A DNA stretch of 63,026 nucleotides, filler included, from Globobulimina sp. (lineage: Eukaryota), in the NCBI GenBank assembly GCA_003354225.1. It is 27 parts of 27 records of this genome, joined end to end, with 100 filler letters (N's around TTAATTAATTAA, not from the genome) between each part and the next. Parts side by side here need not be neighbours in the genome. Positions count along the whole stretch, not along the records: positions 1 to 2,240 come from PIVH01007963.1; 26 more parts are not named here. One strand, 5' to 3'. Numbering within the stretch: position 1 is the first letter of the stretch; each line of letters opens with the position of its first letter. A model generated the notes under the pieces. The model ran no database searches. It was not told the origin of the DNA and saw nothing but the letters and a program-made list of their open reading frames with translations. A program made the position numbers and the translations under genes. Below are positions 1 through 63,026 of the stretch, in pieces.

Positions 1-116
1 ATCTCTAAAGTTACAATAGAAACTCTTAAAATGATTACATGTTGAACAAAATTCACAACATGTTCAACATGTTGCTGACCCACAGAATGAAAATCTCTTA
101 GAAAGTGTCCACACTC

Positions 117-154
117 TTGAATAAAATGTATACAACGTTTGGAATATATCGTTT
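117..154 (+). repeat. Dispersed repeat family A, internally deleted copy
   Basis: TTGAATAAAATGTATACAAC and TTTGGAATATATCGTTT match blocks at 20872-20955 and 51772-51879. Confidence 0.75.
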
Positions 155-236
155 TTCAGACCAGAAATTTAGTTAAAATACAAGACTGATAATAGCTGTC
201 CACCAATAACCACAAACACAATATGTAATATCCAAG

Positions 237-1934
237 TTAGTTTTGAATATGTTGGAGTGACAAATCGCCAATGCTTGCGGGTGGGCTTGGTCTCAATGGA
301 GCGGAGCCATCGCTTGATAAATGCGGTGGGGAAACGGCGGGATTATCACTGTGAAGTGGTGCTAAATTATAATTTGTGGGAGAGATATAAGATAAATGTG
401 TATGGAGTATAGGAGGGGGCGGTGGAGGTGTGGAACGGTTGTGGTTCGCATTTGTTGTATCATTGCAAGGGGAGCCAACCGGATTTGCAGTGACAATGCG
501 GTTGAGTCGATCATCGCTATCGATGGTAAACACTTCATTGTTGATAGATTTGAACGTCTCGTTAATATCATCAGCGATGTTGAGGAACAATTCAGAATTG
601 TTACTAGGTGGTGAAATATGGTTGTTGAGCTGCGCAAAATCATTGTGAGTGCGGTAAAGTTGAGGTAGAGCCGAATTATGTACGATTGGTGAGTACGGAA
701 TTGCGTGCTCATTGTTATTCGAATACGAATGGCTGGTTTGGAGTAAATGCGAATCAACGGGTTTGATAGTCAGCGGATCTGACTGTGCTGTAATATGATC
801 TGAAGGTACAAAATTTGTAATAGAGTCAGAATGTTGTTGCGGAGGAGAGGGAGGACGAAGGGACTGCGTGGTTGAAGGAGCTGGGATGGCATAGACTTTT
901 TGGTTGGTGACATGGTCAATAAACGCAGAATCGAGCGAAGAGCCGGCGGCAGGAACGTAACGATCTAAACTGTCCATCATTTCTTGTGTATCTCTAACTG
1001 GAGCCGGTAAAAGGTCGCGTAATTCAGAAGCAAGATTGTGATTCGATATCTGTTGAGAGAGAGGTACCTGAATCGGTGTCCGTGCGACAGATGAAAATAA
1101 ATTGGGGATGCGATCATTGCTTCTCTCGGTTTGCACACCGGTACGGTTTAGGATGCCATGATTGTAATTCAGCGCAATTGCAGGTGCTCTAATTAACGAC
1201 GGCTGTCGTATGGGATGGTCACTGTAAATATTACTAAGAGCATATTGATGGATGTTCGACTGTGCTAAATTGTCTTCATTGAACGTCCGCAAGTTCTCTG
1301 CGGTAAGAATATCACCGCATTTCTTCTTGAATTTCTTAACTGTGCGCAAATCGAAATCGTGGACTAATTTCATGCAGTTTAACTCAACGAAATTCGCTGC
1401 ATAAACTAAATACTTTTTATTGATGCGAGAAAGGCGTAAATGAGTCCAATACAATTTAGCTAATTTGATCTGGGTCGCCGTGATACGAAATAATTCTTTA
1501 ATATGAGCCTTTGCTAATTTATTGGTCGTTGAGTTCAACAGGAAATAATACGATCGATTTAATGGATTGCTATGTATTATTTGTGGTTTACAGAGATGGC
1601 GTAAGCCGAAGATATCGAGTTTCTTATGTTTAAAAAGTAATAAATTATTGGTATGATGTGTTAAACGTAATATTTTATAATAACAGCGGCGGTAAAGTTT
1701 AATTAATCGGAACATATTGTACGGAATAACCAATTTGGAATTGAAATTGGTGAGAGGTTTAACGATAAATGTTTGTCTGCACATTTTGGCCTTCGAATAG
1801 CGCTTCATCGAAGGGGATATATTAGCGCGGTGAGGTAGTTTCCTCCATGAATTATAACAATGATCGATTGATCGAGGACATTTCATTACTTTGTGGAATA
1901 AATCCATTGTATTGGTCCGTATGTTACGACTCAT
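237..1934 (-). CDS. Orphan 565-aa protein with basic N-half and Pro/Ser/His-rich C-half; candidate retroelement-associated ORF
   Basis: Long intronless ORF with no recognisable domain, starting about 180 nt downstream of a hammerhead-like motif on the same strand. Confidence 0.6.
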   Translation of the reverse strand: MSRNIRTNTMDLFHKVMKCPRSIDHCYNSWRKLPHRANISPSMKRYSKAKMCRQTFIVKPLTNFNSKLVIPYNMFRLIKLYRRCYYKILRLTHHTNNLLLFKHKKLDIFGLRHLCKPQIIHSNPLNRSYYFLLNSTTNKLAKAHIKELFRITATQIKLAKLYWTHLRLSRINKKYLVYAANFVELNCMKLVHDFDLRTVKKFKKKCGDILTAENLRTFNEDNLAQSNIHQYALSNIYSDHPIRQPSLIRAPAIALNYNHGILNRTGVQTERSNDRIPNLFSSVARTPIQVPLSQQISNHNLASELRDLLPAPVRDTQEMMDSLDRYVPAAGSSLDSAFIDHVTNQKVYAIPAPSTTQSLRPPSPPQQHSDSITNFVPSDHITAQSDPLTIKPVDSHLLQTSHSYSNNNEHAIPYSPIVHNSALPQLYRTHNDFAQLNNHISPPSNNSELFLNIADDINETFKSINNEVFTIDSDDRLNRIVTANPVGSPCNDTTNANHNRSTPPPPPPILHTHLSYISPTNYNLAPLHSDNPAVSPPHLSSDGSAPLRPSPPASIGDLSLQHIQN

Positions 1935-2111
1935 ACTGCCGCAGTATAACCAAATCTAAATAAGTTGCTACTAAAATTCGCTCTAATATACAGGAGCTGC
2001 AATAGAAGAACGATAATTCAGTCTCAGGTAGATTAATATAATAGATTTATTTTGTGGTGTTTGTTTCTAGAAGAGGTTAATTTTCAAACAGTATATAGGA
2101 AGTTTTAGTTT

Positions 2112-2145
2112 CCGACGTTTCGGCAAAATGGTGCCTTTGTCAAGG
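2112..2145 (-). ncRNA. Minimal type I hammerhead ribozyme motif (Penelope-like variant, U3-A8)
   Basis: Minus strand CC-UUGACAA-A-GGCA(ccauuu)UGCC-GAAA-CGUC-GG: core variant, 4-bp stem II, GAAA, palindromic ACGU minimal stem III, GUC site. Stem I is only 2 bp in cis. Confidence 0.65.
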
Positions 2146-2240
2146 TTTTTAATTTAAAATGTAAAAAGTTTTTGTGTTTAACAAAATACTAAACACAATA
2201 AAGTTTATCCTGTGCAAAAAACACCAAACAAAAAAGAATA
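2139..2240 (-). repeat. Hammerhead-associated (pLTR-like) repeat, copy 1
   Basis: Co-linear similarity to 28867-28968, e.g. ACACAATAAAGTTTATCCTGTGCAAAA vs ACACAAAAAAGTACATCCTGTGCAAAA. Confidence 0.7.
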
Positions 2241-2340
2241 NNNNNNNNNNNNNNNNNNNNNNNNNNNNNNNNNNNNNNNNNNNNTTAATTAATTAANNNN
2301 NNNNNNNNNNNNNNNNNNNNNNNNNNNNNNNNNNNNNNNN
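2241..2340. other. Artificial contig spacer (N-run, TTAATTAATTAA, N-run), one of 26 spaced about every 2.34 kb
   Basis: Identical 100-nt linker with stops in all six frames; flanking contigs shrink steadily from 2240 to 2236 bp, indicating a length-sorted concatenation. Confidence 0.99.
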
Positions 2341-2529
2341 GATTCGTCTTCAATTTAAATCTTTCGTTGTTTGACTAAATTTGACTTTACCTTTTTCATG
2401 AATTTATCATCTCGTGATGATAATCATCAGATGCGGGCATATCAACACAAATTTGAGATTATCTCGCGGAAGTTTTTTTAGGATGCCGTTTTTTTAACAT
2501 TTCATCTTTTGCGTTGGATGACTTGACAG

Positions 2530-4580
2530 ATGTTTTTGAGATTTTATCGGGAGATCGTGGAGGAACTATTAAAAGATGATGGACTTTGTATGTATTCATT
2601 GAGAAAGTTTCAAGTTATTTGTAATGTTTTTAAAATTCAGTAATATTGGCGTCAGGATTAGGAATTTTAGAGATTTTATATAAATTTGTTGAATTGCATT
2701 CAAATCCTAAATCGTTAGTGTTTATTTTAAATTTGTCTAAAAATGACATTGAATTTATAAATATGCGTTTAATGACTAATATTAAAACAAATCAATTGCA
2801 AACAGATAATAAATTATTTTTTAATATAACAGGTGATATATCATCACAAAATCGACAAAATATATATTTATCCGGCGGCTGTATTGCTATTACATCGCGA
2901 GTATTAGTTGCCGACTTATTAAACAATGTCATACCATTTCAATCTATTACAGGAATATTAGTAAATAATGCTTATCAATTATCAAAATCTGCAAACCTAT
3001 CATTTGTGTTAGAGATATTTCGTAAAAATAATAAAAAAGGATTTATTTTAGGATTTTCGGAGAATGCACATAAATTTTGTGGTGGATATGCCACATTGAG
3101 AGATATTATGAAACGCTTATTTGTGTCAAAAGTGACAATATGGCCAAGATTCCGTGTATTAATCGAAGAATCATTAAAAGAGAAATGTGGTTCGAATAGT
3201 ATTGACATTGTTGAATTACATTTAAAATTAACAGATTCACAGCGAATTATTCAAAAATGCATTATGGAAATTATTGAAGGCTTATTAAATGAATTAAAAA
3301 AAACTACATTTGTTCAAAATATAAATATAACCATCGAAAATGGATTATTTTCTGATTTTGATTACAAACTATATATTGCATTTAAACCATATTGGAATAA
3401 ATTATCAAAAAAAACAAAGAATTTAATTTCTGATTTAATAAATTTAAAAAGATTGTTGTCTTATATTTTATCATATGATTCTATCACATTTTATAGGCAT
3501 TTATTATCAATTAAACAATCATCGATTGATAAGATTACAAATATTCCAAAATCTATTTGGTTATATACTGATTCTGCTGAAAAATTGTTTTGTACTTCAA
3601 AACATAGAGTGTATCAATGGTTTAATAATAATAATAATAATGTCAAAGCACCACCAAACAAAAAAAGAAAGTTATCCATAAATAATAACAATATCAATAG
3701 TGATATTGATGGTATTTTAGATATAAAGTTGGAGGTAAATAGGAAATGGACAGTACTAATAAATGTATTGAATGAGATAAGGAAATTACAGAGTGAACAT
3801 TCAGACATATTGTTATCGCCAATATTAATAATTTGTAAAAGTAGATCCGTTTCAAAACAATTGTCCCATATTATATGTAATGGACCAAATAATTTAATGG
3901 ATAAATATTGGGAAACATACCTGCGTCATATTGCACATTTTAATCATATAAATAATAATGAAAAGATCAGTGATAAACAAAAAGAAACAAATTGTTTATT
4001 GACAGAATATCAAAAAATAAAAGATAAACAATGTAAGCAATCACACATTGATCATTATTTCAGTTTGAATGGTGATTTGGATGTGGATGAGGATGAGAAT
4101 AAGGACCACAAAGTGGATGATAATAATAATACTATTGATCCATTCATTGACTTAACAAATGAAGAAAATAAACATAAACAAGATTTATTGACAGCGTTTG
4201 AGGGCAATAATGGTAAATATCATAAGTTTTATAAACAAACGAATGATGACATGGATGATAAATTTGATAATGGAGCATCGCCAAAAAATAAAACGCCAAA
4301 TAAAAATAAAAATAATCGGAATAGACATAGTAGGAAAAGCGAATCGGAAAAACAACAATTTGCTTTTGGTGATGCATTGGATCAGCTATGTGCTGGTTTG
4401 TCGGATAGGAAATATATAAATAATAAATCCAAAATAATAATCCATGCATTGGATGAAGGTGATAATGATTTATTTTTATGGCAAATAAAACCAGAATTTG
4501 TCATCTTATATGATAATAATCTATCATTTATCCGCAAATTAGAAGTGTTTCATTCATATTATAATAAAAAGAATTTAAGA
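2530..4580 (+). CDS. ERCC4: DNA repair endonuclease XPF/ERCC4 (Rad1/MEI-9), N-terminal helicase-like region, 3'-partial; intron 2588-2640
   Basis: Spliced start MFLRFYREIVEELLKDDGLLILASGLG; ITSRVLVADLL, GFILGFSE, IWPRFR, SYDSITFY, KPEFVILYD..FIRKLEVF. Confidence 0.92.
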
Positions 4581-4804
4581 NNNNNNNNNNNNNNNNNNNN
4601 NNNNNNNNNNNNNNNNNNNNNNNNTTAATTAATTAANNNNNNNNNNNNNNNNNNNNNNNNNNNNNNNNNNNNNNNNNNNNAAATGCCTATTCGATTATAG
4701 TTCTGTAAAAATACCCAATGAAAGCTTTTCTGTGCTTGCTATACATTTTGCCATTTGTCATGGCACCGGTTTTTAAATTTTACCGCACCAAACAATAAAA
4801 CAGT

Positions 4805-6835
4805 ATGAGCTCAATGAACAATAAAGTAACTACTTCACCTCCATCCACAAACAAGTCTCGTTCCAATTCAACCTCTGTACAACATGACCAAATCTCAATC
4901 AACTCCTCAACACATACCCATTCCTCCGCATCCTATAAACAAGAATTGATGGACAGTTCAGTATTACTGGATAACATCAACGAAGCCCTAACTATATGGG
5001 ACAACACACAGTTAAACAGTGAAAGTCATACACTTCCATCATTCATAAACAACCCCAACTTATTCAGTCCAGCATTACCACCGTCAAACACCACCATCAA
5101 CAACAACAACAACAACAACAATCCGCCCTTAATACCCACCCAACATTCACCAAAACACCATCACAAAAAAAGGCGCCATTCCCATCACAAACGACACAAC
5201 AAACATAGCATCAACAACAACGACAACAACACCGCCACCAACACCTTCGTGGGAGGTCCCCATCAAACCTATTACATCAAAGACGACACTATGGATCGTG
5301 TGGCAAAGCCCAAAACCAAGACTCCCAAAAGCAAACGGCGCCATATGATGACTGCTGCGAATATGCGCAGATATTTATACATCAACAACATCGACGATAT
5401 ACCCACTTTTGTGTTAGAAAACGACCGCAGATTGCATTTATTGGCCGAGATGATCGAGTTAAAACGCAATGAATTGGAACGCATTTCTGGCCGACACGAT
5501 TATACCTTGTCTTGCATCATCAATCTGTACATTTCTGCCACTGCCTCGGTGGTGAATCTACGCAAACAACATCGCGATTTGTCCTCCTTTGCCGAACAGC
5601 TGTCGCGAGAGGGACAGATACGAAATAATATCAGCGACAATATACTATCCACTTTGCACAACATCGAGGAACAACGCAAGAACTTATTGAACAAAATAGA
5701 GTCTCCCTCCTGGGAAATCCGGCATCATTTTCATATTTTGTCGTTTGAGCACTTTCGCGGCAATCAGCAGCCGCATTTATTGGAAATAGCGCAGGTTTTG
5801 CCGTGTCGGCTGCAAATCGCAGCCATCAGCCATCAATCCAGCAATGTCAATGATAAGTTACTGTCTCTATTCAACACGAAACAGAAAGAACGCGATTTGT
5901 TATACAAGAAACTATCGCAAATCGACAAGAAGAGGAATTTGACCCAATGCCATTTGAAAGACTATAAGAAAATGATGACGATTATTAAGAAGAATATTGG
6001 CGAGAAACGCTTGAATAAATTGAAAAAAGGCAAGGAAATACCGGCGAGCAGTTATAATGCGATGAGTCCGCCCAATGTGGCGACGGATATTAAGAAGAAA
6101 GATAGGTTTCGCAGACAGTATTTGTCCGGCATTGGCATTACGATTAAGGAGAAGAAGACTTTTAATTTGGTCGAGTTTGTGACGCAAATTAATAAATATC
6201 TATGTGTGTCGGGCAAGGAAACGCGTAAAGAACTGTCGGAGTTGACCAATAACAACGATTTAATCAATCCGATAACGGGACAGATAAATAACCCAAGCGA
6301 GAAAGGGGACAAATTGGAAGAGGATAAAGTCAAAACTGAGCAAGAAATCGAGATCAAGACAGTTAAGAATGAGGGGAAGAAAGAGTTTAGATTTGAGTTT
6401 AAAGAGAAGCTGCAAAGGCAAAATATATTGAATATCATTGATAGGGATAAGTTTGTGATCAATGAGTCTTTGCGAAGGGAGAACGAGAATATTGTTAAAA
6501 CTGTGTATTGTGTGACATTGGCGGATGGACAGGGAATGGGTATGGATGGTGAGGAGGATAAGGAGGCGGATGAAGGCGATGAGGACGAGGACGAGGATAT
6601 AAATGAAGGCATTGAGGAGAGTAAGGAGAGGGATAAGGATATGATTGATGCGCCGCATAGGGATTGGAGTGTGTTGGCCAAACATTTGAAGGATTCGAGT
6701 AAGGAGCAAGCGCGAAGGAAACAGATATTGAAGCAGTTGGAGAGGATATTGCATGTCAGGGAAGGCTTAATTGTTGGATTCGAACAATTGAAGGAGATAT
6801 ATAATAATTATCAAAATAAAAAAATACAGAAATAA
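4805..6835 (+). CDS. Hypothetical 676-aa low-complexity/coiled-coil protein
   Basis: Long ATG-to-TAA ORF with Asn/His runs and an acidic tract; no family recognised. Confidence 0.75.
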   Translation: MSSMNNKVTTSPPSTNKSRSNSTSVQHDQISINSSTHTHSSASYKQELMDSSVLLDNINEALTIWDNTQLNSESHTLPSFINNPNLFSPALPPSNTTINNNNNNNNPPLIPTQHSPKHHHKKRRHSHHKRHNKHSINNNDNNTATNTFVGGPHQTYYIKDDTMDRVAKPKTKTPKSKRRHMMTAANMRRYLYINNIDDIPTFVLENDRRLHLLAEMIELKRNELERISGRHDYTLSCIINLYISATASVVNLRKQHRDLSSFAEQLSREGQIRNNISDNILSTLHNIEEQRKNLLNKIESPSWEIRHHFHILSFEHFRGNQQPHLLEIAQVLPCRLQIAAISHQSSNVNDKLLSLFNTKQKERDLLYKKLSQIDKKRNLTQCHLKDYKKMMTIIKKNIGEKRLNKLKKGKEIPASSYNAMSPPNVATDIKKKDRFRRQYLSGIGITIKEKKTFNLVEFVTQINKYLCVSGKETRKELSELTNNNDLINPITGQINNPSEKGDKLEEDKVKTEQEIEIKTVKNEGKKEFRFEFKEKLQRQNILNIIDRDKFVINESLRRENENIVKTVYCVTLADGQGMGMDGEEDKEADEGDEDEDEDINEGIEESKERDKDMIDAPHRDWSVLAKHLKDSSKEQARRKQILKQLERILHVREGLIVGFEQLKEIYNNYQNKKIQK

Positions 6836-7020
6836 AAGTGATATATGATATGATTTGTACCGTATGTATTGTTAAACAAATAATTTTTATTTTTGTGTTG
6901 TAATTTATTTCATTGTTTTGNNNNNNNNNNNNNNNNNNNNNNNNNNNNNNNNNNNNNNNNNNNNTTAATTAATTAANNNNNNNNNNNNNNNNNNNNNNNN
7001 NNNNNNNNNNNNNNNNNNNN

Positions 7021-8366
7021 AAATAATCATTTTCTAAAAAGCCTAAATCTTCCCTAGCTTCCAAAAATTCACCTTCTTCCATTCCTTCACCAACATACCA
7101 ATGAACAAAAGCTCTCTGAGAATACATTAAATCATATTTCCCACTGATTCTCTCACTAAATACTCTAACGATCGCCGTATTATTCCCATACATGCAACAC
7201 ATACGTTTGGTTGCCGCAATATTGTCATCCGGCAAAATATTATGCATTTTATCATTCAGCCCAATTTTGATTCCCGTTGGACACCATTCCACAAATTTCA
7301 TTTTATTATTAATCTTACACCAATGTGCTGCTTCATTTGCTTCCTTCACTGCAACATCGCCACGATATTGCAGTGCCATGCTCATATATTTGTCTTCTTC
7401 AACACCAAAATCTGCTATTTTAACACAAAAATATTCAGACGACAAAGCCTTTTCAGTCAAGCTTTGTATGTCACAATTCAGCGTTTTTATTTTCTGTATT
7501 GTAGAAATCGGAGATAACGAACTGATCAGAAAGTGAAGTCTTGGGAATGGCACTAAATTGGTTTGATATGCATTTAAATCGGCATTTAGTTGATTTGAGT
7601 ACCACCGCAATCCACAAGTCCAACTTGATTCGATTTTAGCAGTTAATTGATTTATATCACTGTATGTTGGATGTTTTATATCTAAATATTTGTCACAGAT
7701 TTCATACATTGCCTGGTTGTCAATGACCGATGTTACTTCTGTATGATCCAACAACCAATGAGTTGCTAATAATGCATTGTATGGAGCTACAACGTTTGTG
7801 CTGTAAGTTGGTGACGGATAAACAGTGAATGATAGTTTTGATTTTTTTCTGTAATCCACAGCAATTCTTTCTAATATTAATGCAGCTAAACCAGAACCAG
7901 TACCACCACCGATTCCGTGATTTATTATAAAACCTTGATAGTTATCGCATCCATCAATCAGTTTCCGCAATCTATCATTAACTTTATCAATCATTTCATT
8001 CCCGACAGAGTAACGACCTCTGGCAAAATTATTTGCTGCATCTTCCTTTCCAGACAATAAAAATTCTGCACTGAATAAGTGTCGGTATTCAGACACTTTA
8101 ATATCGTCAATTACGTTACGTTCTAAATCGACCATTAATGATTTTGCTACAAATGTACTGCGGCCTGTTTCGTCAAACAAACATTTGAAACTGTTATCTT
8201 TAATGGCATGTTTTGTTGGACCATACTTTTGCCATTGTATACTTGTTGGACCATTATGCTTTCCCGTTGAGTCAATTCCATGTTCCATGCAGTAATTATT
8301 CCAGCATACATATCCAGTCTGAATTCCACATTGTCCAACGTCGATTTGAAGTATTTCTCGGACCAT
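7021..8366 (-). CDS. tubA: Divergent alpha-tubulin (retarian alpha2 type), C-terminal tail cut by contig end
   Basis: MVREI..VGQCG, GKEDAANNFARG, GGGTGSG, QTNLVPFPRLHF, RAFVHWYVGEGMEEGEF; THWLLDHTEV and FVEWCPTG as in foraminiferal alpha2 tubulins. Confidence 0.95.
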
Positions 8367-8427
8367 TTTTTAATTTGAAAAATATTTGAAAGTTTTATTT
8401 TCTCTGTCTAATTAATTTGTTACAGTA

Positions 8428-8570
8428 CTTTAGAATAGGACCTGTTTGAAACACTGCGTTTTAGAAAAATTTTAAAACCTATGGAGAGGTTATCACCATC
8501 TCCCAACAAAACGACTTGCGAATTTGCGGATTTTAAAAACAATGTGTTTTAAACAGGTCATATTCTAAAG
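8428..8570. mobile_element. MITE, 143 bp, about 30-bp TIRs, TA target-site duplication (Tc1/mariner-type)
   Basis: Left CTTTAGAATAGGACCTGTTTGAAACAC vs reverse complement of right end CTTTAGAATATGACCTGTTTAAAACAC; TA at 8426-27 and 8571-72. Confidence 0.8.
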
Positions 8571-8611
8571 TATGTAGATTTTGTTTTAGTTGCAAGCAAT
8601 GAATATACAAA

Positions 8612-9260
8612 TTATTGATCATTTGCAAATTCTGGCAGATTAAACGAATTTCTTTCATAATCAAATATTGTTTGTCCATTCTTATATACAAATTTTTTGC
8701 TCACATAACAAGCAACCAAATTACTAATGTCATCATAACTGACCCGTTTCATTTTTTCCATTTTCATCTTACTCACCATATTTATCCTTATGTAACCATC
8801 CACCAACAACTTATTATAATATGCATCATCCACCACAGCGACTACTTTGCCATAAAACATCATTTGATTATGATCCATTCCAATAATTCTGCCCAATGGC
8901 CTATACTCCTTAAATGATGTTAACGCAATAGCTCCGCGGCAATGATTTATTACTCTAAATTCAACCTGTGCGATATCATCAAATTCAATAAAAGATGGAT
9001 TATACTCATACTCCTGATATCTGCTGCAACTTCTCTTTCTCCAATGAATCCGAATCAACTCACAAAATGCTCTGCTATTTTGAACACATATTGACGTACA
9101 ATATCCATTTTGATATCCATAATTTCCATATATCCATTTGGATCGTACAAATCGTGCCGCTCTCATCTTATATACAAATCTAACCCGAATCAATGCAATG
9201 AAGCGCACGACACAGGCTCTGATCACATATATACGCATTGTAGAATCATTCTGTTTGCTT
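8612..9260 (-). CDS. Hypothetical protein, probably 5'-partial
   Basis: ORF of about 208 aa ending TAA; no recognised domain. Confidence 0.45.
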
Positions 9261-9360
9261 NNNNNNNNNNNNNNNNNNNNNNNNNNNNNNNNNNNNNNNN
9301 NNNNTTAATTAATTAANNNNNNNNNNNNNNNNNNNNNNNNNNNNNNNNNNNNNNNNNNNN

Positions 9361-11599
9361 TTTGGATCGGAATGATGTCGTGATAGATGTGCATGCGACT
9401 GCGACTGCGGCTGTGATTGAGGCTGTATATGTGACTGAAACTGTGACGGCGGACGTGATTGCGATTGTGATTGTGGATGTGGACGCGATTGTGATTGTTG
9501 CGGCGGCGAATGTGAGTGTGCGCGCGGATGATGTCTATGTGTATGAGGGCTGTTATTATCATTCGACGAATCAGAATCCGTATTACGTGCTGTCGGCACA
9601 CTGTTATAATCAGTTAATCGCTTTTTTTTGGATTTTTTCGGTAAAAATATTTGTTTTATCGCATTCATATTATGACGGTCATGCTGTTCATTCTCATTTC
9701 CTTTCTTGTTGATGGCCGCATTGGTTGGATTCAGATGATATGTGTTTGGATATTCATATTCCTCGTAATTCTCCATAGTCTCCATGGTCTCCAATGCATT
9801 GGCACCGCTGGTACCGACAAACCGAAAATTGGAGCCTAATTTCTTTGGTCCCATACTGTTTACACAAAATGCATAAAACACACACACACAAATACAATAC
9901 ACACAGACTAAACTGATGCGGTTCCATTGGCGACGCCGGCAGCTTGCTGTCAAAATTAAATTTTCCCTCCAAACACGCGCGGAAATCGTCCAATTTCATC
10001 CTCAACACCCTCGAATTCTCAATAATCTTCGCGGTGAAATCCGGCACATAGTCCAGTATCGGCTTATTGTATCGGAAGCATTCCACGCAGTGATCCAATG
10101 CATGCGGACACAAATAAGACCACCGCGTCAACTCACAGCGAAAGCCCTGTCGTCCCGCATAAATCTCGCACTTCCCATCCAATAACAACGTGAAATACCT
10201 CGTCTTCTTATCCCTTTGATACAGCAACAAACCGTTGTCCTCAATGTCTTTGTACGGATCTCTCTGCGTCAAACCGGAGGTGTTTACGTTATCAATGCCG
10301 TTATCAAAGGTGTGCGCCGTATCGATCCGCCGCCCAAACTTGGAATTCACGACTTGGTCGTCGTGGTTCACCACCACGCGGATCACAGACGAGGTGGCCA
10401 ACAGATTCTTGATGCTCGCCTCGGAAACCAACCTATTCTTCGGCGTGAAGGGCTTAATGGTTTGCGACAAAAAATGAAACACCGCTTGCAACTCTTGCGG
10501 CGGTAAGGTGGTGCACACGCGTTGGCGGTGCATGTGGTCGAATATATGCAGCATATTCCAGTCAATGTGGCGATTGGTACGCAGCATATGCTTATTATCC
10601 ACGAAATTGTCGTGTTCATCGATCAATTGGGTCTGCAAAACGTGCTCAATCACGTCCTCTAAGGTGATGATGCCCACATATTCGTAGGTATTGTCCGTCT
10701 GCGAGTACAGCGCAATGGTGTTGCTGTGCTTATTTTTGTTGGTGACGACGTCTTGTACGAAGGCTAAATGTTGCGAGGTTTTCACGAAGATTTCTAATAA
10801 ATGCTGTAAGGTGTCGTCCTTCCACACAATGGGCGGTGTTTTGTGCTTGAAGGCGTTCATAATTTGCGTCACTGGCATCTCGTCGTCGGGGTCTAATAAA
10901 ATTAAGTCCTTTACGTACAATAAGCCGACACACGCGATCCGCCCGAATTTGTCCTGCGTGTTGAAGATGGGAATGCGCGAATGGCCCGATTTGAAGATCT
11001 CGGTCAACACATCGAAGGAGAGTTTACTTTCGTCGTTTAACCAAAATACATCCTTCATTTCGGTCATGCAGTTCAAGACCAAGGCGTCTTTGAGCCCCAA
11101 TGCACCTTTTAACATTCCCGCGGTGTCGCCACTGACACCGGTACCTATACAGTATGTGGTATATTTATTGAATTGAGTGCAAGTGCGAGGATATGGTGGA
11201 TATGGTGGATATAATTAAGTACCTTCAATTTCTGCATGTATGTCGACTAATTTTTGTAGCTCTTTGTTGCTGTACACAGTGCCCAACTCGTCGCCCAATA
11301 CTTTGTCTAATAAGTATGAGATGGGATAGGCGATGACGGCCATGAGCCACATTAAGGGCCAGACAATCCAGATGGTTTTGGCACCGATTTCCAAGGCGTA
11401 CCGGGAACACAAGGCTTGCGGTATAATTTCACCGAAGATGGTGATGGTTGACACGGATATGAAAAAGCCGATGGTGCCGGAGGTTTTGTCGGCTAATAAG
11501 ATGGAGAGCGCTGAGTTTACAGCAACGTTGCCGATTAATAACGTACATAATAACCAGTTGCCGTGTTTGCGTAAGGGTTGGATTTTGGTGGCGGCAGCC
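9361..11599 (-). CDS. CNNM: CNNM/DUF21-CBS metal transporter, partial; introns 11145-11222 and 9856-9913
   Basis: IFGEIIPQALCSRY, GHSRIPIF, VGLLYVKDL, GIITLEDVIE and a cNMP-like region; both GT-AG introns restore frame. Confidence 0.92.
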
Positions 11600-11699
11600 N
11601 NNNNNNNNNNNNNNNNNNNNNNNNNNNNNNNNNNNNNNNNNNNTTAATTAATTAANNNNNNNNNNNNNNNNNNNNNNNNNNNNNNNNNNNNNNNNNNNN

Positions 11700-13938
11700 C
11701 CAAAAACACCACCAATCACACCCGATACTAACGACCCTGTGCCTTTCCCTAATCCGCGAACAAAGGCATCCGGTGACTCAGTGATGCCATTGATTGGTTC
11801 ATAAAAGAAATCCTTTACACCGGTACCTAAATTGCCAACTAATTGGACTGGATTACCGATGATATCCAAACCACCAATAAATTTGTACGCTTCTTGCAAA
11901 CCCTGGTTTCTATAATGCTGAATAATGGGCACAAATAAGGTGGACATGTCACCAAACGCGTCGTCTACGGCTAACGCATTCAATTTAAGCGGTACTTTGT
12001 CCTGATTGCCTACCATATTTATGATGGTGTTGATGATCAACATCGTTAATTTCATCGCGGGATTCCCGCCGCCACCGCTTGACGGCCTGCTGCTGCTATC
12101 CGTGGATAGCGAGAAATCTATGGCTAAGGGCTGGATTATCATACCTTTAAAAAAGAATTTTGTGGGCGGTGGCGGTACTAATTCCAAATATAATTTGCTA
12201 TCATATAATATCGATGCACGGGCATACGATTCGGAATAGACATTCAATTCTGAGGAGGAATATTGATCCGCAAATTCCGCACCGAACGCAAACAAATCCC
12301 ATAATAACTTCTCTTCCACATTTAATTGAAACTTTTGGATCAATAAACTGAAATATTGCACCACCATTAAATTATCCGCATCGGCAATATTGGCTAAATT
12401 TATAGCAATGTGAACAAAGGCTTTCCTATCTTCTAAGGCCATCGGTTCAGGCACTAACAATGAGCAATATTGTGCTGAATATCTCTGTACATCGATTTGA
12501 AAGTTATCCAACAAGAAGTTGATGGTGGTGGCCTCCACCGATTGTTTGATTAATATGTCAATGTCATGGAAGGAGATATATAATATTTCCTTTGGGGTGG
12601 CGTCAATTACAGACAGTCCAAAATCTGGCAAAGAGGCACGGATATTTATATTGGGTCTGATCGAGGATTGTAAGCCTAATTTTACAGTCCATGAGACCAG
12701 CAATTCCATGGTGGCTAAATTTTTATTCACCTCCGCTGATAAATTTATATTTTTAGTCACAAATCGAATGCTTTGATAATTTGCGTCTTCTGCTTCATTA
12801 TAATCAAACTGTGAATTACTTATTTTATGTTCTTCTTTTTTCTTCTTTTTTGGTTTACTGTTATTATTTTCAATAAATTGATCTAAAAATTCATCCCTTG
12901 GCAAAGTAAATAGTCCTAAAAATTCATACGCAGATTCTCTCGCATTCTTATTGCGATATAATGCGACTTCACTCTTTTCTTCATCCGCCTCCTTATTCTC
13001 ATTGGTACTGTCTATGGACTCAAACGTTTTCACCCACAATTCCATCTTAATTGTTTTCAAAATCCATTTTTCAGAGATATAAAAATCCTGCAAAATAGCA
13101 AATTGATCATTATCATCATCAAATAAATTATCCTCAAAGCCAACTCTTCTCGATTCATTGCCGCATCTTATAATAAAAAATAATTCATGTTGTCGTCGAT
13201 CAAAGCATTTACCATACAAATTCTTGGCCAATTTAACCGCAATTCGATGTCGATTTTGTTTCGGTAATTTATCAGGATCCATATCTTCCCGTTTCCGAAT
13301 CTCTTCCAACACCCGCATCTGCACTGTATTATAGATTGCTTTCTGTTGATTACAGCCAATCATATCATGATCAATGGCTTCAATTTCGGATTTGGCAAAG
13401 GTTATTTTTAAATGTACATCGCCATTCCGCGTCAGCTTATTAGTCTGTTGCGTGCCTTTTAACTTTATCCATTGATCCATAGTCTTACCAGGATGCTGTA
13501 TCAAACCCGTTAGTTTTATAGTGGCCCCACCCATGAAAGTATCGGTCATTATTCCCTTATCTTTCACGTCCAGTCCCAAAGCATAAAAATCCTGCTCATT
13601 CCCTTGAAATATAAACTCTTTATTCCATACTGGATTGCGTGTATTCCTCATCACACTCGTTTTGCTGAAATGTTTGGCTGTTCTCCTCTGTTTAAACGAC
13701 TGTTTGCTGTGCAATGCCAACTCAATATATGGGTCCGCCTGGCCGCTAAACACGCCCGTTTGCACCAAATTTCTCGCCTCCACTACTTGTATAATTAACC
13801 TTTGTTTGCCGCCCGGTCTGTTACGCAATGCTTGTTTCTGTGTACTTAATACAGTTAATTTGCGTTCTAATGCATTGATTTGTGAATCTAAATAATTTAA
13901 TCGTCTCTGAACCACTAACTTTTCATCTTTAAATATCT
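11700..13938 (-). CDS. VPS13: VPS13-family lipid transfer protein, C-terminal part with a C2 domain, partial
   Basis: GLSVID..PKEILY, DNFQIDVQ, DIIGNPVQLVGNLGTGVKDFFYEP..FVRGLGKG; C2 motif LIIQVVEARNL..ADPY..NPVWNKEF. Confidence 0.9.
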
Positions 13939-14409
13939 NNNNNNNNNNNNNNNNNNNNNNNNNNNNNNNNNNNNNNNNNNNNTTAATTAATTAANNNNNN
14001 NNNNNNNNNNNNNNNNNNNNNNNNNNNNNNNNNNNNNNACATTTAACTTTTTGCTTTTCAGTTTGAAATTACTGTTTTTACTGTAAACTCTTTGAATTTA
14101 CAGTTTTTTACAGATTATTCAAAATAAAAACATTGAAAGTCAAAATTGAATTCTTAAGGTTGTGTTTCATCGGGAACCATTAACATTTTATTATTAACCT
14201 ATTTTCCTTCCTCTCGAAAATCACTTAGTTGGCCATAGTCAATTAACAGCTTTTAGTGAATTGAGCTAGATTTGCACCAACTCACTGCTATGGATTAATT
14301 TGTAGTTACTTTCGATGTAGATTGGTTTGGAAGGTACATTAATTCAAAATGAATGAAATGATGATTTAAGTTTTGAAAAAAAAATACAAAATATATCGGA
14401 CTAACACCC

Positions 14410-15416
14410 TTAATTAGACAATTTTTGCACTGAGAAACAATTATGCTCTTTCTTTGTAGCATAAAGATGATTCGTATTAAACGTAACCTTGTCATTTTGC
14501 TTCAAATTCACAATAATTTGCATGTAACTGAAACCACCACCTTGGCTTGAGTTATTTCGAAGCACAGCAGCTCCATTAACGGCAATATACAAAAAATGCG
14601 TAGTTCCTTGACCACCATTAGTAAAAAATACCTGACAGCTAATTTTGTATAAACCAGCAATTCCAATGACAATTTCTTCTTTGTTATCAGAGAGAGCTAC
14701 CATTCCTCTCAACGTTGCTTCCAAATGACAACCATCCATTGTTCTGTTCATTATAATTAAATTCTATCATGATTCTGTAATGGGATCATACCCGTTGATA
14801 TACAGGAATTATACTTAACATATTCCCTCCTCCAGGTTTTACAGTAAACCATGTGGCAATACCTGTTTTCTCATGTTTCAATTGATCTATTTCGTGTTGC
14901 ATATCAACTATGATATCATGCAAAATATCAGTCTCACTCCGTTCTATATATTATATATATTTGGCACATTATTATTAAATTATCACATAAGACATCGATC
15001 ACATAACTTTGTTCCAATAATTTGAATACATATTCTGCGGTGAAATATGAATGTTCAATCGCTACAAATACAAACAAAGCATTCCCGCTGCTCCAATTTT
15101 GCGATAATTTACCAAATGGCACTTTTTTATCATTATCAGCATCACCAAATGCAATTTTAAATGATAATTCTGATTTTTTTGAAGTTTTAGCTTCGTTTAA
15201 TAAATTTACAACTTTATCAATCGATTGTTTTAAATCCATTTCGTTTAATGTTGTTTTTGAGAATGTATTGTTGAATGTTCTCTTTGTCTTAGCATTCTTC
15301 ATCATAATATACAACGAATCAGATGTTCCACGAAAGACACATCGATAATCACCAAAAACAGAAGAATCTTCATCCATATACTTTCCTTCTTTCTCGTCTC
15401 CACCAGGTTCAGCCAT
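14410..15416 (-). CDS. Multi-exon protein with short coiled coil and C-terminal C1q/TNF-like beta domain; exon structure partly uncertain
   Basis: Intron about 14944-15007 restores frame into ETDILHDIIVDMQHEIDQLK; C-terminus IVIGIAGLYKISCQV..IVNLKQNDKVTF fits a C1q/TNF-like pattern. Confidence 0.55.
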
Positions 15417-15763
15417 ATTGATGGTTAATATTGATGGTTAATTTCGGGAAGGAAGGATGGCTATAATGGTCTCAACGATTTTGATTAAAAACAATCTGTG
15501 AAAACCTTTCAACTAAAGTTAAAACAAATGATTTGGATTTAAAAAAACCTCCACAACATAAGTCCGCCATAATAATGGAGATTACCGGACTTCTTATTCA
15601 AAACACTAAGAAATCAATGAACCACAGCATTTAGCTTTTTTTTATCAAACCCCCAAGGGTACCAACTGTACAATCAATTGAATTGATTATTAAAATCCAC
15701 AAAAAAAGTAAACAACGTGCCCCCCCACAAAAAAAAAAGCAAATTAAGTAAAATAAAAATTAA

Positions 15764-16277
15764 TTATTGTTCATCATCCTCATTGGAAGAGGTCCATAAT
15801 GTTAAATTATCTCTCAATAATTGCATAATAAGCGTCGAATCTTTGTAACTGGCATCATTCAAAGTATCTAATTTCTCAATGGCGGCATCAAACGATTTCT
15901 TCGCCAAATCACAGGCTTTTTCAGGTTGTTTTAAAATTTCATAATAACACACACTAAAATTGAGTGCCAATCCTAAGCGCGTTGGATGCGTTTCATTTAA
16001 ATTGGTTTCAGCGACCTCCATAGCTTTGGTATAGAACTCCTCTGCCGATTCACCAAATTGTTCCTCCTTAGTTCGAAATTCAGATAAATAGCGGTAATAA
16101 TCACCACACATTTTTAAATAAAATACTTCAGTCTCATCGCCATTTCCTTCCACATTCTTACATAAATGTTGCGTCAATAAAGCTAATACTTCCTGGCAAA
16201 TGCCCTCCAATTCATCCTCCACGATTTCCTTGTATTTATTCAAAAGGTCTGCGTCTGCATCATCGAAGCCGCCCGAT
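15764..16277 (-). CDS. 14-3-3 protein, 5'-partial
   Basis: [53 protein letters not shown]. Confidence 0.98.
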
Positions 16278-16469
16278 NNNNNNNNNNNNNNNNNNNNNNN
16301 NNNNNNNNNNNNNNNNNNNNNTTAATTAATTAANNNNNNNNNNNNNNNNNNNNNNNNNNNNNNNNNNNNNNNNNNNNCTATTAATAAAAGTAGAAAACTA
16401 TAAAAATAGCTTTCATGATCCTTGCGCTTTTCGAAAAAAAAACACTCAGTTCGAATTTTGAAAGCAACA

Positions 16470-17384
16470 ATGTCTGACACAGTGTTTAACAGTGCGTTCT
16501 GGTTTGAAAATAAAAAATATCAAGAATATGAAGATGATGTCTATAATTCTCGAAAGAAACAAAATCGTGAGGATTTTTCAACTTTCTTAGCTGCAAATTT
16601 AACAGAACTCGAATTTAAAAAAATTAAAAAAAAAAGAAGGAGCAAACCGTACTATGAATATCAGTTTAAAAATGATAAAAAACAAAAAATCCGCGTGATT
16701 GAAGACCTCGATGGCGTTCATATCATTGCATTGTATGATAATAAAGAAAACACGGATATCGATGAAGAAATTGTGGATGGAGATAAAGGACAGCTATTTA
16801 AATTAATGATGGATCGAATAATGGACGCTTTAGAAGTGACTGAATGTTCCATGTTCGATTTGGAAACCAAGACACAAACAAACTTAGCACGGACATCAAA
16901 TCAAATTAAACAAAGCAAATTAAAACGAAAAAGAAAAATTCAAAGAGATAAAAAAAACGATGATGAATCTGATTATGACGAAGAAGAGGACGAAGTGGTG
17001 GAGGAAGAGGAAGAGAGTGACAGCGAAGAAGAAGAGAGTGAGTCGCTCGATTTGTTGGAAACGAACAAAAGGAGATCATCGCGGTTGAGTGCAAAAAAAA
17101 GCATTAAAAAAAATAGAAAAAGAAAAAGAAAAATAAAAAGCAAAAAAAAGAGTGATAGTGATAGTGATATCATGTCAGAGAGTGACGGCAGTGAGGAATT
17201 TGAAGTGGAGCCAAAAAGAAAAAAAAGAAAAATCAATAAATCACAATTTAGAAAAATGAAAAAAGAGTTTGTTAAAAATTGGAAAGGTAAAGAATATGTA
17301 GAGGCGGTGCATTGTGCTGAGGATTATAATATGACATCAAAGGAAATAAATGATTTGATTGAGAGTATCAATGAAGAGTTATGA
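16470..17384 (+). CDS. Hypothetical protein with acidic and Lys/Arg-rich tracts, possibly nuclear
   Basis: ORF of about 304 aa from ATG 16470 with NLS-like KRKRK motifs. Confidence 0.65.
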   Translation: MSDTVFNSAFWFENKKYQEYEDDVYNSRKKQNREDFSTFLAANLTELEFKKIKKKRRSKPYYEYQFKNDKKQKIRVIEDLDGVHIIALYDNKENTDIDEEIVDGDKGQLFKLMMDRIMDALEVTECSMFDLETKTQTNLARTSNQIKQSKLKRKRKIQRDKKNDDESDYDEEEDEVVEEEEESDSEEEESESLDLLETNKRRSSRLSAKKSIKKNRKRKRKIKSKKKSDSDSDIMSESDGSEEFEVEPKRKKRKINKSQFRKMKKEFVKNWKGKEYVEAVHCAEDYNMTSKEINDLIESINEEL

Positions 17385-17493
17385 TTGGAGTTGAATTCAA
17401 TTTAAAAGGTGCTTTGTTATTTAAATTATTTCATGTAAATTAGTTACTTAATATAATACTTAATATGACTGAAACTATAAGTGATGCTATAAG

Positions 17494-18200
17494 TTATTGA
17501 GGATCAACCTCTGTCGATAATAACTCAGAATGAGTCGAGTCTCTCCATGTAAGATCGTCACTTTTTCCAGGTGAACAATGTCCTAATTCAAACCAAATCT
17601 TTTCCCCACTATTACCATAACAACCAGACGCCCATCTTCCTTTTGTAAATGTATTTTTCCTGATAAATATATCTCGATCTCTTAATTCTTTTGCTTTACT
17701 CAATGTCATACCACAATTACCAAACATACAGATTAATGCACAAATACTCGTTGGTAAACGCGTTACAATATGAATATTATGCAAATATATCTCCCTCTTT
17801 AAACAAGGAATATCTTTGCTTGATTTTATTTTCTTATCCGGATCAACAATAAAAAACGCAATAAATGATCGATATCTTTTTTTGTTATCCTTTTCTTTAT
17901 TTTTTAACATTCTCACACGATGCACCAAATTAACATTATCAAATACAACCGCACTGCCTTCGATAGTGGGTACATTGTGCACTAACAATGGAACATTACC
18001 TCGTTCCATATACCAATCTTCCGGTTGCACTTTGTTGCGAAATCTCAAATCACCACCTTTTAATTTGACATCTCTTTCAAAATAATACAAACCTCCCAAC
18101 ACAATATTTTCTGTTAAACCTTCTTTGTGCCAATGTCCCGCATAACCAGTCATTGGATCAATTTCATATCTTTGAGATTTAACAATTACTTGGAAATTGG
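17494..18200 (-). CDS. 2OG-Fe(II) oxygenase, DUF4246-like, 5'-truncated at a chimeric junction
   Basis: FQVIVK..Y.GHWHKEG..ENIVLGGLYY, GDLRFR, AVVFDN..HRV, R.FIAFFIVDP; frame closes (TAA near 18215) inside bacterial-like DNA. Confidence 0.75.
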
Positions 18201-18419
18201 ATGATTTTCGACCTTACCAAACGCGCCATGGAAAAAGGACTGGAAAAACTGAGAGCCGATTTTGTCGTCGGTGTGGAAGACAAATCCATTAAAGCATTTC
18301 AGAAAATGCATTTTATCAAAGAAGGTTTGTTAACCAAATATGTCCAAGATGAAAAGGGAAATTACCACGACTACCAAATTATGACGAAGCAAATAAATCA
18401 AGAATTTTCCGATTTTTAA
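18189..18419 (+). CDS. Bacterial-type GNAT (RimJ/RimL-like) acetyltransferase, C-terminal fragment
   Basis: LGNWMIFDL..AMEKGLEKL..F..EGLL..DEKGNYHDYQIM matches the RimJ/RimL C-terminal pattern. Confidence 0.7.
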   Translation, partial: LGNWMIFDLTKRAMEKGLEKLRADFVVGVEDKSIKAFQKMHFIKEGLLTKYVQDEKGNYHDYQIMTKQINQEFSDF

Positions 18420-18434
18420 TTCCGAACTAATATT

Positions 18435-18616
18435 ATGGCGTATCAATATCAAAAACGCTCAGAATTTGATTTAAAAGGTAACAAGATTACCATTTGTTCC
18501 TTTTGTAGTCCTGAACAAATCAATTCACTATCTTTTAAAAACACATTTACCAAATACCCCAGTTACAATCCTATCATATACACTAAAGAAACTCTGGCTA
18601 AAGCGGCAGGACAGCC
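18435..18616 (+). CDS. Bacterial-type ORF, N-terminal fragment (possibly AcuA-like GNAT)
   Basis: Starts 15 nt after the previous stop on the same strand (operon-like) and runs to the contig end; family assignment is tentative. Confidence 0.45.
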
Positions 18617-18716
18617 NNNNNNNNNNNNNNNNNNNNNNNNNNNNNNNNNNNNNNNNNNNNTTAATTAATTAANNNNNNNNNNNNNNNNNNNNNNNNNNNN
18701 NNNNNNNNNNNNNNNN

Positions 18717-20476
18717 AAGCGATTTACTTTTATTATATAAATATTTTAGAATAAATAAAAAGATATTATTTGTGCAATTATATCGTATATCAAATCCGTT
18801 GATTTATTCAAATAAATTATATAAAAACATTCGTGCACTATGGTTTAAAGGAATTATTTTCAATAAAACACAAATAAATTATATTCAATCTCCATTTTCT
18901 CCGTACCAATTACATGTGAATTTGCTTAATTTGTTTAAAAATAAATTTTATTCCATTAATTGTTTATTAATTACATTATCCGAAAAAGTCCGAAATGCAA
19001 ACATTGCATTTTTTAAACAATTAAAATTATCCAAAAACGTTAAACAATTTAACACATTTTCAAGCAAAAAAATTACGAAAAATAAAAACAAAAATTTAGC
19101 CAAAATTGAACATAAATTGGTGGATTATAATAATAATAATGTTAAAGAGCGATTGGATGAGATTTATAACCATTTGTATCGTTTACAAAATCGTATTGAT
19201 ACAATGTCGTCACACATTTATTTAATGCATGAAGAATGTGTTAATAATCCAACAAATATTATCGTGGAAAATGAATCAAAATATGATATTAATGATGATA
19301 TTTGTGATGAGATTGAAGTGAATAAATCTTTGGATATTATGAGAGATTTATTGTATTCCATCAATCGAAGTTTTAATGAGTGGAAGTTTATAGTCTCGAA
19401 AATTAATCCACGTTCACAATTATTAGAAAAATATAAAAATATTGGCTTTAATTCATACAAAACACATTCATATTCAATGAAGAATGAGAAATATGAACAA
19501 GAATTGGAAAACATCATTGAGACAGATAATAATGTTCAAACTGACGGTTTTGAGGAGGAAAAAAAGAATATAATGAATGGATTGTTTGCAAAAATGAGGT
19601 ATGCTCGGAATTTGTTATCATGTCCGACACATTTTTAATATGTTAAATTATAAAAACACTTATTATATGTTTTTGTGTCTGAATATTTATATTTTAATAA
19701 GTAAACAAAGAGCAAAGATGAGTATAACTGAAGACGGTGAGGAATTATATGAAGCTACACAGGAAATAAAAATGGATAACAACAATGGTAACAATGATAT
19801 TAGTGACTTGTTGGATGCATCGCTGGTGAATCCAGGCTGTGATATTGGTGCAATGGATAGGTATAATATGGTGGATGAATTGAAAAATGTTTTAAAAAAC
19901 AGGAAAAAAGCAAAGATAAAAGAATTGAAAAATAATGATAACAATGAAGAGAAAAAAGAAGAGAAAATGGATGCAATTGAAGTAATAAATAATATGCATG
20001 GAAGGGAAGAAGTGATTGAAAATTATTATTCAGACTCCGGTGAGGACAATGGCTTCAATATTGAGGATACAGTGAGTGTAGAACAGGAAAAAAGGTTTTT
20101 ACAGGAATTGAATAGATTGGGTTTAAATCATGGCGCTATGCTCACGAGCAGGAACACACAAATTCAATCATTCGGTTATGACCAAAATGAAGATAAAAAT
20201 ACGATGACTTTGTTTGCTATGTTGCAAAATCAAAATAGAAAAGAAATAAATTCGGTTTTAAATGGAGATGCTAATGATGTTAACGTTGAATTTAAGATAA
20301 ATGACAATAAGAATGAGATAATTGAACAAGAGGCGGATATTCAGGAAGAAGAAGAGGAAGATGTAATGAATGATGATTGGCATAGAAATGAATCGGAATT
20401 ACAGAAAAGTTTGCAAGAGCAAAGAAGTGATGATGAAGGTACAACATTGGCTGACGAGTTAGGAGGACTTATGTGA
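18717..20476 (+). CDS. Hypothetical two-exon protein, 5'-partial; intron from 19599 to about 19701-19709
   Basis: ORFs 18772-19638 and 19601-20476 join in frame through AG|GTATGC...AG. Confidence 0.6.
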
Positions 20477-20871
20477 TATTGAATAATTTTTGATTCGATT
20501 GTATGTTCACAGAACAAACCAAACTGTTATTTTTCATCAAAGTCTCGATCTAAACATGCGATTTTTACCTTTGTCTGTCTGTCACCAGAAACGGTTTGTT
20601 TCTGACGCTGAAAAATAAAAATCTGACGCTGAATACAGGTGCTAAAGTGATGACTAGCTTACTTCGTTCAAATCTTAAAATCACTGTTATCACCTCACAA
20701 ACGACAAATGGCAAGAATTTTCACAGTCATGTAATAAATCTTAAACATGTTGTATGTACAACTGAAACAATATACTGCACATATTCGCAATATTTTTCTA
20801 GATCAAAACGATGACTTTCTTGAAGTGAGTCATCTTTTGGGGTAAATATTTTTCGAATTAAGGATTTTACC

Positions 20872-20955
20872 CAAACCTATAGCAAACAGTTTCGGGATTT
20901 GCAAAGCGTTTCTCAGATAATTGAATAAAATGTATACAACTTTAATATCGACCAG
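20872..20955 (+). repeat. Dispersed repeat family A
   Basis: Near-identical to 51772-51851 (GGGATTTGCAAA.CGTTTCTCAGATAATTGAAT.AAATGTATACAAC..ATCGACCAG). Confidence 0.9.
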
Positions 20956-21055
20956 NNNNNNNNNNNNNNNNNNNNNNNNNNNNNNNNNNNNNNNNNNNNT
21001 TAATTAATTAANNNNNNNNNNNNNNNNNNNNNNNNNNNNNNNNNNNNNNNNNNNN

Positions 21056-21698
21056 GTGGGACCAAAAATAAAACACCAATTGAATAGATTGAATGCCTTG
21101 TCTTCATCTGTTGGAGCAATGGTACAATATTGTAAATCATCATTGTAACTAAATCCCCAAAATATTTTGACTATACTTACGGATATTGTTGCTGTTAAAA
21201 TTATGAATAAGTGCATCATATTTGTATAGGATATGTCGTTTAAAAATGGATTTGAAATCGCTAAATACAAATCGATTAATAATGATAGAAAATATCCCTG
21301 AGAACATAGGAAAACAAATAAATTAAATGGTCCCATTACACCACATACTAAGTCAACACATATTAGGTCTGATAAATTATTCTTTGCAAAAACATATAAT
21401 GTTACAAATGATAAACCTGTCGGATGTGTTTGTTATTGTTAAAGATAGAAATATAAAGCAATAAAAATCAACAAAACAAACCAAATCCAAAATCGAATAT
21501 CGAACGCCCAAATAATAATACTGACGGATGTGTGCGCAATGTTGGTGAGAATAAATAGGTTAATATTACAAATAAACTACCACACAATGTGCATGATGCT
21601 CCAATTAAATAATACATATGTAAGCTTCGAAATGACTCTTCATCACAAGGATCGACACATATAAATTTACTACCGACACACGAATAGTCTTGCGACAT
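21056..21698 (-). CDS. 7TM GPCR-like protein (cAMP-receptor/CAR-like), N-terminal part with one intron
   Basis: GASCTLCGSLFVILTY..LRTHPSVLLF.RSIFD, IDLYLAISNPF, YC.I and successive TM helices. Confidence 0.7.
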
Positions 21699-21770
21699 GA
21701 TGCGCGTCAGCTGCTTTTTAAAGAAGATGCAAAAACTTTTCCTAAACATTTAAGCTCTATTGTTTCGAAC

Positions 21771-23294
21771 ATGGAGCCTTCGGAGAAGAATAACTGCAAC
21801 ATTCGTTGTTGTGATTGTGATTCTTCATTTTGTGACTTTTGCCAATATCATTGCGCAGTCCCACCAATATTTTTAGATAACGTCTATAATCGTTTCCGTC
21901 AGCCATGTTTAGCAATTATTTGTATTTTGATTATGTTACTATTCGGTTCTGAAAACATATACGGTTTAACAACATTAACCTGCGACCAGATGTATGTTGT
22001 TGACCCAACCTGTCGCCAATCAAATCCATTCATTACAAATGATAAGAATTATACAATTACAATATTATCCAAACAAAATAACATTGATTATCAAATAGCT
22101 CATGCCTGGAGATATGACGCAGACAATCTGCAAAATAGTGAATTTGACGGATTAAATAAATATCAAATTGTTACAATCATTGATAAAGTATTTACAGTTC
22201 TATTATGCATTGGCAATTCGCCATATCACTCGCCATTTTGGTTAATAATTGGTTTCGTCGGCACTTCCTGGTCCACCTTTATGTACACTCAAAGTATTGC
22301 GTACTGTGGTAGTCATTGTAAAACAATTGAAAATAATAAATTCTGTATGCCTCCACAATGTGAGCATTATAATGTGAATCCAATTCCAAGATGTGAGCTA
22401 TATGACGAGTTATGTCACCAATGTCAATGTTTATATGCCGGTAACAAGTCTTGTATGAATTATTTAAATAATAAAAAACCACTCGATGACGTACGTATAA
22501 TAATATCATATATTTGGTTTACAATTTCTTACATTCGACAAATTTTAACGTTTTCATTAATTTTGAAAATGATTTATAGATTTTGTTGGCGCCGGAAACA
22601 TGAAGATTTTTCAATATTTCATTGCTTTGATTGTTTTAAATGTTGCAAAGTATTTTCAAAAAAGAGGATTGTTAATGATAATAAACAAGAGAGTAACAAT
22701 GATATCGATTGCTTTAAAAACGAATTATTACTAATTCCGATAAAAACAAATTATAATACATATTCATATGGCAATTGGGGGAATTGGAGAAATGACGAAA
22801 AGAATACATATGCAAATAATAAATGGTGTAATAAAATATGTGATTTATTCAAAGCATTTGTCAATCCATTAAGTATTCGATTATCTGTCGGTTCTTGCAT
22901 TTGTATCATATTTTTAATGATTTCATTCAGTTTTTGGTTTAAGTTAATTGATACATTATTGATTGACTCCATATTCATTGAATATAAAACAGCAAAGTGG
23001 AGTATAATATCATTATTATTAATTGATGCTATTTGTTGCTGTTTTATTGATTTGCGATGTATATATATGATACATCACCGATTCCAATCAGATGTTGTTG
23101 CCGTATATAAATTCTATGACAATACTAACGAGGACAATGATGATAGTGATAATGGAAAACAATTTATGACAGAAAGTGTAGATAGTATCGGACTTATTGG
23201 ATATTATGGAAAAGAAGAAAAGAATTATTGTTGGAATCCAGTTAAAACATTATCGTTAACATTATTCCCATCACATATAATATGCGGTCAATAT
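21771..23294 (+). CDS. Hypothetical Cys-rich multi-pass membrane protein, 3'-partial
   Basis: ORF over 500 aa with several hydrophobic segments and Cys clusters. Confidence 0.65.
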
Positions 23295-23394
23295 NNNNNN
23301 NNNNNNNNNNNNNNNNNNNNNNNNNNNNNNNNNNNNNNTTAATTAATTAANNNNNNNNNNNNNNNNNNNNNNNNNNNNNNNNNNNNNNNNNNNN

Positions 23395-24272
23395 ATATTG
23401 TAATTATAATAGTTTGCCGGTGATTGTGAGCGTGAATGTGAGCGTGACTGTGATTTATTGTTTATATTTATGCTAATATTATTATTTAAATATTCTTGGA
23501 TTTGCCCTCTATGATAATGTATACGTGACACGTATTCATCCGTTAATTGCGACATTTCCGTTTGGTGTTTTGCTTGAATATTACTCAATTTATTGCTTAA
23601 TGTGTCCAGTTTTTCTTTGTTTTCTTCTTCTTGGCTGGCAATTTGATGATATTCCTGCGCCAATCTATTAATTACAATATCTTTATTGATTTGAATTTCT
23701 TCTAATTGTAATTGGAATTCTTGGTCTGCGATTTGTTTGAGTTTTTTTGTTTGTATGTTTTTCTTGGCTTTTAAAAATGTTTCATCTCTTTGTTTCTTGA
23801 TTAATATTTTAGACTGAATGTTTGCTGCACGTAGCCGTTTCTCGAAATACATATTCTTATTCTTTAACTCTCCCATTTCTACCAATTGCTCCCTACACAT
23901 TATATCTATTTTGAAGAGATATAAATTTTTTATGTTGACTATGTCATCATGCATAATACTTATTTTTCTGTTTAATTTATCAATGATTGCGCCATATTCC
24001 ATGGCAATCAGTGCGTGCGGTGTTACTGTAGATACTGTATTAGTTTTATAAACAGTTTGATTATGTTTATTTTGCTGTTTTCTATAATCTTCTAAATATT
24101 CAATTTGTTTTAATGCAATGGAGAATTGGCGTTCATAACAAGATATAATTTGTTGTTTCTCGACGTGATAAGCTCTTTTCGCATCCTCAAGAGATGTGTA
24201 GTTTTTATGTTCGGCATTGTATTCAGATGGATCCAGCAAAATAATGGGATGCTTATTATATGCAGTGTCCAT
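23395..24272 (-). CDS. Hypothetical coiled-coil protein, 3'-partial
   Basis: ORF open to the contig end, rich in Q/E/K. Confidence 0.6.
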
Positions 24273-24368
24273 TATTTAAATGTTAGTTTTTACTTTAGCA
24301 GTTTTGAAAAACGATGAGCTATTCAATGGCAAAAACTCGTCCGTTATAGAAACTCATTCATTTGAACA

Positions 24369-25574
24369 ATGAACATGGTGTTTGCAGTGCCAACTGTTGA
24401 TGAAAAACTAGCTACTAAGAATAAATCTAGATATAGCCTGTCAACAACAGTTTTATCATCAAAGTGCTTTCTTGAACATATTTTATCGTATATTCCAATA
24501 GAATCATTAATTTCATGTGCTTTTGTTAACAATGACTGGTATCTAATTATAAAATATATTGTTCCAATCTCTTTAATGAATTTAAAAACACTGATAATGG
24601 GAGAATTATTATATTGGTTACCAGGAGAAAATAAATTCCCTAAAACAGTGTTACTAAAATTAAAATTGTCCAGAGGAATGCCAAAATTTATTGAAATATC
24701 GACATCAATGAATAATAACAAGGATAATGGAGGCATAGTTAGCAGCTGTGGACATTATCAGATTCTAGAATTAAGTGAGATATTATTTGTGATTGACGGT
24801 CATTGGACACCGATATTTGAGCAGTTAAATAATCACAGTGTGCAGGATCAATTTGATATGGATGAATCAGAGTTTTTTCATCGAAGTAAATGTTTTAGCA
24901 TCGTTACAAATACTTATATGACTTATGATTTTATTTCATTTAATCAACAAACCAACAAATCAATTGTGAATACATTACGTTTAATATTATATCAAACACA
25001 TGAAATATGTTCAAAAATGGCTATTCATGCTAAAGCAAACAGAAAATATTTGGATGGAATGAATCAAACACCATTAATATTTAAGGATACTTTGGCTGCT
25101 CTAAATTTTGAAATGTTTGTATTAGTTAAGTAGTAACACGTATACATATTTCATTTTGTTTATACGCAAAATCGCATATACATTATGCAGATATTGCAAG
25201 ATTGTATCAATAAAATAAGCACAGAATTACAACTCAATGATATACATTCAATTATTACAACTCAAGCAAATTCATCATTGTTATACCCAATGATATTACA
25301 TGAAAACGTTATGTTTAGTGATTGGTATCCTTGGTGTCGATCCCATATTTTTCATACGTTAAAAGATTATGGATATATTAATCAAAATAAAAAAGTTCAA
25401 GTATTTAATAAGCCTTCAAAACATATCCGAAGAGAATCTTCATTATTTGGTCCGAAAGCATTTCCCATCGATCAAATGTGTGATTTATTTGCTGTTCCAA
25501 ATGTTGACGAAGAAGATGATGATGATAATAATCACAACTACAACTACATCGACTCAAACTGTCTTATTATGTAA
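24369..25574 (+). CDS. F-box-like protein, two exons (intron about 25125-25190)
   Basis: FLEHILSYIPIESLISCAFVNNDWY resembles an F-box; the second ORF follows a TGCAG acceptor. Confidence 0.55.
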
Positions 25575-25946
25575 CTTTGCTCAGTTGAAACAAGTGTGTA
25601 TGTGTGTGACTGTATGGTGTTTGCTTTTTTTTNNNNNNNNNNNNNNNNNNNNNNNNNNNNNNNNNNNNNNNNNNNNTTAATTAATTAANNNNNNNNNNNN
25701 NNNNNNNNNNNNNNNNNNNNNNNNNNNNNNNNGCAGTTTCTGTCTATTTGTATCATATATAATATGTTAAATATGTTAAATATTTTTTTAAAGATTTTAT
25801 GCTGTGTGTATTCAATTTAACAACTAATTATTTTATTTTTTCTTGTTTGCTTTTAATTGATGTTGTTGTATTTTTTAGTTTTATGCGTGTACCAAATACT
25901 TACACAGTGTATTAAAAAAGGTGTTTAGTATTACTAATGTCTAGTA

Positions 25947-27923
25947 ATGTCTTACAAAAAGAAAAGTAGTTTCATCAACATTCCTTCGCCCAATAATAAT
26001 AATACAACCATGATAACAACCACCACCACAACCACATACGACACCAAACGACGCGAAGACACCTTATGCAAATTCATCCGCGAATACATCTTCAAAGTCT
26101 CGCAAATAGTGGTGTCTGCGCGTCGCGTCTGCAACAGCAATCGCGATGAAAACGAATGGAATGACTTAAATGCCCCATACTCCCAATGGTTCCGCATCGA
26201 AATGACCGATTCATTGAAAATCCAACAATACATTGAATCCGAATGTATCGGCAATTGGGACGCTCGCCATTCCAATTTCGAGTTAACAATCGACATTTCA
26301 CTGTCCGCAGAGCCCTTAAACGAACACGTTTTGTTGGAAAGATGGAAAATAAAATTTAAACGCGAACACATCAACGTAAACAAAAATGAATTGTCACCTT
26401 CCTTGATATACAAACGGATGAGCATCCAAATAAGATCCATATTATGCTATTTACGGCTGCTCCCAACCCATTCCATTGTGCAATCATGGGAACAATCCAT
26501 GGCACAGCAATCCATTTTAGTTAACAACAACATAAATAACATTAATAAATTAAATATTTACGGCAGTATTAACGACGACAATGTGCAGCAAAACAATAAC
26601 ATCGATATCACGCCCTTCGCATTGTATCATTTGATATATTCGCATCATAACAAACAGAATGAAAACTTTGCGGGAATGTCCAAATCCTTTTCCTTCGAGA
26701 AGTTGATCACCAAATTTGGTACAATCAGAACCACAGTGTTTTACGCAGCGAATATCAGGAAAGACTTTGAATGGTTAATTCGCTCCGTTCCAGGTCTGGA
26801 AACACATGTTTTTTTTTTCAGTTTCAAACTGAAAATCGAAAATTAAAATGTTATGTTGTTTGAAAAATGAGACGCAGTTTGAAAAAAACAATATTTTGCA
26901 GTTAATTTCAAACTGAAAAAATAAACAAATCATCGTGTATATGACCAAAGCACTGTGAAATGACAAATAGGTAAAAACCCGCCGTTGGTGAATGATAATT
27001 TGACGCGACATATTGACTCAAGGTCTCGTTATTGGGATAAGAAGGAATATAAAGAAGAGAGCAAGCATATAAACGCAAATCCGAACCCAGACACAAACAC
27101 AAATCGCATGAAAGCGTCGCCCAACTTTGAATTAGTAAATGGTTCGCCGGAACAGTTTGGCATCAACGCGTTGGAATTGGACGCCCAATTTGGCGGATCC
27201 TCGCCACCCATTAAAGCGTTGTCGCGCGAGACCAATTTCCATGAGTCTCCATTGTTAAATCCGTCGACACCAACTCCTAAATTGGACCCTATCAAAGAGA
27301 TGGAAGATATTCGACGCTCCATATTTGGCGTAAATGTGGCCAATGCGCCGGTTTTATGCATCGCCGATGTCTCGCACTGTGCCAATATACATTCGCGCGA
27401 TGTGAATGGAATGAGCAATATGACGGACTCGCAATTAATTAATAGCATTGTGAAGGAGACGCAAATCATTTCCACGAGGACTATCATGAAAACATTGAAG
27501 GATATCGATGATAATAATGGTGCTGTGCCGGATGGCGATATATTTGATGATATTGAGACAAATACGAATGATTCATCGGTGATTTCGAGTGATATGAATT
27601 GTGAGACGGATCATGATGATATTCAGGAGGAAATATTTAAAGGATATAATGACAATAATATGGAGGAAATGGATGATAATATTCAACAAATCAGTGATTT
27701 TATTAATTTATGTACAAATGCGGAGAAGTTGGAATTGAAATCGTTTAAGAATATGGATCATTTGTTGCGGAATCAGGAGATGTTGGAGGATGAGGATGGC
27801 GATGAAAGTAAAAAGTATTTTAATTTGTTATCAAAGCATTTTGAAATAAGGCAACAAAAATTAATTAAACTCAAAAAAACCTCCGCAAATGTCTTGGAAA
27901 ACTCGATAATAAGGAAACAGTGA
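25947..27923 (+). CDS. ATG13: Autophagy protein ATG13 (HORMA domain plus disordered tail); intron 26794-26970
   Basis: KVSQIVVSAR, WFRIE, VLLERW, IYKRMSIQIRSILCYLRLLP; the intron restores frame (PG|KNPPL). Confidence 0.85.
26807..26927. repeat. Imperfect foldback inside the ATG13 intron
   Basis: TGT(T)nCAGTTT at left vs AAACTGAAAAAATAAACA at right; the right arm also matches TTTTCAGTTTGAAATT at 14055-14070. Confidence 0.55.
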
Positions 27924-28070
27924 TTATTGTTGATTTGTGTTTTATGTCTTTGGTTTCGATTGTCGTTTTGNNNNNNNNNNNNNNNNNNNNNNNNNNNNNN
28001 NNNNNNNNNNNNNNTTAATTAATTAANNNNNNNNNNNNNNNNNNNNNNNNNNNNNNNNNNNNNNNNNNNN

Positions 28071-28189
28071 ATACCACTGCTGATACAATCTGCGCAAAAA
28101 ATCTTTTCGGTTCTGCTTCATCATAAAACCCACGAATACCGTTATGCGAAGCGACCACATCGTATAAACATTTGTTTCCTTGTTCCATT
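28071..28189. repeat. 119-bp terminal direct repeat, identical to 30190-30308; contig closes into a 2119-bp circle or tandem unit
   Basis: Base-for-base identity of both contig ends; the kinase reading frame runs through the overlap. Confidence 0.95.
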
Positions 28190-28253
28190 CGTATAAACAA
28201 TCCATAACACAACAATAATATATGTTAAATAGTCAGAAATATTCGTTTTTAAA

Positions 28254-28798
28254 TTATCCATTGATGTGTATGATGACACAAGTATTGAGAGACGCAAAAA
28301 AACAGGGAATCCAAACATATGAGAATAACAAGCAATTGCTACCATATGTTATCTCATCATTTGTATCAGATTTGAAATTCTTTCGTTGGACATATTTAAC
28401 CACAAAATAATCAATAATGGTGATACAGGAAAGGAGTGATCCACAGAGTATGTATGCACTGCCACTCAAATATTCTCGCAATTCATTAATTGTAATATCA
28501 ACATTTTCATGATTACCAAAAACGACCACAATCATAATTCCAATTATCATCACGCCAATTGCGATTATATTCTTTTTGGATAACTCTTCTTTTAATATAC
28601 ACCGTCATAATACAGCAATAATGGCCAATTGAAGAGCGCCTAGTGGTGATATAATAGATTGAGCTGCAAAACTGAGCGCCATGCCAGCCATCACATCGCC
28701 AATGCTGTAAATAATAATCCCAAGCCATCGCCAATAAAGCCAAAGGATTGTATTATATCACCACCTACGCTCAATCCTACACCAATTACAGTGTTCAT
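28254..28798 (-). pseudogene. NIPA-type Mg2+ transporter pseudogene fragment
   Basis: MNTVIGVGLSVGGDIIQSFG, frameshift, then WLGIIIYSIGD..ALSFAAQSIISPLGALQL..VL*RCILKEEL; TGA at 28605-28607; 3'-truncated. Confidence 0.8.
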
Positions 28799-28866
28799 TG
28801 TCGTATCTCATTAGCATCTCAAAAAGCAGCATTGACTTTGGCTTTGTCTTTGTCGTAGTAGCAAGC

Positions 28867-28968
28867 GTCAGGGTTTTTTTTTAATCAAACTTTGACACAA
28901 AAAAGTACATCCTGTGCAAAACACAAAGGAACAAACAAAAAAAGAATAAAATTTTAAATCGGAACTAA
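28867..28968 (-). repeat. Hammerhead-associated repeat, copy 2, ending in truncated core CCCUGACG
   Basis: Co-linear with 2139-2240, with conserved TTGCACAGGAT (acceptor-like) and AAAAACC-YTGACR. Confidence 0.65.
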
Positions 28969-29549
28969 TAGAAAGATAGAAAAAATATAATGCAAATGAT
29001 AAAAAGATAAATGCAGAAAAACCTAAATAATAACAAATGCAAAATAAACAGAAGAACCAATCAAGAAATAATACATAATAATAAACCAAGGCATATAAAT
29101 AGATTCTTGGATATAAGTCATTTGATAAAACAAAACAAAATAAGAAAAAATCAGAACAAAAATTCACCCAGAAATAAGTAGTAATATTTATATGGATAAA
29201 AAAAGAAAAGAAAAATAATATAAAAATAAAAACTAAGATTATAAATCAATGAAGGATAGGTAGGTAAAAAAATAAAATTTTATATATATTGATAAATAAT
29301 AAAAGTGGTACAAAACTAAATAAAACCAGGTGAATATAAGTAAAAGCAATGGGATCATATACTTTATATAACAAAAGAAACAAAAAAATCAAAATTTGAA
29401 GTCGAAAACAAACAAAGTAATAAAAAGAAAAGAAAACAAAATAAAATGGAATTACAATACGAGGGAAATACTAAAAGATAAAAATATATGGTATAAAAAT
29501 ATAATACGCGTACGTATCCGTATTAGTTCCTGTCATTTAAAATGTTATT

Positions 29550-30308
29550 TTAATTTGATTTCATTTCTTCATCGGACTCTGATAGATCCATATTCATAAA
29601 ATCCGTAAAAAATTGATCATTCACACCATCATCCTCCTCATCATCCTCCTCATCATCCTCCTCATCGTCATCAACATCATTATATGCAACAATATTATCC
29701 CACTCTATGGATGTAAAAAATGGATGTTGTTTAATATCACCAATTCCTATCCTTTCATTAGCATTTGCTGTTAACATTTTTGATAATAAATCAGTTAATA
29801 TACATTTTTCAGCAAAATAATATCCCGACGGAATGCACAATTCATTATAATTATTTTTAAAAACTGGTTTTGCTTCAAAATACATTTCATGCGCTACAAC
29901 TCCCATTGAATAAATATCACATTCTTTACCATAACCATCCGCACAATTTTTCACTTCCGGGGCCATATAATGCGGTGTACCTTCAACTCCTGTCATACAA
30001 TTGCAACTTAACTCTTTTCCTGACCCCACATAAAATGACACGCCAAAATCGCCAATTTTGACACAGTTATCACATAATAAAATATTTTCTGGTTTGATAT
30101 CACGGTGAACAATTCCACTCCGATGCAAATATTCCTGTATATGTTTTATTTTTTGTTTCCATAGTTTCTGACATTGACAACAAACAAACATACCACTGCT
30201 GATACAATCTGCGCAAAAAATCTTTTCGGTTCTGCTTCATCATAAAACCCACGAATACCGTTATGCGAAGCGACCACATCGTATAAACATTTGTTTCCTT
30301 GTTCCATT
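29550..30308 (-). CDS. Ser/Thr protein kinase, C-lobe only; intron 30135-30193; continues across the circular junction to about 28205
   Basis: FAQIVSAV|EYLH..HRDIKPEN, DFG, GTPHYMAPE, DIYSMG, HPFF; no Gly-rich loop or VAIK seen on the contig. Confidence 0.85.
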
Positions 30309-30685
30309 NNNNNNNNNNNNNNNNNNNNNNNNNNNNNNNNNNNNNNNNNNNNTTAATTAATTAANNNNNNNNNNNNNNNNNNNNNNNNNNNNNNNNNNNN
30401 NNNNNNNNATAAGTCCGAGACCCAACAAAGATGCAAAGGAAAACAAATCAAAACCATACAAATCCTAAAAAGGAAAAACACAAAATATCAAAAAACCAAA
30501 TTAAAGGAAACAAAAACTGTTTTCTAAAAAATAAATAAATAAATAAACTTACTTCAGTTACTAAGTCACTGTAAACAAACAAAAAAAAACAAGGGCGTAG
30601 GGACAGAAGCACAAAGGGCATAATTTATACATTCATCAATCACACGTAAGGTCATAAAATAAATTCAATAGACAGAAACACACAT

Positions 30686-32646
30686 TCATTGCAGTCGTCC
30701 AGTAGCCACTACAAAGGTAACTACTGATTGAAGGACCAATTTACGATGACACCAACGCATATCTATTGGTGGGAATAATAATGTCTTCAACTCAATATCC
30801 CATCCGCAATTACGGTAATAGTGCGAGATTTTAATCATCAAAGCTTCACGTAATGCCATATAATTCGGACAATATAATACCAAATGATCAGTATCTTCAA
30901 TCGCGCCGCATCGACATCTTCCACTATTATTTGATCTGCAACACTCTGAATCACATTGCAAATATTCTATGTGCCCTTTGTTGCGTTCGTTCTCTATATC
31001 ATAGTATGCGCGATGGTGACGAATGTGATGATACAAATTCAGGTTAATATGTCCAGAACGTAACTGCACTAAGATGCTAGCTACTTTTTGTGTTAATTGG
31101 AGCTCGCGAAACGCATCAAAGTGTTTTGTAAGATATCGGCGCCATTGATAAATATTACGGGATAATAAGTGATTATCTTTTATTGTATGTATATCTTTCA
31201 ATTTTTGTGTGCGAGAAATATGTGTTTGCGCCATTCTTTTTGCCACCTTTTCAGACATTGGTAACTTCTTAAAATGATGGACATTATCAGTGTGTGGCAA
31301 CATCGCTGCTCGCTTTGCCAGAATATCAGCAATACGAATACCATGATTTGTATCGCGACGACATTTCTGGAAACGAGTTATGATTTGGTAATTTGTATAG
31401 ATATCATTAACATAATTATGGATTTGTTGTACATATTTAATCACAGTATAATCAAAACTCATTTGTAAATTAGTGATCCATAACAAAGCATTAATGTTAT
31501 CGGAGACAATCAAAATATATCGTAATGAGCACAGGAAAGCAACCGGTAACTGGGAAATCGCCCGAATTTCATTGAGTATACCTATCAATTCAACAATGTT
31601 AATATCTGACGCAAAGCCAATAGATAACAAATCCTGTTTAATGCATACAATTCGATATTGCAATGAATCACATGTGACGTAGGAATAAACATCAATGTCA
31701 CTCCCAGAGTAATCCACAAATGGTATACAAACATGTTTTTGCATATTATTAATTTCATGAATTTCAAACATAAAACCGATGCCTGCGAAACGATCAATAA
31801 TTGAGCCGGCTGAGAATGCATAAATTGTTTCATGCGAATGGTTATTTGTCAAGCTTTCATGATACAGACCATCCACAAATTGAATATGATCATTTTTATT
31901 AATAGATGACGGAATGTATTTTATTTTACGGCCATGTTGATTGATATCAGACCGCCAATTATAATTAATTAACGACAATATATTATGTTCTTTTGCCAAC
32001 ATAAATATCCGGAATAACGGGTTTCGACGATCATAAGTCCGCATATATTGCAATTTGGGTTTCTGCGTCTTGACATTTATAGGTGTCAACAAATAATCAT
32101 TCCAAAAGGGCATCCACTGCGTTGTGATCAATGTATGCAATATATTTCGATCATGGATATATAACAAACTAATCCAATGGCGCACCAATTTGATTACTAC
32201 ATAAATCTCGTAATGTACAAACGGTGTAAGAATAACAAGGATATCCAATGGCATTGTATCTAAAGCGCCATATAACAATTTTATTACTCGATAATACATA
32301 CTGCGTAACGGTTTGGTATCATTTTTGTTGGTAGAAATGGATAATAACAAGACAGGATATTCAATTTTTGATAATAGGATCGATTGAAAATAATGGAACA
32401 GTTTCTTAATACGGAGATATCCGAAATAATGACGTATGTTTTTCAAATCTCTATAATCCATAAATATCTTCTGCACAATGTAATTAATGTGTGTTTTTGG
32501 TGACAAATTATAGGTTAAATAGAATCCAACATATTTGACAAAGGATTCAGGTTTACATCGTACAATGTCATTGATTGCGAGCTGAGGGATGGGAATATCA
32601 TATTTCTTCTTCATATTATTTGTATAAAATATAATATACTTTGTTT
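30686..32646 (-). mobile_element. Non-LTR retrotransposon ORF2, 3' part: end of RT, RNase H-like domain, CCHC finger
   Basis: KYVGFYL..L...THINYI (post-RT YLG block), VEL.GI / VSDN / IADILAK, QLRSGH..LN and CRCG..EDTDHLVLYC; T-rich 3' UTR. Confidence 0.85.
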
Positions 32647-32976
32647 NNNNNNNNNNNNNNNNNNNNNNNNNNNNNNNNNNNNNNNNNNNNTTAATTAATT
32701 AANNNNNNNNNNNNNNNNNNNNNNNNNNNNNNNNNNNNNNNNNNNNTTTCATTTGAGAATAATGAAGGAAAAAAAATTAAAACCGTTCATAGGGGCATCA
32801 ATCACATTGATCCACCAATTGGTCTTGTTGTAGAACGTTTCAAGTAATATAAAATCACAAACCAATCCAATCTTGTATTTTTGTATTATATTTTAATAAA
32901 CCTAGGTGTGTCAGAGACCCTTGAACCCGTTGAGAAGAAGGTGCGGTAGCGGGGCCGCCGCACAACCCCCTCACCA

Positions 32977-33042
32977 GAATAATTCCATGAAAAATGAGAA
33001 TAATCCATGAAAATGAAAATAATCCATGAAAAATGAGAATAA
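32977..33042 (+). repeat. Tandem repeat, about three copies of GAATAATCCATGAAAAATGA
   Basis: Directly visible unit of about 20 bp. Confidence 0.85.
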
Positions 33043-33163
33043 CGTAAATTTTTACTTTAACAGAAATTACTGCAATATAAATGTCAGGATCAATATACAG
33101 TAATGTTTCCGATAAGATATACGCATATTAGTACTCATATACATATTCATATGGTGGACCTGT

Positions 33164-33220
33164 CAAGGAATCATATATGCTCATATATATATTATATATA
33201 TGAGCATACATGATTCCTTG
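33164..33220. repeat. Near-perfect palindrome, arms of about 26 bp
   Basis: CAAGGAATCATATATGCTCATATATA ... TATATATGAGCATACATGATTCCTTG, one mismatch. Confidence 0.9.
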
Positions 33221-34863
33221 CTACATCCATTTGGTTTCTAATCCATTCAAACCAATGCTAGGTGACCATTTTTCTTCTTTGTATGTTTCATAAATCCATT
33301 CCACGTCTTCCATATCAATATCCATTGCTTTTTATTTAATTAATTTATTTTATTTTCTGCGTTAAAAAATTAACAACAAAAATCACTTTGCTGAACTGGA
33401 TATATTATCCGCAAACGGACATATTATCCGCTTTGCGTGTCCACACTAATAAAAACTGTTCCATGAAACCATGACTTTGCACTTTGACTTTTCCACAAAT
33501 CTTGTTCCAGTAAACGCAATTGTTTTATCTCGAGTTGGATTGAAATGATCGCGATGTTGATTTAGCTCGCGCCAATTCGTTCACGCGATATGTTTATTAA
33601 TTGCCATAATTATATGGATTAGAAATGAGTTTGTAATTATCGTCGCGAATTGGGTTGAAAATGAGTTTGTAATTTCTGCGATTTGCCATCGCAAAATGAG
33701 TAATAAGGAGTTCACAAATGTGTCCGTGTCCTAATTGATTGTGATCGCACCAAATCAGGTTCCCATACATCCATTTAATTGGATTATTCATCAAAATTCA
33801 AAATAAGTTAAATTTATATATATATTTTTTCCTCTCTTTTCTTTTTATTTGTCTATGATATAATATATAATATACACAGATTATAAATTAATTCGTAGCG
33901 AGATCCGCAGCCATTAAGTAGTCGAACGATGAGAGTGCCACCAAATGCCGAGAACGCCACAGTTATCGAGATTGCCACAAATTGAGTTAAGAATTCTTTT
34001 TCTTTTTTTTTCCTTTTTTTTATATACTTTTTAATATATTTATTTTGTACATTTTTTATCATAGACAAATAATTAATTAATTAATTAATTTAGATTAAAT
34101 CCACGATGATCGTCGATGATGCCAAATCGTCGAAAATGCCACCATCGCCGTGGTCTAACCATCCATACCGCAAATCCGTCCATTTCCACCATCCACGTTT
34201 AAGTTGTTTGTGCTCCATTTGATTGTGTTGAATTGGGTTAGCTCTGAGTTACTCGGAACGCTCAGGGCTATTCAGGTGAAAAATCCTACGGTTCGGCAGA
34301 CTACGGTCACCTCCTTCCGTGCGACATAAATACCTCTAGATTGAGTGCCATAGTACACTATGTACATAGTACACTATGATAATTAAATTTTTGCACATAG
34401 TACACTATGATAATTTAACTAATCACAGCTCTTGGTAGTAGTTCTCATAGAAAAAAAAATAATTAAAGTTAGTACTCACCAAAAAAGCAACTAAATAATA
34501 CTCAGTGAAGTTTTGTGCGCATCAACACTTCTTATTACTTCACCAAGCTGCATCAAACAATCGAAATTGAATTATTTCAAACTGTATTGTATATTAAATA
34601 ATACGTAATAAATAATTACAAGCTTATTTTGCAAACAGAGCCATGTTTTGCAAACAAATTTTTCATTTCCCTACTCCTTCACTCAGTATACTAGTATTTT
34701 AACCATATTCAGTAATATCGAGACTGGGTAACGTGTTTCCAAAAACAAAGTTTTTCACGTCGAGGGGGGCGCGCCCTTGACAAAACTTAACAACTTTAAC
34801 AGGAATATAAAATTAAGGAAAATAATGGCTGATATATTTGACTTTTTAGGCTTAAACTTCTAA

Positions 34864-34984
34864 ACACTTCAGCCGTTTACAGAGGAGCAAGTTCGCAAAG
34901 AAAAATGGCGAAATGTCAAAGGTCATGGCAAGAAAGGCTATGCTCGGCTCGTTACAAATATGGGCAGTTTAAATTTCTTATTAG
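34864..34984 (+). CDS. PPIL2: Cyclophilin PPIL2/Cyp60-like internal fragment
   Basis: KKGYARLVTNMGSLNF matches the KKGY.RL.TN.G.LN start of the PPIL2 cyclophilin domain; upstream frame is closed by TAA at 34861. Confidence 0.65.
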
Positions 34985-35084
34985 NNNNNNNNNNNNNNNN
35001 NNNNNNNNNNNNNNNNNNNNNNNNNNNNTTAATTAATTAANNNNNNNNNNNNNNNNNNNNNNNNNNNNNNNNNNNNNNNNNNNN

Positions 35085-37057
35085 CTTTGGGTGGCCTGGT
35101 ATTGGCGGCACAAACGAGCAAAATGATGCTATTCCACTATTTGGGAAACTTCCCATTGGCGCACGACAGCGGCGCCTTTTCCTCCAATGCCTGCGATGAC
35201 TACAAAGGCACGCACGAAGGCAATGTATTTGTGTCGTATGACAACAATGTATTAATCACTGCCAATGATCGGATATTAGCCCATCAGGCTGGGCCTGAAC
35301 CCGGTGTCCGGCTGTTGTTACGCGACGAATCCGGCAAATTCGCGTGGAACTTCACGCCGTGTTCCATTCAGGCAAAGCCAATGCAGTCACATTCTTCTCA
35401 GAAAACGGTGTTGATATTACCCAAACAGATGCATTCCGACAAACAGCCATCGGATGCATTGAAAACAGCAAAATTGGATAAACGAAGACCGCCGGAGACC
35501 TCGCCTCCGCCGCCAGAGCATAAGAAGAGTGAGGAAGGCAAGAATGAAAGGGACCATTTTATCAACTCCTTCAATGCGGGTCTGAGTAATATCAAAGAGA
35601 AACATGCCAACATAGCCGACAAAGCGCACTTTGGGATGAAAGTAGGCAGTGACGGATTGAAACAAGTGTTGAATTATGTGACTCGTGAGTTAACTCCGCC
35701 GGTTTCGGGCGGGAATAAGCTGAAAAGTACCAACACGGATTTGAATAAAAACAGTGGGTCCTTTCCCAACGGGCATGTTTCCGAGAAAGCGCGCACCAAA
35801 TTGGCCAAATACATGGATGAGCAAAAGAAGGAAGAGTATGAATTGTATCTTTATTATGAGAAATTGCGGTCGCTTCGCATCGCCAAGTTGAAAAAATTGC
35901 AGTTTGAGTTGGCGAAGGAAGAGGAAAAGAAGGAAGACGGCGGTATAAAACATGCGTTGAATGACATGAAAATCCGCGAAGCGGTGACGGGCTTTGATTG
36001 CAGTCGCTTTTTGTTGGGACATTTTGGGATCTTGACGCCGGGCCACGTGCTGGGAGTAAAAGACAGCTTATTCAGCGATGTGAGTTGCGACGATATCTCC
36101 ATTGCGAAATACAACAATCGCACAAAAACGAAACCAATGTCGCCGCCTTTTACGCATAAACACATTTCAAAGCAGCAGACGATAAATACGCGGCATGCGT
36201 CCATGTCGCAGCCATCGATAAAACACAAAAACAGATTTGGTTATAGTCCGAAAAAAAGAAAGAGCGGGAAACAGTATCGGTTGGATCCGTATTTATATTC
36301 ATTGGACGAGAATTTATTGGCCATGTTCGGGAACAAAGATAATGCGTTCCATCGTCGTTTGCGATTATTGGATCAGAGTTCGTTTGAAAGCGAAAAACAC
36401 AAAATTGGCGTTGTGTATGTTGGGCCGGATCAGGACGAACAAAAACTAATGTTAGCGAATGAAGTGGGCAGTGTGGCGTATAAGCGATTCATTGATAAGC
36501 TGGGATGGCCCATTGACTTATTAAAACATCAGGGATTCAATGGGGCGATGAATGCGTGCACCACGGGGAGATATGCCAAATATTACAATACGGCGACGTA
36601 CGAGATGGCGTTCCATATTGCGACCATTATGCCGACCAATCACAATGACCCACAGCAAATGGAGAAGAAGAAACATATTGGCAATGATCAGGTGAATATT
36701 ATATACAGTGATCATGGCCGCGAATATATTGTCGATACCATTTATTCCTATTTCAATCAAGTGCAAATTGTCATTTATCCATTGAATAATGGCTTGTTTC
36801 GCATTAAAATACATAAAAAAAAAGAAGTTGCTGATTTTGGGCCGTTATTAAATAATATGATTATTCGACAGCATTTGTTGTCCATTCTAGTACGCATTAC
36901 GTCATTGTATGCAAATAGAACGGTGCGATATGCCACTTCCGTGTATACGCGACCCTTTGTGGAAAGGAAAAAATATTTGGATGAAACTACTGAGAAAAAT
37001 TCACATAAATCACATGAGTCTATGTTGGGTGCATTCTTCCCATATATGGCGAAATAA
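35085..37057 (+). CDS. Rap/Ran-GAP domain protein (RalGAP-alpha/tuberin-like), 5'-partial
   Basis: HKIGVVYV..Q, F...LGW, EMAFHIATIMP, KKKHIGNDQVNI, FGPL. Confidence 0.9.
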
Positions 37058-37706
37058 TTTAGTTGATTGTTAATTGTTTGTTTTTTGATTGTTTCTAAAT
37101 TTTGTAAAATAAACTCATATTTTTATATCCAATCGGATTTGTACGTAATAAACTTGGAAAAAAACTTTACTAACTTACAATGCGATCGGATTTATATTCT
37201 TACTTAGGCATCAGCACACTAACTCTGTCGTCATTTTGCTTGCTTTGTGCGTTTGATATTGTGTGTATTGTATCAATCAGACAGGTTCTAAAAGGAAAGA
37301 CTTCAATTCCTCGATTTGACAANNNNNNNNNNNNNNNNNNNNNNNNNNNNNNNNNNNNNNNNNNNNTTAATTAATTAANNNNNNNNNNNNNNNNNNNNNN
37401 NNNNNNNNNNNNNNNNNNNNNNAAAGATTTTTTTCCTTTCCACTCATTTTTTATATTGCTGTCTCATTAATTATTATTAAAATTGGTCATTGGCGCCGTT
37501 TATTTGGGTGACTTCATACTTGGCGCATGGATTCGTTACTGCCCAGAAAACGCACATTACCTATATGTATACCTTCCGTACAATACTGTATACATAACAT
37601 ACAATATGTCAATGATGTCTGATATGCGATGAGAAAATATAGGCATACATACCTAAATGCTTACAAAACTTCTGCATAAAGTGTAGCTACATACATGTAA
37701 ATATAA

Positions 37707-38357
37707 ATGGATGTTTCAGATGTTAATTATGAAAGAAGTATTTTCAAACATTCAAAGGAAAATGAAGAGACTTGTACGGACATGAATATGGGTCTATATT
37801 TTTGGATTACACATTTTCCATGGTTCGGTGAGTGCCGCGGTCGAGTTTATGTCCCGGACGGTCGATTCACGCATATTTTGGAAACCCATTTTTCGAAGAA
37901 CAAATTACTCGATAAATCTCAATTCGATCTGCCGGTCAGCGACATATTGGCGGTTATAGGCACAGTATTGAAGTATGGTGCACCATTTTCTGTGACACCG
38001 ACATATAACACTGCTACATTTCGGCTTCATTTCGATCACCCTTTGGGATACAATATTGATAATACATTGAGGTAGGAGAATAACTTATGTATATATTCAC
38101 ATTTTTGGAAGAGTATAGAGTATGGCCTGCACATGTCCAGCATAATCTATGAAACTTAGGACACACATTATATTTAATGAATTAGTACTATATGTACAAA
38201 TATACTTAAAATATTTTTCAGTTATGCTGTGGTTATTATTATGGAGATGAGACGGATGACTATTAGAACGTGCTATCTAAATGACTGCCCCACCGATTGC
38301 CCTCATGCACATGGAGCAGAACAAAAAGACAAATCTGAATGGCCCCAATGTAAATAG
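37707..38357 (+). CDS. Putative two-exon protein resembling BECR-fold toxin RNases, with a CCCH-like tail; intron 38072-38221
   Basis: HILETHF..KSQF..FDHPLG..AVVII..IRTCYL reads in frame after AG|GT..CAG splicing; tail CYLNDCPTDCPHAHG. Confidence 0.45.
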
Positions 38358-39010
38358 CGCATTTTTTTGGCTTTTCACTATATATATATACTGTATATAT
38401 GAGTCGCTCAAAGCATAAATGTCCTTTGCACAGCTCGTGTGAGTTGCGTTTTTGAGAATATGCTCGTGTTTACAAACCCGTGCATTAAATAGTGGCGCGC
38501 TGGCGGCTGCCGAGCTAATAAATTTACGGCCGGCAGGTAGTGGAGCCATGTTCGGCGGCATCTGCTTTTCTCGAGCGTTTTGGCTGCGGCACACGCACAG
38601 CTGGTCATTATGGTCAATTTGAGTGAGGTAACATTAAAAACGATTTAGGTTTCACACTGGTCTATCGCTGTCAATGGACAAAAGGCCATAAATCTATTAT
38701 CAATTTGCCATTCTTGTAGGATAAATTTTCGTATACATACATGTTTATGTGCAATTTAGATAGATTTAGGTAGGTACTAGTATTAACTGACTGAAATGAC
38801 ATGTCAGTCGAGGTCAGGTCGTTTCTATTTGGTAATTAAATCTTTAATTGGACCGCCTTAGGGCAAAAACTATAATAAATACATGCACGTGCAGACTCAG
38901 AGTTTGTTTGAAAGAAAAGAGGCTGTTTGTGTCTATTTTCTAGGTGTTTTAATATAATTATTTGGTGCCGTTGACGGAAATATACATAAAATAGGTGACA
39001 GACACTTCAA

Positions 39011-39294
39011 TTTTTAAAATTTCAAAAAATAGTTTGCAGCAATGGATTCAGGGTCTCAAATACGTATAAATGCCATATTTAGTTTATAATGTCAAAATAT
39101 AAAATTATACTTCCTATTGGAAAGAGTACCAAATGGGGTGCCACTAGATAGACCTTCATAGTCAATGTAAGTTTGGTACTTTTCCCATTAGGACAGTTTG
39201 ATTTTGCTATGATGACTATGATTTAAATATGAAATATATACGTATTTTTCACGCTGAATCCATTGCTGATAACCATTTTCAGAAATTTTAAAAA
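39011..39294. mobile_element. Foldback/MITE-like element with imperfect arms of about 130 bp, bracketed by 38-bp direct repeats (38944-38981, 39310-39348)
   Basis: TTTTTAAAATTTC, CAGCAATGGATTCAG, AAATACGTATA and AGTACCAAA all recur as reverse complements in mirror order. Confidence 0.75.
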
Positions 39295-39485
39295 CTCACC
39301 GCGATTTCTGTGTTTTAATATTAATTATTTGTTGCCGTTGACGGAAATCTACTTATAAATCGGTAGGCTGTCCGTCTGCTGTCTGTGTGCCAGTTCCAAC
39401 CTGAAAAAACTACCCGACCGTTCGGGCTGGTTGATGGCTCATTCTGTAGCTGATGCCAAAGCATTAGTCTTAAACTACTTTTTAT

Positions 39486-39647
39486 CTGATAAGACTTACT
39501 GATAAGACTGATAAGAGAGCTTAAAGGTACTGATAAGGGCTTTACGGATTAACGGCTTGTCGGATCGGCCTGATTCCAACTGCTATCGACTCCTTACCGC
39601 CTGGCTGTCTTTCTGACAAACAATCTGACTGATAAGACTTACTGATA
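39486..39647 (+). repeat. Clusters of CTGATAAGA(CTTA) short repeats
   Basis: CTGATAAGACTTACTGATAA at 39486 and 39630 plus further CTGATAAG units. Confidence 0.7.
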
Positions 39648-39895
39648 ACGACGGATAACANNNNNNNNNNNNNNNNNNNNNNNNNNNNNNNNNNNNNNNN
39701 NNNNTTAATTAATTAANNNNNNNNNNNNNNNNNNNNNNNNNNNNNNNNNNNNNNNNNNNNTTGCTGTTGGATGTACTGTTGGAGCTGCTGTTGGATGTGC
39801 TGTTGGATTGTCTACTCATAAATTCATAATTGTCTACTCATAAATTCATTGCTAGCAACTAATATATTTACGATTTATTATATTAAACAATTGAA

Positions 39896-41829
39896 ATGGA
39901 ATCGCTACAGGAAAGAAGGAAATTATTAACTGAAAATGCGCAAAATATTAAAGATTTGCAAATAAAACATGAAGCAATAGATTCCGAAATAAACGACATC
40001 GATTCAGAAATTGTTCAGTTGCAAACTTCGTTAAACACCAAGAAACTAAAGCGCTGCGAATTAATTATACAGTGCAGAAAACATAGAAGGTCGTTAGGTG
40101 AAAAATTAATCGCTTTCAAAAAAGACCTAAATATGGTGAAAAAAGCTGAACAAGAATATAATAAAAATAACAACAAAAGAACAAAATTAAAAACTAAATC
40201 ATGGGCTGTTTATTTGAGTTCAGGTATATTTGGTATAAAAAAATCTCGAGCGTATACCTATATGAAATATGCCAACCTATATGTTGACATACAAGAATTG
40301 TATTCAACATTGCCAGACGGTACGCAGTTCAGTCTCATAAATTGTATAACTGAAGTTGAAAAATTTATTATTACAAAAAATAATCACAATCAAACATCAA
40401 TTGAGTCTGACTGTGATATAGATATTAATATATCAAATAACAACCAAGCGCAAGCTGAGTCAGATATTATTATGACTGATATCAATGCGCAGCAACCACA
40501 ACTTGAATCTGATATTATTATTATTAATCTGACCCCAGAACCACAACAAAATCCAAATATTGAACAAGAACCACTTGAACAAAAACAATCAATTCCTGCC
40601 CTTCCGGCTACACAAGTAACACAACGCAAAACAAATATAAGACCAGCTGTCTCAAATCCGCAGAAAATTGTGTTGAGGGATTATTTGATTAGAACATTCG
40701 ATTCAGTCTCAGTTCCAAGACTTAATCCAAATGTTCACCAAAATGTACAAAATAATTCCATTCTAATTTTTGGATACGTCATTTAAAGACACCATCTTCA
40801 ATCAATAAAAATCAGTGCATTGTGTGTGATGGATGCATGGACAGTAGTGCAAGACCTGCAGTGATACATAAAAACTGTAGCCATCAAATGCATGCAACCT
40901 GTATATTATTTGATAATGGTTGTCCGAAATGTCCTGTGTGTGTTGAAAACATTGAAAATATTACAGTTTTTGCAAATTCTGTACTCATAATCCTTTAAAA
41001 ATATTATGTTTTTGTATTGTTTGTTATAACAGAGCTAATTCCAGACCATATACTCGAATTATTTATAGAAACGTTTGAGAAACATGTTGTTGATCCATTA
41101 GATGCTGATGGCAAACTCAAACAAGAACTATTAAGTGAGTTACATATAAAAGATGCGTCAAACAATATGCCGGCAGAATTTGCGTATAATGTTAAAGGTT
41201 GTCGAGTGAAACATTTTCAAGGTTGGACATATATTTATGATGAAAGTGGAGAGTTAAATTGGAAATTATTCACTGGTTTGTATGAAAATAATATAGAAAT
41301 ATTTGATGAAGCAATTAATGTCGGGGAAAATAATTTTATTGAAAGAGTCAGGTGTTAAGCAACAAAAGAAATATTAAAACGTATTTTACCGTTGCTTGCG
41401 GACTGGGATTTAAAAAATAAAGAAGAAAGAGATAATGTTATGTTACAAGTTAATGGATATGGAAAAAAAGCAGCCCTAAATGCACATCATGATCTTGTAG
41501 GTGGTTTTTCAAAAAGCATGGTTTTAATTGCTTTTCATGATGGAATCTTTCATTTAGATTTGAATCTGATGAGCAATGCAACAACAGGTTGTTTTGAGAT
41601 TCCATTCAAAGCAGGCGATGTCATTATTATTAATTCCGATTCGTTTGCTGACATTGTATTTAAGCATGGAATATTTTCAAAAGATGTCAAGGATTTTCGG
41701 ATGTCCGCAGTACTGCGACAAGTTCATCTTTCAGCACATACATTGGTGTTTCCATCAAAACCGTTTGATTCATCTGAAGACTCTGACTCTTCCTCATCTG
41801 AAGATTTTTCGATGTCAGAATCATTATAA
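39896..41829 (+). CDS. Multi-exon coiled-coil, RING-H2, AlkB-like 2OG-Fe(II) dioxygenase gene with one in-frame TAA (41356-41358); possible pseudogene
   Basis: Intron 40745-40788 gives CIVC-x16-CSHQMHATC-x9-CPVC; second intron about 40981-41034; VNGY..AHHD..GDVII..KHGI..RMSAVLR. Confidence 0.65.
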
Positions 41830-42910
41830 ATCTTTCCTTTAAGTTTCGTTTTATTTACTATGATATATTTAATTAAAATCGTCCAATTTATATCAATAAA
41901 CTCTTTTTTATATATTTTAATGGCTTCGTGTATGCTCAATGTTGATTCATTCACATTTGATATTACAATCTCATTTAATGCAATTTCCGTTGATTTCNNN
42001 NNNNNNNNNNNNNNNNNNNNNNNNNNNNNNNNNNNNNNNNNTTAATTAATTAANNNNNNNNNNNNNNNNNNNNNNNNNNNNNNNNNNNNNNNNNNNNATA
42101 TTATTATTCTATGTACAATTTCGTTTTTCGTGATACAAAAACAGAGTTCCCAATTTAAGGTTTGCGGGATGAATCCGAAATTTTATGTCTTATATAATTT
42201 ATTAATGTATGTTTCAGAGCGATAATTATTCAAAAATATATTGAGAAACCCTTATTATATAATAATTGCTATAAATTTGATTTGTGTGTTTATTGCTTAG
42301 TGGCTTGTTGTAATCAATGCATTTTATTCTTCCACACTGGAAAAATGCGAGTTTGTGGAGTTAAATATAATGATCCATCGGATATCGATATGAATGATGA
42401 AGTAATGTATAAATATGGACATTTTGATTCTATGTCGGCTTCGATTGATGGACAAACAATGTTGAATGATATTGCTGTCAATAAAAAAGGATTTAAACAA
42501 GAATGGTTTGGAAAATATAAATATAATATTAATGCATATGATATGACCTTATCGAAATTTGTGTGTCTTAATTTGCGTTTGGATTCAATGGATTATACGT
42601 GTTGTATATTAGAATGTGGTACAAAAAGGTCACAGAATCGTACGTTTCTGTGGAAAGAGCGACATGGAGCGGAATCAGATTTAGGTCTTTTCTCCCATGT
42701 GGCATGACACAATCCAACCTTCAGAGTTCTTGTTGTATATACACCTTTTCTCCCATGACACAATCCAACCTTTCCTTGCACATATTTGAATTTGCTTTCT
42801 CAATTATATTTTACTATCTGTATCAACAATTTCAATTTTCGGTTCCAATTACATGCAAGTCTTGACCCAATGGCACTACTCCACATACGCGGAAATCCAC
42901 TGTAGACACA

Positions 42911-43128
42911 CACTGCAGACACAATTTATTGTGGTCCAAAAGTTGAAGTCCGATCACTGCAATGAAAATTAGCTCAATAGTTGTGACAGCAGTGATTGTA
43001 TTTTATACTTTAGAACAGCATTTATTTGAAACAGAAAAAGTTTAAAATTACATCTTGAATTTGGGATTTCAACTTTTGCGGTTGATCGCTCACCACAATA
43101 AATTAAGTCAATAGTTGTGTCTGCAGTG
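42911..43128. mobile_element. MITE with CACTG-starting TIRs
   Basis: CACTGCAGACACAA / TTGTGTCTGCAGTG perfect 14 bp; inverted AATTTATTGTGGT and CAAAAGTTGAA blocks; extra TIR-like copies at 42898 and about 42980. Confidence 0.75.
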
Positions 43129-43175
43129 TTAAATTAAATCTTTAAACAAAAAAATATGTCACAACAATTGCAATA

Positions 43176-44334
43176 TTAATCGCTATCTTCATTCATTTGT
43201 TTCTCTGAACAATTCGCTAAATGTTCCCCAAAATCTTGTGTTTTTGGTGGATGTTTTTGACAAAATGGACATTGATAATCATATACATCATCATCATATT
43301 CCTCCTCTTCCTCTTCATTAATTATATCATGTGAACTCGTTGCATCTCCAATTCCTTTTGGTGATGCAACATCCTTTAAACTCGCTGTATGAGATAATTG
43401 ACGTTGAATATCCTTTACCACAGGATCTAAATCCTCCAAATCATTCAACTCTTTATCACTTCCATCGTCATCCAACCCTTTGATATTATTATTATTATTG
43501 CCTTTCTCCTCTTTCTCCTCCCAATTCATATTTTGATTTAAACCTAAATTTGAATGAATAATTGTATTTACTAAATTAGTCTGTAGTGTCGGATTAATAT
43601 TATGTTCCGATGCTAAATGATTTTGCAACCATTTCCTTGTTATTGTCTCACCGCATAACTCACATTCAATTGTCAGCGAACCACAGTATGATTCATGTTG
43701 TTCCATTTCTAAACATTTCAGTTTCATTCCACAAAAGGAACAGCATATTTTCCTGAACGTACACTCAAAATTCTGGTGCGACTGAATTTGATTCGGAAAT
43801 AAATGCAAATGACATAAATTACATTCAATCTCTGTATGTCTGTTATGTAGTTAGTTTGCATGTTGTTGTCAGGCTCAGTTCCAAGGCAAGAATGCAACAA
43901 AAAAATACTAAACCAAAACTAAATTCACATTAAAAATAAAAACAGCGACAACAATTTTTTACGTTGTTTCCAACAAAAACAGTGTTGTTGTTTTTATTTC
44001 CGATGTGAATAACTTTTTATTTGTTATTTGTTGCATTCTCTCCCAAAATCAAGTTGACAATATACCTTAATATAATATGTCGATCCAATGCCGATTCCGT
44101 TGCAAATATCTCATTACAATTATATTCAACATGATATTTGCAATGAATATGTTTGTCCTTCATTGATTTTGCTATCACCACTGCACAAATATCACATTTC
44201 CAGTTAATATTACTGCAACGCATTGAATGCATCATAAACGCTGCTTTATTGATTAACTTCCCACAGTTTGCACACTTCTCCATATTATCCACCACCACAT
44301 CATCCGCTGTTTTATCATTCGCCGAGCCAAGCAT
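43176..44334 (-). CDS. TRAF-type/XAF1-like zinc-finger repeat protein, 5'-partial; intron 43840-44065
   Basis: Repeated C-x2-C..H..C units (CANC..HSMRC, CSFC..HESYCGS..CELC); the intron restores ILR|HTEIECNLC. Confidence 0.8.
43866..44060. repeat. Diverged foldback filling most of the 226-nt intron
   Basis: TTGTCA, AGAATGCAACAAA, ATTCACAT and AAATAAAAACA each mirrored as reverse complements. Confidence 0.8.
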
Positions 44335-44434
44335 NNNNNNNNNNNNNNNNNNNNNNNNNNNNNNNNNNNNNNNNNNNNTTAATTAATTAANNNNNNNNNN
44401 NNNNNNNNNNNNNNNNNNNNNNNNNNNNNNNNNN

Positions 44435-44953
44435 TTATTGGATAGTAACGTTATTCCGTTTGATTTAGAAAGATTTGCTGCTACTATTAAAGAATGGTTT
44501 TTGGCTAATTTAATGGCTGCAATGGGTGACTTTGAGTGTGATCCGAACGATTTTATTACGTAGCGAAATGTGACTAATGACTTATTGGAAACATTGAATG
44601 AATTTGAAACGAGTGCCGTACGAATGAATGATATGATCACTGCTGTGGCGAATAGAACTGATTCAGGGGATGTCAGTGAAGAAGATGGTAAGTTGGTGGA
44701 TGAATATAATGATTTATTGGGAGTGATATCTAAACAATTTATATATGCCGGAGGCTTACCGGAGAGAGTATGGCATAAAAATATTTTGTGGAATATTGCC
44801 ATTGAAGATGGACCAAGTAATGTTTTCCCATATATTTGGTTTGCGTTACAATATGAATGTAATGAGAATATGTTAAGAGAATCGTTTAGTATCACTCAAA
44901 ATATTATTAATGAGGCAACAGAGATGTTATTGGATTATTTGGGGAATGCATGA
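44435..44953 (+). pseudogene. Glutamate carboxypeptidase II / transferrin-receptor-like dimerisation domain, 3' part with in-frame TAG (44561-44563)
   Basis: VIPFDLERFA..., YNDLL..ISKQFI..GLPERVWHKNI; same frame on both sides of the TAG. Confidence 0.65.
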
Positions 44954-45377
44954 CAATGATTCATAAATGATTTAATTATTAAATTATTAATTTATACTTG
45001 TATGTATATACTGAGTGTGCTATAAGTCTATAACACTTTTTTTTAAAAGTTTTGAAGAAAACGGGAAAAGGTTACAGCCGTAGCCTCGATCACTGTTTAG
45101 GATTAACTGGAAAACTGGAACTCCGATCGAGTAACACAACAAGAATTCAATTGATTAGTAATGAATAGACACAAATCATATTATCAGAATAAATAAAATG
45201 TAATATGAGTACAAATATATAAAAAGTAATATGATGAGAGGTGGTACGACATACTAACCGGTAATATGATAAGTATAAGTAATACAAATTGTTTTTATGG
45301 AAATTTCTAATAAATTATTATTTTACTATTTATTTATTTTAATAATATTTTACAAATACAGTACATTCACATGATAT

Positions 45378-46028
45378 TTAATAATCATTTCGAGGTTGTT
45401 TACAATCTCTGGCCCAATGCCCATTCTGTCCACACCGATTACATTTATCTCCAAATTTATCAAACATATCTTTTTTTTGCTCTTCTGAGTTAAATCCAGA
45501 TTTACATTCACGAGCCCAATGTCCTATTTATTTTGTATTATATCATATATCATAGACAATAATATATCAATATAGTATATATATCAATATATAATGTATA
45601 ACACATCATGATCACATACCAAATTGTCCGCATCTATGACATTTATCATTATTTTGAAATTGATTGGCGTTACAATCTCTGGCCCAATGTCCCATCTTTC
45701 CACAACGAAAACATTTCTCATTTAACTCATCATTGTCATAATCTGGACAATTTCGCGCGATATGTCCATTCTGGCCGCAATGATAACATCTCTTATTATT
45801 ATTGAAGTTATTATTATAACCACCTCGGCCTCCACCACCACCGCCTCTGCCGCCTCTACCTCCACCTCCTCTGCCGCCAAACCCTCCTCTTCGAAATCCA
45901 CCACCTCCGCCTCCTCCACCTCCTCCATAATCATTGTTGTTCCTAAAACTTGGACATTCTCTCGCAAAATGACCTTGACCTCCACAATTATAACATGTGT
46001 TGTTATTGTTGTTAAACCTTTGCGCCAT
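45378..46028 (-). CDS. CNBP: CNBP/GIS2-like protein with five CCHC zinc knuckles and an RGG box; intron 45524-45619
   Basis: [14 protein letters not shown], an RGG tract and four more CxxCGxxGHxARxC; the intron restores the fourth knuckle. Confidence 0.9.
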
Positions 46029-46771
46029 TGAATCTGTTCTGTATTAAATTGCTTTCGTTTTTAACCTTTTTTGTGTTTGTTATGCATGAATTTGGAGTAG
46101 TTGTGCGAAATGAATTCGTTGCAACAAAGTAATGCTCAACTTGATGACGATGGGATGACACCTACTCCTCCGACCTAAGTTAGTTTTTCGAAATGATAAA
46201 TTTGATAAAAAAATGACCTAAAAATTGCAAGACTGGCTCGTAAGATATAAATGGAATCAACAAAGTATAAAAGAAGATTATGATTATGATATCGGAGTTT
46301 ATGCAAAAATAAATATACAACTCCGTGTTTTGTGTATAGCAAATATGAACCAAATTAATTATTTTCCCTTTGTTTCCTCTTAGATCGATTTGCTACACAT
46401 AATTTCCAAGGATTTATGTTTATTTTTGCAGATTCCAGATCCTCATCATCTGTCACCACTTAAAATTAAGTTCTTTTTTTTTTTGACAATTGACTTTGGC
46501 CAACTAAGTGATTTTCGAGACCGCGACATTTCATGTCTCCAATGTCTACACTTGTCTTTTAGATTGGCGATCCTAAATATGATTCTCATTGATTATTTTC
46601 GTATAACAGTATCTACGACGAAGCAAAAATCATATTTAGGAAAATCTAAAATCGACCCGTCCCGATTCACTNNNNNNNNNNNNNNNNNNNNNNNNNNNNN
46701 NNNNNNNNNNNNNNNTTAATTAATTAANNNNNNNNNNNNNNNNNNNNNNNNNNNNNNNNNNNNNNNNNNNN

Positions 46772-47064
46772 ATTTTTATCCGTTGCAGCGCTGTCTTGAA
46801 GAAATTTAATTGTTTTGCTTGTTGAACAGGTGCAGTTGATATGGAAATTCCTAATTCGCCGTCATAGTTTGCGCCACAACACCAATATTCGTCGTCATCT
46901 CCAACGTAAATCGTGTAATATTGTCCACAAACAATTTTGTTAATATTTTTGCCAGAGAAGAAGGCAACGTGTTGGAGGCGAGTTACTATCGCATTATTGT
47001 TATTATCAACAGACAACGCACCATAACGATTCCTGCCAATGACATAAACTTCATTCTCTGTCAT
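46772..47064 (-). CDS. RCC1-repeat protein, 3'-partial
   Basis: VYVIGRNRYGAL, INKIVCGQYYT, CCGANYDGELG. Confidence 0.85.
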
Positions 47065-47125
47065 GACACTAGCTGCGTAGTAAAGATTTATTTATGAAAG
47101 TTTTAGTAAGTCAATTCAAGGTCGA

Positions 47126-48619
47126 ATGGGAAGTATTTCAAGTCTATCAAATCCAAGCGGGTTGGAGGACGATGATGGCGAGGAAAGAGATTGTTTGATC
47201 AAACTAGAAAGTAAATCATTGGAATCCAATATTCCACACGGCTCAGATGTTGTGAATCAACATACAAATAATTCTAACTTAACTTTAACCGCATTGCACA
47301 ACCATTTAATGTATAATTCTCCATTAAACGGACTGAATGCACAAAATGATACAATGGCTTTCATTTCGTTTATAATATCTGAATATGCAGCGATTGGAAA
47401 ATGTATCAACACAACTCTTGAATTGAAAGCATTCATTAAATCCGCAAACAATATGAATTCGCTCCGACCGCACACATTTGAAAAGATGTTATGTGGCTGT
47501 TCATGGAATGGCATTCTGTACATAATAAATCCAATAAATAGCAATAACTTAAATGGCAGCATCTATGCAATTAATGGTGGTTATCACCCACCGACATTGC
47601 AGCAGTTGACGCTGTCGGAAATCCCATCATCATCCAACATTTCATTTGATCCAAATCTATGCTGCACAATATCGCATATTTTGAATGTTAAATCGAATTC
47701 GAATGATAAATATAGATTTGATGCACATACATCGATGATCATCGATGGTTTAGTTTTATGCAATTCCGAATTAAACACTATTTATGCGTATTCAATGATA
47801 TCTGGTTTGTATAAAATGAAACAATTCGCTAAAACGGAGAGTCATAATGATATTGAAAGATGTGAGGTAATTATTAATTTATGGAGACAAAACATCGACG
47901 CTTTTGTATTGACTTCGAAATTTAACTTATTTGGCATTAAAATAACGCAGAAAACAGTTACAATTGAACAGATTTGTACGTTTAACGATGCTGTGGCTGA
48001 TATTGGCGATATTGAGTATTTTGTGGATTATGTGGATTGTTGGTATGATATCAGTACAAAATGCTTGTTTTTAATTTATAAGGATATTAACCGAAAAACA
48101 GTCCGTTTTAAAGTATATAAATCCGACAGAACTATATATTTAGTGGATGATGAGGAGAATTTGGATGATTCTGACTTAGGGCTCACACGCATTGAGGTCG
48201 AATATGAAACGCCGAGGGATGGGTTACGGACATTGTATGATATTGAAATTGCAAAGGAATTGAAACAATGTTTGGATGATTCTTATTTTTTGAGCTCGAA
48301 ATCGTTTTTATTTTATCATAAAATATCAAAATGTTTATTGTTGATATTTAAAGGGTATATGGTTCAATTTGCAATTGATTTCAATAACAAACAAATAAAA
48401 ACCTTAAATATTGGCACGATGAACAGTATTAACGATGTGATGAGAAATCGCAGTGATAATTTAAACATTTATGATCATATTATTGGTTATGATGAGTTTA
48501 GAGCGGTCTTCCTATTAAATTTTAAGAAATGTAGAAAAGAATTAAGTTTGGTGTATAAATTTAATATCTCCGCTATCAGAGCAATGGATGTGGCTTCAAA
48601 TTGGAGAAATATAACATAA
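47126..48619 (+). CDS. Hypothetical 497-aa protein
   Basis: Long ATG-to-TAA ORF; N-terminal MGSISS could be a myristoylation motif. Confidence 0.7.
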   Translation: MGSISSLSNPSGLEDDDGEERDCLIKLESKSLESNIPHGSDVVNQHTNNSNLTLTALHNHLMYNSPLNGLNAQNDTMAFISFIISEYAAIGKCINTTLELKAFIKSANNMNSLRPHTFEKMLCGCSWNGILYIINPINSNNLNGSIYAINGGYHPPTLQQLTLSEIPSSSNISFDPNLCCTISHILNVKSNSNDKYRFDAHTSMIIDGLVLCNSELNTIYAYSMISGLYKMKQFAKTESHNDIERCEVIINLWRQNIDAFVLTSKFNLFGIKITQKTVTIEQICTFNDAVADIGDIEYFVDYVDCWYDISTKCLFLIYKDINRKTVRFKVYKSDRTIYLVDDEENLDDSDLGLTRIEVEYETPRDGLRTLYDIEIAKELKQCLDDSYFLSSKSFLFYHKISKCLLLIFKGYMVQFAIDFNNKQIKTLNIGTMNSINDVMRNRSDNLNIYDHIIGYDEFRAVFLLNFKKCRKELSLVYKFNISAIRAMDVASNWRNIT

Positions 48620-48817
48620 AACATTGTATATATAAATCTCTCGAGTGCAGTTAATTAAATTTATATAGCAATTAATAAATACAGCAACGTTAATTGTTCC
48701 ATTTCAATTCAAGCGAACATTCTTTTATAAAAAAGTGAAAAAGTTTTATAGTTTCTTCGCTACAATTTTAAGACTCAGAAAAGAACTACCAACAAACACA
48801 AGGTAGGTAAAGGTATT

Positions 48818-48950
48818 CATATTAATGCTATATTAATGCATTTTTTTTGAGAGCTGTTTTTCTAGCATTCATAAAAAGCATTAGCATAGATATTAATGCT
48901 CAAAAAGATGAAAGATATTAATGCTATGTTAATGCATCATATTTATGCTA
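48818..48950. repeat. Cluster of TATTAATGC-like units in both orientations
   Basis: At least five (A)TATTAATGC(T)-like units plus inverted AGCATT/TAGCAT. Confidence 0.6.
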
Positions 48951-49259
48951 ATTTTTAATTAATAGAAAAAAAAAGAAAGAAATATTTATTTAATATACAA
49001 ATTATATGNNNNNNNNNNNNNNNNNNNNNNNNNNNNNNNNNNNNNNNNNNNNTTAATTAATTAANNNNNNNNNNNNNNNNNNNNNNNNNNNNNNNNNNNN
49101 NNNNNNNNACCAATTTCTCCAAATAAGTCGTGTAAATTACCGTCCATTCACAAACTACCGTCTCCAAAGAAGTCCTCTATTAATTCAGATCTTGTTAATA
49201 AAGACGCAAATAATATAAAAAAATTCCGATGCCACACAACCAGAAAACACCGGAAAAAC

Positions 49260-50564
49260 ATGAAACGAAATCAATCGACACCAGCTGGCTTGCAAATAGA
49301 TTTAAGCAAATTGTCCATTGATGAGAATAGCAACAAAACAAACAAAATAATTCCGAGATCTGCACATTGTTCAAATATAAGACTAAGACTGAATGCCTCT
49401 GGAATTAAAAGTAATTTTTTATTGCAGTTCGACCTCTCACCACAGAGCGGAAACTATGAGATTACAAAAAGCGGTGCATTCAAACAAAATGGATTTGTAA
49501 TATCAGCCAATGGCTTATTTATAGAATCGCACAATGCCAACTTTAGCGTAAAATCGTCAGACTTTGTAGAAGTAAGCATTTTGGGCAGAGGCAGCAGCTC
49601 CGTCGTATACAAAACGTGGGATTTGGTGAATGGGCGCTTTCTAGCATTGAAATGTATTTCTGTTTTTGAACAAGATAAAAGGAAACAAATTGAAAACGAA
49701 TTAAAGTTATTAACAAATAATGACTGTGAATATATTGTAGATTTTTACGGGTCATATTTGTATTGCGGGCAAATAATATTTTGTTTGGAATACTTTGATA
49801 TTGGTTCCTTACAAGATTTGATTGAAATAAATGGCTCCATTCCATTAAATATCATTTCGTATATTATGAAATATATAATAAACGCTGTCGATTATCTACA
49901 TAGCGAAAGAAATATAATTTATCGTGATATCAAACCAAGCAATATATTGATTCATAGTGATGGTAGAATAAAATTGAGTGATTTTGGAATATACCATCAA
50001 TGTACAGATGATTCGTCGAATTCTGTTTGCAACGAAATAATTGGTACTACAATTTATAAAAGCCCGCAAAGGCTATGTGGCAAAAAATATTCCTATTTGT
50101 CAGATATTTGGTCCATTGGATTGTGTGTTGCACAGTCATTGTATCCACATTTTCCTTTATTTGTAGAGAATGATGAATCTACGATGTTGATACAAAAGTA
50201 TATATTAAAAGCAACCAAACCGATTCATGAATTTTTCCCAAACAATATATTATTGGAAATTGGCAATGACCCAATCATAGATTTTATGGATAAATGTTTA
50301 GTAAAACGAGAATCGTTGCGGTTAAATGCGAAACAGTTATTGCAACATGACTTTATTGAACAGTATAATTACAATGAAACAGTACAAATAAATGATTTTA
50401 AATCATATTTATTACATTCAAATATAAATAAAGTAAAAAAGGAGAAGTATAAAATAGAGTTAGTATCAATTGAACAGAGTTTAAAAGAGTTATTTACAAG
50501 TAATAAAATCAAACAATATGAGATGCAAATTCCTATTCAACAAATTCAAAAAATGATTGAGTGA
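49260..50564 (+). CDS. MAP kinase kinase (STE7/MEK family)
   Basis: LGRGSSSVV, ALKCI, KQIENEL, YRDIKPSNIL, KLSDFG, GTTIYKSPQR, SDIWSIGL. Confidence 0.9.
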   Translation: MKRNQSTPAGLQIDLSKLSIDENSNKTNKIIPRSAHCSNIRLRLNASGIKSNFLLQFDLSPQSGNYEITKSGAFKQNGFVISANGLFIESHNANFSVKSSDFVEVSILGRGSSSVVYKTWDLVNGRFLALKCISVFEQDKRKQIENELKLLTNNDCEYIVDFYGSYLYCGQIIFCLEYFDIGSLQDLIEINGSIPLNIISYIMKYIINAVDYLHSERNIIYRDIKPSNILIHSDGRIKLSDFGIYHQCTDDSSNSVCNEIIGTTIYKSPQRLCGKKYSYLSDIWSIGLCVAQSLYPHFPLFVENDESTMLIQKYILKATKPIHEFFPNNILLEIGNDPIIDFMDKCLVKRESLRLNAKQLLQHDFIEQYNYNETVQINDFKSYLLHSNINKVKKEKYKIELVSIEQSLKELFTSNKIKQYEMQIPIQQIQKMIE

Positions 50565-50855
50565 ATATCTTTTGTGACGATAGATTTTGTAATTTGTGTG
50601 CTAATATTTTTCCAATGTAATTTTATTGTATTTGATGCGTGTATTTAATAATAGATATTTTTTTAGATAAAACAGATAGATACGTACTCCATCACCTTTT
50701 CCTATACAATTTAAACATTGGAATATTTTAACCGAATTTGTACATGTTCATGGTGTCAATGTCAACAAGTTTTATAAAGCTGCAAAAGGTGAAGTAATTC
50801 TAGGTCGCTATGAAGGAAAAGTCTTACGTGTATGTCGTGGTGGTGTAGTATATAA

Positions 50856-51345
50856 TTACTTTGTATTATCACCCTCTTTGATGGGATTTATTAATTGCTG
50901 TATTTGCTTAATTAAACATTTTTTATCCTCAAAATCCTTAATACCCCATCCCATAATATCCATTTCATTCACCTGTTTTAAATGGACACCTTTTACATTT
51001 TGTTGAATTAAATGTTGTTTTAACACAGTTTCATATTTTTCAAAAAATCGATTATTATCCAATGATAAAATCCATACTAAAATATCATAACTGTTCCATG
51101 ATTCATATGTGTTATCATTACAAAGTTTAGATATTGATGAATAAATTCGTCTTTTTTCCTCTTTTAATTGACCAATTTCATTTTCTTTGTTTGGTAGTTA
51201 TTCAATGTAATTTGCAGCACTCTCATAATTTACCAATGTTACACTGTCATTTTTATGCAATGCAACAGCCATTCTATATTTTAATCCATTATTTTTTGCA
51301 ACTTTTCCAAACACTGTTTGTTGAATATTATTCACTGAAAATGAT
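50856..51345 (-). pseudogene. SPRY-like domain end plus SAM-like domain, interrupted by in-frame TAA (51198-51200)
   Basis: SFSVN..KYRMAVAL..SVTL..IE*LPNKENEI..WNSYDILVWI..VKGVHL..DIMGWGIKDF, all in one frame. Confidence 0.6.
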
Positions 51346-51771
51346 NNNNNNNNNNNNNNNNNNNNNNNNNNNNNNNNNNNNNNNNNNNNTTAATTAATTA
51401 ANNNNNNNNNNNNNNNNNNNNNNNNNNNNNNNNNNNNNNNNNNNNCAAACGATAACGATATTCAAATCGTTTTCAATGTAAAATAGTTTCTGGTTTGGCG
51501 CATTTTGCTAAAATGCATTGGAAATGGATCAGTATCGATAGCTATGTCTATTACATTGGCAGTTCGCAAAATTTGGATCCACTGATGATATATCGCTCGA
51601 ATAGATCATATAACTCGATATTTCAGTTAGTTTTTTTTTGTGTTACTATAAAATTTTGCAAATAAAATTATTTTGCTTTTTGATTTGGATGAAGATCTCG
51701 TTGTTAATTTGAACATAATTGACTTTTTAGGTTCACACTTCTTTTGTGATTGACTAGGAACAAACCCAAGA

Positions 51772-51879
51772 CAAATCTATATCAAACCGTTTTGGGATTT
51801 GCAAAACGTTTCTCAGATAATTGAATTAAATGTATACAACTTATCGACCAGGGGGGTTATCTTTTGGAATATATCGTTT
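51772..51879 (+). repeat. Dispersed repeat family A, longest copy
   Basis: Contains both the 20872-20955 block and the TTTGGAATATATCGTTT block seen at 138-154. Confidence 0.9.
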
Positions 51880-52016
51880 AGGTAATTCAATTATGCCTAA
51901 AACTTAAGTTTTCAAAAAAGTAGGATAAAAATAACGCAGGTTCTGTTTTCAACACAATTTTTGTGACACAAAATATAAACTTTGTTACTAAAAGCTCTAC
52001 TGACATAATTTGTGTA

Positions 52017-53603
52017 ATGGCAACTCCACAAAAAAGAAATGCGACACCACTTACAATGGCATACGATCTACCAATATCAGACTTAAGTCACTTAACAAAA
52101 CATAAAAAAAAGCCAGAAGTTGATAGTAACCACAAACGAGCACCGTTAATGGCAATAATAGCGCCATCTATCGCTTTTTTTGGGTGTCAGTTTTCATGGG
52201 CAGTGCAAGATGGAAATGTATCACCATACTTACGCGAATTAGGAATGAATACCGACACAATGAATTATGCCTGGTTATTAGGCCCCATTTCAGGAATCAT
52301 ATTTGAGCCAATAATTGGTGTATTTAGTGATCATTGTACGTCATCATTAGGTCGTAGAAGGCCATTTATTATTTTTGGATCCTTGCTATTATCATTGTGC
52401 CTGCTCATATTTTGCAACAGTGAATATTTTTTCAGTCCATTACTCATTGCCTTTATTACTTTTTGGCAGTTAGATTTCAGTACAAATATGTTAGAAGGTC
52501 CTCTACGCGCAATCACAGCGGACACATTAAACCACGAAGAACAGTTATTATCTCATTCCTGGTTTGGAATTATGAACGGAATCGCATCGACCATTGGCTT
52601 TGGATTAGGTTACTTTGTTGGTGAGATCCGGACTATATTTTGTATTGCAGCCTTTGTGATGCTTTTATGTCTGATACTCACTGCAGTGCTGGTTAAAGAA
52701 GTCCCGTTAACAAAAATAAAAACAAAAACCAACGATGAACGCGTTAGTAAGCTGTTAAAGGTGAGATTGAGGCAACTTACAATTGCTTTACTGGACATGC
52801 CATATATTGTGAAAAGGTGTTGGTTTATTCAGTTTTGTACTTATTTTGGACATTTTGCAATGTGGGTCTACTTATGTGAATATTTTGGAACGCAAATAAT
52901 GAATGGAACTCCCAATGGGGAGTATAGAGACAGTGAGGAACATTTATTATATAAACATGGAGTGGAATACGGTAACTTGGCATTTATGTTTATCTCTATG
53001 GTGAGTGTAATATTTTCATTTTGTACTACGACATTTGTCAATATGGTTGGCCTTAAAGTTAGTTCTCTATATATTTGTATGTCTGATTTGAGGTAAACGT
53101 GTTACATACAGAAACTATGGATGTTTTGTTTGTTTTTATATGCGTTGGTATTGATGTTAAGTATATTTATACACAATTTGTATATTGCATTGTTTGTATT
53201 TGCCTTTGTTGGCGTACCGTGGGGTGTGAGCTTTACAATTCCATGGGGTGTGGTAGGAATTTATAGCAATAAATACGATCCTAAAAGAGCCTGTTTATGG
53301 ACTGTTTTGTTAAATATTGCGGAATGCGGACCAGAATTAATTATTGCTTTATTTTCTGGGTTTATTGTTGAATTGTTTAGAGGTAAAGTTGCCGGCGTCT
53401 TAGTCATTGCTGGATTGGTCAATTTATTTGCTGTCTATTTAGTATCAAACACGGATTTAACAGAGTATAACGGTTTGCATCACCGGAAGGAGGATACAGA
53501 CAGAAACAATAATAAACATATCGATGAAAGTAAAGCTTTATTAAGCAATGACGATGAAAAAATGGCAGATACCATACAGGAGATCATCAGGCAGAACTCG
53601 TAA
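52017..53603 (+). CDS. SLC45/sucrose-H+ symporter-like MFS transporter; intron 53058-53111
   Basis: GCQFSWAVQ..PYL..LG, WLLGPISG..PIIGVFSDHCTSSLGRRRPFI, EGPLRA..D; the intron restores frame. Confidence 0.92.
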
Positions 53604-53782
53604 ATTGATTGCACCACGCTTGTAGTGTTCATATCTAACTTTTTCCCCCTTTATGTTTGGGCTGTATTTATTTTTGGACTTGNNNNNNNNNNNNNNNNNN
53701 NNNNNNNNNNNNNNNNNNNNNNNNNNTTAATTAATTAANNNNNNNNNNNNNNNNNNNNNNNNNNNNNNNNNNNNNNNNNNNN

Positions 53783-54059
53783 GTATGTTTTCAAACGACA
53801 AGAATCTACAATCATTGTGGTTGGACATTCAATTTGGTTTCAAAGATTTTGTAAAATATTTCTATTGCAGCACAATGAAAATGATAAAAAGAAAAAAAAT
53901 CATGTTTCAATTGCATCAAAATTGTATAATGCTGGTTGTGTCGGATTTGATTTGTGTCAAATAGTTAAAGGATTGACGGATTATTACGGCATTGATTCGA
54001 GGACAATGGTTTGTATTTATAAAGGATTTAAAAAAATGGACAAAATTGCTGCAAAATAA
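53783..54059 (+). CDS. 3' end of a hypothetical protein
   Basis: Reading frame open from the contig start to TAA. Confidence 0.4.
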
Positions 54060-54217
54060 TAGTGAGTGAATTTATATGATTGGTTGCTAACTCGTTTCCT
54101 ACATTTTCAATTGACATTTGCATGTAGAACACCTTGATAATTACTGGCTGCTTAAGTGGAAAATCTCTGACTAACTCAACCATAATCTCAACATACCACA
54201 GAACATACACACTTAAC

Positions 54218-55114
54218 ATGAAAAATGAAGGTCTGCTTAATCCAGGCGGTCGTCTTAGAGAAGAAGATGAAGAATCTGAAATGGGATCAGATGGTTCATG
54301 TTTCAGAAATATTTGCACATTATTAGGTGCATGGGCATTTTTTGGGGCAGTTTATTGGATATTTATCACTTTATGGGGTTATTATAACATCTCCAATGAC
54401 CCAAAATTATTTTATTACACAGTATCTGCATTAATTGCTGCATTACTCTCTGTATTTATTGTATTTGCCGGATTGACCCGAGGTATTAAATCAGGCGAAC
54501 CTGAATCAATTAAATGGACATTCCCATATATTTGCGTCTGTTGTATCAATATATTTGTTCATGTTGGATTCGCGCAAAATAAAGATTTATATTTACCATA
54601 TTCGATTGCGTTCATTGTGTGCGATTTTTTATCAATGTTATATATTTCTGGTGTATTTTATGGATTTCATTTAGAATCGAACCGTTGGTTTAGAATACTC
54701 AATTTTTGCTTGGAATGGTTCGATTTATTATCACAAATCGCAGTGGCAATAATTTATGCAAATCTATCCACAGCGAGCAAGTATGAGACAAAACAGTATG
54801 AAAATGCCTTTTGGGCATTTATTTTGATTCAATTGGCAGTTTGGGAGATTCCCATTGTATTTGGTGCGGGATTAAGAAAACACCGCTGTTTACGACATTT
54901 GTTTTTATTGGACATTGTTACGGATTTTCCGTTGTTAGTTATCAATGTGGCATCGGGTGCATTTACATTGCAATTTTGGATTTTGGTTGATTTGATTATT
55001 AAAATTCTTTTCATGGTTCGTGGTGTTTATTATTTCTTTGCGTTTCACAAACATTTAGACCTCGATACTATATTTGATGTATTTGTTATTTGTGCGTGTT
55101 GTGATGATGATTGA
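54218..55114 (+). CDS. Hypothetical multi-pass membrane protein
   Basis: About 298 aa with 7-8 hydrophobic segments. Confidence 0.7.
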   Translation: MKNEGLLNPGGRLREEDEESEMGSDGSCFRNICTLLGAWAFFGAVYWIFITLWGYYNISNDPKLFYYTVSALIAALLSVFIVFAGLTRGIKSGEPESIKWTFPYICVCCINIFVHVGFAQNKDLYLPYSIAFIVCDFLSMLYISGVFYGFHLESNRWFRILNFCLEWFDLLSQIAVAIIYANLSTASKYETKQYENAFWAFILIQLAVWEIPIVFGAGLRKHRCLRHLFLLDIVTDFPLLVINVASGAFTLQFWILVDLIIKILFMVRGVYYFFAFHKHLDLDTIFDVFVICACCDDD

Positions 55115-55218
55115 ATACAAGTTTCTTCCGTAGAAACTAATTAATTAAAATATATAAGATATTAATTCTTGATAAATAATCTGTATTTATTTACTTCAGA
55201 AAAAACTTTAAATCGAAA

Positions 55219-56018
55219 ATGACCACGTTTTGGAAATCAAATCCAAGACATTACTGCAAAGAATGTGGTTGTTGGATGGACGCCAAGCCATCATCAATCC
55301 GTAAGCACGAAGAAGGATTCCGCCATAAAGGAAACGTTGATCGACTATTAAAAAAACTAAAAAGAGAGAAAATCATCGCAGAAAAAGAGTCCAACAAACA
55401 CGCGCAAGAATTTGCAGCCATTGAGAATGCCGCAAAAAAGCAATATGTCAAAGACTGTGCGTCCGGCTTAGCGTCATGCGGTTTGACATTCAGCCACAAA
55501 AACAACACACACGGCCACCACAAACAGCGCAAGGATAAAAATCGTCAATTATTCCTACCATCGGACAACGACACATATTATTACATGGACAAAACCGGCA
55601 CCACTCACGGCCCCTATTCCTCCATTCAAATGTCCAAATGGCACCACTTCGGTTTCTTTGTTGGCGCTTTGCGAATTCGTCAGCGTCAACAAACAGAGTT
55701 CATTCATCTACGCGATGTGCCAAATCCATTCAATTATTCTGATTTCAAACACGAACTCGACCACAACATCTCTTTCAGAAACACTATTCTGCACTCAATT
55801 GACATCTCCGATGCAAAAACGATACCGCCGGGGATTGATATCCCGCAAAAACTGAAAAATCAGTTTTATAAATTGTACCCAAAACAGACTAAAAATAGCA
55901 AAGCTGCGCAACCACAGACACAGCCCCAACGCCATCAGTATTATTCCAATGGCATCGACTTTAAAAAGATAAATAACAACACAAATAACAATGGAATAAC
56001 CAGGAAACAGCAAAGGAG
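55219..56018 (+). CDS. WBP4/ZOP1-like U1-type zinc-finger protein with a GYF domain, 3'-partial
   Basis: MTTFWKSNPRHYCKECGCW..SIRKHEEGFRHKGNV; YYMDKTGTTHGPYSSIQMSKWHHFGFF. Confidence 0.85.
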
Positions 56019-56416
56019 NNNNNNNNNNNNNNNNNNNNNNNNNNNNNNNNNNNNNNNNNNNNTTAATTAATTAANNNNNNNNNNNNNNNNNNNNNNNNNN
56101 NNNNNNNNNNNNNNNNNNGACTTGTAAACATGGCAACTTGTAGACTGTGGATAACAATATCCACTCTTTCTTTCAAATCTGACGGTGTGCATGTTGGGAC
56201 AACTGCGAAACTACCTTTCAAATTCTACAAGTTGGGAGATGGACGGAGTTGGTTATTTTTTGTATATTCATCAATCGCATCATCATTAAATATTAAATAT
56301 CCAAAAATTAAAATATCAATTCAACAAACAAGTGATTATTTTGGTGATAGAAATGATTTAGTAATTTTTGACTGTGTGTGATTGCTAATTAGACGTTTCT
56401 AGTAGTGGGACAAAAT

Positions 56417-58354
56417 TCAATCGGGCCTTAGGTCCGATTCCAGACTCACAGATTGCTGGAACAACCCTGTGAGAGTTTGTAAGAACCCGAAACTCGGGTC
56501 AGGAGATAACACGAATTGCTTATATTTGGCGTAGTTTTTGGAGGTCATAGAAGGAATAATAAGATTGCTATTCTGTGGATGGATACGGCCTATAAAAGCA
56601 AGTTTGTCAGCGATGCCATTGAAGACTTGTTCTTTAGGTTTAGTGTGGGCCTTCACTTTCCAAAGGATTATGTTCATGTTTCGAATGTGTTGCTGTGTTT
56701 CACGGAATAGGCTGGTATAGCTTAATTTGTTGACTTTCTTTGGTGTGTTAATTAAGGAGATGAAATTAGTCATGGAGTCAGTGAAGAGGATTAGGCGCCG
56801 TGCCGTAGTGTCAATATTGCAGTATTTGAGGAGGAATGAGGAATCTGTGGCTAGTATGATGTCGGAATGCCGCAATTTGTGCGAATAGTTATTCCAATCA
56901 TTTATTGAATCATTTCGGATGTGATGTATTATCATATGGTCAGGGACAAAGCTGTGTTGATTCTCACAATATTGTACGGATATTTCATTATTGTGGATGC
57001 GATAAACGGTATTTAGGAAGCGATTGGAGTGGGAGAGGATGCATTTGTAGAATGTTGATATGTTTATAGGTGAAGGAAAGGGAGCTTTCATCAAAGCAAT
57101 TGACACCGCATATTATTTGCCAGAGGGTGTTTCTGCTGTGGCGGACATCAGTGCAGAACTCAATGATTCTCTGCATGAAGATCTGATTGTGAAATGTGTT
57201 TATTTTGGAGCCTATTTTGGCAAATGCTGCTTTGGCGTGGTTCCAGTAGATGTGTCTGTATCTGTCAAGAGTTGGGCAGTTGAGGCAAAGATGGACTTCA
57301 ATTGGGAGGGGGACATCGGAGGAGCAAAGGAGGCAGTGGTTGCGTTTTTGGTTGAAAAAGTAGAACAATTCACGGTATTGCCGGATCATTTTATCGTTGA
57401 CATTGCCTCATACGTATTCATTGCTTTGTAGTCTGGGAGGTGGTGTTCGAGGATTCTGAGGGGGTGATATTGGTGGAGGGAGTTCACAATTTGGCGGTGC
57501 TGACGCTGTACTATGATCGGTCGGAGCTCTGAGGGACGCAGGACATCATCGAAGGTGTCAATGTTGTGTGGAACGTTCTCAATTATTCGGATTTCATTGG
57601 GTAGTCACAATTGTTTTAGGTCACGGTAATGTTTATATAGGGAGTAATTATTTATGTTTGGAAGGCTATTCCATATATGCATGTAGGAGATTGGTTTGTT
57701 TTTTATTAGCTTCCAATAGAATGCTAGTTTGATGACTGCCCAACGTTCAGAGGGGGACGGAATGCCTGCAAATATTGAGAATTGTTTGAAAATGAAGTGT
57801 TTGTTTCTGCTTTTCAAGCGCAGCTACCAGATTAATATTCTTGCAGTCTAGCACTTGTGCGAATATTTCAGTGTATACTAAATAGAAGGTTTTCAGGATT
57901 CGTATTTTATCACTTAGTGAAACAAAACTGTGGTTGAAGTCTAATTGGCACAACAGTCTTGCTTTCTGATCTAATTTGTTTAAGAATACTCTGTTTGTGC
58001 ATTTGGTAGAGACTAGATTGTCAATGTCATGAGTGCAGAGGTGGGCGCCTAGATATCGTAGAAAGGTTACATTGCACAGCGGTTTACCATACATAACGCA
58101 GGAAAAGTGCATTTTAGATATGGGCCAACTGTCATCACGGATTATGTTATCACAGATTATGTGATACGGTTTATTGGAAATTTTGTTTTTATAATAATTG
58201 CAATGTATTTTGAACTGTTCAAGTATGTCATTGGGTATTTCATTTTGTTTATAGGCACAGACGTAGCCATCAATATCAATGGCCTGTATTTTATTAATTG
58301 AGTGCTGTATTAGAACCATCGGTGCTTGTTTACTGTTAACATTTGGTAGCTTGG
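56417..58354 (-). mobile_element. Degenerate non-LTR retrotransposon: end of RT, CCHC finger, RNase H; frameshifted
   Basis: FLRYLGAHL; CLLC..EVHLCLNC; ATDSS / FTDS / WKVKAH..NGIADKLA across successive minus-strand ORFs. Confidence 0.8.
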
Positions 58355-58761
58355 NNNNNNNNNNNNNNNNNNNNNNNNNNNNNNNNNNNNNNNNNNNNTT
58401 AATTAATTAANNNNNNNNNNNNNNNNNNNNNNNNNNNNNNNNNNNNNNNNNNNNAAATGATATATGTTTAATACTACTCTTTGTAATTTCTCTCATTTTA
58501 TCCAAAAAATTTTGGGTCCACGATAAGAAGATTGACCATTTGCACAAACAACAGCATAACGATTTATTGGTCCAATCGCAACACAACTTATTTTCTTATA
58601 ATCTTCGTTGTATTCTACTAATTTATCGCTGAACTATTGGAAGCATTACATTTGGATGCATTCAACCCAACTATCATTACATAATGAGACATCTTCTAAT
58701 TACATAAAAATGGAATAAAAAAGAGAAAGTTTGAAGTGTTTGAATAAAAAACTCAAAGATA

Positions 58762-59446
58762 ATGGCAATGAAATTATTTCGTCGGTTTAATTTATTACGT
58801 CCATCATTGATGAATAATTTCCATCCAATGTATTTACAAAATATGTCATTTTCAGCGGGTAAGACAAATCATACATATATTGTGGCTGTGGATGGTACTG
58901 AGTATGCATATAATGCATTACGTCGTGCTTTTGAATGTTCAAATGGTGCGGATAGAGTGATTGCTCTTTATTTCCCAGCATCTGCTGAACGATTAGAAGT
59001 GGAATTAATGATTTTTGGACCAAATCAAGCAACGCCAGAAATAAAGAAATTAAAACAAGAAGTTGAAGGATTAAAAGAAGCCACAATAAACAGAGTATGT
59101 ACTAAGTACAGTGCAGTATATATTATAAATATAAAATTCTAAAAATATATAGATTACAGACGCAACAATGGAAATAAAAAATGAATATGTGAATGCGCAT
59201 AAATCAATGGAAACTTTAATATTTGAGATAAAGATCGGTGATCCAACACCTTCAGCAAAACATGATATTGTTCGTGCATGCTATGATTTTGAAGCGGATT
59301 CATTATTTTTAGGATCGAAAGGAATTGCACATTCATTCAAAGAGAAATTAGAAAAATCGATGAGAGATCATCTTGGATCTGTGCCTGATTATTGCGTACA
59401 TCACGCGCCTTGTGATGTGATGATCATAAAACCTCCTGAATATTGA
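58762..59446 (+). CDS. Universal stress protein (UspA-like) with possible mitochondrial presequence; intron 59095-59152
   Basis: YIVAVDGTEYA..AL, GDP, LFLGSKG, LGSVPDYCVHHAPCDVMIIK. Confidence 0.92.
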
Positions 59447-59634
59447 GTATTGTTATTATAAACTTGTGAATAGAACTTGTGAAATGTTAACTTTATACAG
59501 TAATATCACTTCACTACATCTTTTTTACATGAACTTCTTCAAAAACACTAAGAAATCAATAAAGTGATTAGATTGAGAAGAATTAAGAATTGAATACTTA
59601 TATAAATTTATTGTATATATATATACATGCATTA

Positions 59635-60551
59635 TTATGGAAGATATGGTGTGGGATTTGGTGGAGTTACAACATTGATAGAAATGCTATCTGATGTCAA
59701 CCCATTTGAAGTTGCAGTTAATTTTATTTGATCATTTTGTCCCAATTGAGATTGAACAATAACTCTTGCTAAGCCATGCCATGCTGATCTATAATCCGCT
59801 TTATCAGGTTCATGCGAAGCTGGATCCCCATTACCAACTCCATAAATTGTGCCTGAGCCAGTCACTGCAAAATTAATCCTATTTGTTGCTGTCGGAACCA
59901 ATCTATTCATATCATCCAACACACTCACTTTTATCATTGCAACATCTTGGCCATCGCTGTAAATCGTATTTGATGAATTATACGGATATTCAAACTCCAA
60001 TTTAATTTTATTCGCGGCATTTGTTGTTTCAATGCTATACGTTTGAATAACATTAAATTGATTATCCAAACATTTTGCAGTCAATACGCCAGGTTGATAT
60101 CGTACATTATATGTTGGATGATCCAAATGTGGCACCTTAACCGTTTGATTCCCAATGATTTGATTATTTAATGATAATGAAACGTACTCACAATTTGTAT
60201 AAATCCATATTTGTAAAGTTGGAGTTCCGGCGAAATTCCAAGTATTTGGCAATATATAAATTAATGGCTCGTTTGCTTTCCATACAGCTCTATAATACCA
60301 ATAATTATCTTTGGGAAAGCCAGCCATATCATTCACTCCAAAATGAGAATTAATGTCAGGCCTTAAAAAAAAGTCAGGCCCCAAAATGTCGTGAAAATGA
60401 CAAAACATTTCAGACTCATATGACAATTCAACGTAAATTGGATAACAACGTTTTGTCATATGTCTCCTAAATGTTTTGCCAAATTCAATTTATAGAATGG
60501 ATTAAAACCTACCATTTGTAAGGCGTCGGTTCGCCTTTATAGTCAAAACCA
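59635..60551 (-). CDS. Glycoside hydrolase family 2 (beta-galactosidase-like), C-terminal part; intron 60362-60512; 5'-truncated by chimera
   Basis: GFDYKGEPTPYKW|PDINSHFG..D.AGFPKD, YTNC..V.L.LN, YQPG.L.A, GVGNGDP..HE. Confidence 0.9.
60393..60486. repeat. Foldback inside the GH2 intron
   Basis: CAAAACATTT..CATATGACAA mirrored by TTGTCATATG..AAATGTTTTG. Confidence 0.8.
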
Positions 60552-60690
60552 CCGGTACCATTCTCCGGGAATCCGACAAAAACAGTATTCCCATATCCTT
60601 CCCCATCGAGTTGAAGACGAACATACTGAGTTGGGCCTTCATCATTGGTTGATTTGTAAAACGTCTGGCTGCTGTGGACCCTGGCAGCCT
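60542..60690 (-). other. Probable bacterial (Bacteroidota secreted-protein-like) coding fragment fused to GH2
   Basis: More GC-rich; reads RVHSSQTFYKS..YVRLQLDGEGYGNTVFVGFPENGTGGFD instead of the GH2 G.F.WTGFD context. Confidence 0.5.
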
Positions 60691-60929
60691 NNNNNNNNNN
60701 NNNNNNNNNNNNNNNNNNNNNNNNNNNNNNNNNNTTAATTAATTAANNNNNNNNNNNNNNNNNNNNNNNNNNNNNNNNNNNNNNNNNNNNTTTCTGTACA
60801 TACGCAAAGTTCTAAAAGTCCTGGAATTCCTAAAAAACGACAATGATTATGAAAAGAAACTGAGCGACAATGATTTTGAAAATATGTATAAGTTTTTAAA
60901 AAAATCAGTACTTACCAACATGCATTCCC

Positions 60930-61640
60930 CTATTTGCAATTGAATGGATGTCTAAATTGCAAACAATATCTATTCAGTTGCAATGGAATGACATGTTTTT
61001 CTTGTAACATTTTCCAAAACCTTGGCACATTTTGATTAACACTGTCAACGCCGTGCATTAGTCGATATCCTGCAAATACCATAACATCGCCACTTTCAAT
61101 ATTTATATGATGTTTTGTGTTGCAATTGTTTTTATGAATTTTATCATCGAGATCTCCATTGTGTTGATTAGAAAACCAAAAATCGCAAGTCGAGCCAATT
61201 GAAATTCATACAATCCATCCTTGATGAGCGTCAATGTGCGCTTCCAGAAATCCGCCGGATGGGTACAAGATGCCATACACTGCTTTGGCTGAATATGTCT
61301 CTTTATTCTTTTTATTGCTTTTTTCCTCTGCAATGTTTTCATTTGCTTGTCTTGTAATGGATATTACCAATTTGCCCAGAATAGTCCCTAAGTTTAACAA
61401 TAATTGCATTTCTTTTTCTTTTTCTTTGTAATCTTCAATTTCCATAAACTTTGTAGGCCAATTGTAGTAAATCCATGGTGTATGTTGAGGATACGGTGAT
61501 ATTCTTAGACGTTGCGCTGCATACAAATCATTACTTGCATTTATTAACTCAATTTGCTGTTTTTCTGAAAATAATTGTTTAATACATATGACATTATTGG
61601 CTAATCCAAATGCTTTAATTACACCTTCATTGTAATTCAT
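60930..61640 (-). pseudogene. AlkB-family 2OG-Fe(II) dioxygenase with in-frame TGA (61206-61208)
   Basis: LY..GGFLEAHID..WIV*ISIGSTCDFWF..IESGDVMVFAG..LMHGV..RYCLQFR in one frame, ending TAG. Confidence 0.8.
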
Positions 61641-61900
61641 ATTATTCAAATTCTTTATCCTTTTTAATTATAAACAACACACTAAAGACGTACATATTCA
61701 CTATTAATTTATTTCAAATATTAGCAACACACTCGTTTGCTTTTAGTACTTGAAATTCTATTTTTGATTCATCAATTTTCTTTGCAAAATCACACAAAAA
61801 ATGACCAAAGGATTCACCAGCTGCCATTATCTAAAACAAACGAAATAGTGAAAAGTATGAATTTATTATGCTCCTTGCACTACTATCTTAGTATGAATAT

Positions 61901-62851
61901 TTATAACATATATTTGGCACAATCGACTGTCAAACAAACTAAATTGAGATATGGTGCCAGCGACATCCGCATAGCCTCGCCACAAATTGAAGAATATCTC
62001 GTGGACCATATAAAGCTCCTTCGTACGCAGCGTAACTGCATATCTCTATTATCCAACACATGGCCTATACCACCAATATGAAACACCAAAAATATAACAG
62101 ATAACATATGTGATAATATAAATTGAGATATATTTGGCCTCGTCAACGCATACAAAGTGAATGGATATGAGAAAGCGTGACTTATTCGCACTAACCATGC
62201 GTCTTTGGGATGAACTCTGATAAAAATATAGATAATATCCACTATCCTTTCAGAAGCGGTAATTAGTGAATAATCCATCAATCCGCGGCCGGGATCCTCA
62301 TCACTTTTTTGGATCTTATATGTCCACCGAGAATATGTAACATCCATCACACAGAAACAAAAATATATCATTGAGTTTATTGCCCATTTAAAACACGTAC
62401 AAAATAATTTATATTTGATTGTTTGTTGAGTGGTTGTTGTAAATAGATGATTTGAGATAAATTTTTTTATTTTAAATGAATATTTCTTTTCCAAATATAA
62501 TGCAATTTGATAAAATACAAATAAATAAATAATACGATATTTCCAATCCATGGTTAAAACGGAGTTAATATAATTCCATGCATCCAATACATAATTTTCG
62601 TAACTATGTTTGCAATTTTTTTCAAATTTGGAAAAACGTGCTGATAGTCGCGAGATTATGTCGTCAAAAGAAGATGAAGAAAGGCCTTGTATAGATTGTT
62701 GAGTTAATGGTGATAGCAAATCATCCGTATATTGTAACGTACAAAAAACATAAATATTAAATGTTGCCAAAAAGATAAGAAAGTAATAGAATTGGTTAGA
62801 TATTGTCAATCTGTCTTGTATGAATGCTTTCGTTTTGCAGATCTGATACAT
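61901..62851 (-). CDS. Hypothetical membrane protein
   Basis: 316-aa ORF with several hydrophobic segments; no family recognised. Confidence 0.6.
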   Translation of the reverse strand: MYQICKTKAFIQDRLTISNQFYYFLIFLATFNIYVFCTLQYTDDLLSPLTQQSIQGLSSSSFDDIISRLSARFSKFEKNCKHSYENYVLDAWNYINSVLTMDWKYRIIYLFVFYQIALYLEKKYSFKIKKFISNHLFTTTTQQTIKYKLFCTCFKWAINSMIYFCFCVMDVTYSRWTYKIQKSDEDPGRGLMDYSLITASERIVDIIYIFIRVHPKDAWLVRISHAFSYPFTLYALTRPNISQFILSHMLSVIFLVFHIGGIGHVLDNRDMQLRCVRRSFIWSTRYSSICGEAMRMSLAPYLNLVCLTVDCAKYML

Positions 62852-63026
62852 TGAACGTCAAATAGCAAGACTGTCAGTGAGCAAGATAATAAAATAAATA
62901 AATAAATTATAAATAATACTGGATTTACACAATAACACAAAGAGAAAAGCAAAATCTATACACGCTGCAAGGTTAAAATAAAAAGTGGAAAAAATGAAAT
63001 GAAATTACTTGCAAATAATAGTATAA

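Follow-up and report, generated by a model that had tools for sequence, protein, structure and literature searches.

A predicted Penelope-type minimal hammerhead in a multi-copy repeat upstream of a 565-aa open reading frame in a Globobulimina assembly

The motif-bearing contig and its reading frame

The window analysed here, that is, the whole stretch of DNA, is 63,026 nucleotides long, filler included, and consists of 27 unrelated contigs of about 2.24 kb from the Globobulimina sp. assembly GCA_003354225.1, joined through N44-TTAATTAATTAA-N44 linkers; the real context of the motif is only positions 1–2240 (PIVH01007963.1). On the minus strand of that contig, a minimal type I hammerhead motif (2112–2145) precedes, in the same orientation, an intronless, low-copy ORF of 565 aa (237–1934), and both lie where the original prediction had put them: the motif, with its U3-A8 pair and tiny palindromic helix III, reads from 2145 to 2112, and the ATG of the ORF (1934), expected about 180 nt downstream, lies 179 nt after the predicted cut. 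It had been conceded that this contig carries no RT, and Pfam placed none there or on the other 26 contigs; moreover, neither RVT nor GIY-YIG was found in the 42 other ORFs of the window. Telomere-like repeats were found neither on the motif contig nor on the other 26 contigs, tracts of CCCTAA, TTAGGG and CCCTAG being absent from the window. On the 2240-bp contig the ORF has no flanking direct repeat (a pLTR pair), a weak test with only 236 nt beyond the stop codon, and no tandem hammerhead copy occurs in the available 306 nt, the contig ending 95 nt upstream of the motif. In the sequencing runs considered below, no contig fits two places of the stretch. With regard to the source organism, the alpha-tubulin encoded on another contig of the window is unusually divergent, and this, together with weak relatives of the ORF in the foraminifer Nonionella stella, is consistent with a foraminiferal source.

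The 565-aa ORF is taken as a real coding sequence because its variants favour third codon positions (15 of the 23 listed variant sites, p = 0.0017). By phmmer and AlphaFold, its product has a conserved all-helical N-terminal domain (residues about 4–230, positions 1245–1925, minus strand), the remainder being a low-complexity S/P/N-rich tail. The AlphaFold model consists of helices throughout at a mean pLDDT of 63.9, and for this model Foldseek gave no PDB match at E ≤ 0.001. Against 1.84 billion representatives, phmmer returned three matches (E 7e-7 to 2e-4), all within the N-terminal domain; two are EukProt proteins of Nonionella stella, the only named relatives of the ORF, which are 26–31% identical in this domain and differ in their C-terminal parts. 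No Pfam family was found in the ORF, hence no RT or EN domain; the word-indexed protein search gave no match and the ESM Atlas no usable one. By tblastn, the other contigs of the window hold no paralogue of the ORF or of its four relatives, and the ORF is absent from the 30 metagenome loci described below, 16 PLE (Penelope-like element) loci included (best E 0.77). The ORF is probably a host, foraminifer-specific gene rather than an element-encoded one, judging from its sequence and relatives.

The hammerhead motif and the repeat that carries it

The 5′ strand of helix I is C2145 C2144, which pairs with G2113 and G2112 (CC/GG); the position beyond is an A.A mismatch, leaving just 2 bp in cis, as the original prediction had cautioned. 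The core, UUGACAA, runs from U3 (2143) through U4 G5 A6 C7 A8 to A9 (2137), with C at N7, and one extra A (2136) separates A9 from G10.1 ahead of helix II. The latter is a 4-bp hairpin (2122–2135) closed by G10.1-C11.1, in which G2135 G C A2132 pairs with U2125 G C C2122 (GGCA/UGCC) around a 6-nt loop (2131–2126), and it is present in the minimum-free-energy fold. The 3′ core box, GAAACGUC, is made up of G12 A13 A14 (2121–2119), the loop-less palindromic helix III ACGU (A15.1 C15.2 G16.2 U16.1, 2118–2115) and C17 (2114), and hammerhead numbering puts the predicted self-cleavage 3′ of C17 (2114) and 5′ of G1.1 (2113). The fold of 2095–2160 has a minimum free energy of −10.2 kcal/mol (z = −2.3). 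It contains a small GGAA/UUCC hairpin that starts from the first base 3′ of the cut (2098–2113) and is predicted to take up G2113 and G2112 in competition with helix I; a UUGAC/GUCGG pairing would also compete with the active hammerhead fold. RNAcofold homodimers of the window copy and of three PLE-linked copies gained 2–7 kcal/mol and were not hammerhead-shaped, and are uninformative.

The conserved core, the helix II closure with one extra nucleotide and the loop-less palindromic helix III are all present, so that the motif shows every hallmark given against a random origin of such minimal hammerheads in the available part of Cervera and de la Pena (2014, PMC4209133). It seems, therefore, that the original assignment holds, and the sequence supports a genuine PLE-type minimal type I hammerhead with a U3-A8 core and a predicted cleavage site. 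Rfam gave no hammerhead match to 1800–2240 even at E ≤ 10 and no match of any kind to the whole window at gathering thresholds; five PLE-linked loci, used as a control, were likewise without an Rfam hammerhead match at E ≤ 1, and because such copies also give no match, the silence of Rfam says little either way. The motif is a minimal-hammerhead variant outside Rfam coverage. Three snoRNA-like matches in 1800–2240 at E ≤ 10 (14.9–19.5 bits, against gathering scores of 43–91) were taken as chance, and no tRNA-like part was found.

The 32-mer of the motif occurs once in the window, and no match with up to 3 mismatches was seen in 100 shuffles; the word GAAACGTC on its own is unremarkable (2 found, 1.18 expected in the window). 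A generic minimal-hammerhead descriptor, allowing either core variant and 0–1 inserted nt and requiring a G-C-closed helix II of 3–4 bp or more and a helix I of 2 bp or more, matched the window once, at the motif. Its three stricter settings gave no match in 300 simulated windows and the loosest gave four, and an analytic estimate puts chance matches to the strict descriptor at about 4.5e-5 for one window, which comes to about 11 when 250,000 windows of this kind are scanned. The motif is far from chance within the window, yet not impossible scan-wide, and because chance matches are conceivable at that scale, the evidence from copy number and from a related family matters.

Evidence on copies comes from contigs of two public sequencing runs, X1 and X2, and takes the form of summed depths and fragments rather than numbers of copies or complete copies; runs X1–X3 are from the same organism or a very close one, no contig of run X4 aligned to the stretch, and positions 301–900 are without cover in any run. 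The motif lies in the core of a multi-copy, diverged repeat (2047–2175, minus strand) that comprises the hammerhead and a tail of about 66 nt 3′ of the cut, ending near 2047 in an AAUAAA-like word. The summed contig depth in X1 is 131.8 over 2026–2100 and 52.9 over 2101–2175, against 4–14 over the ORF, and the corresponding X2 values for the repeat are 179.7 and 41.8. Many contigs of both runs are 85–100% alike across 2026–2240; of 74 X1 contigs aligned to the stretch, 46 are less than 99% alike, and X2 record 15 spans 2047–2159 with 7 differences and 1 gap. Loose contig ends at 2034, 2047 and 2056 are points where copies diverge. In some copies the repeat extends upstream into a T-rich part that reaches the contig end (2176–2240, minus strand): X1 record 8 spans 2151–2232 with 4 differences and 4 gaps (bin depth 19.1), and an imperfect 17-bp hairpin (inverted repeat I1) joins 2164–2180 to 2190–2206. 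Thus the hammerhead-bearing repeat is multi-copy and diverged in the source organism and the ORF is low-copy, where a single-copy motif had been named as the outcome that would speak against the prediction. In the window itself, blastn (word size 7) against the other 26 contigs (~60 kb) did not turn up the repeat again.

The differences among copies are unevenly placed. The 66-nt tail has listed substitutions at 7 sites, the 34-nt motif at 1 and the part 2146–2175 at none, the sole one in the motif being at 2126, in the helix II loop; one X1 contig has an additional base between 2144 and 2145, within helix I. Two unaligned sibling ends retain the 3′ core box while their neighbours differ, one having U at 11.1 and GGU 3′ of the cut and the other a different helix II 3′ strand. 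In three contigs (two from X1 and X2 record 16), likeness to the window starts exactly at 2113; this only hints at some copies having their end at the cut. X1 also contains contigs of ORF paralogues, about 85% identical, and in two X1 contigs 1962/1963 is joined to 2046/2050, as though the tail of the repeat were present upstream of paralogues too. With short sides of 26–29 nt these joints are weak, and they leave a small chance that the paralogues share the tail.

A Penelope-linked family in another eukaryote

A search pattern taken from the window motif, TTGACAAAG-N10-16-CGAAACGTCGG, retrieved 30 metagenome loci (L001–L030), 16 of which belong to one WGS set, WLWD01/WLWI01; 15 of these 16 also have, unforced by the pattern, CC ahead of the core. 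The host of this set is another eukaryote, probably an animal, because homeodomain ORFs lie nearby. Among 27 ORFs scanned in the 16 loci and in L004, five carry GIY-YIG and five RVT_1 (four above the Pfam cut-off), and in L021 a single ORF with RT followed by GIY-YIG lies 256 nt ahead of the hammerhead. Three copies spaced 3796 bp on one contig form a tandem array, and in the L017 tandems the hammerhead is followed, after about 120 nt, by the opening of the next ORF's reading frame. A model search of the 16 loci added 10 unforced copies (four U3-A8 and six C3-G8), and across the 26 copies the core 3-8 pair is U3-A8 in 20, C3-G8 in 6 and mixed in none. Over these copies, 18 of them distinct, 90.3% of cells are paired, against 13.5–43.9% with slid partners; five of eight pairs vary on both sides, and the covariation score is 0.42 against 0.17 for shuffled alignments, none of 500 shuffles reaching it. 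This covariation is a property of the WLWD01/WLWI01 family; the organism of the window is seen in fragments only.

A covariance model (R2) built from the 26 copies, with the window motif left out, gave that motif a score of 39.7 bits (E 1.7e-8), the runner-up among the 7 listed matches having 11 bits; the score is partly circular, as 16 of the 26 training rows had been found with the pattern from the window motif. With filters off, no second R2 match in the window was accepted. The second-best (302–351, plus strand, 11 bits, E 3.2) is without helix II and U16.1, lies antisense inside the ORF and was rejected.

Elsewhere among the 30 loci, nine look like chance (L003, L005, L006, L007, L010, L011, L013, L015 and L018), eight of them GC-rich and L013 at 42% GC. 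L014, L019 and L023 are one locus, of which L016 is a version about 85–89% identical; this locus, a possible relative, has an imperfect helix II and a tail in which 11 of 13 bases match the window tail. L004 has a plausible helix II.

It is unlikely that the window motif is a look-alike, that is, an unrelated AT-rich repeat, promoter or 5′-UTR that happens to spell a minimal hammerhead and has neither ribozyme ancestry nor activity. The extra A, the preceding A-CC and the C at N7, all common to the RT/GIY-YIG-linked family, argue against it, as do the presence of all four unforced hallmarks of the available PMC4209133 text, the low expectation per window, the diverged sibling ends that keep the 3′ core box and the three contigs that break exactly at the predicted cut. 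Such a coincidence would nevertheless agree with the number of chance matches expected scan-wide, with the short helix I and competing folds, with the silence of Rfam and with the fact that RT/EN was not found in the window, and the conservation of the motif among copies could reflect recent amplification of a repeat.

Interpretation and comparison with known systems

The explanation that we favour, and consider reasonably probable, is that a genuine PLE minimal hammerhead (U3-A8) lies in a multi-copy repeat, most likely a PLE terminal module, this copy being probably solo and the ORF separate from it. We infer PLE descent in the source organism, cleavage as a dimer and independence from the ORF. 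The repeat, of about 125–190 nt, would comprise the hammerhead and its ~66-nt tail, would occur in many diverged copies in a foraminifer-like genome, and would most likely be the terminal (pLTR or 3′-end) module of a PLE or of a non-autonomous element derived from one. A single copy, whose helix I has just 2 bp, would be unable to form helix III; instead, the palindromic ACGU of two copies would pair into a shared helix III, and each RNA would be cut after C17 (2114), leaving a 2′,3′-cyclic phosphate upstream and a 5′-OH on G2113. Cleavage would in this way process element transcripts, and the present copy would probably be a solo insertion that lies by chance 179 nt upstream of a foraminifer-specific, non-element gene. 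Of the original proposal of a PLE/Terminon pLTR-like unit, the PLE-type motif in a multi-copy repeat has stood, whereas RT, GIY-YIG, a telomere-like repeat and a flanking repeat were not found in the window.

The original prediction went further and made the repeat the upstream pLTR of a PLE/Terminon-like element with the 565-aa ORF as its own gene, a reading that we regard as quite unlikely. The position and orientation of the motif relative to the ORF suit it, as do the similar arrangement in the L017 PLE tandems, the ORF paralogue contigs in X1 and the two X1 joints that hint at a tail upstream of paralogues; it may also be noted that, in the available part of PMC4209133, solo hammerheads far exceed full elements in PLE-rich genomes. 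Yet no Pfam domain, be it RT, EN or any other, was found in the ORF; its N-terminal domain recurs in Nonionella stella proteins with different C-terminal parts, as for a host gene family, and the ORF is missing from all 30 metagenome loci. Moreover, its depth is far below that of the repeat (4–14 against 50–130), no repeat lies downstream of it and the short sides of the joints are only 26–29 nt, and the claim that the ORF is element-encoded was not upheld.

It is distinctly improbable that the repeat and the helical-domain ORF form one unit, either as an RT-less hammerhead-bounded mobile element or as a gene family with a co-opted PLE module in which cleavage at G2113 would define or regulate the mRNA leader; if true, this would in both cases be the first gene family processed by a ribozyme to be described from Rhizaria. 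Least probable of all is a host regulatory use, in which a fragment of the repeat would serve as promoter or 5′-UTR of the gene family with the hammerhead inert or trimming the mRNA leader: the sense orientation 179 nt ahead of the ATG, the promoters contained in PLE pLTRs (PMC6765202, as far as available) and the weak joints suggestive of a tail common to paralogues fit it, but the repeat is far more abundant than the ORF.

In the literature, nothing relevant on hammerhead ribozymes or PLEs in foraminifera appeared among the matches listed, judged by the listings. If the favoured reading of a PLE hammerhead in a multi-copy repeat is right, the range of this ribozyme type would widen to Rhizaria through a multi-copy minimal-hammerhead repeat of a foraminifer-like genome, and the repeat would indicate either that an undescribed lineage of PLEs or retrozymes exists in that group or that horizontal transfer took place. 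For the ribozyme field this is a known kind of ribozyme in an unreported lineage, incremental rather than surprising; the finding supplies a concrete predicted cleavage site (2114/2113). According to the accessible text of the sources, dimer-type minimal hammerheads are a hallmark of PLEs in animals, PLEs of protists carry hammerheads that are stable as monomers (PMC4209133), and canonical EN+ PLEs occur in animals only, with the exception of a single transfer to conifers (Craig et al., 2021, PMC8557442).

The minimal hammerheads of metazoan PLEs, as far as the available sections of Cervera and de la Pena (2014, PMC4209133) describe them, have the same loop-less palindromic helix III ACGU, the same single nucleotide between A9 and G10.1 and the same G10.1-C11.1 pair as the window motif. 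The U3-A8 variant of the core is reported there for Schistosoma Cercyon, and a very short helix I, of 2 bp, for D. virilis; these hammerheads are likewise dispersed, multi-copy and mostly solo, and are expected to be active only as dimers. In vitro, activity is given as low even as dimers (PMC4209133), and cleavage of PLE hammerheads as dimers is attributed to Lunse et al. in the part seen of a review (PMC6765202). The host here, in contrast, is foraminifer-like and not an animal, and the hammerheads that the same text of PMC4209133 gives for protist PLEs are monomer-stable, with a long helix III; helix II has 4 bp in the window motif against 6–8 bp in the flatworm and fly examples, and the RT/EN and pLTR pair of metazoan PLEs were not found in the window.

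The WLWD01/WLWI01 elements share with the window motif identical core boxes, the extra A, C at N7, the A-CC that precedes the core and the GG that follows the cut. Their helix II is as long as that of the window motif and differs from it in a compensatory way (GACU/AGUC, GACA/UGUC and GAC/GUC against GGCA/UGCC in the window), whereas their helix I is 3–4 bp long (ACC/GGU, with A-U where the window motif has A.A) against 2 bp. Unlike the window motif, these copies lie 120–260 nt from RT/GIY-YIG ORFs, stand in 3796-bp tandems and abut (CCCTAG)n, and their flanks show no similarity to the window.

In the Terminons described in 2017 by Arkhipova and colleagues, a hammerhead is said to lie beside reverse-complement telomeric repeats. 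The EN-deficient PLEs Athena and Coprina likewise end in a hammerhead followed by a short tail, and reverse-complement telomeric repeats adjoin the hammerhead in their 3′ modules, according to the available portion of Craig et al. (2021, PMC8557442). Tails at PLE insertions are put at 30–40 bp in that portion, compared with about 66 nt in the window repeat, and telomeric tracts of the three kinds searched for are absent from the window, while the host's own telomere repeat may differ. Non-LTR retrozymes differ in their head-to-tail tandems of 150–450 bp, canonical loop-loop hammerheads and circular RNAs, the window having one copy in 306 nt. However, they are likewise short non-coding type I hammerhead repeats and, in the parts available of both sources, have been proposed as non-autonomous derivatives of the pLTRs that PLEs carry (Cervera and de la Pena, 2020, PMC7229834; Li et al., 2026, preprint).

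Anatomy of the motif and its expectation by chance

The window was assembled artificially from 27 contigs (2236-2240 bp, ordered from longest to shortest), with linkers of the form N44-TTAATTAATTAA-N44 from 2241-2340 onward, every ~2.34 kb. Because it consists of joined contigs, genes on adjoining pieces are not genomic neighbours, and the genomic context of the motif is limited to its own 2240-bp contig (window 1-2240). We found by reading of the sequence that the original prediction had described the minus-strand hammerhead accurately: the helix I 5' strand CC (2145-2144), the core UUGACAA (2143-2137), an extra A between A9 and G10.1 (2136), helix II as GGCA, a 6-nt loop and UGCC (2135-2122), GAAACGUC supplying G12 A13 A14, A15.1-C15.2-G16.2-U16.1 and C17 (2121-2114), and the helix I 3' strand GG (2113-2112). 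In hammerhead numbering this is a U3-A8 core, a single nucleotide separating A9 from G10.1, a helix II of 4 bp with the closing pair G10.1-C11.1, a palindromic, loop-less helix III and a helix I of 2 bp only. The predicted cut falls between 2114 and 2113, 179 nt upstream of the ATG of the 565-aa reading frame. Helix II is favoured in thermodynamic folds of the region, but so are two competitors of the active hammerhead fold: a hairpin at 2098-2113 and a pairing of the core with the cleavage site. An imperfect 17-bp hairpin (2164-2206, 82% complementary) lies ~20 nt upstream of the hammerhead, inside the repeat described below.

It is very unlikely that the motif arose by chance within the window. 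Its 32-mer occurs once there and had no match in 100 shuffles, allowing up to 3 mismatches; the 8-mer GAAACGTC alone is unremarkable (2 in the window vs 1.18 expected). A generic descriptor matched the window once, at the motif; it admits either core variant and 0-1 inserted nucleotides, and requires a G-C closing pair on a helix II no shorter than 3-4 bp, a palindrome in helix III and two or more base pairs in helix I. Among 300 simulated first-order Markov windows the descriptor gave no match at three stricter settings and 4 at the loosest. The analytic expectation is ~4.5e-5 per window, or ~11 over 250,000 windows; a few accidental matches are expected in a very large scan, and evidence independent of the chance estimate is therefore needed. 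Rfam returned no hammerhead at the motif, even at E <= 10, which carries no weight since it also returned none in five loci with hammerhead copies linked to reverse transcriptase (RT).

A diverged repeat in the source organism

The motif was followed in three public sequencing runs (X1, X2 and X3) as Logan contigs; half of the sampled words of the motif's contig are in X1, and X2 and X3 each contain a small part of them. X2 bears the label of another organism; its match to window 117-260 has a single difference and a single gap, so it is the same species or a very close one. Summed depth, which is a sum and not a copy number, was 131.8 in X1 and 179.7 in X2 over 2026-2100, 52.9 and 41.8 over 2101-2175, 19.1 in X1 over 2176-2240, and about 4-14 in X1 over the reading frame, most of which is missing from the X2 contigs. 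Among 74 X1 contigs matched to the motif's contig, 46 were <99% alike; a 619-nt X2 contig aligns to 2047-2159 (7 differences, 1 gap) and has no likeness past 2047, and further run contigs diverge at 2034 or 2056. By the summed depths and the diverged contigs in X1 and X2, the motif is not the single-copy sequence that the original prediction had named as counting against it: it belongs to a multi-copy, diverged repeat of roughly 125-190 nt, made up of the hammerhead, a ~66-nt tail and, on the upstream side, ~30-95 nt. No second copy of the motif or repeat was found within the window.

Several features of the copies count as hints only. The listed substitutions fall at 7 tail sites, at one site in the 34-nt motif (2126, in the helix II loop) and at none in 2146-2175; in one contig a base is inserted between 2144 and 2145. 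Two sibling ends that did not align retain GAAACGUC with neighbouring bases changed. In the first, position 11.1 is U and the cut is followed by GGU, so that helix I would reach the 3 bp of the PLE-linked family described below; in the second, the 3' strand of helix II is different. In three contigs, two of X1 and one of X2, likeness to the window starts exactly at 2113, the predicted cut.

The 565-aa reading frame and the taxon

The reading frame (237-1934, minus strand) is real coding sequence: the variant sites listed for ~85%-identical paralogue contigs favour third codon positions (15/23, p = 0.0017). It has no Pfam family and no match in a word-indexed protein search; exhaustive phmmer recovered three relatives, all weak (E 7e-7 to 2e-4) and aligned over residues ~4-230: two are EukProt entries for Nonionella stella, a foraminifer, and one comes from an NCBI record. 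The structure predicted for this domain is helical throughout (mean pLDDT 64) and has no PDB fold match; the domain is 26-31% identical between foraminifera and joined to different C-terminal parts. No similarity to the reading frame was found in the metagenomic PLE loci, and no direct repeat flanks it on the 2240-bp contig. The original prediction had taken it to be element-encoded; it reads instead as a lineage-specific host gene, because its domain is conserved in foraminifera with varied C-terminal parts, is absent from the PLE loci and is far rarer than the repeat. Two short-sided contig joints link 1962/1963 to 2046/2050, and there is a small chance that paralogues of the reading frame share the repeat's tail. 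In one Nonionella stella relative (P0122), a C-x-C...C...H cluster at residues about 312-332, after the helical domain, looks CCCH zinc-finger-like by eye; Pfam reported nothing on this protein, the cluster included.

Past the stop codon, window 1-150 holds a far more abundant repeat (X1 summed depth 581-1132), also present in X2 and X3, with a palindromic stretch around 37-74; no hammerhead was found in it. A short word just past the 3' end of the reading frame (117-154) recurs on two other contigs, at 20921-20943 and 51821-51879, with 95-100% identity and could be a common 3'-end signal or another small repeat. Elsewhere, an intronless alpha-tubulin (7023-8369, minus strand), with 64-68% identity to its closest full-length relatives among 5.8 billion proteins, is more divergent than tubulins usually are. 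Both this tubulin and the Nonionella relatives of the reading frame are consistent with the foraminifer label.

A PLE-linked family and known minimal hammerheads

A search of metagenome_contigs with the pattern TTGACAAAG-N10-16-CGAAACGTCGG gave 30 loci, 16 of them from one WGS set (WLWD01/WLWI01). Nine were set aside as apparent chance matches (8 GC-rich, and L013 at 42% GC), and one (L004) is a plausible lone copy. Another four are one non-coding locus, met in four metagenome assemblies as two versions that are 85-89% alike (L014, L019 and L023; L016), with the same core boxes and an imperfect helix II; L016 has one compensatory helix II difference and a GUGA loop. The tail of this locus matches that of the window at 11/13 bases, and the locus is possibly a genuine relative of the repeat in the window.

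In 15/16 WLWD01/WLWI01 loci the core follows a CC that the pattern had not forced; helix II in these 15 is GACU/AGUC, GACA/UGUC or GAC/GUC. Among 27 flanking reading frames, Pfam detected GIY-YIG in 5 and RVT_1 in 5, 4 of these above the curated cut-off. At L021 a single frame with RT and then GIY-YIG ends 256 nt before the hammerhead, and at L017 the order is GIY-YIG frame, hammerhead, RT frame; three copies on one contig are spaced exactly 3796 bp, and (CCCTAG)n tracts directly adjoin several hammerheads. The WLWD01/WLWI01 hammerheads belong to bona fide EN+ PLEs, arranged in tandem in one eukaryotic genome (for example L021:1501-1533 and 2214-2270, and L026-L028). A covariance-model search of the same loci added 10 copies not forced by the pattern (4 U3-A8, 6 C3-G8). 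Over 26 copies both core types are present with no mixed 3-8 pair, the extra A and GAAACGU(C/U) are in all 26, pairing cells reach 90.3% (18 distinct copies) vs 13.5-43.9% with slid partners, 5/8 helix pairs have two-sided changes, and none of 500 shuffles reached the observed covariation score. A covariance model of these copies (R2), with the window motif left out, scored that motif at 39.7 bits (E 1.7e-8; next best of 7 matches listed, 11 bits), a score that is partly circular, as a pattern drawn from the window motif had supplied 16 of the 26 training rows. Independently of this circularity, the motif type is PLE-linked and covarying, and the window's helix II differs from that of the WLWD01/WLWI01 family by compensatory changes.

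The reading of the motif as a PLE-type minimal hammerhead is favoured by its hallmarks, the R2 match and the multi-copy repeat. Neither the motif's contig nor the other 26 window contigs carry RT, GIY-YIG or telomere-like tracts. A reading frame with three CCHC zinc knuckles (45615-46043, minus strand; zf-CCHC, E 3e-24) may be a gag-like or a cellular CNBP-type protein; its 2.2-kb contig has no RT beside it. We consider it fairly probable that the motif is a true minimal hammerhead of the PLE type and lies in the terminal module of a PLE or of a repeat derived from one. It would be a new representative of a known kind of ribozyme, in a putatively foraminiferal lineage; our literature searches found no report of hammerheads or PLEs in foraminifera.

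Cervera and de la Pena (2014; PMC4209133) describe features of PLE minimal hammerheads that oppose a random origin and are not forced by descriptors, among them a conserved G10.1-C11.1 pair and a palindromic 15.2-16.2, as well as a covariant U3-A8 core in Schistosoma Cercyon elements, a 2-bp helix I in D. virilis, and weak in vitro cleavage even for dimers. All of these structural features are present in the window motif. By that account the extra A at 2136, at first sight a defect, is a hallmark of the PLE type.
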